Shown: positions 1 to 64,000 of the stretch, piece by piece
Numbering within the stretch: the stretch's first letter is position 1
Layout: each line of letters opens with the position of its first letter
Assembly (NCBI RefSeq): GCF_964204645.1
Contig: NC_134026.1
Span: forward strand, 17,146,150 to 17,210,149
Direction of reading: 5' to 3'
DNA from: Tubulanus polymorphus
Lineage: Eukaryota; Animalia; Nemertea
DNA length: 64,000 bases
Made by a program: the position numbers and the translations under genes
Notes under the pieces: model-generated
Told to the model about the DNA's origin: nothing
The model's input: the letters and a program-made list of their open reading frames with translations, nothing else
The model's database searches: none

Positions 1-335
1 TTATTAGATTATTTAAGATTTATGAAACCGCGAGAACAGCTAGAATTAATGACGCGATATCAGAAAATGTAGTAAAAGGTTATAGTAAATTATGTAGTTA
101 TATGCTGCCAATTCAAGATGAAAATAGATTATATGCTGATTTAAAAAATGATTATTTAGTTATGACTGAATTAAATAAATGGATTGGTTATTTATCATTT
201 CAATTAGGTGGATTTATGACATTATTATCAACTGGAGTTATTACATTTTCAAATATTGAAAGTAAAAATATTTCTATAATAAATGAGCAAGGTGGAAGAA
301 GTGAAGAAAAAACCGAGAACTCAGAAACAAATTGA
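1..335 (+). CDS. Polinton conserved hypothetical protein (5'-partial)
   Basis: LYADLKNDYLVMTELNKWIGYLSFQLG..LLSTGVITFSNI matches LYSDLKNDYLVMTELQKWVGYASFQLG..LISTGVITFSNI in 57251-57775. Confidence 0.8.
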   Translation, partial: IRLFKIYETARTARINDAISENVVKGYSKLCSYMLPIQDENRLYADLKNDYLVMTELNKWIGYLSFQLGGFMTLLSTGVITFSNIESKNISIINEQGGRSEEKTENSETN

Positions 336-633
336 ATGGTCTCGGCAATTAGGAATTAAATCACAAGAATATAAAAAAGCTGTAAAAGAAAAAATAAGTA
401 ATAAAAACGGTGAAAATATTGTTATTTCTACTCCTTCTAATAATAGAATATATGATAAATGTCTATATTTTACAGTTGGATTTGTAATTGTATTCATTTT
501 GATTGGGCGTAATTGGTATAAGAAATCAAATAAAATTTATGATATTAATAATTCTGAAACAACTGCTATCAAAAATGAAAATACTTCTGAAATTCCAAAA
601 TTGACAATAAAAAAAAATGGATTAATATTTTAG
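283..633 (+). CDS. Polinton small protein with one predicted TM helix
   Basis: VKKKPRTQKQIEWSRQLG plus a hydrophobic helix; matches 56812-57180 (VKKKPRSEKQIKWARELG). Confidence 0.8.
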   Translation: MSKVEEVKKKPRTQKQIEWSRQLGIKSQEYKKAVKEKISNKNGENIVISTPSNNRIYDKCLYFTVGFVIVFILIGRNWYKKSNKIYDINNSETTAIKNENTSEIPKLTIKKNGLIF

Positions 634-676
634 ATAAAAAGCAAAAAAAATAATTTTTTTTAATTAATTGAATATC

Positions 677-703
677 ACCATGTGGGTGCCATACGGCACC
701 ATC
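677..703. repeat. 27-bp GC-rich hairpin micro-element, copy 1
   Basis: ACCATGTGGGTGCC-ATAC-GGCACCATC; absent from the homologous site at 58023-58035. Confidence 0.8.
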
Positions 704-770
704 TCACTACTTTTGTCTATCTATGCGGAGCAATTAAATTGTCCAGATAAGTCATTTCGGATTCTAGATA
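701..770 (-). ncRNA. Candidate structured cis-element, copy 1
   Basis: About 70 nt conserved with 58026-58099; stem CAAT/ATTG here versus CAGT/ACTG there. Strand is inferred. Confidence 0.45.
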
Positions 771-802
771 TTCATTATTATTATTAATTTATTTTTTTTA
801 AA

Positions 803-1117
803 TTAATCAACAATTTCTAAATCATGATGGCCATCTTCATTTTTTCCATGATAGATTATTTTAAATCCTTCTAAATCTTTTAATTCCTCTGTACTCAATG
901 AAACCCATTTATCCATACATTCTCGCGACGTACTAACATTGCAGTAGCTTAAATTAGCTCATACTTTCTCTCCATATTTAGTTTTTATCTTTTCTAATTT
1001 CAATATTTTATGTTCAATTTCTTTTGTAACATCAACTAACTTTTTTATTTCAAATTGTTTTTTTGCTGGTTTTATTCTGTTATTTATTGTTGCTAAGAAT
1101 GCTTTTCTATCTCCCAT
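803..1117 (-). pseudogene. Polinton hypothetical protein, frameshifted
   Basis: C-terminus IIYHGKNEDGHHDLEIVD resembles FVYKGKNEKGHHEIDFE, and KYGEKV resembles NYGDKL, of the gene at 47098-47455. Confidence 0.65.
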
Positions 1118-1424
1118 TTATAAGGAAAATAAATTACTTGTGGTGATGAGTGGTGTCTCGTACTCTCGTACTCTGGTATGAAAACGCCATTTCCTAATTA
1201 CTTAGGTCTTCGTTTTAGTCATGCATAGTATTAGTTTTACGTTGTGTTTTACTACAGACAACATTATAAAATACATGACATCCAACTCTCAGATATCACG
1301 CGTATCGGTCTTATCATTACGGTCCCAAGATGAGATCCGACTCGAGCGGAGTGTTTAGTATTGGTAGAAGAATAGAATCGTAAACATTTATTGGTGAAAA
1401 TAATGTATTAGCCACGACAACGCA

Positions 1425-1606
1425 GCAAATCGAATATAATAGAAATCGCACATTTATAGATGAAAACTTCGTTCTGTTCGTCGTAAATACGTACGGGATA
1501 GTCGTAACTGGAGTTTCCCCGAAGTGATTACATGAATAATTCCATGTTTGAAGTAAATTTTGTAAAAGCGCATAGGAATTCGTTTCAGTCATGTATAGTT
1601 TTAGTT
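1425..1606 (+). repeat. Unclassified interspersed repeat; uninterrupted paralog of the Kolobok-1 target
   Basis: Matches ~4081-4200 joined to 9837-~9886. The motif GGTCTTCGTTTTAGTCATGCATAGT also occurs at ~1205, ~9855 and inverted at ~1953-1984. Confidence 0.75.
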
Positions 1607-1930
1607 CATCCTCGCTTGCCAGGGGTCTGGTATCACTCCCGAACTCGCTTCCACCAGCCCCTGGCCTCACGAAGCGTGATTCCATTACTGGCGCTGTTGC
1701 GCATGAAGTCACACATCGATTTGTTAAATACTTCCTAGTTCGGTAAAACGTTCGCTGATTGGTCCATTTAACGGGAAAACCAACAGAAGCCCAATGTCGT
1801 TTGTTACAAGCGCTGTGATTGGTACGACTGGATTCTGGTCGGCTCGTAACGACTCCAACGACTCGTGAGGTCAAGGGGTTCGGGGAACAGCTTTAGCGTA
1901 GTGGGTTCGAATCCCTTGACGGGTGAAGAT
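1607..1930 (+). mobile_element. Non-autonomous ~325-bp DNA element, copy 1
   Basis: Highly similar to 15245-15570; imperfect TIR CATCCTCGCTTGCCAGGGG / CCCTTGACGGGTGAAGAT(G); degenerate flanking duplication TAGTTTTAGTT / TAGTTTTAATT. Confidence 0.75.
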
Positions 1931-3164
1931 TAGTTTTAATTGTGTGGGTGTTACTAAAACTATGCACTACTAAAACGAAGACATACGCACCCAGTTCAAT
2001 TTTGGTTAATGGCGAGTAATTTATCAGTCACAACGCGTACTCCCTCGTACTACAGTGGACTTCAATCGATCAGGAACGTAGTATGATGACAGTTTACATT
2101 ATGAGAATGCCGGTTTGCTAGTGTATCTATTCAAAACCCGTATTGCTCGGGTTAGTTTTACTACCAACGGGTGGCGCTGTATGTAAATTTCACATAAATC
2201 AACGACTTTCGGCTATTAGCGGTACTTAAGAGCACTTGAAAACATCATAGTCAATTACGGTAGTAGTGAAAATAAAAAGATACAGTACCAAGATACAGTA
2301 CGGTGTACAGTTAGGGACATGATTCAAGAACCATAGCACCCATACCAGAGACATTTTATACAGACTGTTAGTTAAACACAATTCTTCATTTCCATTAATT
2401 AATGATCTGTTGAATTAATTAGTAATTTAGTTTTTCGGTGTTCGAGATAAAATGCCGGCAAAATAAGAACCTAACGAACCAGGGCTGACCACAGTCAAAT
2501 TGCCCAACAGATAAATTTTCGAAACGACACAATCCAATCATGTTTGATATCAAATATCTCGTGCCCTGGACCTCGTCTATTAACTGGCCAATGCATGACC
2601 AGTACTTGCCATATAGTATATTATTTGTTTTGCAATCAATAAAGTTGTTTGGTGTCAAATAACTAGATATGATTTGGATATTAATCTAAAAATTGTTTAA
2701 CTGACCAATGCTTGACCAGTACAGACCAGTTACCAGTGCTAACCAGAGCCCACCATAAGTAAATTATGCGTTTAATGATTAATTGCGCAGATAGTTTGAA
2801 AGACGGGTGTTAGTCACTTTGTGATTTAATTGTTTTTTAAGCATCGATTAATTAATCTTATCATAACTTATTTGTAGGCGCTTCCCACAAACATTTTCTA
2901 TTCGTTGAGTTTTCAAACGCAGTACTGTTCAGATGATTTTCGTCAAGCTTGGAGTCAAGTAGTAAAAAAGTTTATGTATTAGCTTTACTATGCAGTGAAA
3001 ATAACGCACTGCGGCAAGTGAGGTGCTGTGATCCAGATGTGTAACCTATTTATGGGTAATATATTTCCATCATGTCAACGCCATTCACAAACAGTAGCAA
3101 GACATACTGCTGGGCTCTAGAAATAGTAATACGACGACAAGCACTTTTCGAATTCGACCACGAT

Positions 3165-3545
3165 ATTCGAGAAGTTTCAATTGGGCAGTGGTGGTCAGTG
3201 ATGGTCACTTTATGAATTTTCAATGGCGAATCCTTTCTTGTTTCACCAAATGCGGTACCGGTATATCGTTATTTCAAGATGTTTCAATTGGTCAGTGGTG
3301 GTCAGTGATGGTCAATTTATGAATTTCCAATGGCGAATCCTTTCTTGTTTCATACCAAACGCTGTACCGGTATATCGTTCTCACATTCGAGAAGCTAAAG
3401 TTGGTCAGTGGTGGTCAGTGATAGTCAATTTATTAAATTTTCGATGGCGAATCCTTTCTAGTTTGACACCATAACGCGGTATTTCGTTCTCATATTCGAG
3501 AAATTTGAATTGGTCAGTGGTGGTCAGTGATGAATTTGCAATGAT
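3165..3545 (+). repeat. Tandem repeat, ~110-bp unit, about 3.5 copies
   Basis: CAGTGGTGGTCAGTGAT recurs at ~3186, 3293, 3406 and 3514; the first three are followed by ATGGCGAATCCTTTCT. Confidence 0.85.
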
Positions 3546-4484
3546 GATTCATTAGTAGTTTGTAAACAAACGTGACTTGAAAAATTTCCGAAATTCGTGT
3601 GTTAAAGTGTTCAGACTCGGGGATATCTCAATTATTGGTCAGTTACTGACCATCATGGTGTCAACATTGTGGTATATAGCTCAAATGAAACACGTGGAAC
3701 CGATAAAGTGGTGTGATCCAAAAATGCCATAACTGGAAAAGGCCGTCTCAGTCTCAATTGGACGAAATCAAATCGACCAGGAAAATTTAAATCTGGGAAG
3801 GCTACAGGCAGTGGTCTTTCTACGAAGCCCTTGCGGTATAGCGTATTGGTATTATGACATCTTTTTTGTACCACATCAAGTAATAAGCATCGTTGTAAGC
3901 ACTTGAAACACCCATTAACCACTTGAAACTGTCAGATCAAACATCATACCGCATCCCTGCAAAAAGGGGTAGTTCAGCAAACCGGAGCTTTCATTTGACT
4001 ATCGAGACTATCCCGCCAGTACGGGTAGTCGAGCAAACCAGAAAACTCATAATGTGTACCATTCAAATCAAATATGTTCAAATCGCAGATTTATAGATGA
4101 AAACTTCATTTCATTCGTCGTAAATACGTACATTTGTCGGTATAGTCGTAGCTGGTGCTTCTCCGAAGTGGTTACATGCATAATTCCATGTTTGAATTAA
4201 AGGGTAAGTGACACTTTTATTTTTATTTCAAAATTCGATAAGTTCTATCGAACTTAGGAAGACTTTGAAATAGTTCTGTTCAAAAATGTGTAGTTTCCGC
4301 GAAAATCGTGATTTTGTAAGACAATTTTTGACCTCATTTCGTTGTATACATCGCGTTAGAAATCATCGGCAATTTCCGTCGATCTCCGGCGCTGTGACGT
4401 CAATAAAGTGAGCACTGAAAATTCTCTTCTATGAGATAACGTTGCGTTTTTACTACTCGGCGTGTTTTCACTGCTTTTTCTCAA

Positions 4485-7400
4485 ATGCCAAATCGTTGTG
4501 TTTGCTTTGGGTGCGATTATTCGGATAGGGGTATATTATTTTTTCCGAAGAATCCTGTTCTTCGAGAAAAATGGGCTTCTTTTGTAGGTTTAAAGCGATT
4601 GAATTGGAGCGGCCCAACGTCGAATAGCGTCGTGTGTTACCGGCATTTTACCAACGATGATTTCGTTAATAAAATGCAGTATGATGCACAATTTGCAAAG
4701 AGGTAAGTTTCATTCAGTCATCTTAACATTTATTCGAGACATGGTTTGAGAATAATTATTGTATGGGCTTGAAAATCACTGTTAAAAGGGTCGCATTTTC
4801 AAGTCCAATTCAAATCAATAAAATTTATTTTTTCCACGCGCGGTATCCAATTCATAATTTTTTATGTCAAAATGCCGTTTAACTTTTGTTTGCTAAGCGT
4901 GATTGTAAAACCATGCCTTCTAGGTCAGCTTACATCGTGTGACAATAGAAACATCTTTTCATTGAACTACTACTATAGGCCACAGTGCATTGGCCATCGT
5001 ACAATAGGCTTTTATTGTCATTGTGAGTGCCTTACTTCACTCACTAACTACAATAACAAAATGAATATTTCACGAGCCTTGTGAATTAACGGTTGCCTTT
5101 TGCTTGAAATAGATTGTTGCTGAAACAAGGAGCCGTGCCATCGATCCACACTGTGATAGAAACCCCTGAATCTACATCTCAACCAGAGGATTTCTTCTCG
5201 CCACCACGAAAGCCTGGACGAAAAGTGTTTGAGAAGAGGGAGAGACGGCGAGTCATTGCTGAGACTGAGAGCCAGGTTTTGCATAATCTTCAACCAAATT
5301 TGGTAGAAGATTATGCAAAACCTGGTGAAGATGACGGCGGGGAAGTGTATGCGGAACCCGGTATCAAATCAGAGTTCGAGGCGACAAGAGAATTTGCTGT
5401 GCAGGCTGAACCGGATTGTAAATCTCGAGGTAGGATTTTCATGATGGTATGGTGTATCATTGTCATTCAGTTTTGAATATATCACTGTAATCATTGAATT
5501 TCATGTTATTTAATGATAATTTTTTCTAGGGATGCAAACGCTGAAAGAAACTGCACAGGTGAAGACCAAAATTGTGTACCGCATCAAACCTAAGATTATC
5601 TACAGAACGCCATTTAAGGCTCAGCGTTCAGTTGGAATCCAGGAAAATGCATTGAGTGAGTATTCTTTATTCAGTCTATATCGTATTATGGTACGGCTTG
5701 TATTATGGGGTTTTTTATGATATCATCTATTCTCCCTATCTATTTAATCCTACTACTGTGATTGGTCTGTTTTAGCCCGAAACATTGGTATTCAATGTAA
5801 GCGACCTGCTGAAGAACTTACAAATACCTCAAAAGCCATTTGTATTGGAGAAGAATCAGATTTAGGGAGTGACAGTGAAGATGATGACTATCATCCAGAT
5901 TCGGCAGAAGAGTCAGAGATGGACAGTGGCTCTGAGGATGATTCTGAAGGCAGAGTTATGTTTGAAGAAATGAGGTTAGTAAAGTATAATATTTTAATCA
6001 TGAATGATATTTTCCTTTCTTTTGTATAAAACTTCATTTATCATTGCAGTGATGAATCGGATAAGTCGTATAAAGACCAAACCAAGATTATTGTGTTCCA
6101 GTCAGCAATTCTGCAGCTGTTACAATACTGCCGGCGCTGTGGAAGAGAGAACCAAGTTTGGAAGAGGCACAGAGGAACAATGTTGACTGTCAGAACAGAT
6201 TGTTTGAATTGTGGTGAAACTACTGAATGGTCCAGCCAACCAACAGTTGCTCGAGGAATTCCTATATTGGATGTTTTAGTAAGTGCCATGGTTCTTTTAA
6301 CAGGAAGTTTGCCCACAAAAGTTTTTCGACTGTTCAAGTAAGTTGCAGTAAAAACAATACTTTCAGTCTAATCAAACATAATTTTTTAAAGTTATAAATG
6401 TAATGGTCAATCCAATTTCAGTTTCATGAATATAAAGGCTCAGAGTACCAGGACATATTTCCGGTACCAGAAAAACTATCTTCACGATGCTGTTTCATCT
6501 GTGTGGGAAGCAAGTAGATCGGCACTTGTCAACAAATTACCAGGGCCACGATTGCTTGCTGGTGATGGACGTTGCGATTCTATGGGTCATTCTGCTAAAT
6601 TTGGAAGTTACACTCTGATGGATTTAATAACTAACAAAGTGATCGCGTTTCAACTTGTTCAGGTATGTCAGAACCATAAAATCTTGCTTTTTCCTGAATT
6701 TAAAACAGAGAAAGGTTTACGTCTATCTTTGTTATTGATTTTTATAGTCGAATGAGGTAAAGAATTCAAATGCAATGGAATTGGAAGGCTTAAAGCGTTG
6801 CCGAATACAGATAGGAAACCTGTAAGTGATGGCATTTATTTCGGATATGCACATTCAAATTACTAAATGGACAAGGGAAGTTTGGAATGTAGCTCACTAT
6901 TATGACTGCTGGCACGTTGTTAAAAGTAAGTTCAAAAATTCTTTGTGTAGAATTTACATATCACTCACGGAATCAAAAATGAGACGAAATACTAATTTTT
7001 CATTTCAAGGTATAACTAAGAAACTAGAAATAATGTCAAGGAAAAAGGAATGTGAAGAAATCAAGGATTGGATAAAGTCAATAAAATGTCATTTGTACTG
7101 GTGCGCTGCATCATCATCACCCGGGGATAAAGAAGGCATCAGTAAAAAATGGTCATCAGCAGTCACACACATCCAAGACAATCATGAAGACTGCAGCCAT
7201 GAACCCATAACATCAGAAAAGAAATGGCTTTATCCAGGTAAGATATTATCTATTGCAACTACTGAATCAGAAATTATATCTAATTTCATGTGATGAAACA
7301 TTTGATGTACTATTTACAGGATCTTTGGTTGGTGATTCTATGCAAAAATATCTGACGAATACACGGGTTATAAATAAAGTGAAGATGATGTCACCATACG

Positions 7401-7979
7401 GCCAGACCAGTAAACTGGAGTGTCTTCACAGTTTATTCAATCATTTTGCCCCGAAGATGATTCAGTTTTCTTACAATGGAATGACAAGCAGGTAAGCAAA
7501 GTATATAACAATTGAGTGATTTCTATTTTTTCATACATATGTCCCTGCTAAGACTTATATCAATGTCTTATGTCTTCTCTTAGGTTACAAATAGCTGCCC
7601 TACATTTCAATGAGAATAGTGACAGAATACAAGGCACAAAGATTGATGGGACAAAAAAATATAGCATTGTCTATCCAAAATACAAGGACACCCACACATT
7701 ACGAAAACTACTCACTGATGCCACTTATGGTGAATATTAAAGTCATTAACTAAACTTATGTAAATAATTCATTACCAAACACATTGTTGGCTAACAGTGT
7801 TTTTTATTTCAGAATATGTCGACATTTGCTGGAACAAGATACTCGAGGACGTGGAAGAAGCAGATAGGCCGAGGAAAATAATCACAGTACCACCAAATCT
7901 CACATCAAACAAAGAAAAAATCACCAAAGAGGAAGCCATCGCAATGCACAGGACAAGATTCAAAAAAACTAATAGATGA
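4485..7979 (+). pseudogene. Spliced Kolobok THAP-DDE transposase (one in-frame stop at 6823-6825)
   Basis: THAP exon (MPNRCVCFGC..FP..W..VCYRHF..AVPSI), CxxC..CxxCG zinc motif, GDGRCDSMGHSAKFGSY, SDMH, YDCWH, QTSKLECLHS..NHFAPK; GT-AG introns. Confidence 0.88.
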
Positions 7980-8657
7980 TTGAATGGTAAGTCTCTTGAC
8001 ATTTGTATTGAAGGTATAATTTCATTTAAAATTGTAATACATGCACATGAAAACATGACAATTATATTGATTTTCTTAAAAAATACATTCTTTTTAGGTC
8101 TGCGGAAAAATGATGACCCGAAGTGATGATTTAATTCGAAAAATAATGTACGAAGAAATATATTTGAAATTTGGCCGTTCAAAGATACCGAGTACGTTTT
8201 ATTTCAACATCAGGAATCATGATATATCTTGTATTCGTTTTATAATTCAACCTAAAATATTTTTCATGTCTTTTTCAGGTGATAAAGACAAAATATCTAC
8301 ATTTGCATGGGAAGATTAATGGTGAAACTACAAGTCTAAGTGAAAGTTGTAGACACCAGTTCACTCAATAAATGATCTGTAGAAAATTGATAGGAAACTG
8401 AAAATAAAATTATTGATCTGCTTAAGCATAACAAAACTGCTCCTTACTTGAACAATTAATTGCGATCAGATGTTTAAATTAGAACTCAATGGATTGAAAG
8501 CAAAACGTTTTATACATTATAAATATGCAATAAAATTTATATTTTATATCTAAGCGATGTCATTGTTTTATTAAAATATCTGTAAGAAAAGCACAAGTTA
8601 AAAAGAATATATAAACATCGTTAGAATTTTTAAGTTGAATTCTTCTATTTTAATTCA

Positions 8658-9607
8658 TTATGGTCCATCAATCGACACATTACGAAATCCTTTATATACA
8701 TGGTCCTCCTCATAACCGTCCTCAGGGAAATGTGCGCGGATGCACGAAACGACACAAGCAGGCAAAATTCTCCTATTCTCCTTGCCCAAATATCCCCAAC
8801 ACCACCGAACAAATGATCTGTATGCTACATGTCTTAATTTCGCATTTGCTGGCCCTTCAAAACTTTTCCGTCCGTACTGCCGTTTGAATTCGGTCCACAT
8901 CAGCTGCAGGACCCAAGGGTTCAAACAGATCGAAGCGAAAGCTGCTGTGTCCGTCATGCAGGTCTCTTCATTTTGTCCGGACTCCTCCCAAACCCATTCC
9001 AGTCTTCTTTTCACGACATCAATCTCCATACAGCACACACACTCTTGCTCCGTCTCTAAGATCTGACAGTGTCCACATTGGCACCTAACAAGATTATCCA
9101 TAAAAATATGTTTAAGGTATGGATATAGGTATCTACTTGTTGTAAGCCTATGCTGATGCAATGCAGTGCAAGAATAGTCCAGCAGTGCCAGCACAACGAC
9201 GTTGAATCGCACTGAGCTTTTGAAACGAACATGATAAGATTCTCTCAACTTCGCCAACAAAGCTCAAAAACCTATAATTAAATCTACGGCTTAATGAATC
9301 TTAAAATATATATTTTTAAGTTAATTGTTATATGAACATACCACTGATTCAGATTATCCAGCTCCAAACGGTTTATTCGGCCTTCGTCGTCGTCTCCCTC
9401 TGCCTCCGGTCTGGGTCCATCGCCGTTTCGCTTCGGTTCTGCCTCTGGTTCGTATAAATACGGCCCGATCATTAATTCCTCTTCGTCACTTGTTTCCTGC
9501 CATTCAAAATCACTAAGCGATTCATCTGAATTTGATGCCGAAGTGGCATTAAATTCAGATGAATCGCTCCCATTGTCCGATTCTCTATTCATTTCTATAG
9601 ACGCCAT
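8658..9607 (-). CDS. KolX protein (P2X7 ballast/Nanor-like Cys-rich domain), 2 exons
   Basis: Acidic N-terminus with PYLYEP; intron after the split W codon; then CQCGHC..ECVCCME, CL.PWVL, RHVAYRSFVRWCWGYLG..R.ILPACVV..IR..FP..Y.GF. Confidence 0.88.
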
Positions 9608-12600
9608 TATTGAGTCGCTGCCTTTAATGACGTAGTTCTATAAATAGCCCGCAGTACACGTGTTTTTCCGGAACGATGTAAACAAAACGAGGCGCGCGAA
9701 AATCAAAATCATCAAATATCATTATAAATTGAAATTTTTTCCGATCTTTCAAATTGTCAATCTCAATAGTATACTATAATGAATCATTTTATTCCAAAAG
9801 TAGAAAATTCTTGAAAAAGTGTCAGTTACCCTTTAAGTTTTGTAAAAGTGCATAGGTCTTCGTTTTAGTCATGCATAGTTTTAGTTTAGCAAATCGAATA
9901 TAATAGAAATCGCACATTTATAGAGCTGTTTTACATGATTGTGCCCACAGCTTAGGCCTACTGTAATTATATTAAGCCAATCAGATTCGCTTTTTCATTT
10001 TAGCCCTTTTTATTCCATTCATCCATGAAATTTTCGTCGGCAATGATACAACAGTAAACTTGTAACAAACCAGTGTGTAACAGGGTTCGTGCTGTAGCTG
10101 AGTCTAGTTATGCCATTGCAGTTTAGCTTAAAATATTCATATGAAATTTATCCGGATTTTCAGCTTTTCTGCTAGAATTCAAAGTCCCAATCACATTCAA
10201 TGTATTTTCTTCATTTTTATCATTAATCGTGTACAATAAATCAATACATCTGTGAGTTTGCCCGCCCCACAGTTTTTTTGGAGTATGCTCACTTCAATAT
10301 TTTGTCAGTTTGGTTTGTGTGCGATGTAAGATTCACGTAGGCCCCTATTTTCTCTGATGAAACGTTCTTTGGCGGCGGTAACTAGTGCCTTCATCATACT
10401 CCATCTCTCCATAGCTGCCTAGCCTAAACAATTACCGGTGTACAGTTTTCCTTTGACCTAGCCTCGATTTTCATGCCAGTCATAGGCAATGGAGTGAATT
10501 TAAATGCTGTAGTTTTCACATGGAAGGATTTCCAATTGAACGTATAAATCATACTTTGAGCATTATCCATTCTCAAATTTCAAAGTAGGCTATCCGAATT
10601 TTGAAAATGGACCTCGTTTAAATTTTTATCGGTTTTTTGAAAATCTGATTGCAAAATAGCAGATTTTAAGAGCCAGTCAGAGGGCAAAGTCTCCATCTAG
10701 AATCTGCAGAAATCAGCAGTGTTTCACGTGACCCTGTGGTATCGGCTACTGTTTTTACTTCAGGATTTTATTTTTAAATTAAAAATTGAATCCCAAGATC
10801 GATTCCTGTAAAATCCTGATTTGGTTTTTGGGAGTTCTTAAATGCACTACAAAAATATCGCAGACAATTGTGCAAGGGTTGGGAAAAATTGCTTTGTATC
10901 AAATCGGCGATAGGCATGGATGGCCTTGATGTGCTCATTAGTCAAGGTGCTTGTATTGCAAATGCAATCAGATTCTATGCAAGGGAAAATCCAATCCAAT
11001 TTTATTTTATTGAACAAAACCTCATCCATTCCGAATTTCCTTTCATTACATTCAAATAAATGAGATGAAGGAAGAAGTTTGATCTGAAGTATTAGTTGCT
11101 GCCATCTTCCTGTCAATGTTACTTGAAAAAAAGATTATTGTACTGTGTAAATTTCATGTGAGCTGATTAATATTATGTTAATATGAACAAGAAAGAAATT
11201 CTAGAAATGGGCTTGCTGACATGGTTGTACTGAAAGCTGGCTTGGTGGTTTTGTATTTCTGTAGTAGAATTAATCGAACTTTGAACTGATTATTTTTAAA
11301 GAGCCAAGAGATCGGTGTTGTCGGTGTTACATCACTACATGAAATGTTACACACGGGGACTGGGAATCGGAATGGTTTTATTGTAGACGTGGACCAAGTT
11401 AGTGCAAGCTTTTGGATAGTTGTTATTTGAATATTGTATTGTTGATAATTGCTAGATTACTTATCGGATTGTGTTGAAATGATTTTGCATAGAAACATTT
11501 ACAACTGAAAGAAAAAGTGACTAACTCGAGTGACTTCAGGTGAAGAGAAGCGAACACGAAAATAGATAGGAGCCACGATTTTTCTTTTTGAAATAATAAA
11601 GACATTAAGCAAGAATAAGTTGCACTTCCTTCAAATGACAATCCACTACGATCATCCGATTAAGTTTATTGCCACCATAGACTACCGCCCCCTGGCTCTT
11701 TGGAGACAGGGAACCAGTCTTCAATTCAATTCAGAATCTATTTTACCAAAAAGCGGTTTTTAAGTTTTAGATATTTAAACTGAAAAAATATAGATGTTCA
11801 TACAGAGATATTTCAAATAGCCGCTAACGCAAGCACCCAATGAAAGTAAAAGAAAAAGAAAATTAAAATAATTTTTCAAAAACGTGAAAGTAAATATTTT
11901 ATTGTGAAATTTTAATTGTGTCAATAAAGAATGAATTGAATTGTCGACAGCACTATGCCGCGCATGAATACCAATTTCAAGACTGATCACGCACGCTCAA
12001 CCAAGGTTGGTATGCGCTGCTGAAATAACAAAAACGAATAAACAAAATCATAAAACAATGAAAACGACAACGGATATAGCCAATATACGAAAGGAACCTA
12101 GATTTTATTACTGCATTAAATGTGTGTAAATATCAGACCCCAAGAAAGTTTCTAACGAAAGTTATCGACTCCCCAAGCAAGTTATCAATCCGTGTGATAG
12201 CAATATGGGCTTGCAAGCATGCAAGCCCACGAAAATCCATTGCATTGCGATTCACAAAAGAATATTACTGGCTAAAGTGCCCCGTGGGGCCGATGTGTCT
12301 TATTATTGCATCAATGAAGTCAATTTCAGATTAAAAAATCCTTATATTATATAAATGATAATGAATAATCATAAATCAAGTTTTATTTTTACAAATCAAT
12401 TCAACTCGTTTAAAATCTCATAGGGCTTAGAGAATTTTGAAATGAAAAACAAAGTATCGTAATCGATGCCATATGCTGTGTTATATGCAGACTGAGGCAA
12501 TCAATTCAGTACTTAAGTAAGGCCACACAAAGAAATACCCTAGTTTCTCGTCAGATTATCATTTTTTTCCTGGAAACTGAAAGTGACGAGGCCTGGCAAA

Positions 12601-12802
12601 TTTAATTTTTTTTTGCTTTTTGAAATAAAAAAGGTGAACTAAAAAGGGAAGTTTTAAATGCAAAAAAACTATTCAACTTTAAGGAGCTCCCTAAACCTAT
12701 AAAATCAAGTATATGATACATTTAATTGAAACTGAGACAATCATTTTCGGTATTTTCACGCTTCCTCGAAATGAAGTACGATGAAAGGAACCTGCCGCTG
12801 TT

Positions 12803-13024
12803 AACGAATAAAAACCCACAATAGAATTTGTAGTAACAATTTATTTCCTCACAGTTTTGAGGTTAAGACTAAACCTCATCTTCAGAGGAACAAAAATACT
12901 ATGTATTTTTGGAGATGAGGTTTAATTTTAACCTCAAAACTGTTAGGAAACAAATTGTTTCTACAAATCTACTGTGGGTTTTTATTCGTTAACTACGTAT
13001 ACTGAGATTTAGATCAGTTCACCA
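12803..13024. mobile_element. Penelope-like inverted pLTR remnant with degenerate hammerhead motifs
   Basis: Inverted arms spanning ~12800-12993; 11-bp TSD CTGCCGCTGTT (12792-12802, 13025-13035). Minus strand 12847-12888 reads cct-CTGAAGA-t-GAGGTT..AACCTC-AAAA-CTGTG-agg (core GAAA mutated). Confidence 0.7.
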
Positions 13025-13386
13025 CTGCCGCTGTTGTTAATGCCAGAGTAAAATGCGGATAACCAATACGTAAAGGATGAGCATATAAACGCCCTCAGAA
13101 AAAACACTGTCGTACACTATAGCCTTCGGTACAGCTATGCGGGCGAGCGGGTTTTGATTTTTATTTTTAAAAAAGTTGATTGATTCTTTGCCGATTAGAT
13201 ACTTTTTTATGATGCAGGTGGCATTTGACTTTCTTGACAAACTATGGTTTTTTTGTGTGGCTAAATGATGTATGTATATGCACCCTAGGTTAAACATATA
13301 ACAGTCATTGTCACTATCAATAAGTAATATGTCTGTATATATTGTACTAACTTTCTTATCTGTGCTATTCTAATAAGTCTTCAGTT

Positions 13387-15645
13387 ATGAGTAAAACGTC
13401 TCTCAAACGTTGGCGGCGTGTTGACAGCATTTTACGTCGTGATTTGATTGCCAACAATGATAACAATGATGATGCTATACTGCGGTCATCCGATGATGAT
13501 TTTATAGTTGGAAATGATCAGCCTGTTCTGTAGTACTCATATTCTGACTCAGATGTTGTTGAAGATAATGATGATGATGGTGATGATGGTGATGATCATG
13601 ATGATGATGACGATGATGACAATGATGGTGAATCATATTCGAGCTTATCTGATAACGATCAAAATGAAAACAACAATGAAGATGATGCAGGTCCATCTTT
13701 TCGAGATAAATTAGCGATGTGGGCAGTCAAAAATAGAATTAAACGCACTGCTGGTAATGAACTATTGGGAATTCTGCGTGAATCTGGACATGGACTTCCT
13801 GGAGACCTTCGTTCTCTACTAGAAACGCCAAGAAAGGTCACCCACGAAGAAAAATGTGGTAGAAGATATATTTACTTTGGTCTGGAATGTGGTATAAAAA
13901 ATGCCTATCCGAAATAGAAAATTTAACCACAAACTCAATTTGTTAACGTAGATGGCATTACATGAAACAAGTCTACCAATACTCAATTTTGGCCAATCCT
14001 AGGCATGTTTAACCGATGTGAACCATTCATTGTGGCTTTGTTTTATGGGACCCAGAAGCCGAATAATGTAGATGATATTTCCATGATTTTCTTGAAGAAT
14101 AGTCAGCGTTGAAGGATACAGGAGTTATGTATAATGATAATTTGTACCATATATCCAAAACTGTTTTTGTGTGTGATGCACCTGCACGTGCATTTATCAA
14201 ATGTAAAGTTAGACATGCTGGGTATTTTGCTTGCGGTGTGAAATCAAGGGTGAATATAAATCTGGAAGAGTTGTCTTTTCTAGTCAAGAAACAATTGAAA
14301 AGAGGACAGTGGACAAATTCAATTCAATGGTACATGAGGACCATCGGGCACATGGAAGATCCCCAATCATTGATGCTGGGATTAACTGTAATGACAATTT
14401 TCCGCTTGATTACATGCACATTGCATGTTTGGGTGTAGTAAAGTTGAAAATATGTAGTATGTTGAAATATTTGAAAAGGGGTCCTCAGTTAGTGCATCTC
14501 TCAGTGAGGCAAATCAATCTCATATCTGATTCATTTAAGTCATTTCGTCTCAAAATTCCATCAGAATTTGCACGTCTGTCGAGAGTTTTGGATGAAATCG
14601 AAAGGTGGAAAGCCGCCGTATTCCGCCAATTTATTCTTTATACTGGACCAGTTGCGCTAAAGAACGTTCTGAAACGACCACTGTATGAAAATTTTTTGTC
14701 ATTAACTATTGCCTTATCAATCCTGTTAAATGAAGATGAGCTGGTACGAAATGCGTACATTGGATATGCCCAGGATCTTCTGCGTTTTTTCACGGAATGG
14801 GCAGAGAATCTCTACAGTGATGTTTTTATGTCAATAAATGTGCACAGTATACGGCATCTAAGTGATGAATGTGTGAATTTGAATTGTTCGCTCCGCTTTT
14901 CCCTTTGAGAATTACCTACAATGTTTGAAAAAATCTGTCAGAAATGCAAATGGACCGCTTGTGCAGGTTTCAAAACGCTTAAAGGAGAGAGAAAAAAGAG
15001 GTGTTCAATTAAAACGGAAAGAAATATCTACTAAGATAACTACACAAGAAAAAGATCGGTATTACTTAGTCGGTGATGATGAATACGCTGCTGTGGAAGA
15101 AATACGTCCTAATAGGCATGTGTTATGCCGTCCATGTAAGCAACAGGACGAGCTTTTTTTATCACAGTGTGATTCGAAACTATTAAATGTAGTTTTCTTA
15201 AGAAATAGGAATCGACATACACGTAGAGTATGCACTGTCAAACACATCCTCGCTTGCCAGGGGTCAGGTATCACTCCCGAACTCGCTTCCACCAGCCCCC
15301 TGGCCTCGCGGAGCGTGATTCCATTACTGGCGCTATAGCGATTCACGTCATATATCGATTTGCGAAATACTTCCTTGTTCAGTAAAACGTTCGGTGATTG
15401 GTCTATTTAAAGGGAAAACCAATAGAAGCCTAAAGTCGTTTGTTACAAGCGCCGTGATTGGTACGACCGGATTCTGGTCGGCTAGTAACGACTCCAACGA
15501 CTCGTGAGGTCAAGGGGTTCGGCGAACAGCTTTAGCGTAGTGGGTTCGAATCCCTTGACGGGTGAAGATGTGTCAAACAAGGTCATGTGTCTACCTCACG
15601 ACGATGGTTATGTCATGGTTCCATAACTTCATCGAGCCTTTGAGT
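13387..15645 (+). pseudogene. EnSpm/CACTA (CMC)-type transposase, multiple stops and frameshifts
   Basis: Motifs VCDAPARAFIKC, LDYMH..CLGV, IPSEFAR, RWKA..FRQF.LYTGP, NVHSIRHL, AFPFENYL..LKKSVR; acidic (GAT)n N-terminus; interrupted by 15245-15570. Element termini not found. Confidence 0.8.
15245..15570 (+). mobile_element. Non-autonomous 326-bp DNA element with 9-bp TSD, copy 2 (Mutator- or AcademH-like TSD length)
   Basis: Exact TSD TGTCAAACA at 15236-15244 and 15571-15579; CATC...GATG termini; imperfect 19-bp TIR. Confidence 0.85.
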
Positions 15646-15721
15646 AAGAATGCACTTATCTAACAGGTTATTTGTGTACTACTGATATATGTCAGCCCTT
15701 TTAGAAAATCTAAAAAAGTGA

Positions 15722-15791
15722 TATAGTTATCTAAGATGAAGTTTGATAACAGTATACATACTATTATCAAACTTCATCTTAGATAACTATA
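15722..15791. repeat. 70-bp near-perfect palindrome
   Basis: 28-bp perfect arms TATAGTTATCTAAGATGAAGTTTGATAA / TTATCAAACTTCATCTTAGATAACTATA. Confidence 0.9.
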
Positions 15792-16507
15792 CTAATACAA
15801 ATAAGTTTATTGTTGATGATTATGATATTAAGGAATAATATTTTGAACATATCACTTATCAAATTGAATTTACCAGCAATCAAACTATAGCCGATGTGTT
15901 GATGACCCCTCATCTAAAAAATTACTTATCAAAAAGTACATGAACATTTATCAAATTGAAAATGGAGTCATGAAATAATATGTTTAATTATACGAAATGA
16001 AATAACTCATTTTAAAAATGGAAATTTTATTTTTCCTTGATCGTCTTAAAAACCTGCTTGCGCGCCTAGAACTAACAGCTGTTGGCGTGCCCTGACAAAT
16101 ACGTATCTTAACACAGTCAACCTCACGTAAGTCTTCCAAGTTGGGGCCAATCAAATTTATTCGACTGACACAATGTATAACTGGTGACTAAGTCAACAGA
16201 GGAATTCTTGCAAAATTTACGACGTACAAATTATTATACTTTCATATTAACATTAACTGTTGCATAGCCACACGTTTAAAGTGTAGACTTCACCTGAGCT
16301 GTATTTATTTTACTTCTTTCTAACCATTCATATTTATTGGGAAAAAAGCAAATATGGACTACGGATCAACCTTGCAAAGCGCCCAAGTGACATTGTACGC
16401 AAGACTTATGAGCGTGCCAGTAATCAATAGACTACGTGACCTTTTCAGATATTTATCTTGTGTCGTTTATATTCCTGCTGTAGAATATTTGTACGCTGTG
16501 TTTCAGA

Positions 16508-16700
16508 TGGTGAACTGGGTTAGATATGTACGGCAGGAAGGAAGTCGAGCAGAAGAAGGAGTAGCCCCAGAGAAGTGGATAGTGGCTGATAATCTTGTTT
16601 GGCCCAATAAGATTGATGCCACAAAAGAGTTAGATTCAATGGCCACCCCAACAGATAAATAGCGAAAATTTCCATTAGTTAAAATAAGTCGAGTAAGTCG
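16508..16700 (+). pseudogene. Possible first exon of the accessory gene of the EnSpm-type element
   Basis: EEGVAPEKWIVADNLVWP....P....*RKFPLVKI resembles the N-terminal VPxxW..WP pattern of accessory ORFs of animal EnSpm elements. Recognised by eye only. Confidence 0.4.
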
Positions 16701-19700
16701 AGTAAGTAAAATCTTCTGTGCCCAGGTTTCATACATTTCGTGTATCTATGGGTGTGAAATAGGATAAATATCATTGTTGAAGCCAGTTGGGAAGAGCATG
16801 AAATTGTTGGCAGGGCTTGCTCTACTTATCGATGAGTCCCTAAAACTCCTTGATTCCCCAAACACTTCTAAACTAGAAATGGTTTTAAAGGTTTTTGAAA
16901 CTCCTTTATTTTGGCAAAATGCCCAAAACTCCTTCAATTTTTAGAAAGCAATTGGAAATGTTAGTAGTTGTATGCCCAAATCGATACAGTCAATTGGCAC
17001 CAGGATTCTTTACCATTACCGAATCAAAAACTGGTTTTTGGTAGTGTTAAGTCTAACAAAATGCTACCTTGTATTTCCTGATTGTCCACGTCACTTCTAT
17101 ACACCACAATGAAATTTATAATCAGGCCAGTTCTGTAGCTGCTGGTTATGTCATTGTAAGCTTTATCGTGATTTAGAAAAAAAAATTAACAGGGATGGGA
17201 ATTTCCTGCGGATTTCGGTTCCAAAAGATATTGAAGTTTTCATGAAAATTGCTCCATAATACTTAACGTGTAGAATTCTATTTTAATAAATTCACTTTTG
17301 CATGGTTTGCAGCCAATATGTCAGTTTGTGAGGATTTTGATGAAACAACGGATTGTGAAAACCGTGATGAACAATCGTGCAAACGGAGGAAATTGAAAAA
17401 AAAAACATTTGATGACTGTTTAACCGATACAGGTAAATGATAGACAATGAATGAGAATCAACCAACCATATGATCATGAAAATCATCAAATGAAACTCAA
17501 ACGATGATTTTATCTCTAACTTTGACCAGTCAACAATGACTGAATATTTTTTCTTAATCAAATGTTTTTTCAAATGTGAACATCTTTTTTGATTAAGAGT
17601 AGATAATAACACCCGCATGCCTTTCTTTTCTAAAAAAAACTGGTTACGTAGTTGTTTGCTTTCGTTAAGATGAATGCATTCGTATTCAGTTAGACCCTTT
17701 ATGGCTAAATGGTCAAAGGGTGTACGGTACAATGAATCTTTGTGCAATTGGTTGGGACTAATACCCTGTTCCTATTTCAAGGTAAGTGGTGCAGTTTCCA
17801 GCTTCCTTTTGTCAGGGTTCATACAGATCAGTATGTGCAGGGAAAGTGGGGGTCTTTGCATTTTCCTCTGAAATCTGGGAATTGAACAAATTTGAGATTT
17901 AGAGAAATTTTTCCCACTTACGTAATCTGCTGCCATATGTTCTAAACATTGAGCTGTCTATGATCAGTGTACGCATTATGTCATTTAAATAACAAACAGA
18001 TCAGTCAAATAAACTTATGAAATGACTATTTGTCTACTAGTCTCTTGAATTGATTGATGTAGGATTAGGATTGAATAGAATCTGTAGTGGTGAATATGAT
18101 ACTATAATTCATGTCGTGATTGACATGGCTAGGTTAAACTTAATCTGAGGCTGTAGCGAATAGCCACCTTAGCGCTAATGTGAGTGCAATCTCAAACTGA
18201 GTCAGTTAACTATGCGCTAGGGATCATTCAATAAGTACTAATTTACCAATTTTGAATCCCCTAGACATACCATGCGCATTCATACATTTTGCAGCTACAT
18301 CTGTACACAGGGAATCGTACCTGATGGCATCGAGTCACAATAATTATCATTGTTATTCTTTGATATTTTTGCAGATGACTTAGAATCGGATATATAAAAT
18401 TCAAAATAAGTCTGGGTCAAGTGTCTTTTGAGCACTAGAACTCAAGACACTTCCTTTAAAGAATTACATATGTATTGAAAAATTGCAAAATGAATTATTT
18501 CATTCAAAGTGGAAAATAGTTCTAAAATTAGGATAATCTACCAGATTTTCCTCCCTCTTTATCTGAGAAAAGGGCCTAGGACATAGGCCTATAGGATAGA
18601 ACATGATTGGTCGTAGACCTATCCATATCATTAACTTAAATTGTTTCTTGTAGATCGAGCTTCTCGGGTTCAACTTCCGAAACCCCCGGTTAAACTTATA
18701 AGGCAAAGTAAGTGGTTATACCCGAAAATAAGGATAACATGTGACAGAAGTAAATCACGTAATCATGTTGAATATATTTCATTGTCTTCCAGGTGCGTTT
18801 TGTACAAAAGCAGAGACAACATTTTCTCAGACTAGTGATACTCTCTCAACTTAGAGCGGGGGCATAATGATGTTTAAAACATCTTGGTTTTTCATCAAAA
18901 TTCAGCCATTACATATATTCATGTAGGTTACCCATTATAACCACGTGCCGGTAAATGTAGTATCACTATATCAACAATTTATTTTGAGACAGAGAAAATA
19001 TTGAGGATAAAAACACAGCAATATTTGAGAAAAATATGAAAATATAATTATTTCCAAAATAGACTACAGAAAATACAATAATTTTCATGTTGTTACAGTG
19101 AAAATGGTGTATTTTTCGAACCATCATAATACCTAACAAATTTTTCTCATGTTTGTGCTTAAGACTTATTTAAGTCAGTAGGAAAATTACTCAGAATTAT
19201 TCAGAATGTATGAACAAATATACTTTTAAGTATATTACTGGCAGTAGTACTTTTACCCTTTCATTCAATAGCTTGTACTTGTTTTGACTTACACACAGTA
19301 ATGATTACCATTTAATTATAGTCTGTTTAAGTTTACATATTACTTAGAATGTTTTATACAGACACAATTACATGGTACATATATGTCACATTATACATCC
19401 CTTCGATAATCTTTACCCTGGAAAAGTGGCACATATGCACATTAGTTGATTAAACACGTTAGCTGTGTTACATAAGTAACATTGACCTGATTGTACGGTT
19501 TATTCTGTAACTTATGTTCTTTACAATGTCTATATCAGAACCATAATCAAAAGTAAAAGTGATGCTCTTCAGAAGTCATACATGCAATCCAGCTCTACTG
19601 GCTGTAATAATGCTCACCTTAAAACAGTGGTTGCAAAATACTATATTTTGCACAGTACATATACTTGCAGGTTTCACGAAAAAGTTAAATTCAAATTTTT

Positions 19701-20099
19701 GGTGTAGTTGCTGAATTGGTAACTACATGTTTTCAATGAGGACAACAATATAAACTTAACTGATTTAAGCTTAGACTTTTTCATGAAACCGGAACCTGCA
19801 ACTACAATTGCAGAATTTGCATGTACATAGAAAATAAAATCTAACAGTACTTTATTAACAGCCAATATAACAGCACCTGTGTATTTAGGTCCTACTCTAT
19901 AATAAATGGTTACTCTACAATACGTACTACAGTAGACCAGCAACTACTGTTGCATATATTGTATTAACTTTAAACAATCAAAATTTATCAGTACTGTTAG
20001 GCTTTAACAGCACTGTAGTATATGACATACACTAGTCTAATGCCACCTACTTGGTAGCAATAGGCAGTGATGGTACAATAAATTAATCAACGAAGTCAA

Positions 20100-22050
20100 G
20101 AGTTGGCTTCTTTGATTGTTTTTGATAAGTATTTCTCTTTTTGGAACCTTGTTCACTCGCAGCTTTGGTTCCCCTAATGTTGTGACTGAGAAGTGGATTT
20201 GATGGTGCTACTAGTTGGAAGCTCGTCTCTGTGACGAGTGGCTTGGCTAAATTCACCATATATGGATTGATTAGTAATACTGACAACTGTATTGCCTGTC
20301 ATCATAGTGTTCAATTTTCGAGGTAGTGTTGGGATTATGTGTCACAGTGTTGATAGGTTTCCCACCATAGAAGTCAGAGAGCAGAGCTTTTGTTATTTCT
20401 AATTGAATGAAAGTGTCATCTTTGTTGTTAGTTGTGCCAGGAATGTTACTTTTGTACCATCTTCATCTTCGACAGCATGCAGAGTTAGGCATGTTTCAAT
20501 GGTTGGTGGTTGTACAACCTGTATTGTAAGTATACTAAAAATTTTATTAAATGCAATACACGATTGGAGCTTTATGAAAAATTGTACTTCTATACTTTGA
20601 ATTGAATGTGTACAGGTATGGGTCAGGAAATATTCATATCCTCTGACATTTAAGTTTATATGCATTTACACTATCTGTATATATTGTGGGGGCACTCTCT
20701 GCCCATTGGCATGTGGTCAGTGGGAAATAGGATGGATCACTTAGACTTTCAAGGAAGTCCTACTGGAGAATTTCAACCTTGCTATGCAGAAAGTAAGTTT
20801 GTGGTAGACTGTATGCAAGTTATGAAGAAAACTCTGGGTTTCAAGGGTAAACAGGTAGATATAGATAATAGATCCCACTGAGTAAAGTTTTTAGGAAAAT
20901 ATATCACGTGTAACATGTTTTTTTGAAAATAGTTTACACACAAAGTTTTATAGTATGGTTCTTCTTCATTGATCACTATGCAGGAATCCAAGCTATGCTA
21001 TACATTTGAGTGGTGATAGACCATGTTGATAAACGAGTGCTTGAAATTCCATAATTCAATTTGTCTTAACCCGATTGATGCAGGCAATCATGATAGCAGT
21101 AATTGGAAAGAAGACAGTAATTATATGCTTATAATTTACATACCTCAATGATAGTGGCTGAAGTCGTTGCCAGTTGTTTTTGGTGTTAAACTCGGACACA
21201 ACAACATCACAAGTTTGTACATGTTCGCCTGTTTTTATTGGTGACTGGGCATGTCTTCTCCACAATGATACGTTGATAGATGCACTTCGGTCTTGTACAT
21301 GTATGTTTCGTAGTGGTATATTACTATTTCAAACAAACAAAAGAGGTTAGAAATACACATGAATAAGCTACTTAATATATGTATTTTGCATTGCTTACCG
21401 GTAAATATATTATATATTGCTAATATCAAGAGTTTTACTAGTGCAACTTCCTAAACTTATATACAATTTTTTTCCAGAATTATAATCACAGAACTAAACA
21501 AGGTAATCAGTTATTTCTGACAGTAATTATATAAATATGATAATTTCTTGGACTATTGTCACAATCACTAGGAGCACTGCATGTGAAGATTATGTGGAAA
21601 GGTAATTTTTCCTGGATATTGCGTAGACTTTGCCATTCTATGTTTGAGGCACATGATCAGCAAAATATATTACCTGTATGACAGTTCCTGTCACGGTCAC
21701 AGGACTTTTAACGGACTTCTGGAAGCATCTTTAATGGTGGTACTTGTTGTAGGAGCTGTTGTTATAAAACCAATTGCTTGCATATGGATGTCGACAGGTA
21801 CTTCAGGTGCACTTGTTAGGGCTATGGAGGAATTTTCATTGATTGATGCAACACTGTTTGTTATTTTATAATTTCATAGTATTATTCCATTATTTTCCTT
21901 CAGATACTCTTTGTGTTTCATTTCTTGGAATATCATAACCTTCATGCAACCTATGTGATCAGCTACAGCCATTTTACTATCAGCAACCTTAATAACGCTC
22001 ACACGGAGTGGCTTTGAGTATTTACCAGGTTGCTTCTTACATTTAACATC
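20100..22050 (-). pseudogene. Possible decayed spliced accessory gene downstream of the Helentron RepHel
   Basis: Exon-like open segments (PLRVSVIKVADSKMAVADHIGCMKVMIF; PPTIETCLTLHAVEDEDG) next to splice-like signals; product not identified. Confidence 0.3.
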
Positions 22051-22206
22051 TGAAAAGAATTTAAGATAAGATAATTGATTAGAAGAAATTACAATGGCAT
22101 AATAATGCTGTTAGTAACATTTATTGGTTTGCATTCATCATGTGTCATATAGATAATACAAAAGACTAAGATGGTAAACGATGTTTGGCCGCAAAATACA
22201 TAGCAG

Positions 22207-25200
22207 TTATTCAATAATAAGCCAGATTGGTTTGTGATCACTGTAGTACGATTCAAGAATGCCACACTTGACTCTATTTGTGAACACTAAGTCTAAATTG
22301 GACATATAATCTGTGGTTACTTGTGTTTGGATTTGTTTGTATTTTTGGAATAAGGCTTTATTGAATTTGGTTTGATTACTTATGTTAAACCAATTTAGAT
22401 TAAAGTCTCCTAATATGACAGTGGTGCATACTGGGTCTAATTGACTGGATGCTTGTGTCATGATAGTGTTTAAATGTTGAGTGTCACATGATTTTGGTGA
22501 TCTGTAGAAGGCAAAAACTTGAATTGGATGCAGTATCATGCTTGTCTTTATTCGAAGTAATACAGCTTCAATGTTTTCATTTCTAAACAGGACACGGTCA
22601 TTTTCAGATAATTGAAACTTCTGTATATGTTCAAGCCTTGGTATGGTCGGCCTTTTCTGGATGTGTCATCATAACGATACTGGTAAAAATTAGGTAAACT
22701 GTAATCATCACAAATCATTTATATACTTGTGTAAAGATCGACAATTCAAGTAGACCACTACTTTGCCCTGAGTGTAAGGGATTTCCATTTCAAGTATCAA
22801 TAGATTATTTCTGAGACGACTCATTTCTGAAATGACGTCATTACTAACTTTAATTTTTGACACATCAAAATTAAGTACATTTAGGTCTTCCAAGTCTCTT
22901 ACTCGACTAAGTGCTACATAATGTATATGTGAATCTGCACGTCCACTGAAATCAATAACAACTTCATCAAGGGTACTTCCTTGGGCTCGATGAACAGTTT
23001 TTGCTGCAGAGGCCCGCAAAGGAAATTGGATGCGTTCAACTGTTGAATTTTGATTACGGCCAACTTGGAATTGTCTTTTCACTGGCATGACTGGAGTCCA
23101 TTCCCTTGAGATTTCACCTGCGTAAAGATGGTTGTTAGCTTTCCGACACTTTTTGCCAATCTTTTTCTCTAGTAGCATCCATATAATACCAACTGCAATT
23201 CTGTGATTGGGGTCAAATTGTGGTGGTAACTGTACTAATTTTATAGTTCCTGCAGAACCAATTGTAAGTCCATCGTCAGTGTCTATGTTACAGGCTAATT
23301 CATAATTTAGACCTATAGCAATCTGCAAGTATTTTGGCAACTGCATAGTTTTTCGCAGATGTGTTGGTACTTGGCAGAGCAACTGTTTGGCTACTGCATT
23401 TGAGACATTTGCAATTACATGATCTTGAGCAGTTATTTGCTATTTTTTATCAGTATCAGCATTGATGTCATATACTACACTGTTATGATGCAGTACGTTA
23501 TTATTTGTTAGGTATAGATGTGGCAGCAGTTGAACAGACTGGGCTGTTTCTATACTGAGGACTCTAGTTTGTAGAAGCTGTATGTCTTTGTCTGTCTGTT
23601 TTCCCTCTCGTAAACGATTCAGTAATTCTGCAAGATCTGCACTGTCTTTTTGACGTACTAGATCTAGTAATTCGAACATCTTAAAATTATCTTGCCATAG
23701 GTTTGGTGCAAGTGGGGCATAGTTTTGAGTCAGATTAGCAAAGACGTACCCATCTATTACAGGTTTTAGTTGGGAAAGGTCACCTACACAGATTAAGCGT
23801 TCTTGTAAGCGTTTACATATGCATAAGCCTATTTCCAACCATACTAACTTCATCTATAATGACAAGGTGCAAATCACTATATTTGCATCGCAGTGTGTTC
23901 AGATTATCAGACCGAAGTTGCTGCCATTGAAAATGCTGATTGGGTAAAATTTTTAATGCGTTATGAATTGTGTTTTCACCAATGTGGAAAGCTGCTTTCC
24001 CAGTATAGGCGCTAGTAGTAAAACGTTTAGTTTTGTGAAATCAGTACCTGCTTCTTCGTTGCAATGTTTGAGAACAGATTGGTATAACATTGCATTAACA
24101 AGGTGCTTTTTCCCAACACCAGCTCCACCAGAAAGAAATATATTGAAATACTGACTGTTTGTTTTGATGGGATGTAGTATTTCATAGAAGAAGAGCTTTT
24201 GGCGATCATTGAGACTTTGTATTAATAATAGGAACTCTTTATCAGACATTTCTTTTTGAACTCTGTTGTCTTCTTGGTTTTGAAGATTGGATTGGAACAT
24301 TTATTGTGGATCTGACTGCAGTGACCTATTTATATCTGGACCTATATCTGGAAAATGAGAAGCGTGCGAAGGTTGCAGTGTAGCATACATGACACTATCT
24401 ATAATACCTTCATCATCACGTGAGGCTGTTGTGTGTTAGGGGCTATTACATCCCAGGTTTCCTAGAATTTCTTCATCAGCTAGCTGATTAACGGCTAAAT
24501 CAACCATTTTTGCTGCAGGCTCATACAAGGTGATGTTTTCATTAATGATTAGTTGTTGTTGGAGATATTTTTCTTAAAAGAATTGAAAAGGGTGAATTAG
24601 ATCTTCTGATTCTTTTCGCCATGAAGTCTGTAATAATTCTCGGGTTCAGTGTCCTCATTGTACCTAACATAGTGCATAATCCGTGGTTTCTGTCGACGTT
24701 TTGGAATAAGTTTCTCATGACTGATATCTGTTTTATCATCATTGTTGAGATCTGCATATGTAGTTGGTGACTCGGCAGGGTAGCCGTCTTTTGTGAGAAC
24801 TCTTGATGGCACCATATTATTTTCACTATGATTATAGTAGGATGCATATTCTGCCAGACATACATTTTCTAGATATTTGGGTCTCTTAGAATATTTGTCA
24901 ATGAGATCACATGATCCTATATCGGTATCATCATCCTGCATGTTGTCAATAATATTTGCAGGTTTTAACAAATGAACGCGTTTTTCTGGTTCACTTGTGT
25001 TAACAAAAATGACCGTTCTTGAGGAATTTCTCAGTGGTACAGGAGATACACAGAATCCTGTGCAAAAATTTCTATATTAAGAAACTTATTGCCAATTATT
25101 CTGACCTTCTGTTTTATGTCAGATTGCTCTTCAAGCGCTTGCTCACATGCCTTTGCCAATTACTGACTCGTACATCCGTAATGTACTGTACATCATGATT

Positions 25201-27386
25201 AGCTTGCCATGCCTGTAGGATGGATTTATTATATGGATTTATAAGATTCTCATTCAGTGATCTTTTAAGAAATACAACAGGGCCTTTCAGTTATGACCTC
25301 AGAGTAAGAATATAATGCTCAAGCGTAATGCCAAGTGTATTGAGAAATTCGTCGTATGATGATTCATTTTTATCTTTAAGCGACGATGTCAACGTTAATT
25401 GAATTTTCTTGTGAATTTCTTGATAAAAAGCAAGCTGTTCTTTATCCAATCTGACAAGTTACATAACCTTTCACTACTCTCTTACAACTCCTAGAATGTC
25501 TATGGTTTTGTAAGGTGACAAGGTTGTCCTCGTTGTTTATCTTGTAAATTTTATCACAAGATACTACTTTGTCTATATATTCAGTAACCTTATCTTTGTA
25601 TCTTTACCATAGACAGGTGCATCAGAAATCCACAAGAGCATTTGTATATGTGGGGAACCACGGTGCTGGAATTCTATGCGATAGAAGAAGTCAGCTACCT
25701 TTCCCAGGGATGCTGTAGGGGCAAACAACACAAGTTTCAAGAAGCACTGCTCTTGATAATGGAAATGCCTAGAACATGTAACTGGATCGGCCTGAATAAG
25801 CCTACACTTATTTTGCCAAGACATGTTTTCCAGGTCATTATTAGTATACAATCAGTGATCAGCTATCTCACCTAAAATCCTCAGCAAATGCAACCTTCTG
25901 ATTTCTGCAGAACTTCATGTAACAAATAATGTTGCATGACCAAGTTGCCGTAACATTGCAAAGAGATCTTTTTTGCCTGCTCAAAGTAAGGCAGTGTACC
26001 ACGGACAGTTTTCAAAACTCTAAAGCCTTCATTGAGGTTAACTAATTGTTTGCTTTTATCACCTTTGAGATCTTTTGCAGTAGATGCTCTACCATTTGTT
26101 TTATATTTCACGCTGCAAGATGTACCCTTCAAGTAACATCTTCATCTGCAGATTTTTTCTTTTAAAAAATAAATTGTCAACATATTTACAGTTTCTTCTA
26201 TCACTACGACGAACCTCAGGGTCCAGTTCCACAGTTCTGAGTTAAGATTTGACCCTGGGTTAAAACATTGAAAATGAACTAACTTTAACTCAGAGTTAAC
26301 TCTAAATCACAACTGTGGAACTGGGTCCTGACTTACATAATTCACTATAGTATATGTTGCTCTCTCTATTGTCATTGTCCAATCGCTTTTGTCCACAGAA
26401 TATACCTGGAAAAGCGAATTCCTCTGACTGACCTGTTTCCTCAATGAAATCTGGAGATGACAACATTGTGTCATGAATGCCTAACAGTTGTTTTTCAAGC
26501 ATAAAATCAGTATCACATTCTTCATTCCTAAGCTGATCATCTGATGACGCTTCATCATGTTGTTTTCTTTGTTGATGATCCGTTTCAATATCAGACGAAA
26601 TATTCCAACTTCTATCAAATGTGATATTTTGTTCTTTAAATAGTTCACCATGGGTTGTGAGCCATTCTGCTGGTATCCTGACCTTTTCAGGGCCTATATT
26701 TTCTGTAGCAACAGAATGTTCATACTGTAATTTTCGTTTAAGTTGCACTTTAATTGTTGCATTTTGGTCTTCCATTCTTGGTAAGGAAGTTATAGTTTGC
26801 ACTATGTCAGCAGGAACATTAACCATGTTACCAGTAAGTTTATATTGGTGACCACAAACAGATTCTTGAATTCGCATGAAAGGTAAACGTGGAGAAAGGA
26901 GACGAAATTCAAGCTGATGCAGGTGTTTCACACAGGTTTTGCAGACCCATTCCTTTTTGTCAACACTTAGCCATCCATCGAGACAAACATCTAATAGTTC
27001 TTGAGGTGCTTTCTTGATAGAGGTTCCAAGAACAACACTATGACTATAGAAGAGCTGATCACAGGAAGAGCAAACATATAGTTGACCTTGAGCTACTGGA
27101 ATGATTTAATAGAGTCATGATTAAGTGTAGATTTATTGCATGCAGATTTTCTTTTACGATGTGCCTCAGTGTTGACCTTTTGTCCAGCAACTTTATAAGT
27201 AATGTTCTGCCTTTGCTTTTGTTTTCGTAAACGTGCTTTCTCAGTTTTTTTCGATTTGATCTTGAAGATAAGTTGATAATGAGTTATTTGCAGATTGCAT
27301 TTGTGATGATGTAGTAGAGAAAGGTAAAGGTCGTGAATTCACAATTGTTATAGTAGCTGGAGTTATTTGAAACAAATCCTGATGAA
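22207..27386 (-). pseudogene. Helentron Rep / PIF1 helicase / AP endonuclease polyprotein, main part (decayed)
   Basis: LSPRLPFMRI..GNMVNVP; Rep motifs ADPVTCSRHF and RIEFQHRGSPHIQMLLW; helicase GGAGVGK, GDLSQLKPV, RIQFPL..AKTVHRAQGSTL, YVALSRV; endonuclease LNCRSL, GDFN, LDLVF, SDHKPIW. Confidence 0.92.
26219..26328. mobile_element. 110-bp MITE (PIF/Harbinger-like termini) inside the Helentron ORF
   Basis: TIR GGGTCCAGTTCCACAGTT / AACTGTGGAACTGGGTCC; splits the ELCKS..EVRRSDRR coding segment; related copy at ~63351-63457. Confidence 0.7.
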
Positions 27387-27464
27387 AAGATAAAATCCCA
27401 CTGTTTACAGATTAAAAGAATTTAAAAACCAGAATTTATTTATTAAATCTAAAATATTTAAAAG

Positions 27465-27506
27465 ACACGACGTTTCGATCTCACCCTAGAGATCATCGTC
27501 AGGTGT
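27465..27506 (-). ncRNA. Minimal type I hammerhead ribozyme of a Penelope pLTR
   Basis: Minus strand ACAC-CTGACGA-T-GATCTC-tagggt-GAGATC-GAAA-CG-TC-GTGT: stem I, CUGANGA core, stem II, GAAA, GUC cleavage triplet. Confidence 0.88.
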
Positions 27507-27583
27507 GAGAAATAGACTAAAAACAGGGGTATATATACAGAGGAGGACAGGTTAATTGAGTAAATTGGTGAGTGAGTAAATAA

Positions 27584-27790
27584 TTAGTGTTTGGCAAGGC
27601 ATGAAGTAATATACTTAGAAAGAAGGGAATTATGCGGAGAAAAGCCATTATTTAAATTGGTACTAATATCTGAGTGACGAGTAATTAGGGCAGACTCAAC
27701 TATGTGGCGTTTAGTGTAATTGCTGGAAGTTTAAATAATTTCGGCTTTATCAAAATTAAAACGATGACCAGTGTTCCAAACGTGATTGAA
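27584..27790 (-). pseudogene. C-terminus of Penelope GIY-YIG endonuclease
   Basis: FNHVWNTGHRFNFDKAEII*..KRHIVESALI....NLNNG fits the H..H.F.F..R..ES..I..N..G pattern. Confidence 0.75.
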
Positions 27791-28104
27791 CCATTTTAGA
27801 TTTAAAGGGTTAGTGACAGTTTTTTCAAAGTATGCATTTTTCAAAATATTTCCCTGTAAAATGATAAATGTATCATGTGTGAACTTAATAAAATTGGTTT
27901 CATGAATGTAAAATGTCGCGTTAGTCAGCTACAGGCTTTTAAAAATCGCGCGTTTTGACGCGTTTACGAAAGAAAGTTGCATCGGCAAGTGAGTAGTGCT
28001 GACGTCACGTCGTGAAGGAGATTGGAATGCGGAAGTAAAAATACGCCGGTTCCCGTGCTAAACCGACACGCACACAGTACGTTTTTAAGTTAATATTTCC
28101 AAGG

Positions 28105-31100
28105 ATGCCAAGACGCTGTGTCTATTACGGATGCAGTACATCTGAAAAAGATTTGTTTCAATGGCCGGCGGATCCTGTACTAGCAAAAAAATGGACAAAT
28201 TTCGTGTGTTTGAAACGCATTCATTGGAAGCCAGCCGACGCCGGAAAAACACGTAGCCTACTATGTGCCAGGCATTTCGACGATGGTTCTTTCTCGAATC
28301 TGATGAAATACCGAGCCGGATTTGCAAAATGGTATATTTCTGAATAAATAACTCACTCTCTTCTATAATGCATGCAAAAATATTTGTCTTAGGCCTAAAT
28401 GAAATGAATCCTTTGTACAACTTCAATTCAAAATCAAAATATCTAACAAAACAGCCCACCACAATCCTATTCCCTTTTGACATGTTTCGAATCACAATGA
28501 ATGAATAGACTAGCTATTCACCCATTGTAATGATTTGCTTTATGTTACTCGAATTGAACCTCATTTTTAATAGATTTTATTCCTAACAAAAAAGATAAAC
28601 TAATGTTGATAAAATGTTTATTTCAGGTTAATTCTAAATAAAGATGCTGTTCCAACAATCCATATCCAAGACACTGATCAATCTGAGAGTCTAGACACAG
28701 AAAAGAATATGTTCTCGCCACCAACCAAAAAGGGCAGGTCTGCATTTGAGAAAAGGCGACGAATCGATATGATCAAAACTCTCGGTAGTGATTGTAATGA
28801 GGAAGAAGAAACCAATCTACCAAATGAAAGTGACTGGCTTGATTTGGACAAATCGGTCCAGACTGAATTTTCTAAGAATTCAATTGGTATGTGTAAGGCA
28901 TAAACAATGCATAATTTATGAATTTTAATCTGAAAAAGGATTATTGAATTGACAACATGTGCCGTTTTTAGGGATACAGACTCGTAAGTGGGTCCAAAGA
29001 TGTACGCGAAGACATACGTCACGTGTCAGACGATACAACCCAAAGCGGTCGATTGGCATACAGACGAGAAGGTTGTCCAGGCAAAAAATTTCAGAAATTG
29101 AAGAAAACCACACTACAGCCTCAGATAGTAGCAGTACAAGTGCGGATGAATCTGCCGACTTCAGACCAGATTTTAGTGAAGATCACAAGAATTAAAAATT
29201 TGAAGAAATGAGGTAAATTTTCATTTTGAGGCAGATCACATTTGTATTTCATGATTGATCCTATGAAACATTTCAAGCATAAATGAGAAATGACCGGTTA
29301 CATTTCAAGAAAAAATTATATTCTGCTAGCTTCATCCACCCAAAAAATTTGAACTTCATACATGATAATTAATTCTACACTTTATTTACATTCCAGAGAT
29401 GACAGTGATAAACAGTTCAAAGACCAAGAGAAATATATTGTGACTCAGTCAAATTTGTTCAAACTATTTAGAAACTGTCATATTTGTAGTAGTCAAACTA
29501 GCGTGACTAAAAAGGTTGTAGCATCACATATCGAGGTAACCAGTGTATGCTGTCACTGCGGTCACGTGACCAAGTGGGAGAATTGTCCGAAAGTTCGTGG
29601 TATTTGTTCACTAAGTTTGTTACTGAGTGCACTCATAGTTTTAACTGGTAGTCTACAATCTAAAGTTCTCAGATTGTTTAGGTAAGAAAACACAATTTTA
29701 TATATATATGGCAATTTGAAATTGTAACTTCAGAGGAGAGAATTCACAATCACATTTATTCATATTTTAAAGTTTCATGGGAGTATGCTGTGGAACCAGA
29801 CGCACTTTTTTCCGGCACCAGTCGAAGTATATCCACTCGGCAACAGCAGCAGTATGGAAAAAACAGCAGCAACAGTTATTGGAAGAACGGAAAAATGAAA
29901 CTTTATTGATCGGTGGAGACGGAAGGTGTGATTCTGTTGGTCACTCGGCTAAATATGGGATGTACAGTATCATTGATATTGTGACTTCGAAAATTCTATG
30001 CATGGAATTGGTTCAGGTAAATATTTTGTTTTTGCCAGTGCTGAAAATTAACATTTTCTAAATTTGAATGAAATGTTTTCAATGGACAATTTTGGCATTG
30101 ATCACCTATGAACTATCCTATTTAGAGTACAGAAACTGGATCAGCCAATAAGATGGAGTGTGAAGGGTTGAAGCGCTGTTACAAGACCATGAAAAACTTT
30201 AAGGTTCTTGCTCTGGTGACAGACATGCACTTGCAAATAGCGAAGTGGGTGCGTGAAAATTGGAGTATTAGCCACTTTTATGATTGCTGGCACGTCGTTA
30301 AATGTGAGTGAACAAAATTCAAGGCTGAATCTAATGTACTAACAAATGATTATGAATTCACTTCATTTTTCTTCTGTTGCAGCTATTACAAAGAAACTGG
30401 AGAAATTGGGAAAACAAAAAGAGATGGCAATTGTTAGTGACTGGATCAAGAGCATAAAGCTGCATTTGTATTGGTGTGCTCTGTCTTCCACCCCTGGCCA
30501 GTCGAACGAAATCAAAGAAAAATGGCTATCGTGCATAGACCATATACAGAATGTACATACAAACTGTTATCACCAACCATATGAAAAAAAGAAGAATTGG
30601 TTAATCCCAGGTAAGGAATTATTTTCAAATCGATCAATGTACTGGTTGCGTTCTTGCAGTTGATTTTTCATACAATTTAAATTTTAGGGTCTAGACCAGC
30701 CGACTCGGTAAAAACACTTCTAACTAGTACGAGAACTGTCAATAAGATTATGAAGATGTCCCCTTATGGGCAAACAAGTGATCTGGAATCCTTTCATAGT
30801 TTAGTGAATCATTTTGCACCAAAAATGATTCATTTCTCATATAAAGGAATGATTTCAAGGTACAGTTGTATATAAATCTGTCTGATGGAATGATACTACT
30901 AAAAATCGTAGAAAGATTTGTAATTTAAAACATATTTTCTTCAGAGTGTATACAGCTATTCTCCACTGGAATGAAAATAGCAAGAGGCCTCAGGCAAGAA
31001 AGTGGAAAACGGGAGAACTGCAGTACAGTATTTACTATCCTAAGTATAAAGATGGATACGTCGTCCATAAAATTCTTCAAGATGCCACATACAGTAAGTT

Positions 31101-31444
31101 TCGAGCTATTATCCCCATGAATTATATAAATGCACAAGTAAAAATCTACTAAGAACTATCTCTACATTTACTACATTTTAGGTTATATTGACCAAATAGT
31201 ATCGCAAGTTTTTGCCACAGCTAAAGTTGGTCCGAGGAAGTTAGTAAAAAATGTGATTCAAGTCCCACCGAGCTTAAGTGCAAATCACAACCGTATTGCT
31301 AAATCAGCAGCCATAGCAGCTCATAAAAGCAGATTTCGTTCAACCGAAAAAGTTCCATTGCGAATAAATTCATCTACGCCTACTGCAGTGAGAGGACGAG
31401 GGAAAAAGCGAAATTGTTCTGGTCAAAGAAAAGATAAAAATTGA
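28105..31444 (+). pseudogene. Spliced Kolobok THAP-DDE transposase (stop at 29193-29195)
   Basis: MPRRCVYYGC..LCARHF..AVPTI; GDGRCDSVGHSAKYGMY; TDMH; YDCWH; QTSDLESFHS..NHFAPK; most intron positions shared with Kolobok 1. Confidence 0.88.
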
Positions 31445-33340
31445 ACACGAATCTCATATTATGTACTTTGTTATATTGTTATCACTTTACTTATAAAATG
31501 AATAAAGAAATATGCATTATTCAAATTTTGGAAGTCTAAAACCTTTGTACATATTGTCACCATTCGGAAACTGAGCTCTGATAGCGCTCACGACACAACT
31601 CGGTAGAATTTTTCGATTCTTCGGTCCACAGTAGCCCCAGCACCATCGTACGAACTGACGATAAGCTACATGACGGTGTTTTTCGTTGATGTTGCCTTCG
31701 AAAGCTTTGCGTCCATAGTGCTGCCTAAATCCAAGCCATGCAACTTGTAGCACCCAAGGTTCCAAACAGATTCGACGAAATGCATCCGAGTCGGTGATAC
31801 ATGGAGCAACATTCTGGTTATGCGTTTGGGCCACCTCCTCCATCTTTTCTCTGACAACATCAATCTCTTGGCAGCAACAGCATTCTGTAGCAGTTTGTAA
31901 AACTTGGCAGTTATTACATTGACACCTGCATGTGAGAAAAAGAAAAGATTCAATGGTGTTTCAAGTGTTTGCAGTTACTGGTCTTAACTCGAAACATCTG
32001 CTAATTATAACCCCATCAATACAACTCAATTAGAATGTGCCTCACTCTCAAAAAGCAAAATTCTAAAATTGATGGATGATCCCAATAGATGATAAAAATA
32101 CAGAAAACCGTACCTTTATAAGATAAATAACACCTTGAAATTTGACAAGAGAATACCAAACATATATTGCAGACCATACATTAACGATTCTTTTCCTGAC
32201 TTTATTAATAGATTTTTCTACCTAGGGGAAAACCCTCTACTTAACCTTTCATCACCTGAGAGTGGCAGCACCTGCTTGCCTTCTTTTACATTTTTCAAGT
32301 ACTAAAGTAGATTCACTCCCGGAAAAGATCGATATTGCTTAATTTAATGCCACATGTTGAACACAGCTTTAGGTTTTTATTCTTCCGATCCTCAGATTTT
32401 GGATCTCATCAACCGGAGGAATGATGGAAAAATAAAAAAAACTAAAGAATATCCAATTTTATTAATTTTTTCATTCCTAAAAAATAACGTCGGCGGATCC
32501 GTAAACCAAAAAATAAAAAAACCTGGCCTAAAATTCAAATGCTAGCTACGGCCCTGGGTACCCCCAGACGCCGGGAAGTTTACTAAGGTAAACTCACAGT
32601 GTATTGAATGATTTTAAACGTACCAGTCTTTCAATCTTTGAACATCTAATCTCCATCTAATATCTGGCTGATCATCTGGTCTCTCTCCATTTTCTTCGGG
32701 TTCTAAGTCTGGTTCATATAAACAGGGAAGTGTGATGAGATGGAATACGGACGCTATTGTGCAGCTCTTGTCGAATGTGCGTTGTAATTGCCCTAAAGCC
32801 GATAACGGTTCGTCGGCGAGCGCTTTGTTACGTAACGCGCCGATAAGCGATAACCAGCGAGATCGGGAATCTCCGTAATAAATCAGTTGTTTCCGAATAT
32901 CGGTTTTTCATCCCATAATAAACTTATATAAAAATTCCTCTGTAAACTGGTTAAACTCAACACCTGATTTCCCCTCATCAATTTTAGTCGATCAACTTGT
33001 ATTCACAATTGTCTTAAATTTAAGTGCCCCCTAGTTTGTCTCTTAACTGCTTCTCTTTAATCTGTTTTAGCGTGTAACTGTTTCTACGTTAATTTTCCTT
33101 TAGTTAGTATCATCTCTGATTACTTGAATTAGTCTCTTTGTCTCTGGATTGTATATATCTTTCATAATTTCTGTAGTATTCATTATTTCTGAAGATGACT
33201 ATTAGGACATGGACGAAACGTTGAATAAACTACTAACATTTTTGGACTTTTTCGTTATCATTGTGGGATTCTCCCTACATCGCTTCAGACGGATATAGTG
33301 TTTTATCAATCGTGATATCGGTTCTTTCCGCTGTATTAAA

Positions 33341-33954
33341 ATGGCAACGGTTGTCAACGAAATTATAAATGATGACGATTTTGACGATCTATTCTCTGAT
33401 AGTGACGAATTGGTTCAGATCGATACGGAAATATTACGGGAATCCTCTGGATCAGGATCAACTAATTCGGCCGATTCTAGTGAGTGTTATTCCTTTTGAA
33501 TCAATGAAATATCGGAATAGTTTCCACCTAATTGCAGGCACTTTATTCTTTCCTTTTCTATTTCATATAGGTACTTCTCAGGCTCAGCTGACCAGAGACT
33601 GCGATCTGAACACGAGAAAACACACATACAGGTATTTTTACATTTATTTTTATAATCAATACAATCCTTTTAGGTTATAAAATAATAAACGAATACAGAA
33701 AATAATACATAAACATAATATAAAAAATCCAGATAAGTACATGTTAAAATAATAATCATTATTATTATTTTCGCAGGAACACTATATATTTGGAAAAGGC
33801 TATGACTGAAGTGATTAACCATCGAGTATTTAAATTCAGTTCAAATGGAATGGCAGCAGTACATTATGGAAAATCGATCGATAAAATTTTGACTACAAAT
33901 AAGTCGCCGTCCAGACTTGGAATTAACCAGTGGTTTACATGTCCATTGTTTTAA
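33341..33954 (+). CDS. Spliced unknown gene (5' part) within the 7-bp-TSD element
   Basis: Exons 33341-33479, 33571-33631 and 33777-33954 with GT-AG junctions stay in one open frame (MATVVNEIINDDDFDDLF..). Confidence 0.5.
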
Positions 33955-34173
33955 TTTGATAGTAACAGGGACAGTTTTTTTAACGTTTTTGTTCTTACGC
34001 CATTTTTGTAATTTGACACGACACATATTACAGATATATATCGGGTACTGTTCAGTATCATCATCAAAATCAATGTTGAACAACTCCTTCACATGGCTTT
34101 TGAAATTATTTTTATCGATAGGACGACGATCCGGAGGTTTCGCATTTTTTCCACACAATCGACAAAGATCCAT
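33841..34173 (-). CDS. Truncated protein with Chapa/RAG1-N/ZAD-like C4 zinc domain
   Basis: LCRLCG..ELFNIDFDDD..YPIYICNMC; a splice acceptor lies just upstream of the ATG. Confidence 0.7.
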   Translation of the reverse strand: MDLCRLCGKNAKPPDRRPIDKNNFKSHVKELFNIDFDDDTEQYPIYICNMCRVKLQKWRKNKNVKKTVPVTIKLKQWTCKPLVNSKSGRRLICSQNFIDRFSIMYCCHSI

Positions 34174-35316
34174 GACTAAAAACAAAAAAAGGTTAATTAA
34201 ATTAGATTGCTGATGCTATTTAGGCAACTTGGTTTATATGGGGGACAATAATTTGTAGGCCTAATGTAAGCGTTATTAAGTAACATTATTATGTAGTAAA
34301 TACACATTTTAAAGATCATACTTCGTGTATATGTTTGTGTCGTAACTTAGCAACATGACGTCAGAAACGAAAGCTGCGCGAGTCTGGGCCGAAATATTTG
34401 ACATCTTCAAGGCCCAAATAACGCTAAACCCGGAATCGGAACGAACTGGCAAAAACATATGTTTAACACATAAAAACAGACTTTAATCACAATATAAATA
34501 CTTAATGTTCCGATACCGGGTTTCGGAGATATAGAAGAATAAAAATACATACCTTTTTGGACAAATTTTACGAGAAATTGTTGAATTTCAACCGATTTTC
34601 TAAAGAAAAATATGTGTATACACAGCCACTTCCACGTTGTTCAATGAACTGCAGTGCGCATGCGTAGTATCGATCGCAGAACATTTATCGGGCTAAAACT
34701 ATTGCGGGTTGTTCTGCGACCGAATCAAAGTTGATGTTGAATGGTGTTCAGCTGGTAACACACACTCGATAAGCGTAGCTTACTGCTGTTGCGGTAACCT
34801 TTGATGTACGGGCTGAATTGAATAGCCTACATCCGGCAATTAAAAGCGTCCGTATTCCATCTCATCACACTTCCCTGATATAAATATGGACCAATAGTAA
34901 TATGCTCTCCGTCTTCATCGCTAACATTTGAACTAATATTAGACGATTCATTCGAAGAAATGTCCGTAGTTGAAGACTCGCTGTCGGACGCCATTGTGAA
35001 TAGTCTATTGTTTACATTCTTTGTTTTCACGACGTGACGTCACGACCTAAGCACGTGCTTGTATAAAAACAACAACACTACCGGATGTTTTAAAATGCGT
35101 TTTTATTTTAACTGGCAGAGTTGCAAAACAGTTTTTTCGACTAAGATGACAAGTTTAAACATATTTCTGCCTAAAAATGGTAAAATTTTAACTTATTGCG
35201 AAAATATGTCACTAACCCTTTAATAAATAAATTCTGGTTTTTAAATTCTTTTAATCTGTAAATAGTGGGATTTTATCTTATTATCCGTTCACCACGTGAG
35301 TGTGGTTATCGTTCTA

Positions 35317-35980
35317 AAATCCTGATGAAGTTTCAAGGAGTAGGACAAGTGATAGAGGTAATCAAAAACTTGCTCAATGTTTCCCAAAAGTAATAATTCA
35401 GTTTACCATTAGGATTTAACATTGCCCAGCAGTCACGTGCATGTGAATCAAAAGCATAGAAAAGTTGATCCTTCCTGATAATTGCTGATGTGTAACTGGC
35501 TTCATGCAAAAACTTCTGACTACTAGAACCATAGTCTCTTCCAAAGGTAACAAAAATAGATCCACATTGTTGAAAAGCGAAAATAACTGCATGCCGTAAT
35601 GACACACGTGGTTCAGTAACAACAGTGGATTCTAACGATGTGCCAAATATTTCACTTGCAAAATGAATTCCAATCTGTTGGCTATCGATTGTGAAAGTAG
35701 AAGGCATAACTTTTATTAGGAGATATTGATTAAGACTTTTCATGGATAGCTTTCTCAATATCATATTCAAATCATTAGTACTGAAATTGGTAGGATTTAG
35801 ATAGGATCCCATGATCAGGAAAATGAATGATGCACAAACACACTGTTTTCCTGCAGCATCTGAAAATATTTCACCTCCTTGATGGTAAGAAGCAAATACA
35901 TAATTTACTGCTTGAATTTTGTTCTTTTTTTTCCTGATCAGTTTTAACCGATTGTGGCTTTGACGTTTTAATTTCGGCAT
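35317..35980 (-). pseudogene. Helentron polyprotein N-terminus with herpes-type deubiquitinase-like (peptidase C76) domain
   Basis: ASYHQG..F...AGKQCV..FDSHARD; contiguous with 27386 once the Penelope insertion and one TSD copy are removed. Confidence 0.75.
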
Positions 35981-36029
35981 AATGGAAGAGCAGCTAAGAG
36001 GCAGTTTAGTATAGTAAAAGGTAGTTTAT

Positions 36030-36139
36030 TCAGTCGGTTATAGGTGGTCAAGTGAGGTCAGTTATAGGTGGTCAGTTTAGTCAGTTATAGGTGGTCAGTT
36101 TAGTCAGTTGTAGGTGGTAAATTCTGTCAGTTTTAAGTG
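36030..36139. repeat. ~22-bp tandem repeat (AGGTGGTCAGTTTAGTCAGTTAT-like) upstream of the Helentron ORF; Polinton target
   Basis: About 5 copies; the array resumes at 60816-60838 after the Polinton. Confidence 0.8.
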
Positions 36140-36728
36140 AGTAATAGGGATAATAGGCTTTCAAGCCAAAGGTCGAACGGTCGAGCTCATTAAAAAACAA
36201 AACATTAAAAGTAATTTAAAACTATAATATATTTTCATAACCGTGTGTATTTTATATTATAACTAAATATTTATTCTAAGATATCAATAATTTAAAAAGC
36301 ATATTGTATTAAATCAATTGGTCGCTCCACTTCGCTACCGCTCCGCTCCGCGACCAATTGATTTATTTACAATACACAAATTCATATAATCAAATATATT
36401 TTAATAATAATAATTATTCTATTATTCAACTGAAATACACACGGTTATGAAAATATATTATAGTTTTAAATTACTTTTAATATTTGTTTTTAATGAACTC
36501 GACCATTCAACCTTTAACCTGAAAGCCTATTATCCCTATTACTCTTAAAATAATCATATACATGAATAACATATAAATTGACAGATTATTCAATATAAAA
36601 GTATATATTTACAACATTATTTCAATATTTATATTTGTATGAGTTAGATTTTTAAACATTAAAAGTGTTAGTAAAGTGTGATTGAAATAATACATGATAT
36701 AAATCATTGAACTTCTAAAATCAATTTA
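36140..36728 (+). repeat. Polinton left TIR (first 404 nt form a fold-back)
   Basis: Reverse complement of 60227-60815 with only a handful of substitutions; 36140-36252 pairs with 36433-36543. Confidence 0.95.
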
Positions 36729-36749
36729 AAAAAAAAATTTAGTATTAAA

Positions 36750-38680
36750 ATAGAAGCAAATAAGTACCACTGTCCAACATGTAATATCAATATAGATAAA
36801 TCCCAAAAAGCAAGACACAATAAAACTAAAAAACATTTAGAGAATAAATTGAAACTAGAATATAAAGATGATATATTAGAAACTAAATTAGATGAATTAA
36901 CGAATGAAAAAGAAACATACAAATGTGATACATGTAATCAATCATTCAGTGATAAAAGATATTATAATGAACATTTAAAATCTAAAAGTCATATTAGAAA
37001 TATGAATAATGATATTTTAGGTGAAGATTATTTTGATAAAGATAATGATAAGAAACAGAAGACAATTAAAAGCATAAAAAATAAATTAAACAATAAAAGA
37101 CCATACATGGAAGATGTAAGAAAATATATTAATTCATTGGATAATAAAAAAGATATAGAGATAACCGAAGCATTTAAAAGTGATATTGGCCCAGAAGCTA
37201 TCGAGTTTAAATTTCATAAAGGAAAAACATTAGAAGAAAATAAAAAACATTTAGAAAATATGAAAGAAATAATAAAACTAATAACTGATGTTGAATATCC
37301 TAAAATAAGTATATCTTCTAGAGTTAAATTCATAAAATCTGAAGATAAACCAATATATAATATAAATTCTCATTCACAACATATTATATCTAAACAACAT
37401 ATAGATGATAAATTAGATAAATGTTATAATGAAGTAAAAACTAAAATAGAAGAGAAATATTTTGAAGGATCTGGTTTAATATTTGATGAAATAATATTTA
37501 TGGCTTTACATGTTTATAACACAAAATATAATAAGTTAACTAAATCAAAACCAATAGATGAAAATAATGTATCATATTATAAAGAACCAGATATTGAAGC
37601 ATCGAGTTATATCAAACTACCATTTAAAACTAATGCTGTTATAAATGTACAAAATGAAGATGATAAATGTTTTCTATGGGCTATAATAAGTTGTTTACAC
37701 CCAGTTGAAGATTATAAACAACATAGTTTTAGATTAACTCATTATAAACAATTTGAAAATAATTATAAGATAGATAAGTATCCTGTTATAATTAAAAACA
37801 TCCCAAAAATAGAAAGAGATAATAATATAAAGATAAATGTATTTGATTTAATCAAATTGCCAAATACAAAAGGTAACAACATAAACATTATACATTAGAA
37901 CCTTTATATCTATCAAAAGATTATGATTCAAATGATGTTATAGATATACTATATTATGAGAATCATTATATGTGGATTAAACAAATTGATTTATTCTTTA
38001 GAACAGAAAGTGATCACCATAATAAAATATATCTATGTAGAAAATGTTTACATAGATTCAGTAATGAAAGTACATTATTAAATCATAAACAATTATGTGA
38101 AAATCATGATTATTGTAAATTAGTTTTACCAAATGAAAAGGATAAAATATTAGAATTCAAAAAATATGATTACAAAAATAAAGTACCATTTGTGATATAT
38201 GGAGATTTTGAATCATTAAATAAAGAATTAACTGATCAAGATAGAAAAGAAATATATTATAAAAGAAAGAAATTAAATTCTAATGAAAATGATTTTTCAG
38301 ATGAACCACCAAAAACAAATACTATTAAAAAGATTCATCAATCAGCTGCAGCTTTCGGGTTATATATTAAATCTGATTATCCAGAACTAATTGAAAGTGA
38401 ATATTATCATTATAGAAATGAAAATGTTATTAATCATTTTTGTGACTTATTAATTGAATATGAAATAAGATTTAGTAAATTATTGAATACAAATAAAGAA
38501 ATTATAATGACAGAAGAAGATAAAGAAGAATTTGCGTTTGCAGATAAATGTTATTATTGTGAAAAGATATTTAATTTTAGAGATAAAAAAGTAAGAGACC
38601 ATGATCATTTGAATGGAAAGTTTAGAGGCGCTGCACGTGAGAATTGTAACTCACAAGCTAAGAAAATTAATTTTGTACCA
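36750..38680 (+). pseudogene. Protein-primed family B DNA polymerase, N-terminal part
   Basis: C2H2 fingers, SYIKLP..NVQNEDDKCFLWAI, exonuclease IYGDFES, EndoVII-like CYYC..VRDHDHLNGKFRGAA..CN; frameshift near 37895; interrupted at 38681. Confidence 0.9.
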
Positions 38681-39800
38681 TAGTCAGCCAGCCAACCTTA
38701 AAAAACTATCCTAAAATTCAACGATCACGGCATTTTTTGTTACAGCTTGGCATCCGGGCTCATTTGATAGCAGAGTATGTGGGCTATCATGTGTGGTGGA
38801 TGCCTTTTACAATTTTTTCGTTTTTTGGCCTACAGGGGCGTTAAAGTCAGACATTTTGAAATTAAAACATCTTCATTTTCATTTGACAGGGAAATACACT
38901 TAAAACTACTTTTGCTAAATAATTCGAATATCTCATCTTAGGTTTGGAGTAATTTTACTATCTAAACCTTTTCTGAGTCGGGGGATTACAGCGCATATAG
39001 CGCAACGTTAATTTTATGCATATATTTATTTGTTACCTAGTTATAGCAGCAACAATCTTGTAATATTCACTTGAAAATAGCAATTTCATATGAAATATTC
39101 ATTTTAAAGGTTATTAGCTCAAATAGTGATGTTGTTAATGTTTTTTGTTGGTTATTTTGATATTTCTTTAAACTTACTTATAACTCGTATGTACTTGGTC
39201 AATATCGGGATTAACTGTTTATTGGTTTCTATGGTAACAGCAATTCAAATCTGCGTTCTTCATCCGTCAGGTACCGGTATTTTGGGCGTTGGGTCTTTTG
39301 TGACATTCCATATGTCCTCAAACTCGCCAAAAGTCTTCGACCATTTATTGGGCCGCTTATTACTACGTCTTGCTAACAATTGAATTGCAACAATGGTAAC
39401 CATTAATGCAATTGCAGAAAAATCGCGTAATTTGTCCACATTCTTGACGTAACCAATGGATTATTTGAGTATGTGTTTAATTAAAGCCATTATTTAATCT
39501 TTTCTCTTTCAAAATCTTTAAAATCTTCAAAATTTTAAAATCATTCCATATTCGTTCACGAGTAAATTATAACTAAACGTTGTCACCATGGTAACCATAT
39601 ATTATATGCATTTATTTGAAAAAATTCTTTTTTTCCCATAAAATTTCCCATAAGATTTTCTCCCATATCTTTTGAACCCTTTCACCGAATTTGTCGAATG
39701 AAAGCTCATTTTTGAGGCAATTCCTTGAATTTTCCTTACTTCTAGGGCATGATACTAGTTAACCTTTAGTTAAACTAATATTCCCTTAACTGCAATTTAC

Positions 39801-40971
39801 TTTTTAGCCCACTTGGGACTTAAGTCCCAGCGGGCTATTGCGATCACTTTTCGTGACTACTTTTCAGCCCAAAAACTGGCTCTGTCAGAATCAAGTTGGC
39901 CGACTGTCAGCCATTGTTGTTCGCTAAAATCGACACTTTTTACACATTTTTGAACTTTTGAGGGAAATTTTGAAGACGCTTTGATCAATTACCTTGATCT
40001 TTCGGATGTATGTGAATCCCCCCCCCCCCCAGGGCCCATCAGCATAACAAAAATTGGGTCGATCGGACTCAAGATGACCGTCCTATGACCTTTTTTAGTG
40101 CCCAAAAATGTCAATTTTTGCCCGAATTCTGAGTCCTGTAGCTCCCTACTGGTTTGCTATTCCTCATTGCAATTTGTGATGGGTATTCTTTGAAAAGGGC
40201 TGTTTTATACCTGAGACAGGTATTTTTGATCAGCCAATTATGACGCAATTGGCGGCCATTTTGGTGTCATCAGTACTCATTCATAGGTGGAAAAAAAGTT
40301 TTTCCACATTATATTGATACCTAAGCGTATTTTGTTACCACAATCAATTAGTACCTTGTAGCTCATAACGTGTTCTATGATTGTGGTGAGTTTGAATGTC
40401 ATTGGTATTTGTATATGGCCACCAGGGGGCGTTGAATAATACGATATCTTAGTATTTCTATATTATATTCGTATCAATGCATATTTTGTAACCACAATCA
40501 ATTGCAAAGTTGTAGCTTATGACATCATCTATGATTGTGGCAAGTTTTAAGGCCATTAGTTATTCTATATGGTCACCAGGGGGCGTTGAATAGTAGAATA
40601 ACTTAGTATCTCCTTATTATATTGGTACCTAGGCATATTTTGTTACCGTGATCAATTACAAAGTTATAGTTCGTGACATGTTCTAAGATTGTGGTGAGTT
40701 TCAAGGTCATTGGGTTTTGAATATGGTCACCAGGGGGCGTTGAATAGTAGAATAACTTAGTATTTCCATATTAAATTGGTAACGAGACAAATTTTGTTAC
40801 GACAATCAATTACAAAATCGTAGCTGCTGACATGTTCTATGGTTGTGGTGAGTTTCAAGGTCATTGGTTTTTGCATATGGTCACCAGGGGGCGTTGAATA
40901 TTGAAATTGTAGATTGTTGAGCATTTGGAACCACTTCCCTAGTGGGCATGGTGTCCCTGGACCCCTAGTTT
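39801..40971 (+). mobile_element. HINE/DINE-like non-autonomous Helentron with four 154-bp tandem repeats
   Basis: T-tract start and 5' stem-loop TAGCCCACTTGGGACTTAAGTCCCAGCGGGCTA; 3' subTIR AGTGGGC, small hairpin and CTAGTTT end; CAGGGGGCG at 40423, 40577, 40731, 40885. Confidence 0.75.
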
Positions 40972-41292
40972 ATCATTATCTAGGCAGTTTTCGTGGCAAC
41001 AGCCACATGCAGATGTACAAGTGACATTATTTTTTCTGCATTTACAGTTGGCGCGGCTGCAATCAGTCTTACATTTACAAGAAACCAATTCAGGACATGC
41101 TGAACATGCATTTTTGCTTGATAGTTTGCACGGGCTATATGACGTTGTAATGCATCTTTCTACTTTTGATATTGATAGGATATTGATAGGGACTCAAAGT
41201 GCCCTTTCTTGCTTTTATGGAACTAGGAACGACTGAATGTACCATTTTGTTGAAAATTATCTACCTCGTCTTGTAAAAACACTTTAGCCCGA

Positions 41293-43017
41293 AATTTTCC
41301 ATACTGTTAAATTGCATTATAATAATCTTGTAAAGCATTCCAAGAGGCAGTACTACAATACCAGGATTAGTGATGCAGGTTCGGATGGAAAAGCTATGCA
41401 GAAAGTGTTTGATGAACTTCTTCTGAAAGATGTGAGTAGAAAGCTGCCAGATAGTGATGAATGGGAAGAACTTGCAAATAGATTTGCAACTTTCTTTGCT
41501 GACAAAATTGAGAGGATTAGACTATCTTTCCCAGACTCGTGTTTGGGTCCTGAAGACTGCGTTGATAACCCCGCTCATTAAAAAACAAAGCTTAGATACT
41601 TCCGTTCTCAAAAACTACCGTCCAGTCAGTAACCTCCCGTTTATCTCCAAAGTACTGGAGCGTGTTGTAGCTGTTTGTATAACCGCTTATATGGATGCTA
41701 ACAATTTACATGATATTTACCAGTCTGTGTACAAAACCTGTCACAGCACCGAGACAGCTCTTGTCAAGGTTCAAAGTGACATTCGTAACATGGTTGACGC
41801 TGATGGTGCTGCCATACTTGTCCTTTTAGACCGGAGTGCTGCCTTCGATACTGTGGACCATCTCATCCTTGTAAATCGACTTCAGGTAGTGCTTGGTATT
41901 CATGGTTCAGCACTTCAGTGGTTAATATCGTATCTTGAGAATCGCACGCATCGTGTCGTTATCAACGAACATTACTCTGATTTCTGTAAAGTTGAGTATG
42001 GTGAGCCCCAAGGCTACATGCTGGGGCCACTATTGTTCCTCATTTATTTATTGCCCTTAGTGCAGTTATTTGAGGATAGCAAAGTTTCACGTCATGGTTT
42101 TACGGACGATGGTCAACTGTATATGGCAATCAAATGCAAATCATTGGACATTAGTAGACAAGTTAATGTTATCGAGCTTACATGTTCTCAAGTCAACAAG
42201 TGGCTTATTGACAATAAGTTGATGTGCAATGTGGATAAGTTCGAGGCAATGTTGTTTGGAACAATGCATATACTGCGTTCAATCAACATACGTAGTATTT
42301 GTGTTGACGACTTTGAGATTCCGTTATCGAATAAACCTATCCGAAATCTTGGAGTTATTTCTGACCCTCAGCTCAATATGAAGGCACATGTTAGTAGTTT
42401 TGTCTGTGCTACGTCATATTATCTTAGGGCGTTAGGTAGCATCCGGGACTACTTGTCTGATGCGGCTGCGAAACTATTTATGCAGTCCCTAGTTTTGTCA
42501 AGGATTGACTACTGTAACGCATGCTTGGCAGGATCGTCTTTTTCTTCTCTTCACAGACTGCAATTGATACAGAACCGTGCCGCTCGTATTGTCACCAAAA
42601 CAAAGAAATATGAGCATATAACACCTGTGCTTAAGTCCCGTCACTGGTTGCCTGTGAAACAGCGCATAGAGTTCAAAGTTATTCTCCTTGTTTTTAAGTG
42701 CCTGCACTTGTTGGCTCCAGTCTACTTGAGAGATCTACTCGTTCAGTACAATCCAGTTCGTGCACTAAGATCATCATCTCAAAATTTACTGTCTGCAGCC
42801 CATTACAACCTAAGTACTTTTGGTGGACGTTCATTTACTGTAGTTGCTGCTTCCCTTTGGAATAACATTGATAACCACCTGCGTAATATTCACGATGTCA
42901 ACCAGTTTAAACGTTCCCTAAAACATCTACTCTTTCAACGTGCCTATACTTAGTGACTATGAACCATTGCAGTGCGCCGGAGAACTTATCTTTTAAGAAA
43001 CAGGCGCCTTATAAATG

Positions 43018-43055
<38 letters not shown>

Positions 43056-43057
43056 CA
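41293..43057 (+). mobile_element. 5'-truncated L2/CR1-group LINE
   Basis: RT ORF, (ATT)n tail at ~43021-43057, TSD TTAGCCCGA (41284-41292, 43058-43066). Confidence 0.88.
41312..42953 (+). pseudogene. LINE reverse transcriptase (internally deleted, degenerate)
   Basis: NYRPVSNLPFISKVLE, STETAL, D.SAAFDTVDH, G.PQG..LGPLLF, FTDD, HITPVL..HWLPV. Confidence 0.92.
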
Positions 43058-44963
43058 TTAGCCCGAGGACCTTTTTAGTCTGCTATTGTGCCCTATACCA
43101 CTTTGACAACATTTTAATTGATTCTGGTATCTAAAACTACGTCAACGAACTTAGTAATGTGAATGGTATACGGACCACATGTCGGACACGGAATGTGGAA
43201 GGTTTTTTGGACGTTGAAAATTTGAAATGGGCAAGTTCACCTAAGGGGGTTCCTCCAAACCCATGTACAGGCCTAAGTCTGCAGATTTAAACACGGGTCC
43301 ACCGACTATCAGTCGGTGAAGAACCTGGAACTTCACTGGGCCTCACAAATTTAACATGAATTGAGACAAAAAGACAAAGGAATTAGTGCAAGCAGCTTAC
43401 GCTGTATAATCAAAGGTTTTCTAGAGATCGAGCAAATTATTCAAACCCTACCACCTCAACTGCGTCATTTCGCTTATAATTTAGAAACTATTGCTGACCA
43501 GGCCCCGGCCGTGCTTGGTCTACATAACATAGTGATAATTATTTGGGGTTTTCAGCAACAAAAATGTCCATACATTGACAAAATCAAATAGTATTAAATA
43601 TAAGTATTATATGAGGCCTGCCTACCTATTAGTTATAAGGCCTATTCTCCACTCAAATATCTTAGAATTCCATCCTTCCTCAACTATTGAATCCCATCTT
43701 TTCCTAATCATAATAGAGTCTCATTCCTTCTTCATGACATTTTCAGGCCAACTCAGACAATTATTGAAGCTGTTGCAATTTCTTCATCAAAAATTGATCA
43801 GTCAAACTACAACTATGAAATATTTCATTGACACAAGTTTTGGTGATAATGAAGTGTCTATTATTCGAAAGCCAATCATTTTCACTGAACAGCATATATC
43901 CTGACAAAAATCATTCAACACACTCCAACGTTAGGATCATTAATGTCATGCCCTAGAAGTAAAGAAAATTCAAGGAATTGCCTCAAAAATGAGCTTTCAT
44001 TCGACAAATTCGGTGAAAGGGTTCAAAAGATATGGGAAAAAAAGAATTTTTTCAAATAAACGCATATAATGTATGGTTACCATGGTGACAACGTTTAGTT
44101 ATGATTTACTCGTGAACGAATATGGAATTATTTTAAAATTTTAAAGAAAAAAGATTAGATATGGTTTTAAATAAACACATCCTCAATTAATCCATTGGTT
44201 ACGTCAAGAATGTGGACAAATTACGCGATTTTTCGGCAATTGCAACAATGGTTATCATTGTTGCAATTCAATTGTTAGCAAGACGTAGTAACAAGCGGCC
44301 CAATAAATGGTCCAAGACTTTTTGGCAAGTTAAGGACATATGGAATGTCACGAAAGACCCAACGCCCAAAATACCGGTACCTGACGGATGAAGAACGCAG
44401 ATTTGAATTGCTGTTACCATAGAAACCAATAAACAGTTAATCCCGATATTGACCAAGTACATACGAGTTATAAGTAAGTTTAAAGAAATATCAAAATAAT
44501 CAACAAAAAACATTAACAACATCACTATTTGAGCTAATAACCTTTAAAATGAATATTTCATATGAAATTGCTATTTTCAAGTGAATATTACACGATTGTT
44601 GCTGCTGTAACTAGGTAACAAATAAATGTATGCATAAAATTAACGTTGCGCTATATGCGCTGTAATCCCCCGACTCAGAAAAGGTTTAGATTGTAAAATT
44701 ACTCCAAACCTAAGATGAGATATTCGAATCACTTAGCAAAAGTAGTTTTAAGTGTATTTCCCTGCCAAATGAAAATGAAGATGTTTTAATTTCAAAATGT
44801 CTGACTTCAACGCCCCCTGTAGGCCAAAAAACGAAAGAATTGTAAAAGGCATCCACCACACATGATAGCCCACATACTCTGCTATCAAATGAGCCCGGAT
44901 GCCAAGCTGTAACAAAAAATGCCGTGATCGTCGAATTTTCCATGATTGGCTGGCTGACTACCA

Positions 44964-47053
44964 GTTATATTTCATAATCTATCAGGATATGATGCACATT
45001 TATTCATCAAACAGTTATGCCATAAAATAGAAGAAACTAATAATGAAATAGAAAGATTAAATTCAAATAGATCAAAAGATAAAATACCAACTTATAAATT
45101 TAGAATGTTAGCTAAAACATCTGAGAATTATATATCATTCCAATTTGGTTGCCTAAGATTTATAGATTCATATAGATTTTTGAATAGTTCATTAGATAAC
45201 TTATCAAAGTAAGTTGATGATGAATTAAAAATATTAAAGCAACACTACCCAAATAATGATGATTTTAATTAATGAGATATAAAGGAGCAATTCCATATTC
45301 ATTTTATAAATCACATAATGATTTCAATATAACTGAATTATTGAAAGAACAATTCTATGATGAATTAAAAAATGAATATGTTAAAGATGAAGTATATAAT
45401 AGAACATTGAATATTTGGAATCATTTCAAAATAGAAAATCATGGGCAATTAGATATATATTTAAAATCAGATGTATTATTATTAACCGATATATTCGAAA
45501 GGTTTAGAGATGTAAACCTAAAATATTTTAACATTGATCCATGTCATTGTTATTCATCACCAGGATTAACATGGGATTGTGGATTAAAATTTACAGATAT
45601 AAAAATGGATTTGTTAACAAATATAGATCAATTATTATTATTTGAAAAATCTATAAGAGGAGGAGTTTCAGGTGTATTAGGGGATAGATATTTCAATGTA
45701 AATGATAACCCTGGATATAAGTTATTATATATAGATGCAAATAATCTATATGGTTGGGCAATGATGGAACCACAACCTTATGGAGTATTTGAATTAACTG
45801 AAGTTTTACAGAATGAAAATAATGACAAATTTGATTGGAAGAAAAGAATCCTAGATATTGCAGATGATTCAGATACTGGTTACTTCTTTGTTGTAGATTT
45901 AGAATATCCTGAACATATTAAATTTAAATCTAGAAATCTAGCATACTGTCCAGAACATAAAACTGTTACTCATGAAGAATTATCAAATTATCAAAAAAGA
46001 ATTAAACCCGAAAATCCTATTCATACAGAAAAGTAAATGGTAACTCAGGAAGATAAATATAATTATGTAGTACATTATAGAATGTTAAAGTTTTATTTGA
46101 ATCAAGGAATGGTTTTAAAAAAAGTACATAGATATATTTCATTTAGTCAATCTAAGTGGTTAGAAAAATATATAGATTTTAACACCAAACAGAGAACTGA
46201 AGCTAAAACTGATTTCGAAAAAGATTTCTTCAAGTTAATGAATAATGCATTCTATGGTAAGACTTGTGAAAATATTAGAAATAGAAATGATATTGAGTTA
46301 GTTAGTAATGGTAAAAGGATAAGGCATTTACAAACATATCCTAAGTTCATTGGTAACAGAATATTTGATGAAAATTTAGCTGCAGTTAAGATGAGAAGAA
46401 CATCAATGAAATTTAATAAACCAATCTATGTTGGCGCTTCAGTTTTAGAATTATCAAAATTACTAATGTATGAATTCTATTATAATGTATTACAACCACT
46501 TTTTGGAGAAAAACATATAGAAATACTATATTTTGATACTGACAGTTACATATTAAAGATAAAAACTGATAACATAACAGATGATTTAAAAACATTAAAA
46601 CATCATATTGATTTCAGTAACTATCCTAAAGATCATGAATTGTTTAGCAATGATAATAAAAAAGTTCCCGGTAAATTCAAGGATGAATTAGGTGGTGAAG
46701 AAATGATTGAGTTCATCGGTATTAGATCTAAAATGTATTCATATAAAACTAAAGAACATGAAGCTAAAAAGTTAAAAGGAATAACCAAAAGTGTAGTAGA
46801 AAAGAATATTCATTTCAAAGATTACATCAATTGTATATTCAATGAAGAAGTTAGAAAACATAAGATGAGATGTTTAAGATCTGAAGATCATGAAGTATTT
46901 ATTGAAGAAATTGAAAAGATAAGTCTAAACCCATTTGATGATAAAAGATATATTCTGGATGATGGAATTCATACAGTTGCATATGGTTGCAATTTAGATG
47001 AATACTTAAAATTTAAAAGAGAAGAAACAAAAGAGAACGAGATAATGAAATGA
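44964..47053 (+). pseudogene. Protein-primed family B DNA polymerase, C-terminal part
   Basis: HNLSGYD, FIDSYRF, YLKSDV, IRGG, YIDANNLYGWAM, KLMNNAFYGK, YFDTDS, KVPGKFKDE, KLKG, DDKR; stops near 45210 and at 46034. Confidence 0.95.
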
Positions 47054-47097
47054 ATTCTAACGTGTTAATCAAATTTTAATAAAAATATGTTATTAAA

Positions 47098-47455
47098 ATG
47101 GAGAGTAAACAAGCACACAGTGAGAACAACAAATTATTTCTAGATAGAATTAAAGATATAACAAATGTAAAATCTGTAGATTATAAATTCAAAAAGTTAA
47201 CAGAATTAACAATTCATAAGAAATATCTAATTACAAATATTGATACAGTTACTAATAACTATGGAGATAAATTAGTTATACACTTAGAATATATATGAAG
47301 GATTAACAGGAAATACATATAAATTCAGAACATATTTACCGGATAGATTTCATAGATTATCAAGTGAAGATCTAGAAGAATTATGTTCTGGTGATTTCTA
47401 TTTCGTATACAAAGGTAAGAATGAAAAAGGGCACCATGAAATAGATTTCGAATAA
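47098..47455 (+). pseudogene. Polinton hypothetical protein (frameshift)
   Basis: Homolog at 803-1117 in element A. Confidence 0.65.
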
Positions 47456-47472
47456 GAAAATACGTAAAATAA

Positions 47473-48097
47473 ATGGTAGAATTAAAAGAATACAGAATAT
47501 TTGTTGATTCTAGAAGACTTACTAATTTTTGATAAAGGTAAAAATGAATGGTCCTCTATATTTTTAAAACCGGGGTTATATAATTTAGATACATTAGCAC
47601 AAGAAATTAATAGAAAAGCCTGGCACAAATTAGGTAGTAGTTCTGGTTTTAGTATTAGATTTTTAAAAAGTGAGAGTTCTGATAGAATAAAGATAAGGTT
47701 GTCTAATAGTGAAAAACATAAATTTATGGTAAAAAAACCTATAGCTAAACTGTTAGGAATTCTTCCAGATAGATCTTTTACAAATATTGACGCCACTACA
47801 CCAAACTGAATACCTTACACACATTTCTATATTTATTGCAATTTAATCGATCCTACAAAAACATTCGAAGCAACTAAAGATATAACTTGTAATTCTGGTT
47901 TACTAAACATTTTACCATTGAAGAATGTTAAAGAATTTGGAACGCAAATAAATTATAATTTAACAGAATGTGATTTCAAACCATGCATTCCTCGTTTTAA
48001 TAATTTTAGATTAGAAATTAGAAATCACAATGGATACTTAATTGATTTAAATAATTTCCCTGTAATTTATGAATTAGTTATAAGATGTAGAGAGTAA
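47473..48097 (+). pseudogene. Minor capsid (penton-like) protein
   Basis: PGLYN..L..EIN, IAKLLGI, FYIYCNLID, LLNILP, FRLEIRNHNGYLIDLNNFPVIYELVI pattern; one frameshift and one stop. Confidence 0.7.
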
Positions 48098-48113
48098 TTT
48101 TTTCACTATATAA

Positions 48114-48458
48114 ATGAATATAACTGTTGGACCGAGTATATGTTTTGGGTTTGATTTTAAACGTGGTAAAGAAATAAGAATTAAACTAAATGATGTAATT
48201 ACGGATATAAAAAGTAAATCATTTAACAATGCACCAATGATTGATAAAGAAAATTATAATATAGAAAAAGTAATTGATTTAATTAAAACGCCTTTAGAAT
48301 CTTATGAATTAAATGAAGATGGAATTATTGATGACATTAAAAACATATTAACCAAAATATATGATAATCATAAAAGTAGTAATGAAATAAATGTTGAATT
48401 AATCATAAATAAGTTAACTAAATATTTTGATGATAGTAATTTTTTGATAAATAAATGA
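48114..48458 (+). CDS. Polinton hypothetical protein
   Basis: Tightly packed ORF with TAAATG start. Confidence 0.6.
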   Translation: MNITVGPSICFGFDFKRGKEIRIKLNDVITDIKSKSFNNAPMIDKENYNIEKVIDLIKTPLESYELNEDGIIDDIKNILTKIYDNHKSSNEINVELIINKLTKYFDDSNFLINK

Positions 48459-48676
48459 GTGATAATAAGTGGATAATAACTGGATTATATAATGGCGCAT
48501 TACTATCAGTTGGAACTGTTGGTTATTCAATGGTATTAAAAAAAGTATTTAAAATGGGAAGTGTTAATGTTGATAGATTTGATATAAATGATATCTTAAA
48601 ATTAACCTTAGCAGTTACTTTATCTAATTTAACTATTGATTATTTGGAAAAACAAAAATATATTCCTCCCATATAA
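48455..48676 (+). CDS. Polinton small hydrophobic protein
   Basis: TAAATG start overlapping the upstream stop; ends DYLEKQKYIP. Confidence 0.65.
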   Translation: MSDNKWIITGLYNGALLSVGTVGYSMVLKKVFKMGSVNVDRFDINDILKLTLAVTLSNLTIDYLEKQKYIPPI

Positions 48677-48700
48677 ATGCGTAATTATTTTACTAAATAA

Positions 48701-49123
48701 ATGGCTTCTGCAGTTATAACTATTATAGGATCGGCAATTGTTAACGCTTTAGCATTTACTGGTGGTGGATATTTATTTAAGCATATTGATAAAAATGGTT
48801 CATTAACAGAACAAAAAAGACATAACTTAGCATTAGAGAAATACAATAAAGCAGCGGAAGAATATAGAGAAAAACGACAAAACTATATGGATTACATCAA
48901 TAAAGAATTATATGATCAGAAGATTTCACATAGAGATTTTCAATCAGTTGATGATGCAATGAGTTTATATAACGCGGTCACCAATAAAGAAAAATTACAT
49001 CTATACAAACCTAAATTATCAGATTATTATACCCCAAGTAATGAACAACAGAAATATGAAATAATATGGATTTTAGGTGGAACAGTTATTGTTATATTTG
49101 TAGCATATAAATTTACTAATTAG
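48701..49123 (+). CDS. Polinton conserved protein with N- and C-terminal hydrophobic segments
   Basis: AIVNALAFTGGGYLF..EQKRHNLALEK..PKLSDYY; TAAATG start. Confidence 0.75.
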   Translation: MASAVITIIGSAIVNALAFTGGGYLFKHIDKNGSLTEQKRHNLALEKYNKAAEEYREKRQNYMDYINKELYDQKISHRDFQSVDDAMSLYNAVTNKEKLHLYKPKLSDYYTPSNEQQKYEIIWILGGTVIVIFVAYKFTN

Positions 49124-49143
49124 TAATTTTTTTTGCTAAATAA

Positions 49144-49570
49144 ATGGAAGATAAAGTTGATAATATTGACATTATTCCTCATGATATAAATAAAACTAAA
49201 TTAAAAATATATTTAGAAAAACAAATATTAGAATTTGAAAGTGACCCAAAGATAAAAAAGAAAAAATATTTAAAAAGTAAAATTATATATTATTTGATTA
49301 TAAGTGGTTCGGTTACAATTAGTTCTGTAATAACATTTCTAGCAATATTCAGTCCATTAACACCTTTAGCTATATCAATTGGTGTATTAGGATTAAGTTC
49401 AAGTGTTTTAACCGGTATAAGTTCAAAATTAAATATAAAAAGTAATAAAGAAAAAATCAAAACTAATATAAAAGAAATAAATTAAAGAATACACTAGATT
49501 ATATAATAAGTTTAAATGGTCATATAACAGTTGAAGAACAAGATAAATTATTAAAAGAATTAATAAATTA
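49144..49570 (+). pseudogene. Two-TM hypothetical protein, frameshifted C-terminus
   Basis: ORF 49144-49485 with two hydrophobic helices; coding-like sequence continues in another frame. Confidence 0.55.
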
Positions 49571-49590
49571 TTAATTTTTTAATTACATAA

Positions 49591-50916
49591 ATGGCAGATA
49601 GTTTTCCAAAAGCTTTCCAATATAATAAATCAATTAAATATAATATTCCTGCAATAGATTTTAATAAAGATATTACATATAGAAATGAAGTTTTAAATTC
49701 ATTAATTGATTTATATATTTATGTTACTGAAAGTAATAATTTTCATGTAAAGATGGAAAATATATTTCATGTGTATACAATTAATTTCAAAAATTTAAAT
49801 GAGGCAAAACAATGGTTATTAAAATCTAATATGAAGTATTGGCAGAACCAATTAAATTTTGCTGTTTATTGTGCAACAACAGGATGTGGAATTAGTTGGA
49901 ATGATCATTTAAACGAACCAAGTTTACCATTGATGTTATCACTTTTTAGATTTCATACATATTTTCAAATAAAATTAATATTAGATGAATTAGAATGTCC
50001 TTTACCAGGTTCAAAATATTTTAAAGAATTGAATAATAATATTAATTTTTCTAAGTTTTATAAAATATGTAATGAATTTAATATTAATTCAAATAAAGAT
50101 TTTAGAGCAAAAATTGGAACAATGGGTGGATTAGGAATATTATATACTAAAGAATTTGGAAAAATAATGACAAATTCAGATATAAGAACACTAAATTGGA
50201 ATGAATTACCAAAATATTATAATAATATACAACAACAAAACAATAATGGTTGGGTTAATTTCATTTTAGAAAATAGTGAAGGTTTTACTAAAGCTGGTAC
50301 ACAAAGAATAAATCAATCTATTAGAACTTATTTGATATGTATTTTAGGTGCGCAAGTTGAAACAAGATCCCCAATAATTGGAAATGATAACACTTCATTC
50401 GATGCGTAGAAACAGTTTAAAGTATTATTTGAAGATTCAATTCATAATGATAAAAATAGATTGATTCCCGAAAACATTGTAAGATATCAAAATTATTTAG
50501 ATAAATCACATATTAGATTAAATTATTGTATAGGCCCTAATCTATTCATTATTTCTAATGATTTAGTATTAAAGATGGGAAACATAATTGGTTACAATAA
50601 TCTAATTAAAACTGCAACAATAAATAATTCATTTGGATTAAATGATATAAATAAAAAGATAATCACTGCTCCAAAATTAATGGAAGGTGAAAAAAATAAA
50701 AAACATATTCAATCAACAGAAACTAAAACTAAGAATATTAAATTAAATAATGATTCTAAAATAAAAGATTACAATACATCAGAAAATATAAAAACTGATA
50801 ATATTCAACATGATATAATTAAACTAAATGATGATAATAAATCCCATGAAAATACTAAATTAGCTTTAACTTGTATAGGAATTGTAATCGGAGGAATATT
50901 ATATTTTAAATTTTAA
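49591..50916 (+). pseudogene. Polinton conserved protein (single gene split by TAG at 50407-50409)
   Basis: WQNQLNFAVYCATTGCGIS, FHTYFQ, GFTKAG..RINQSIRTY..CILGAQ; the next ORF is in the same frame. Confidence 0.7.
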
Positions 50917-50932
50917 TTTTTTTATTATGTAA

Positions 50933-52390
50933 ATGGCAGAAGGTGGGGAAGATATTCCAATGGATCCTTTAGATGAACCTAGTATAAGTGATGAACAACC
51001 ACTTGATTTTGATGAAACAAGTTTTAGTAATGATAATAAAATAGAATATAATACTAATTTACCAGAAGTTGTTCCTGGTTCTAAAACCCCATCAACAGAT
51101 GAATATATTAGCGGAGCTAAATCGAGAATAGATACTGAAAATGAAGTTCCAGAATTAACAGGAACAAAATTAAATTATTATGAAATTACTCATGATTTTA
51201 AACCAATATTAAAAAATTCTGGTTTCAATATAACAGATAAAGGTATGGATAAATTAGTAAAAGATTTGAAATATTTAAATAGTTATTATTATTGGCATTT
51301 GAAAGGTGACTATTATTTTAAGATTTCTTCTGATAAAAATCTCGATAAAATAATAACACAATCAACTTTTAATTTATTAAAACAATCTAGAATTAAGAAA
51401 ATCATTAATGATGTTATAACTGATGTTACACAAAAAGAAAGAGATGATAATATAAAAAAATTTAAACAAAGAAATGATTATTTTTTGAAGATAATTAATG
51501 AAAATTTAGAACCAGAAACAATTACTAAAGAAGTTATTAATTCCAAAACTAGTAAACTTAAATCAAATAAAGTTCCAATTGAAAAACTTTTACCGAATGG
51601 ATTACTTGTTGCAACAGATCAAGAATTAGAAGATTTAGATATATTTTCTGAGAATATATATAAGAGAAATTATTAGTATAAGACTTGCATCTAATAAAAT
51701 TGCGCATGATAAAAGTATAAGAGATTTTAAAATTAGAACTTTAGAAAAAGAATTAACTGATAAAAATAAAGAGAAAAATTAAAGTCTGATTTAGATCATC
51801 AATTACTTGACAAAATAGAATATAGGGAAAAAGAATTACGTTTAGAAAAAGAAAAAGATGATTTAGAATATAACATAGAATTACAAAAAGAAGAAATTAA
51901 ATTATTATTAAAATCATATGATTATAATATTGATAGATTAAAAGATGTTTTTAAAAGATATCTAATAAAACCAAATTCTAAAATATCATTGAAAGATAGA
52001 ATAAAATTATTATTTAAGTTTGAAGGAATAACAATTCTTTCAATTCTAACAGCTGTAACTATGTTATTTACAACAATTGGTTTAGCAATATCAAATGCTT
52101 TAAAATCTACTCCTACTCCTACTCCCAATAAAGCAGATAAAGCCCCGAATGATAATAATTCTATACAAGATAAAGTTAAAGATGGTTTAAAGAAATTAGC
52201 AAAATATTTATGGGAACTATCTAAAAAATCTGCTGCAGTATTGCCAGGAATTATTGCATCAATTGTTGGTTTTATATTGAAATCTGCTGGAAACATCATT
52301 AACCTTGCTGCTGAACATATTATTTTATTTTTAATTACAGTTGTAAGTGCTATTATTTTTGGATTAGTAAACGTGATTAAAAATAAATAA
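50933..52390 (+). pseudogene. Coiled-coil membrane-active protein (GasderminX-like of beta-type adintoviruses), decayed
   Basis: MAEGGEDIPM start; C-terminal LKDRIKLLFKFEGITILSILTA..KSAAVLPGIIASIVGFILK; lies directly upstream of MCP. Family name is from recall. Confidence 0.6.
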
Positions 52391-52410
52391 TTAATTTTTT
52401 TGTTAAATAA

Positions 52411-53658
52411 ATGAGTGGGAGTTATATCAATCCTTCTAAGAATCATAGAATATCTAATGCTATTAAAGCAGAAAGATCACATCATATAATTACTCATAAC
52501 CCTTCTAATATTAATCCCGATGAAACTTTATATGTTAGAATCCCTCGATTAACACAAAATACTTTTTATGTTCCAAATAGTATTTATTTATCAGCCGATA
52601 TAAAAGTAATCGGTAATAATAATAATTATGTTGTTGATAATGTTGGAAGATATTTGATTAAAAAATTAACTATAAAGATTGGTCCAGAAACAGTTTTCTC
52701 ATTAGATGATTATAATTTATTTATGCATTATAAAGATTTATGGTTAACTAAAGAAAACAGAAATAATATGATATTTAAAGGCATCCAATCAGAAAACCAA
52801 AATAAATTAAGATCTGAAGCCAATAATGCAGTAGTAACTAATGCTGTAGATAATTTGATAAAAAAGATTTATGGAAGCAAATATAAAATTCCATTAGACT
52901 TTGAATTGATAAATAATAATGCACCTTTATATAAATACGCAATTCAAGAAGATGTTATATTCGAAATAACATTTGCTCCTGTAAATGAAATTGTATTATC
53001 TAGCGTTGTTAAAGATATGGGTTATAAATTATCGAATATATGTTTAGAATATGACACAGTAACTGATGAAAATATTTCAAGTATAATTCAAACTCAATAC
53101 AATCAAGGATTTTCATTATTATATGATTATATTGATAAATTTAAAACTGTAACTATTAATGCAAATGATGAAATTATTAATGAGAATATTAACTTCCCAA
53201 GAAGATCTATTAAAGGTATATTAATATTTTTTACCATTGCAACATATTCTAATGGTGCAATACAGGTTGATAAGTATTATAATCCTGAAATAACAAAAGT
53301 AGAAATAACTATCGAAGGAATAGCAAATAAAATATTTTGTCAAGGAATGAGAATGATTGATCAATGGCCAGAAATTAGAAAACATTTTATGAATGAAAAA
53401 GTGAAATCATCTGAAAATTGTAATATTAATCAAATTGATTATTATACCGGTAATAAATATGCATTATGGTTAGATTTTAGAACAACAGAGGATAATTCAT
53501 TACATGGTTCTGGAAAAAAATTACAAAACACTAAAGATGGAATACAATTATTCATGACAAAGAATAAAGGAATCAAAAATTTTAAAATGCACATTTATAT
53601 TATATCTGACGCGCAATTAAATATTGTAAATTCACAATTAGATAGTGTTATGTATTAA
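52411..53658 (+). CDS. Major capsid protein (double jelly-roll, hexon-like)
   Basis: 415 aa intact; THNPSNI.P.ETLYVRIP.L, YKIPLDF, NICLEYD, NINFPRRSIKGIL, YNPEI.KV.ITIEG, YALWLDFR..DN.LHGSG, DAQLNI. Confidence 0.85.
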   Translation: MSGSYINPSKNHRISNAIKAERSHHIITHNPSNINPDETLYVRIPRLTQNTFYVPNSIYLSADIKVIGNNNNYVVDNVGRYLIKKLTIKIGPETVFSLDDYNLFMHYKDLWLTKENRNNMIFKGIQSENQNKLRSEANNAVVTNAVDNLIKKIYGSKYKIPLDFELINNNAPLYKYAIQEDVIFEITFAPVNEIVLSSVVKDMGYKLSNICLEYDTVTDENISSIIQTQYNQGFSLLYDYIDKFKTVTINANDEIINENINFPRRSIKGILIFFTIATYSNGAIQVDKYYNPEITKVEITIEGIANKIFCQGMRMIDQWPEIRKHFMNEKVKSSENCNINQIDYYTGNKYALWLDFRTTEDNSLHGSGKKLQNTKDGIQLFMTKNKGIKNFKMHIYIISDAQLNIVNSQLDSVMY

Positions 53659-53690
53659 AATTTTAACTTTAATAAAAATATATATATAAA

Positions 53691-54440
53691 ATGGAAGGAG
53701 GTAAAGTATATAAGCATATTCCATACATCGATACACATGAAAATAATGATGGTTTATATTATGTAATACCTTGTAATATAGCTTTGATATTTGATCCTAT
53801 TTTCAAAATTTATAAAACTAAACTAATAGAAATCAATAATAAAAGTGGTGTTGTTGATAATTTAAGTAATGTAATTGATAATAATGTAATACCTTCTACA
53901 TCTAATAATGTGATACCTAATACATCTAATAATGTAATACCTACTACATCTAATAATGTAATACCTTCTACATCTAATAATGTAATACCTACTACATCTA
54001 ATAATGTAATACCTTCTACATCTAATAATGTAATACCTTCTACATCTAATAATGCAATAATATTAAATGTTAGTGAAAATAGGAATTATTGTGATTATTG
54101 TAATGGTGAATTTTCAAACGCTCCATCAAATTGGAATAATCATATGAATACAAATTCACATATTATCAATGTAATAGAACGTGTTGGTTTAAAGGAATTT
54201 ATAGAACACCCATTTAATTATGTTACAAAGTTTGTTTCAAATAAAAAAGTAGATGGTAAAGATTTATATAAAGATTTATTAGGTGAATTTTTATCTAAGG
54301 AACCTAGTAATGATGAATTAGATTTAACTGCTGCTAAAAAAATACTAGAATCAAGCATTGTAAATACAATATTAAGGTCTAACACTAAGAAAGATGATAA
54401 TGAAAATGGTGCCATACGGCACCCACATGGTTACAGATAA
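53691..54440 (+). CDS. Hypothetical protein with 8-aa repeats and a C2H2-like finger
   Basis: (SNNVIPST)x~7 encoded by a 24-bp tandem repeat at ~53880-54050; CDYC..HMNTNSH. Confidence 0.6.
   Translation: MEGGKVYKHIPYIDTHENNDGLYYVIPCNIALIFDPIFKIYKTKLIEINNKSGVVDNLSNVIDNNVIPSTSNNVIPNTSNNVIPTTSNNVIPSTSNNVIPTTSNNVIPSTSNNVIPSTSNNAIILNVSENRNYCDYCNGEFSNAPSNWNNHMNTNSHIINVIERVGLKEFIEHPFNYVTKFVSNKKVDGKDLYKDLLGEFLSKEPSNDELDLTAAKKILESSIVNTILRSNTKKDDNENGAIRHPHGYR
54405..54431. repeat. 27-bp GC-rich hairpin micro-element, copy 2
   Basis: AATGGTGCC-ATAC-GGCACCCACATGGT, in frame (NGAIRHPHG). Confidence 0.8.
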
Positions 54441-54754
54441 GCATATTGATAATAAAGATTCTATCCAACTTAAATCAGAAAATAAAGATATAGTTGAGAT
54501 GACTAATAAGTATATCAATAAACCAATTATTTATGAAGATACGGTAAAAAGGGTGAAGAATAAGTATATCAATAAACCAATTATTTATGAAGATACGGTA
54601 GAGCATTTGAATAAATTGTTAGGGTCTGATGATGAATTGGAGAGTGATGATGAAAGTGATTCAGAAAGTAATTATCTAACACTCAAAAAGTAATAAAGGT
54701 TGAAAATTGTATAAAATAATAGTAAATAAAAAAGGGGGTTTTAAGTATTAAGGT

Positions 54755-55062
54755 ATCTAACACATATCTAATACTTATCTAATACGTATCTAATACGTAT
54801 CTAATACGTATTTAATACGTATCTAATACATATCTAATACGTATTATTTGAAAAAACCTTAAATTATATTTCTTTTTTAAATTTATATTATAAACCTCAG
54901 TAATAATAAATAACCTTTATTATTTTCAAACTTATTCATATATTAGTTGAAAAAAATAAAAATAAATTGGTTGAAAATTATATGAATAATATTTATTTTA
55001 AAAATGGGGTTTTAAGCATTAATGTATTTAATACGTATCTAATACGTATTTAATACGTATTA
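54755..55062. repeat. 11-bp tandem repeats (TATCTAATACG) in two blocks between convergent gene clusters
   Basis: About 8 copies at 54755-54845 and 3-4 copies at 55025-55062, each block preceded by GGGGTTTTAAG. Confidence 0.8.
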
Positions 55063-55083
55063 GATAGATAGATATATAAATAG

Positions 55084-55685
55084 TTATTTTATAAACTTAT
55101 ATTCATAGGGAAATTGTAATCTCAGTAATAATTTTGAACCTTTATTATTCTTTAATTTATTCATATATTCATCATGTATTTCAGGAGGTATAATTTGATT
55201 TTCTTCCAATGATTGTTGCATAGATTTTTTATCTTTGTTATAAAATAAAACTAGAAATCTTATATTCTCCCTAAAGTCTTTAACAATTGAATTATATTTT
55301 TGATTTAAAACCCATGTTGTTATCCCGAAATGTCTCCCAGAGAAAGCTAAAAAACATAACTCAGTTTCTCTAACTTTTGAATCATGTAAATTTGCGCAAT
55401 CATCTATAATGAATAATGTATTTGATCCTTTATAAGTATCAGTTGCTATTTTAATACAATTATCTAAATTTTCTTTTACTGTTTTAGGATCTAATATAAT
55501 AAACTTTTTCATCTTAACTATATCTCTATTATATGTTTTATTCATTTCATAAGTAGGACAAAATAATATTATATTATCAAAATGATTCTTATAAACAGTT
55601 TCCAACAAATCTAATATGAAATGTGTTTAACACAGTTTGTTACTCCAGGAACTAACATATTATGCGGTTCAAATATAAATAAATC
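55084..55685 (-). pseudogene. A32/FtsK-like packaging ATPase
   Basis: PHNML..GVTNC then a damaged GKT, IILFCPT, Walker B FIIDD, SGRH.GI..W.LNQ....K..REN; frameshift in Walker A. Confidence 0.85.
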
Positions 55686-55686
55686 T

Positions 55687-56805
55687 TTATTCATTTATTC
55701 TTTTAATTTTACTAGATAAAATCCATTCATTAAACATATCATCATATCCTTTATATTTCACCAAAGAATACTTTTTTCCTTTAAGAGTTTTTGATTTAAA
55801 TACTTTTTCTATTTTGTATTCTATTTCATCTGGATTTGGTACAAGTGATAATTCTTGTCCATAGAAATAACCTAATATTTCTTCATCTTTTATATCTTCT
55901 AATTTATAAACAAAAGGTTTAGTTAATATTATATTTTTAATTTTAAATATTTCTTCAGTAAAATTAGGGGTATAACCTTTATAAAATGTTTTTCTATATT
56001 TAGATATTCTTACGTGTTGTCCTATTTTAAATTTAGGTTCTCCGAAATCATGTGTAACAAATGCTCCATATAAATTATTCCAAACTATTTCTGAATTATC
56101 TTCTTTTCTAGTTTGTATAGGTTTCATATTTATAGAACTATGTTTAGAATTATTATAACCTTTCACTAAATCATCTAACACATCGATATATTTATATGTT
56201 TCATTAGCATTAAAATATTTCCACATTCTAGTTTTCAATGTTTTATTAAATCTTTCAATAATAGATGCTTTTTTATCTGAATGTGTTGAAAAATAATCTA
56301 CATCGTTATCAGATAATAGTTATTTGAAATGTTTGTTATAAAATTCCTTACCTTCATCAAATTGTATCTTATCTGGAATAGCTTCTTTAAATATATTCTT
56401 AAAAGCATTTGTAACTTCTATTCCAGTTTTATTTTTTATTGGAATTGACCATGCGTATCTACTGAATATGTCTATAACATTCAGTATCCAGAAATATCCT
56501 TTGTTGTATTCCTCTAAGTTCTTCATGTCAATTAAATGAGCTTGCCATTGTTGATCGATATATGAAACCATAACTTTTCTTGTTGAATAAGTTTTATCCA
56601 TTTTCTTGTGGATTTGATATGTTGGTTGATTTTGTAACCATGATTTTAATTCACTATATTTTATACTACCGTGTGGGTGCCATACGGCACCATTACCATT
56701 TTCATTATCAGATTTAATTCTATTCCATAATTCTGAAACGTTAGAATATGATACTTCACTTTCTGGGTTATAATATAAATCTCTTAAATATTGTTCTTTT
56801 TTCAT
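55687..56805 (-). pseudogene. Retroviral-like (rve) integrase with C-terminal chromodomain, frameshifted near 56320
   Basis: WQA.LIDM, IDIFSRYAW, DEGKEF, KASIIERFNKTLK, YNNSKHSSI.MKP, F.KGY.PNF, YKIEKV..LVKYKGY..FNEWI. Confidence 0.93.
56668..56694. repeat. 27-bp GC-rich hairpin micro-element, copy 3
   Basis: In-frame NGAVWHPHG within the integrase N-terminus. Confidence 0.8.
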
Positions 56806-56811
56806 CTTATT

Positions 56812-57180
56812 TTAATCCATTAATAATAATTTAGATTTAGTTTCAATGGCCTTATGATTTGACTTATTTTCTGGTATAATAGGTTTATTGTCATTGGAAT
56901 CATCTTTATCATCAGATTTGAATTTTGATTTATATATTACACCGGATAATATAATAACTGTTACTAATCCAATTGTAATATATAATTTATAATTACTTCC
57001 AGCATTAGAAGAATTAGATGGATTATTATTTGAATCAATATCAGATAAAGTCTGTGATTCATTTATATCAGTTAATTTCTTTTTCTTAGCTTTTTTTAAT
57101 TCTGAAGATCTTTTACCTAATTCTCTTGCCCATTTAATTTGTTTCTCGGATCTAGGCTTCTTCTTGACATCATCACTCAT
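56812..57180 (-). CDS. Polinton small TM protein
   Basis: Homolog of 283-633. Confidence 0.75.
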   Translation of the reverse strand: MSDDVKKKPRSEKQIKWARELGKRSSELKKAKKKKLTDINESQTLSDIDSNNNPSNSSNAGSNYKLYITIGLVTVIILSGVIYKSKFKSDDKDDSNDNKPIIPENKSNHKAIETKSKLLLMD

Positions 57181-57250
57181 TTATTTTAGTTAATTTTTGT
57201 TCTGATTCATTTTCTGTTTCGACGTTTGGTTGTAGTACATCTGTTTCATT

Positions 57251-57775
57251 CTAACCTGATTTACATTCCATAGGCTTGATGTTCGAAAATGTTATGACAC
57301 CAGTAGAAATTAATGTCATAACCGATCCTAATTGAAATGAAGCATAACCAACCCATTTTTGTAATTCAGTCATAACTAAGTAGTCATTTTTCAAATCACT
57401 ATATAATTTATTTTCATCATTAATTGGTATTAACTGGTTACATAACTTAGAATAACATTTGACAATACCATCTGAAATAGAATCATTTATTCGGGCCAAT
57501 CTTGCCTCTTCATAAATCTTAAAATATTTTATTACTTTATCGGGTTTCATAGCATCTAATTCTTGAATAGTTATTATTTTTCCCAAGAAATCCTTAGATT
57601 TCCCGCCAGCAATTAATAATTCAAGATGATGCTTACAATATAAATAGTATTCATAATCTATATTACAATTAACTTGAGCACAATTAGTTACAACTGTATC
57701 TTTATTATCACTTATACCCAAATCATCTAATGTCTTTTCAATATCAATACTATTCTTATTAGATTTCTTTGACAT
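57251..57775 (-). CDS. Polinton conserved hypothetical protein
   Basis: Homolog of 1-335. Confidence 0.75.
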   Translation of the reverse strand: MSKKSNKNSIDIEKTLDDLGISDNKDTVVTNCAQVNCNIDYEYYLYCKHHLELLIAGGKSKDFLGKIITIQELDAMKPDKVIKYFKIYEEARLARINDSISDGIVKCYSKLCNQLIPINDENKLYSDLKNDYLVMTELQKWVGYASFQLGSVMTLISTGVITFSNIKPMECKSG

Positions 57776-58025
57776 TTATATTAGAGAAAAAAAAGCAAAA
57801 AAAATATTATAAGTTTTCTTCAAATGATACTAGTATCTCTTTAGGTTAATACTAAATTGACTAGGTTAGTTAAAGTTAAAGAATTTCTATTGAAATCTAT
57901 TCAAAATATATTCAATCTAATGTCAATTAGAATTACCAAAAGAAAATATTAAAAATATAATAGAATTCACTAGCTAGTTGAAGTTATTGTTTTTTTATTA
58001 TATTTTATTTAAATTAGGATTTAAT

Positions 58026-58099
58026 ATCTCACTACTATTGTCTATCTATTAGGAGCAGTAATTATAACTGTCCAGATAAGTCATTTCGGATCCTCGATA
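58026..58099 (-). ncRNA. Candidate structured cis-element, copy 2
   Basis: Conserved with 701-770; see that entry. Confidence 0.45.
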
Positions 58100-58187
58100 A
58101 TAAATCCTCAAACTGAAAATAAATTCAAAGAAACGACTGGTGGAATTACTATTTCATAAACACATATATTTATTATACAAATTTTAG

Positions 58188-58695
58188 CGATCGATAATAG
58201 AACAATGGAGAACAATAGAAAAGCGGTCCAATCGGACCGGTTATTGCGCAATACACAGTTATATTCTTATTCTGTAAACTACAACATTCAAACATAGAAC
58301 TGTAACCAATCAATATTGAGCAGCTGTTTCAGTCAACAACGATCAATAATAGAACAATGGAGAACAATAGAAATGCGGTCCAATCGGACCGGTTATTGCG
58401 CAATACACAGTTATAGTTTTATTCTGTAAACTACAACATTCAAACATAGAACTGTAACCAATCAATATTGAGCAGCTGTTTCAGTCAACAACGATCAATA
58501 ATAGAACAATGGAGAACAATAGAAATGCGGTCCAATCGGACCGGTTATTGCGCAATACTTAGTTAACAGTAAACAATCAATACAGAACAACCGCCGCCAT
58601 TAACAACGATCACTAGTAGAACAATGGAGAACAATAGAAAAGCGGTTCAATCGGACCGGTTATTGCGCAATACTTAGTTAACAGTAAACAATACA
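58188..58695. repeat. Tandem repeats (152, 152, 115 bp spacing) with internal palindromes
   Basis: AACAATGGAGAACAATAGAA..GCGGTCCAATCGGACCGGTTATTGCGCAATA at 58201, 58353, 58505 and 58620. Confidence 0.9.
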
Positions 58696-58768
58696 ATATT
58701 AAAACAGATATATACAATCGAGATTACATTTTTGATATCTATATTACAAAGACCTTCAGTATTATAAT

Positions 58769-59236
58769 TTATAATTTTATCCAGAATTCTTTAATTACTG
58801 GATTGTTTCTAATCATTTCTTCAATTTCTGGTAAATATCTGACTACTTCACTAAATGCTAATCCTAATATTTTGAGTTTTTCATATTTTATTAATCTACC
58901 TACTCTTCTCAGTTTTCTTTCAAAACCGGCACTGATATCTCCACTCATTTTCTTAGTTTTCGATTCTTTGAGTGCCAACAGCAATTCAAGTCGCGTTGCT
59001 GGTAATTTTGGTAATTGTAGTTCGCGCGGTAATTGTTTATTATGTATTACATCACTCAGAATTTTCACCATTTCTTGATGATAATCCAAATGTTCTTGTA
59101 ATTTTTTTGAAGTTTGTTCGTCAATTACGAGAGTTTCATCCTCCATTTCTATTGATTCCTGGGTTTCACTATCCATCGTTTCTGGTTCCTCATCCGTTGG
59201 TTGACTTGGAATTTCTGGTTGATCTCTGTATTCCAT
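58769..59236 (-). CDS. Polinton hypothetical protein
   Basis: Intact 155-aa ORF with acidic N-terminus; no recognised domain. Confidence 0.6.
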   Translation of the reverse strand: MEYRDQPEIPSQPTDEEPETMDSETQESIEMEDETLVIDEQTSKKLQEHLDYHQEMVKILSDVIHNKQLPRELQLPKLPATRLELLLALKESKTKKMSGDISAGFERKLRRVGRLIKYEKLKILGLAFSEVVRYLPEIEEMIRNNPVIKEFWIKL

Positions 59237-59574
59237 TTTAATCTAAAAGATGTCGTGAAAATGAATTACTGTACTTAAATATGTTTAAAGGTTTCCCTAC
59301 TTCATAATATATGTACTTACATTTAGATTTAGAACTGTAAACTGTGTTTTGAGAGAGAATATCCAATACGTACTATGTATGTGAATGTTGATTTCTAACT
59401 GCCGACGTGGCGCACGTTCGACCAAACTAATTACTTCTGCACAGATGTTCTTTATGATGAAGTTAATTAATTCTTTAGAATTGAAAACAAGATATATTTG
59501 ACAACATATGTTTTAGTAGTAAGCAAAAGCTATGTATTATATACATACAAAGCTCAAATAGAATTGCCAGCTTT

Positions 59575-60204
59575 CTAACCACTGATCAAAACCTCAGAAT
59601 GCGGTTGATTCTGTGAAATACTATTCCATAATTCAACAAATGTCTTTGCTTTATCCAGTTGATCTAAATATAACTGTAAATCTAGTTTATTGGATTTAAT
59701 TATGTTTTCCTTCTTTTCTAAAGGTCTTAGATTCTTCCAATTCCATATTAGCATCTTATTATAATCATCACTCATGTCAAATTTAGAAATTGGCAACACG
59801 TGATCAATATGAAAGTATTCGCCATAATTATCTATATTCATTTTATCATCGAATTGAAATATAATCCATGATTTTAAGAATTCATCTGAACAACCCAATA
59901 AATTAGATAGTGTTTCTGAATGTGTTTCTTTGTTGAATAATTGTTTTAATCTAAAATTAAGATCTGTTTGATATCTTTCTCTCATATATTCTGTCATATA
60001 ATCATTATAAGCTTCTCTATTATCTTCTCGATATTGTTTGGTATATAGTTTAAAACAAGTTTTGCAGCAATATTGAAAACCATCTTTGCTAAATTCTGTT
60101 AAAGCTAATTTATCTATTTCACATTTAGAACACTTCTTGTAGTATATATTTATGGCACCAGTGTTATTTGTAATATTGATAGTTTGTGGTTGTTCTGATT
60201 CCAT
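59575..60204 (-). CDS. HNH endonuclease with N-terminal CxxC zinc motif
   Basis: KKCSKC..CKTC; LLGCS..L..W..FQF...M..DNYG..FHIDHVLP..F..WNWKNLRPL...EN..KSNK. Confidence 0.85.
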   Translation of the reverse strand: MESEQPQTINITNNTGAINIYYKKCSKCEIDKLALTEFSKDGFQYCCKTCFKLYTKQYREDNREAYNDYMTEYMRERYQTDLNFRLKQLFNKETHSETLSNLLGCSDEFLKSWIIFQFDDKMNIDNYGEYFHIDHVLPISKFDMSDDYNKMLIWNWKNLRPLEKKENIIKSNKLDLQLYLDQLDKAKTFVELWNSISQNQPHSEVLISG

Positions 60205-60226
60205 TTATTATACATATTTTTTTTAC

Positions 60227-60815
60227 TAAATTGATTTTAGAAGTTCAATGATTTATATCATGTATTATTTCAATCACACTTTACTAACACATTTAATGTT
60301 TAAAAATCTAACTCACACAAATATGAATATTGAAATAATGTTGTAAATATATACTTTTATATTGAATAATCTGTCAATTTAAATGTTATTCATGTATATG
60401 ATTATTTTAAGAGTAATAGGGATAATAGGCATTCAGGTTAAAGGTTGAATGGTCGAGTTCATTAAAAACAAATATTAAAAGTAATTTAAAACTATAATAT
60501 ATTTTCATAACCGTGTGTATTTCAGTTGAATAATAGAATAATTATTATTATTAAAATATATTTGATTATATGAATTTGTGTATTGTAAATAAATCAATTG
60601 GTCGCGGAGCGGAGCGGTAGCGAAGTGGAGCGACCAATTGATTTAATACAATATGCTTTTTAAATTATTGATATCTTAGAATAAATATTTAGTTATGATA
60701 TAAAATACACACGGTTATGAAAATATATTATAGTTTTAAATTACTTTTAATGTTTTGTTTTTTAATGAGCTCGACCGTTCGACCTTTGGCTTGAAAGCCT
60801 ATTATCCCTATTACT
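60227..60815 (-). repeat. Polinton right TIR (60412-60815 fold-back)
   Basis: Inverted copy of 36140-36728. Confidence 0.95.
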
Positions 60816-60909
60816 TAAGTGGTCAATTTCAGTCAGCTAAAAATAATGGTCAATCATGACGTCTTTCATTCAAATCAATCACTATATATATACTAGGTTA
60901 TTCGACTAT

Positions 60910-60934
60910 TATTCACCTACTGTTCAGGAGAATA
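60910..60934 (-). other. Possible 5' terminal stem-loop of the Helentron
   Basis: TATTCACCT-actgttc-AGGAGAATA hairpin upstream of the 22-bp array and RepHel start once the Polinton is removed; matching 3' end not found. Confidence 0.35.
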
Positions 60935-61199
60935 TTTATATATAACCTAACAAGCAAACTAATTTGAAAGTTTGATGCCTTGAAAAAAAATAACAGAAAC
61001 TGCCCAATATTAATGACAATGAATAATATAATAATAATTATATATAATGATTGTAATAAAATATACTATGAAGGATCAATCATTATATTATTAATAATAG
61101 TTATTTTGAATTTGAGTAGGCCTATATCAATAATACATGGAATAAATTGAATTGACCAGCAACAAGTCTAGCCAGGATTGATGACGCACGTCACAGTGC

Positions 61200-61830
61200 A
61201 AACTGTAATGAGGCGAAGCCTCGAATGCCCCCATAATGAAATGTGAAGTTACAGAGTTTGTGTTAAATGCATTGGAAATATCAAGGCCACAATCATTTCT
61301 ATAAGAATTATATTTGACAACCTGTGTACAAAGTGTAAAAAAACGATAACAGTTGCAGCCTCTAGGCTGTTTCCCCTGGTGGCCATAATTTGAATCGAAT
61401 CAACTTAATCTTTAATAGGCTTCTGCCCCAAGTGAAGCCCTACTCGTGTATCAAGTTTTAAGAAAATCGGTCAATAATTGCGGCCTCTAGACTGTTAACA
61501 TCGTTTATTATCTCGGCCCCATCGTAGCCATAATGTGAACCGCATCGACTGAATTTCAAATAGGGTTCTGTCCAAAGTGATACCCTAGTCGTGTACCAAG
61601 TTTTAAGAATATTGGTTGCCAATTGCGCCTCTATGCCGTTAACATTGTTTATCATGTTAGCCCCCTGGTGGCCATAATTTGAATCGAATCGACCCAATTT
61701 TAAATAGAGTTCAGGCCCAAGTAATATCCTACTTGTGTACCAAGTTTGAAAAAAATCGGTCAACAATTGCGGCCTCTAGGCTAGGCTGTTAACATCACTT
61801 GCGGCGGCGTATTCAGACGCGGATAAATCT
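61200..61830 (-). repeat. HINE-like repeat with ~145-bp tandem units
   Basis: GCCTCTA at 61358, 61483, 61627, 61772; small hairpin GAGGCGAAGCCTC at ~61210. Confidence 0.65.
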
Positions 61831-63350
61831 ATAGGCCTGTACCCAAGATCAAAATTCAGGTTGAAAAACTGAAATATATCAAAAATTGCATCAAAAGTTT
61901 TGGCAATTAACTGTTTTACCATTAGTAGATCTACAAAATCATTGTGTACGTTGATTATGAAATTGCGACGAAGCTAAGAAAAAGGGCCCAAATTTCTTAA
62001 GTGGACACCCCCTGTCATTTGTTATCAATGTATATATAAACATTAAGGTTACGGTTTTTTCAGCATTGAAAAAAAACGGCCATAGAAGTCTAGTATTTAA
62101 GCCCCAATTTTACCACTGAAATGACCTTGGTGGGAGCATGACTTCCTAGTATTTTTCAGGTCAGGAAAAATATTCATCATAGAAATCAAAAGAGGAACAC
62201 TTATTAATTTATAATTACCACATAAATAGTTCAAGTGATTTTTCATGATGATAAAGTTTATTTCGTTTGAAAAACTTTTGTATCTATAATACGCGCTAGT
62301 ATCAGAGCTTAATAGCAGAGCTCTACTCTGTATAGGCCTACATGTATATACACAGAGTAGTACACTGACAGCTCTCACTGCAGTTTGCAGTGTATAAATT
62401 GATTGCATACAAGTGGGTGTCTAACACGTGTGCGGTGGAGAGCGTACAGCGTACATATCAATACCACAAAACAAATTAATCACACAAACAAATTAAACTA
62501 ATTACCGTACAACAATAACAGTCGATGAAACAATTAGGGATACCAGTAATCATTCCCTACTCTGGGAATGAGATAAGGAAAAAACATTTTTGAGTCGCAA
62601 AAACAGTCGGTCGAGCGACTGCAACCACACCCTATTATAGGCCTACAGTACTAGTGTTATTTGTAGATTATTAGGCCTATCCATCCAGGATGTGATCCCA
62701 TGACAGTACATTATAAAATATTTAGGCCTAGGCCTTCAGAAGACCAGAGCAATGATCTCCAGCGGCACTCGGTCTTATCGTTCTTGAAGAAATTGAACGG
62801 CAAGGTTTGACGCTAGCCGCCATGTTTGTCGCGCGCGAGAGGATCGATCATCAACGATAAAATGAACCAAAATTGTGAACAAAGATACAAAGTTAGGGAT
62901 TATGAAACATACCAGCCAAATGTTTGATATGTGCTGATTGAAATGGGGACAATAGGCCTAAGTGACAAGTATCACAAAGGGTATTTTTGTATTTTTTGTT
63001 CAGCGCGCTTAATCGCGGTGTTGTCATATCGCGGAAAGACGGAATCGCGGAATTTTCCAAAAACGCGGAATTTCTTCATTTTCACTATCAATAGTAAACG
63101 GGGTTTTCCCACGGGGATACCCACTGTCGGACAGGGCACCGGACCCAGGTTTTCAACACCGGGAATTAGTATTTGATAATTTATTATATCGCCAGTCAAC
63201 AACTTAACGATACTGTTCCAAATAATGGAGAACCTAGGCAATACGTGTTTGCGAATTCAGTGATACAGAGTATCGCTGCATTAACTGAAGGAATACAAAT
63301 CGATGGTACGTAAACGTAAGATTTGTGATGACACCATGGGTCATTCTCCA

Positions 63351-63457
63351 GGACTCATTTCCGAGTTAAGATTTGACTCTGGTCTCTGGATTTAAAACAT
63401 TGGAAATGAATTGATTCTAAGTAACTGAGAGTTAACTCACAACTGTGGAACTGGATC
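63351..63457. mobile_element. Degenerate copy of the 110-bp MITE
   Basis: GAGTTAAGATTTGAC..TAAAACATTG.AAATGAA..GAGTTAACTC..ACAACTGTGGAACTGG shared with 26219-26328. Confidence 0.65.
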
Positions 63458-64000
63458 GATGTCAGACGAAAATAAATAGACATTATGTATATTTCATTCT
63501 GGCTTAGGATTGTTCATGCGTGTTGTGTGTCTACATTGTTGTTATAAGCGAATGTGGTTTATCTTTTAGAATTAAATGATATGAAAGATTATAAAATGGT
63601 TTCGTTTTTTTAATGTTTACTTTGTGACTGCTATAACATATATGTCCCTATGCTGATTATTTGGATCAAAAGAATCTTATTGGTACCGGTACTGGACGGC
63701 CGTAAAATTATAATAATTTCAAAGGAATTTTAACCGGTACTTGTTTGGTCGTAGGATTTCATGTTTGCAACCATCTACAACTACGGTCCGACACCGCGAA
63801 CGTGCTCAATATTTATCTGATAATATTCGTTTCTGAAGTTCTCAAAAAGTCGATAAACTTCGATAACCGAAGTTTGCCTAGTAGAAATAGACATTAGGTG
63901 CCTGGTCTCTTTCACCCCACTTGATTCTGACTTCTTCTACAGGTGGCAGCCAGGGCCACCTTCGGTTATCTGAGTTAGTCGAGTATAGTCGAACTAAACG

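What the first reader, a model, noticed from the sequence alone, without database searches (positions are those of the whole stretch)
36140..36543. Polinton whose TIRs each begin with a 404-nt fold-back: parvovirus-like self-priming end geometry
Seen: the terminal 404 nt at both ends (36140-36543 and 60412-60815) are themselves inverted repeats. The outer stem of ~112 bp starts exactly at the terminal AGTAATAGGGATAATAGG and is followed by an AT-rich imperfect middle, a 16-bp inner stem and a 24-nt loop. In the outer stem all 7 substitutions shared by both ends (six C/T, one A/G) give G-T wobbles on the strand carrying the element's 3' end and A-C mismatches on the other strand. Known: Polintons are modelled as protein-primed with plain TIRs, while parvoviruses prime from terminal hairpins. 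Inference: the fold is selected on one single strand, where the 3' terminus would anneal 404 nt inside as a primer. Alternatively it is a long RNA hairpin, or each end is a mini-element with two integrase-recognisable termini.
Basis: partly seen in the sequence, partly recalled or inferred. Interest (0 to 1): 0.88.

Follow-up and report, generated by a model that had tools for sequence, protein, structure and literature searches.

The report
Polinton ends with conserved fold-back hairpin
Both ends of a virus-like Polinton transposon carry a 404-letter fold-back whose two arms change together among the host's many copies and which recurs in related elements, so it likely folds on one single DNA strand and likely serves as a local starting point for copying, although the element keeps its predicted protein primer.

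Summary
The 24.7-kb element is a Polinton with a 6-bp TSD. Each end is a 404-nt fold-back, and 7 of 7 shared transitions give G·T on the 3'-end strand.

Host reads show a family trait. Six of 11 variable outer-arm positions have the complementary change at the mirror position (1.1 expected). A relative with an intact polymerase (L004) has its own 257-nt fold-back, and L006 has part of one. L008 and L011 lack it.

No flip/flop ends or solo units appeared among the best-supported read rows, no HUH nickase was found, and the terminal-protein domain with its predicted priming serine is kept. Plain parvovirus-type resolution is therefore unlikely.

Best reading (0.45): the single strand folds to rebuild a duplex origin for protein priming, as Streptomyces telomeres do. 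Rivals: self-priming with one-sided resolution (0.25), neutral arm homogenisation (0.15), RNA hairpin (0.12).

Terminal palindromes with a hairpin-priming model are already in a 2026 preprint on protist virophages/PLVs, mostly those without pPolB. This scan also noted a Maverick end hairpin in another genome (unchecked). This is a new variant, not a new kind.

The parts
36134..36139 (.). left 6-bp target-site duplication
   Evidence: same hexamer at 60816-60821; lies in a 23-nt flank minisatellite (D12)
36140..36251 (+). left outer arm of the fold-back (true terminus; carries two copies of a short motif shared with L004, L006, L008)
36252..36433 (+). left middle: AT-rich imperfect part, 16-bp inner stem (36310-36325 / 36350-36365), 24-nt GC-rich loop (36326-36349)
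36434..36543 (-). left inner arm (inverted copy of the terminus)
36544..36730 (+). rest of the left TIR (about 590 bp in all; 6 differences from the right TIR in the first 589 bp)
36711..37898 (+). pPolB N-terminal piece: C2H2 fingers, terminal-protein domain (about 37155-37517, predicted linking Ser at 37470-37472), vOTU start
37877..38683 (+). pPolB second piece (other frame) with endonuclease VII-like domain
38681..44960 (.). nested DNA transposon of about 6.3 kb with long TIRs and a 3-bp TSD, holding a reverse-transcriptase fragment (41436-42953); interrupts pPolB
   Evidence: empty site seen as loose ends behind 38680
44958..47053 (+). remaining pPolB pieces (broken by in-frame stops)
52411..53658 (+). 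major capsid protein, double-jelly-roll type (lead by features)
55084..55626 (-). A32-type packaging ATPase
55687..56811 (-). rve integrase with chromodomain, in two pieces
59575..60204 (-). stand-alone endonuclease VII/HNH-like ORF next to the right TIR
   Evidence: phrog_1035, E 3e-14
60412..60521 (+). right inner arm
60522..60703 (-). right middle with inner stem and loop
60704..60815 (-). right outer arm (true terminus)
60816..60821 (.). right 6-bp target-site duplication

Best explanation
Each end of this Polinton carries an inverted inner copy of its own terminus, and the strand bearing the 3' end likely folds back on that copy as single-stranded DNA, which would rebuild a double-stranded origin on the spot for the element's predicted terminal-protein primer. 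Shown: the fold-back, its family-wide mirror covariation, the G·T bias, a fixed outer/inner order, and a retained terminal-protein fold. Inferred: a single-stranded stage (strand displacement or single-strand excision, as in the Kapitonov-Jurka model); folding in vivo; the outer arm holds the protein-binding motif, while the inner arm only has to pair on one strand and so drifts by changes that leave G·T; this drift keeps the inner copy from acting as a second end for integrase or polymerase. The same fold could template repair of a shortened 3' end. Protein priming keeps the arm order, so no flip/flop would arise.
For: Mirror covariation: 6 of 11 variable outer and 11 variable inner stem positions pair up with complementary changes (1.1 expected, P 8e-5), plus a mirrored 1-nt insertion (36217/36463). 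Arms within an element are 86% alike over 66 nt, against 64-68% between window and L004; 7 of the first 24 pairs differ on both sides. G·T direction: 7 of 7 transitions in the window, 3 of 3 in L004, one position shared. The motif has C in 6 of 6 outer-arm copies and T in 4 of 6 inner-arm copies. Arm order is fixed: 1851+210 loose-ended reads at the outer boundary, none of the 6 rows shown at the inner one. Terminal protein: model pLDDT 85, beta-alpha-beta-beta-alpha-beta with Ser140 in the loop between the second helix and the last strand, Ser in 68 of 75 rows, top PDB matches Y-family polymerases, including the little-finger domain of 4ir1 (Z 7.8, rmsd 2.7, 94 aligned), as described for Polinton TPs. 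Precedent: Streptomyces TP-primed telomeres fold back at the 3' overhang (PMC4513846). L004's apical loop reads C-GAA-G on the 3'-end strand, a DNA mini-hairpin type (recalled).
Against: No folded or extrachromosomal molecule was observed. The 590-bp TIRs could already form a panhandle, so a local one looks redundant. L008 (intact pPolB, 63-64% to L004/L006) has the terminal motif but no inner arm, and L011 has a plain end, so the fold is dispensable in the wider clade. With DNA parameters L004 shows no strand preference (-69.5 against -69.4), only with RNA (-117.3 against -103.0), and 5 transversions break its outer stem. Four inner-arm variants (positions 39, 42, 55, 62; 20-30% of reads) have no partner among the 40 of 65 rows shown. 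C-to-T and A-to-G are also what deamination of one strand gives. A paired 3'-OH on a continuing template would tend to be extended, as in the Streptomyces in vitro side product.
Confidence: 0.45

Rival explanations
1. Self-priming with one-sided resolution: the folded 3' end is extended, giving a hairpin-closed duplex and then a dimer junction, which an element nuclease cuts at only one arm, so that one orientation is kept. The terminal protein would start rounds at open ends.
For: The fold starts exactly at the terminal base and leaves a template beyond 36543 (also L004). The arms pair yet differ in a fixed way, with a 2-nt bulge, like the one-active-arm left end of autonomous parvoviruses (recalled). 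Two endonuclease VII-like domains are encoded. 21 reads switch strand at exact mirror positions 36218/36467 and 36221/36464. The same model is proposed for protist virophages/PLVs.
Against: No HUH/Rep found. No outer-inner swapped ends among the rows shown. The endonuclease VII-like pPolB piece also finds L008 and L011, which lack the fold. The preprint's palindromes go mostly with non-pPolB elements. The 21 reads, of about 1,700 depth, may be library chimeras or rare inversions.
Confidence: 0.25
2. No priming role: one ancestral fold-back duplication is kept alike by gene conversion or template switching between close inverted arms, and the strand bias comes from deamination of one strand.
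For: Conversion gives mirrored changes without selection. At 4 of the 7 wobble sites, 21-39% of reads carry the pair-restoring letter. L008 lacks the fold. Several C/T sites lie in CpG context.
Against: Fixed C/T differences at positions 35 and 47 (no variant row shown) sit between covarying positions 26 and 78, which wholesale copying would erase. Lineages with 78% pPolB identity (L004, L006) and short-loop variants all keep both arms and the exact end register. CpG decay would also give the opposite direction, which was seen 0 of 10 times.
Confidence: 0.15
3. A long RNA hairpin made by outward transcription through the TIR, acting as a dsRNA decoy or small-RNA source.
For: The strand gap is larger with RNA parameters in both elements (37 and 14 kcal/mol); G·U pairs suit RNA.
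Against: The fold begins and ends exactly at the DNA terminus in both lineages. The favoured strand is antisense to the genes at both ends. No Rfam match to E 0.1.
Confidence: 0.12
4. Composite element: each 404-bp unit is a mini-transposon with two integrase ends.
For: Both unit ends read like a Polinton terminus; unit depth is about 3 times the polymerase depth where 2 is expected.
Against: No loose-end row at the inner boundary (under 210 reads, against 2061 outside). Depth is also high beyond the TIR (36782-37009), which fits internally deleted copies. No solo unit in the window.
Confidence: 0.03

Closest known systems
Polintons/Mavericks (adintoviruses; PMC8502044 passages; bioRxiv 2024.03.18.585575 passages and section 6)
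   Same: pPolB with terminal-protein and vOTU domains, rve integrase, A32 ATPase, capsid protein, long TIRs, 6-bp TSD.
   Different: The first 404 nt of each TIR are a fold-back; the passages read mention no hairpin at the ends. No adenain protease was found here.
Terminal palindromes of Halocafeteria virophages and PLV subtype 4 (bioRxiv 10.64898/2026.07.28.741278, section 7 read)
   Same: Palindrome at the TIR tip next to the TSD in rve-integrated elements; hairpin priming proposed.
   Different: There 52 nt in the example and mostly in non-pPolB elements, with no covariation, strand bias or isomer test in the section read. Here 257-404 nt, imperfect, in an animal Polinton that keeps its terminal protein.
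Streptomyces telomeres (PMC4513846 passages)
   Same: Terminal-protein priming combined with a 3' single strand whose terminal palindrome can fold onto an inner one; fold-back extension is seen in vitro.
   Different: Bacterial; internal origin with end patching by Tap/Tpg; unrelated proteins; several short palindromes instead of one long stem.
Parvovirus terminal hairpins (mechanism recalled; PMC4061559 passages for the contrast with bidnaviruses)
   Same: Imperfect terminal palindrome whose 3' end can pair inside the genome.
   Different: No HUH/Rep found, no flip/flop seen, integrase-made TSD, protein-primed polymerase.
Poxvirus hairpin telomeres (PMC8956199 passages)
   Same: AT-rich, incompletely paired inverted repeat; a resolvase-type nuclease is encoded.
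   Different: Poxviruses scramble flip and flop forms equally; here arm order is fixed in integrated copies.

Membership tests
Polinton/Maverick | protein-primed family B polymerase | tested here: met
   PF03175 on two pieces; broken here, intact in L004, L006, L008
Polinton/Maverick | N-terminal terminal-protein domain with linking Ser/Tyr | tested here: met
   against the description; activity not tested
Polinton/Maverick | rve integrase and 6-bp TSD | tested here: met
Polinton/Maverick | long TIRs | tested here: met
   about 590 bp, 98%
Polinton/Maverick | packaging ATPase and major capsid protein | tested here: met
   PF04665; capsid by Atlas features 0.97-0.98, no Pfam hit
Polinton/Maverick | adenain-type maturation protease | tested here: inconclusive
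   no hit among 24 ORFs in Pfam, 21 window ORFs in PHROGs, 16 in NCBIfam; many ORFs unassigned
Parvovirus-type rolling-hairpin replicon | terminal palindrome able to pair the 3' end inside the genome | tested here: met
   (prediction only)
Parvovirus-type rolling-hairpin replicon | HUH nickase with SF3 helicase | tested here: inconclusive
   no such hit; unassigned ORFs were not folded
Parvovirus-type rolling-hairpin replicon | flip/flop isomers from terminal resolution | tested here: not met
   no loose-end row at 36543 (under 210 against 2061 reads) and no 36140/36544 joint among 15 of 31 joints shown; integrated copies only; one-sided resolution would not give isomers (recalled)
Parvovirus-type rolling-hairpin replicon | hairpin-closed replicative forms | not testable with these tools
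   needs free molecules or long reads
MITE / composite of two mini-elements | solo units with their own TSDs | tested here: not met
   upper bound about 10% of outer ends; no host assembly held
Known structured RNA family | Rfam match | tested here: not met
   0 matches to E 0.1 in 36000-36800

The most novel reading that the evidence does not exclude
A clade of animal Polintons uses two priming modes on one genome: a terminal protein at open ends and a self-priming fold-back whose arms differ on purpose, so that only the outer one is cut or loaded. That would join the protein-primed and rolling-hairpin strategies in one integrating dsDNA virus.
Probability: 0.25. Interest if true: 0.85.

Novelty: new variant of a known kind. 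Interest (0 to 1): 0.62.

Why it matters
How Polintons replicate rests on a model from sequence: single-strand excision, a TIR panhandle and protein priming. This clade gives a sequence handle on it. A covarying, strand-biased fold at the exact terminus is indirect evidence for a single-stranded stage and names the strand that matters. Close relatives with the fold (L004, L006) and without it (L008), all with intact polymerase genes, form a natural comparison. The finding also extends the terminal palindromes reported in protist virophages/PLVs to elements that keep pPolB and its terminal protein, against that preprint's association with non-pPolB replicons.

Tried and rejected
No host genome is held, so copies were studied through reads only. 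No RNA holder was listed; this is no evidence on expression. Pattern scans for the window's own end found nothing in viral contigs or metagenome contigs. Capsid and integrase queries found no relative in viral contigs. Three capsid loci in prokaryotic bins (L001-L003) are short and show no terminal fold-back. Seven distant pPolB loci (L009-L015, 28-34% identity) show no terminal fold-back, but an end was recognised only in L011, so the other six do not count. L005 and L007 begin too close to the gene to hold an end. The terminal-motif scan gave 2 hits: L016 lies in a phage-like gene, and neither has an inverted repeat; both dropped as chance. No match in plasmids. The bacterial promoter scan is irrelevant to a eukaryotic element. 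The small ORF homologous to L004:571-936 had only a sub-threshold Atlas lead to phi29-type SSB (0.82) and 3 homologues; it was not folded and is not used. Logan contigs X1, X2, X5 break into short pieces here and were not used for counts. The vOTU half of the model was barely tested by the PDB search. An assembly artefact was rejected: L004 has its own fold-back and the reads show mirrored variants.

Full report
Element. The window holds a 24,676-bp element at 36140-60815, with TIRs of about 590 bp (98% alike) and the 6-bp TSD TAAGTG. It encodes pPolB pieces (PF03175, PF02945), an A32 ATPase, an rve integrase with chromodomain, a capsid-like protein and an endonuclease VII-like ORF beside the right TIR. 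pPolB is broken by a frame change, stops and a nested transposon of about 6.3 kb; the integrase is in two pieces. No protease or HUH protein was found in Pfam (24 ORFs), PHROGs (21 window ORFs) or NCBIfam (16 ORFs). It is a Polinton. Earlier, unchecked notes call the host a ribbon worm.

Observation. Both ends fold back from the terminal base: outer arm 112 nt, inner arm 110 nt, AT-rich imperfect middle, 16-bp inner stem, 24-nt loop. The two units differ at 2 of 404 positions. The seven substitutions shared by both ends are all transitions that give G·T on the strand with the element's 3' end (P 0.016). There is also a 2-nt bulge, and one private mismatch at the right end. Folding z-scores are -21 and -22. 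The 3'-end strand wins by 10-12 kcal/mol as DNA and 37 as RNA. The nested transposon's TIRs show no such direction (8 against 6).

Copies in the host. No assembly was available. One raw-read run of the same species label (X6, 12 in 100 of it read) was laid twice. Depth was 3-9 on the flank, 330-630 on the polymerase at 37580-38700, and about 1,430-1,630 on the unit; I estimate a few hundred ends. In one search, 40 of 65 variant rows were shown. Among stem positions, 11 outer and 11 inner ones vary in about 20% or more of reads. Six are mirror pairs with complementary changes (positions 11, 16, 26, 78, 105, 109; 1.1 expected, P 8e-5), and a 1-nt insertion is mirrored too. The variants are linked in subfamilies and unphased, so the P value is generous; 80 of 8,341 reads fit two places. 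At 4 of the 7 wobble sites, 21-39% of reads restore the Watson-Crick pair. Positions 35 and 47 show no variant row. At positions 26 and 109 the outer change is commoner than the inner one (41 against 22%, 57 against 25%), a surplus that would again be G·T on the 3'-end strand; at 78 the surplus (33 against 21%) would be a mismatch. Four inner variants (39, 42, 55, 62) and two outer ones (50, 52) have no partner among the rows shown. Loose letters behind 36196 and before 36497 look complementary to one another by eye, which suggests a subfamily with a different stem. Several joints skip 300-320 nt of the middle and keep both arms (8-20 reads each), so short-loop versions exist.

Isomers and solo units. 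1851+210 reads end loosely at the outer boundary with diverse flanks (agreement 0.34-0.36). None of the 6 loose-end rows shown (159 not shown, all weaker) lies at 36543, so inner-boundary ends are under about 10%. No joint from 36140 to 36544 is among 15 of 31 joints shown. This excludes an even flip/flop mix and a common solo unit among integrated copies. Against this, 21 reads switch strand at exact mirror positions: rare inversions of the middle, or library chimeras.

Relatives. A metagenome scan gave 5 loci at 59-71% identity; 3 reach an end. L004 has an intact 1,363-aa pPolB and a 257-nt fold-back at 190-446 that runs from the terminal base. BLASTN finds no similarity between it and the window TIR, yet the first 45 nt are in register. 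Arms are 86% alike within each element and 64-68% between them, and 7 of the first 24 pairs changed on both sides. Its 3 transitions are all G·T on the 3'-end strand (one at a position shared with the window), but 5 transversions break the stem and DNA energies are equal on both strands. L006 begins inside a fold-back and keeps the inner arm. L008 has the terminal motif but no inner arm. The distant L011 has a plain end. A twice-repeated motif has C in 6 of 6 outer-arm copies and T in 4 of 6 inner-arm copies.

Priming protein. The N-terminal pPolB piece was modelled from 75 sequences (pLDDT 85). Residues 47-155 form beta-alpha-beta-beta-alpha-beta, with Ser140 in a Gly-Ser-Gly loop before the last strand; Ser is in 68 of 75 rows and the vOTU Cys in 72 of 75. 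The top PDB matches are Y-family polymerases (2r8j Z 8.2, rmsd 2.7, 104 aligned; 4ir1 little finger Z 7.8, rmsd 2.7, 94 aligned). These Z values are middling, but the match is the one described for Polinton terminal proteins. The best viral match is an adintovirus protein (E 3e-9). L004, L006 and L008 keep the serine. So the fold-back has not replaced protein priming.

Mechanism. Shown: an end-registered fold-back under concerted change, a direction bias, a fixed arm order and a retained terminal-protein fold. Inferred: the 3'-end strand folds as single-stranded DNA. I favour a local origin (0.45): the fold recreates a duplex terminus for the terminal-protein polymerase, the outer arm keeps the binding motif, and the inner arm is held only to pairing. 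Self-priming with one-sided resolution (0.25) fits the geometry and the fixed arm difference but lacks a known nickase. Neutral homogenisation with strand-biased deamination (0.15) and an RNA hairpin (0.12) are not excluded; L004's energies favour the RNA reading. The two ssDNA models together get about 0.7.

Literature. bioRxiv 10.64898/2026.07.28.741278 (passages and section 7 read; figures and supplements not seen, and they may list pPolB elements with palindromes) reports palindromes at TIR tips in four virophage subtypes and one PLV subtype, proposes hairpin priming and links them mostly to non-pPolB replicons. PMC4513846 (passages) describes fold-back of Streptomyces 3' overhangs with terminal-protein priming. 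PMC8956199 (passages) describes equal flip and flop forms in vaccinia. Passages of PMC4061559, PMC8502044, PMC11296320, PMC11161782 and bioRxiv 2026.10.13.758929 describe no terminal fold-back in Polintons. Searches listed no report on animal pPolB Polintons with such ends; the library lacks most subscription papers, Repbase and Kapitonov and Jurka 2006 (known here only through). One-sided resolution in autonomous parvoviruses and the stability of GAA-loop DNA hairpins are recalled; one search found no paper with all five terms. Earlier scan notes report an end hairpin in a polymerase-less Maverick of another genome (unchecked).

Verdict. A real, constrained, clade-level feature and a new variant of Polinton end structure. 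The concept has precedent; the covariation, strand bias, isomer test and retained terminal protein are what is new here. Interest 0.62.

Noticed in passing
   Followed up: partly
window 3-256 to about 1000: Fragment of a second, related Polinton in the opposite orientation (75% to 57279-57532); no terminus seen in the window.
   Followed up: no
window 38681-44960: Nested DNA transposon with TIRs of about 1.1 kb in pieces, ends starting TAG and a 3-bp TSD (Academ-like by recall), itself holding a reverse-transcriptase fragment; reads show the empty site in other copies.
   Followed up: partly
L004 948-962: A direct internal copy of the first 15 terminal bases sits 60 nt upstream of the pPolB start; the window has no such third copy.
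   Followed up: no
reads on window 36184-36506: Short-loop versions of the end (roughly 95-125 nt) keep both arms; one has a small hairpin of its own in the middle.
   Followed up: partly
window 36140-36196: Read depth on the first 57 nt is about twice that on the inner arm (3,400 against 1,700); other subfamilies share only the tip, or their inner arms map there.
   Followed up: no
L004 571-936, L006 upstream ORF, window 47083-47298: A small conserved ORF beside pPolB has a weak Atlas lead to phi29-type single-strand binding proteins (0.82, lead only).
   Followed up: partly
L008: Intact pPolB facing a 697-aa ORF head-on, with the clade's terminal motif but no fold-back: a natural control.
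   Followed up: partly
window 54742-55081: 11-nt tandem repeats in two opposed blocks where the two gene arms of the element converge (D3, I13-I16).
   Followed up: no
window 12826-12968 and 15722-15791: Two short near-perfect hairpins outside the element (I10 and I19).
   Followed up: no
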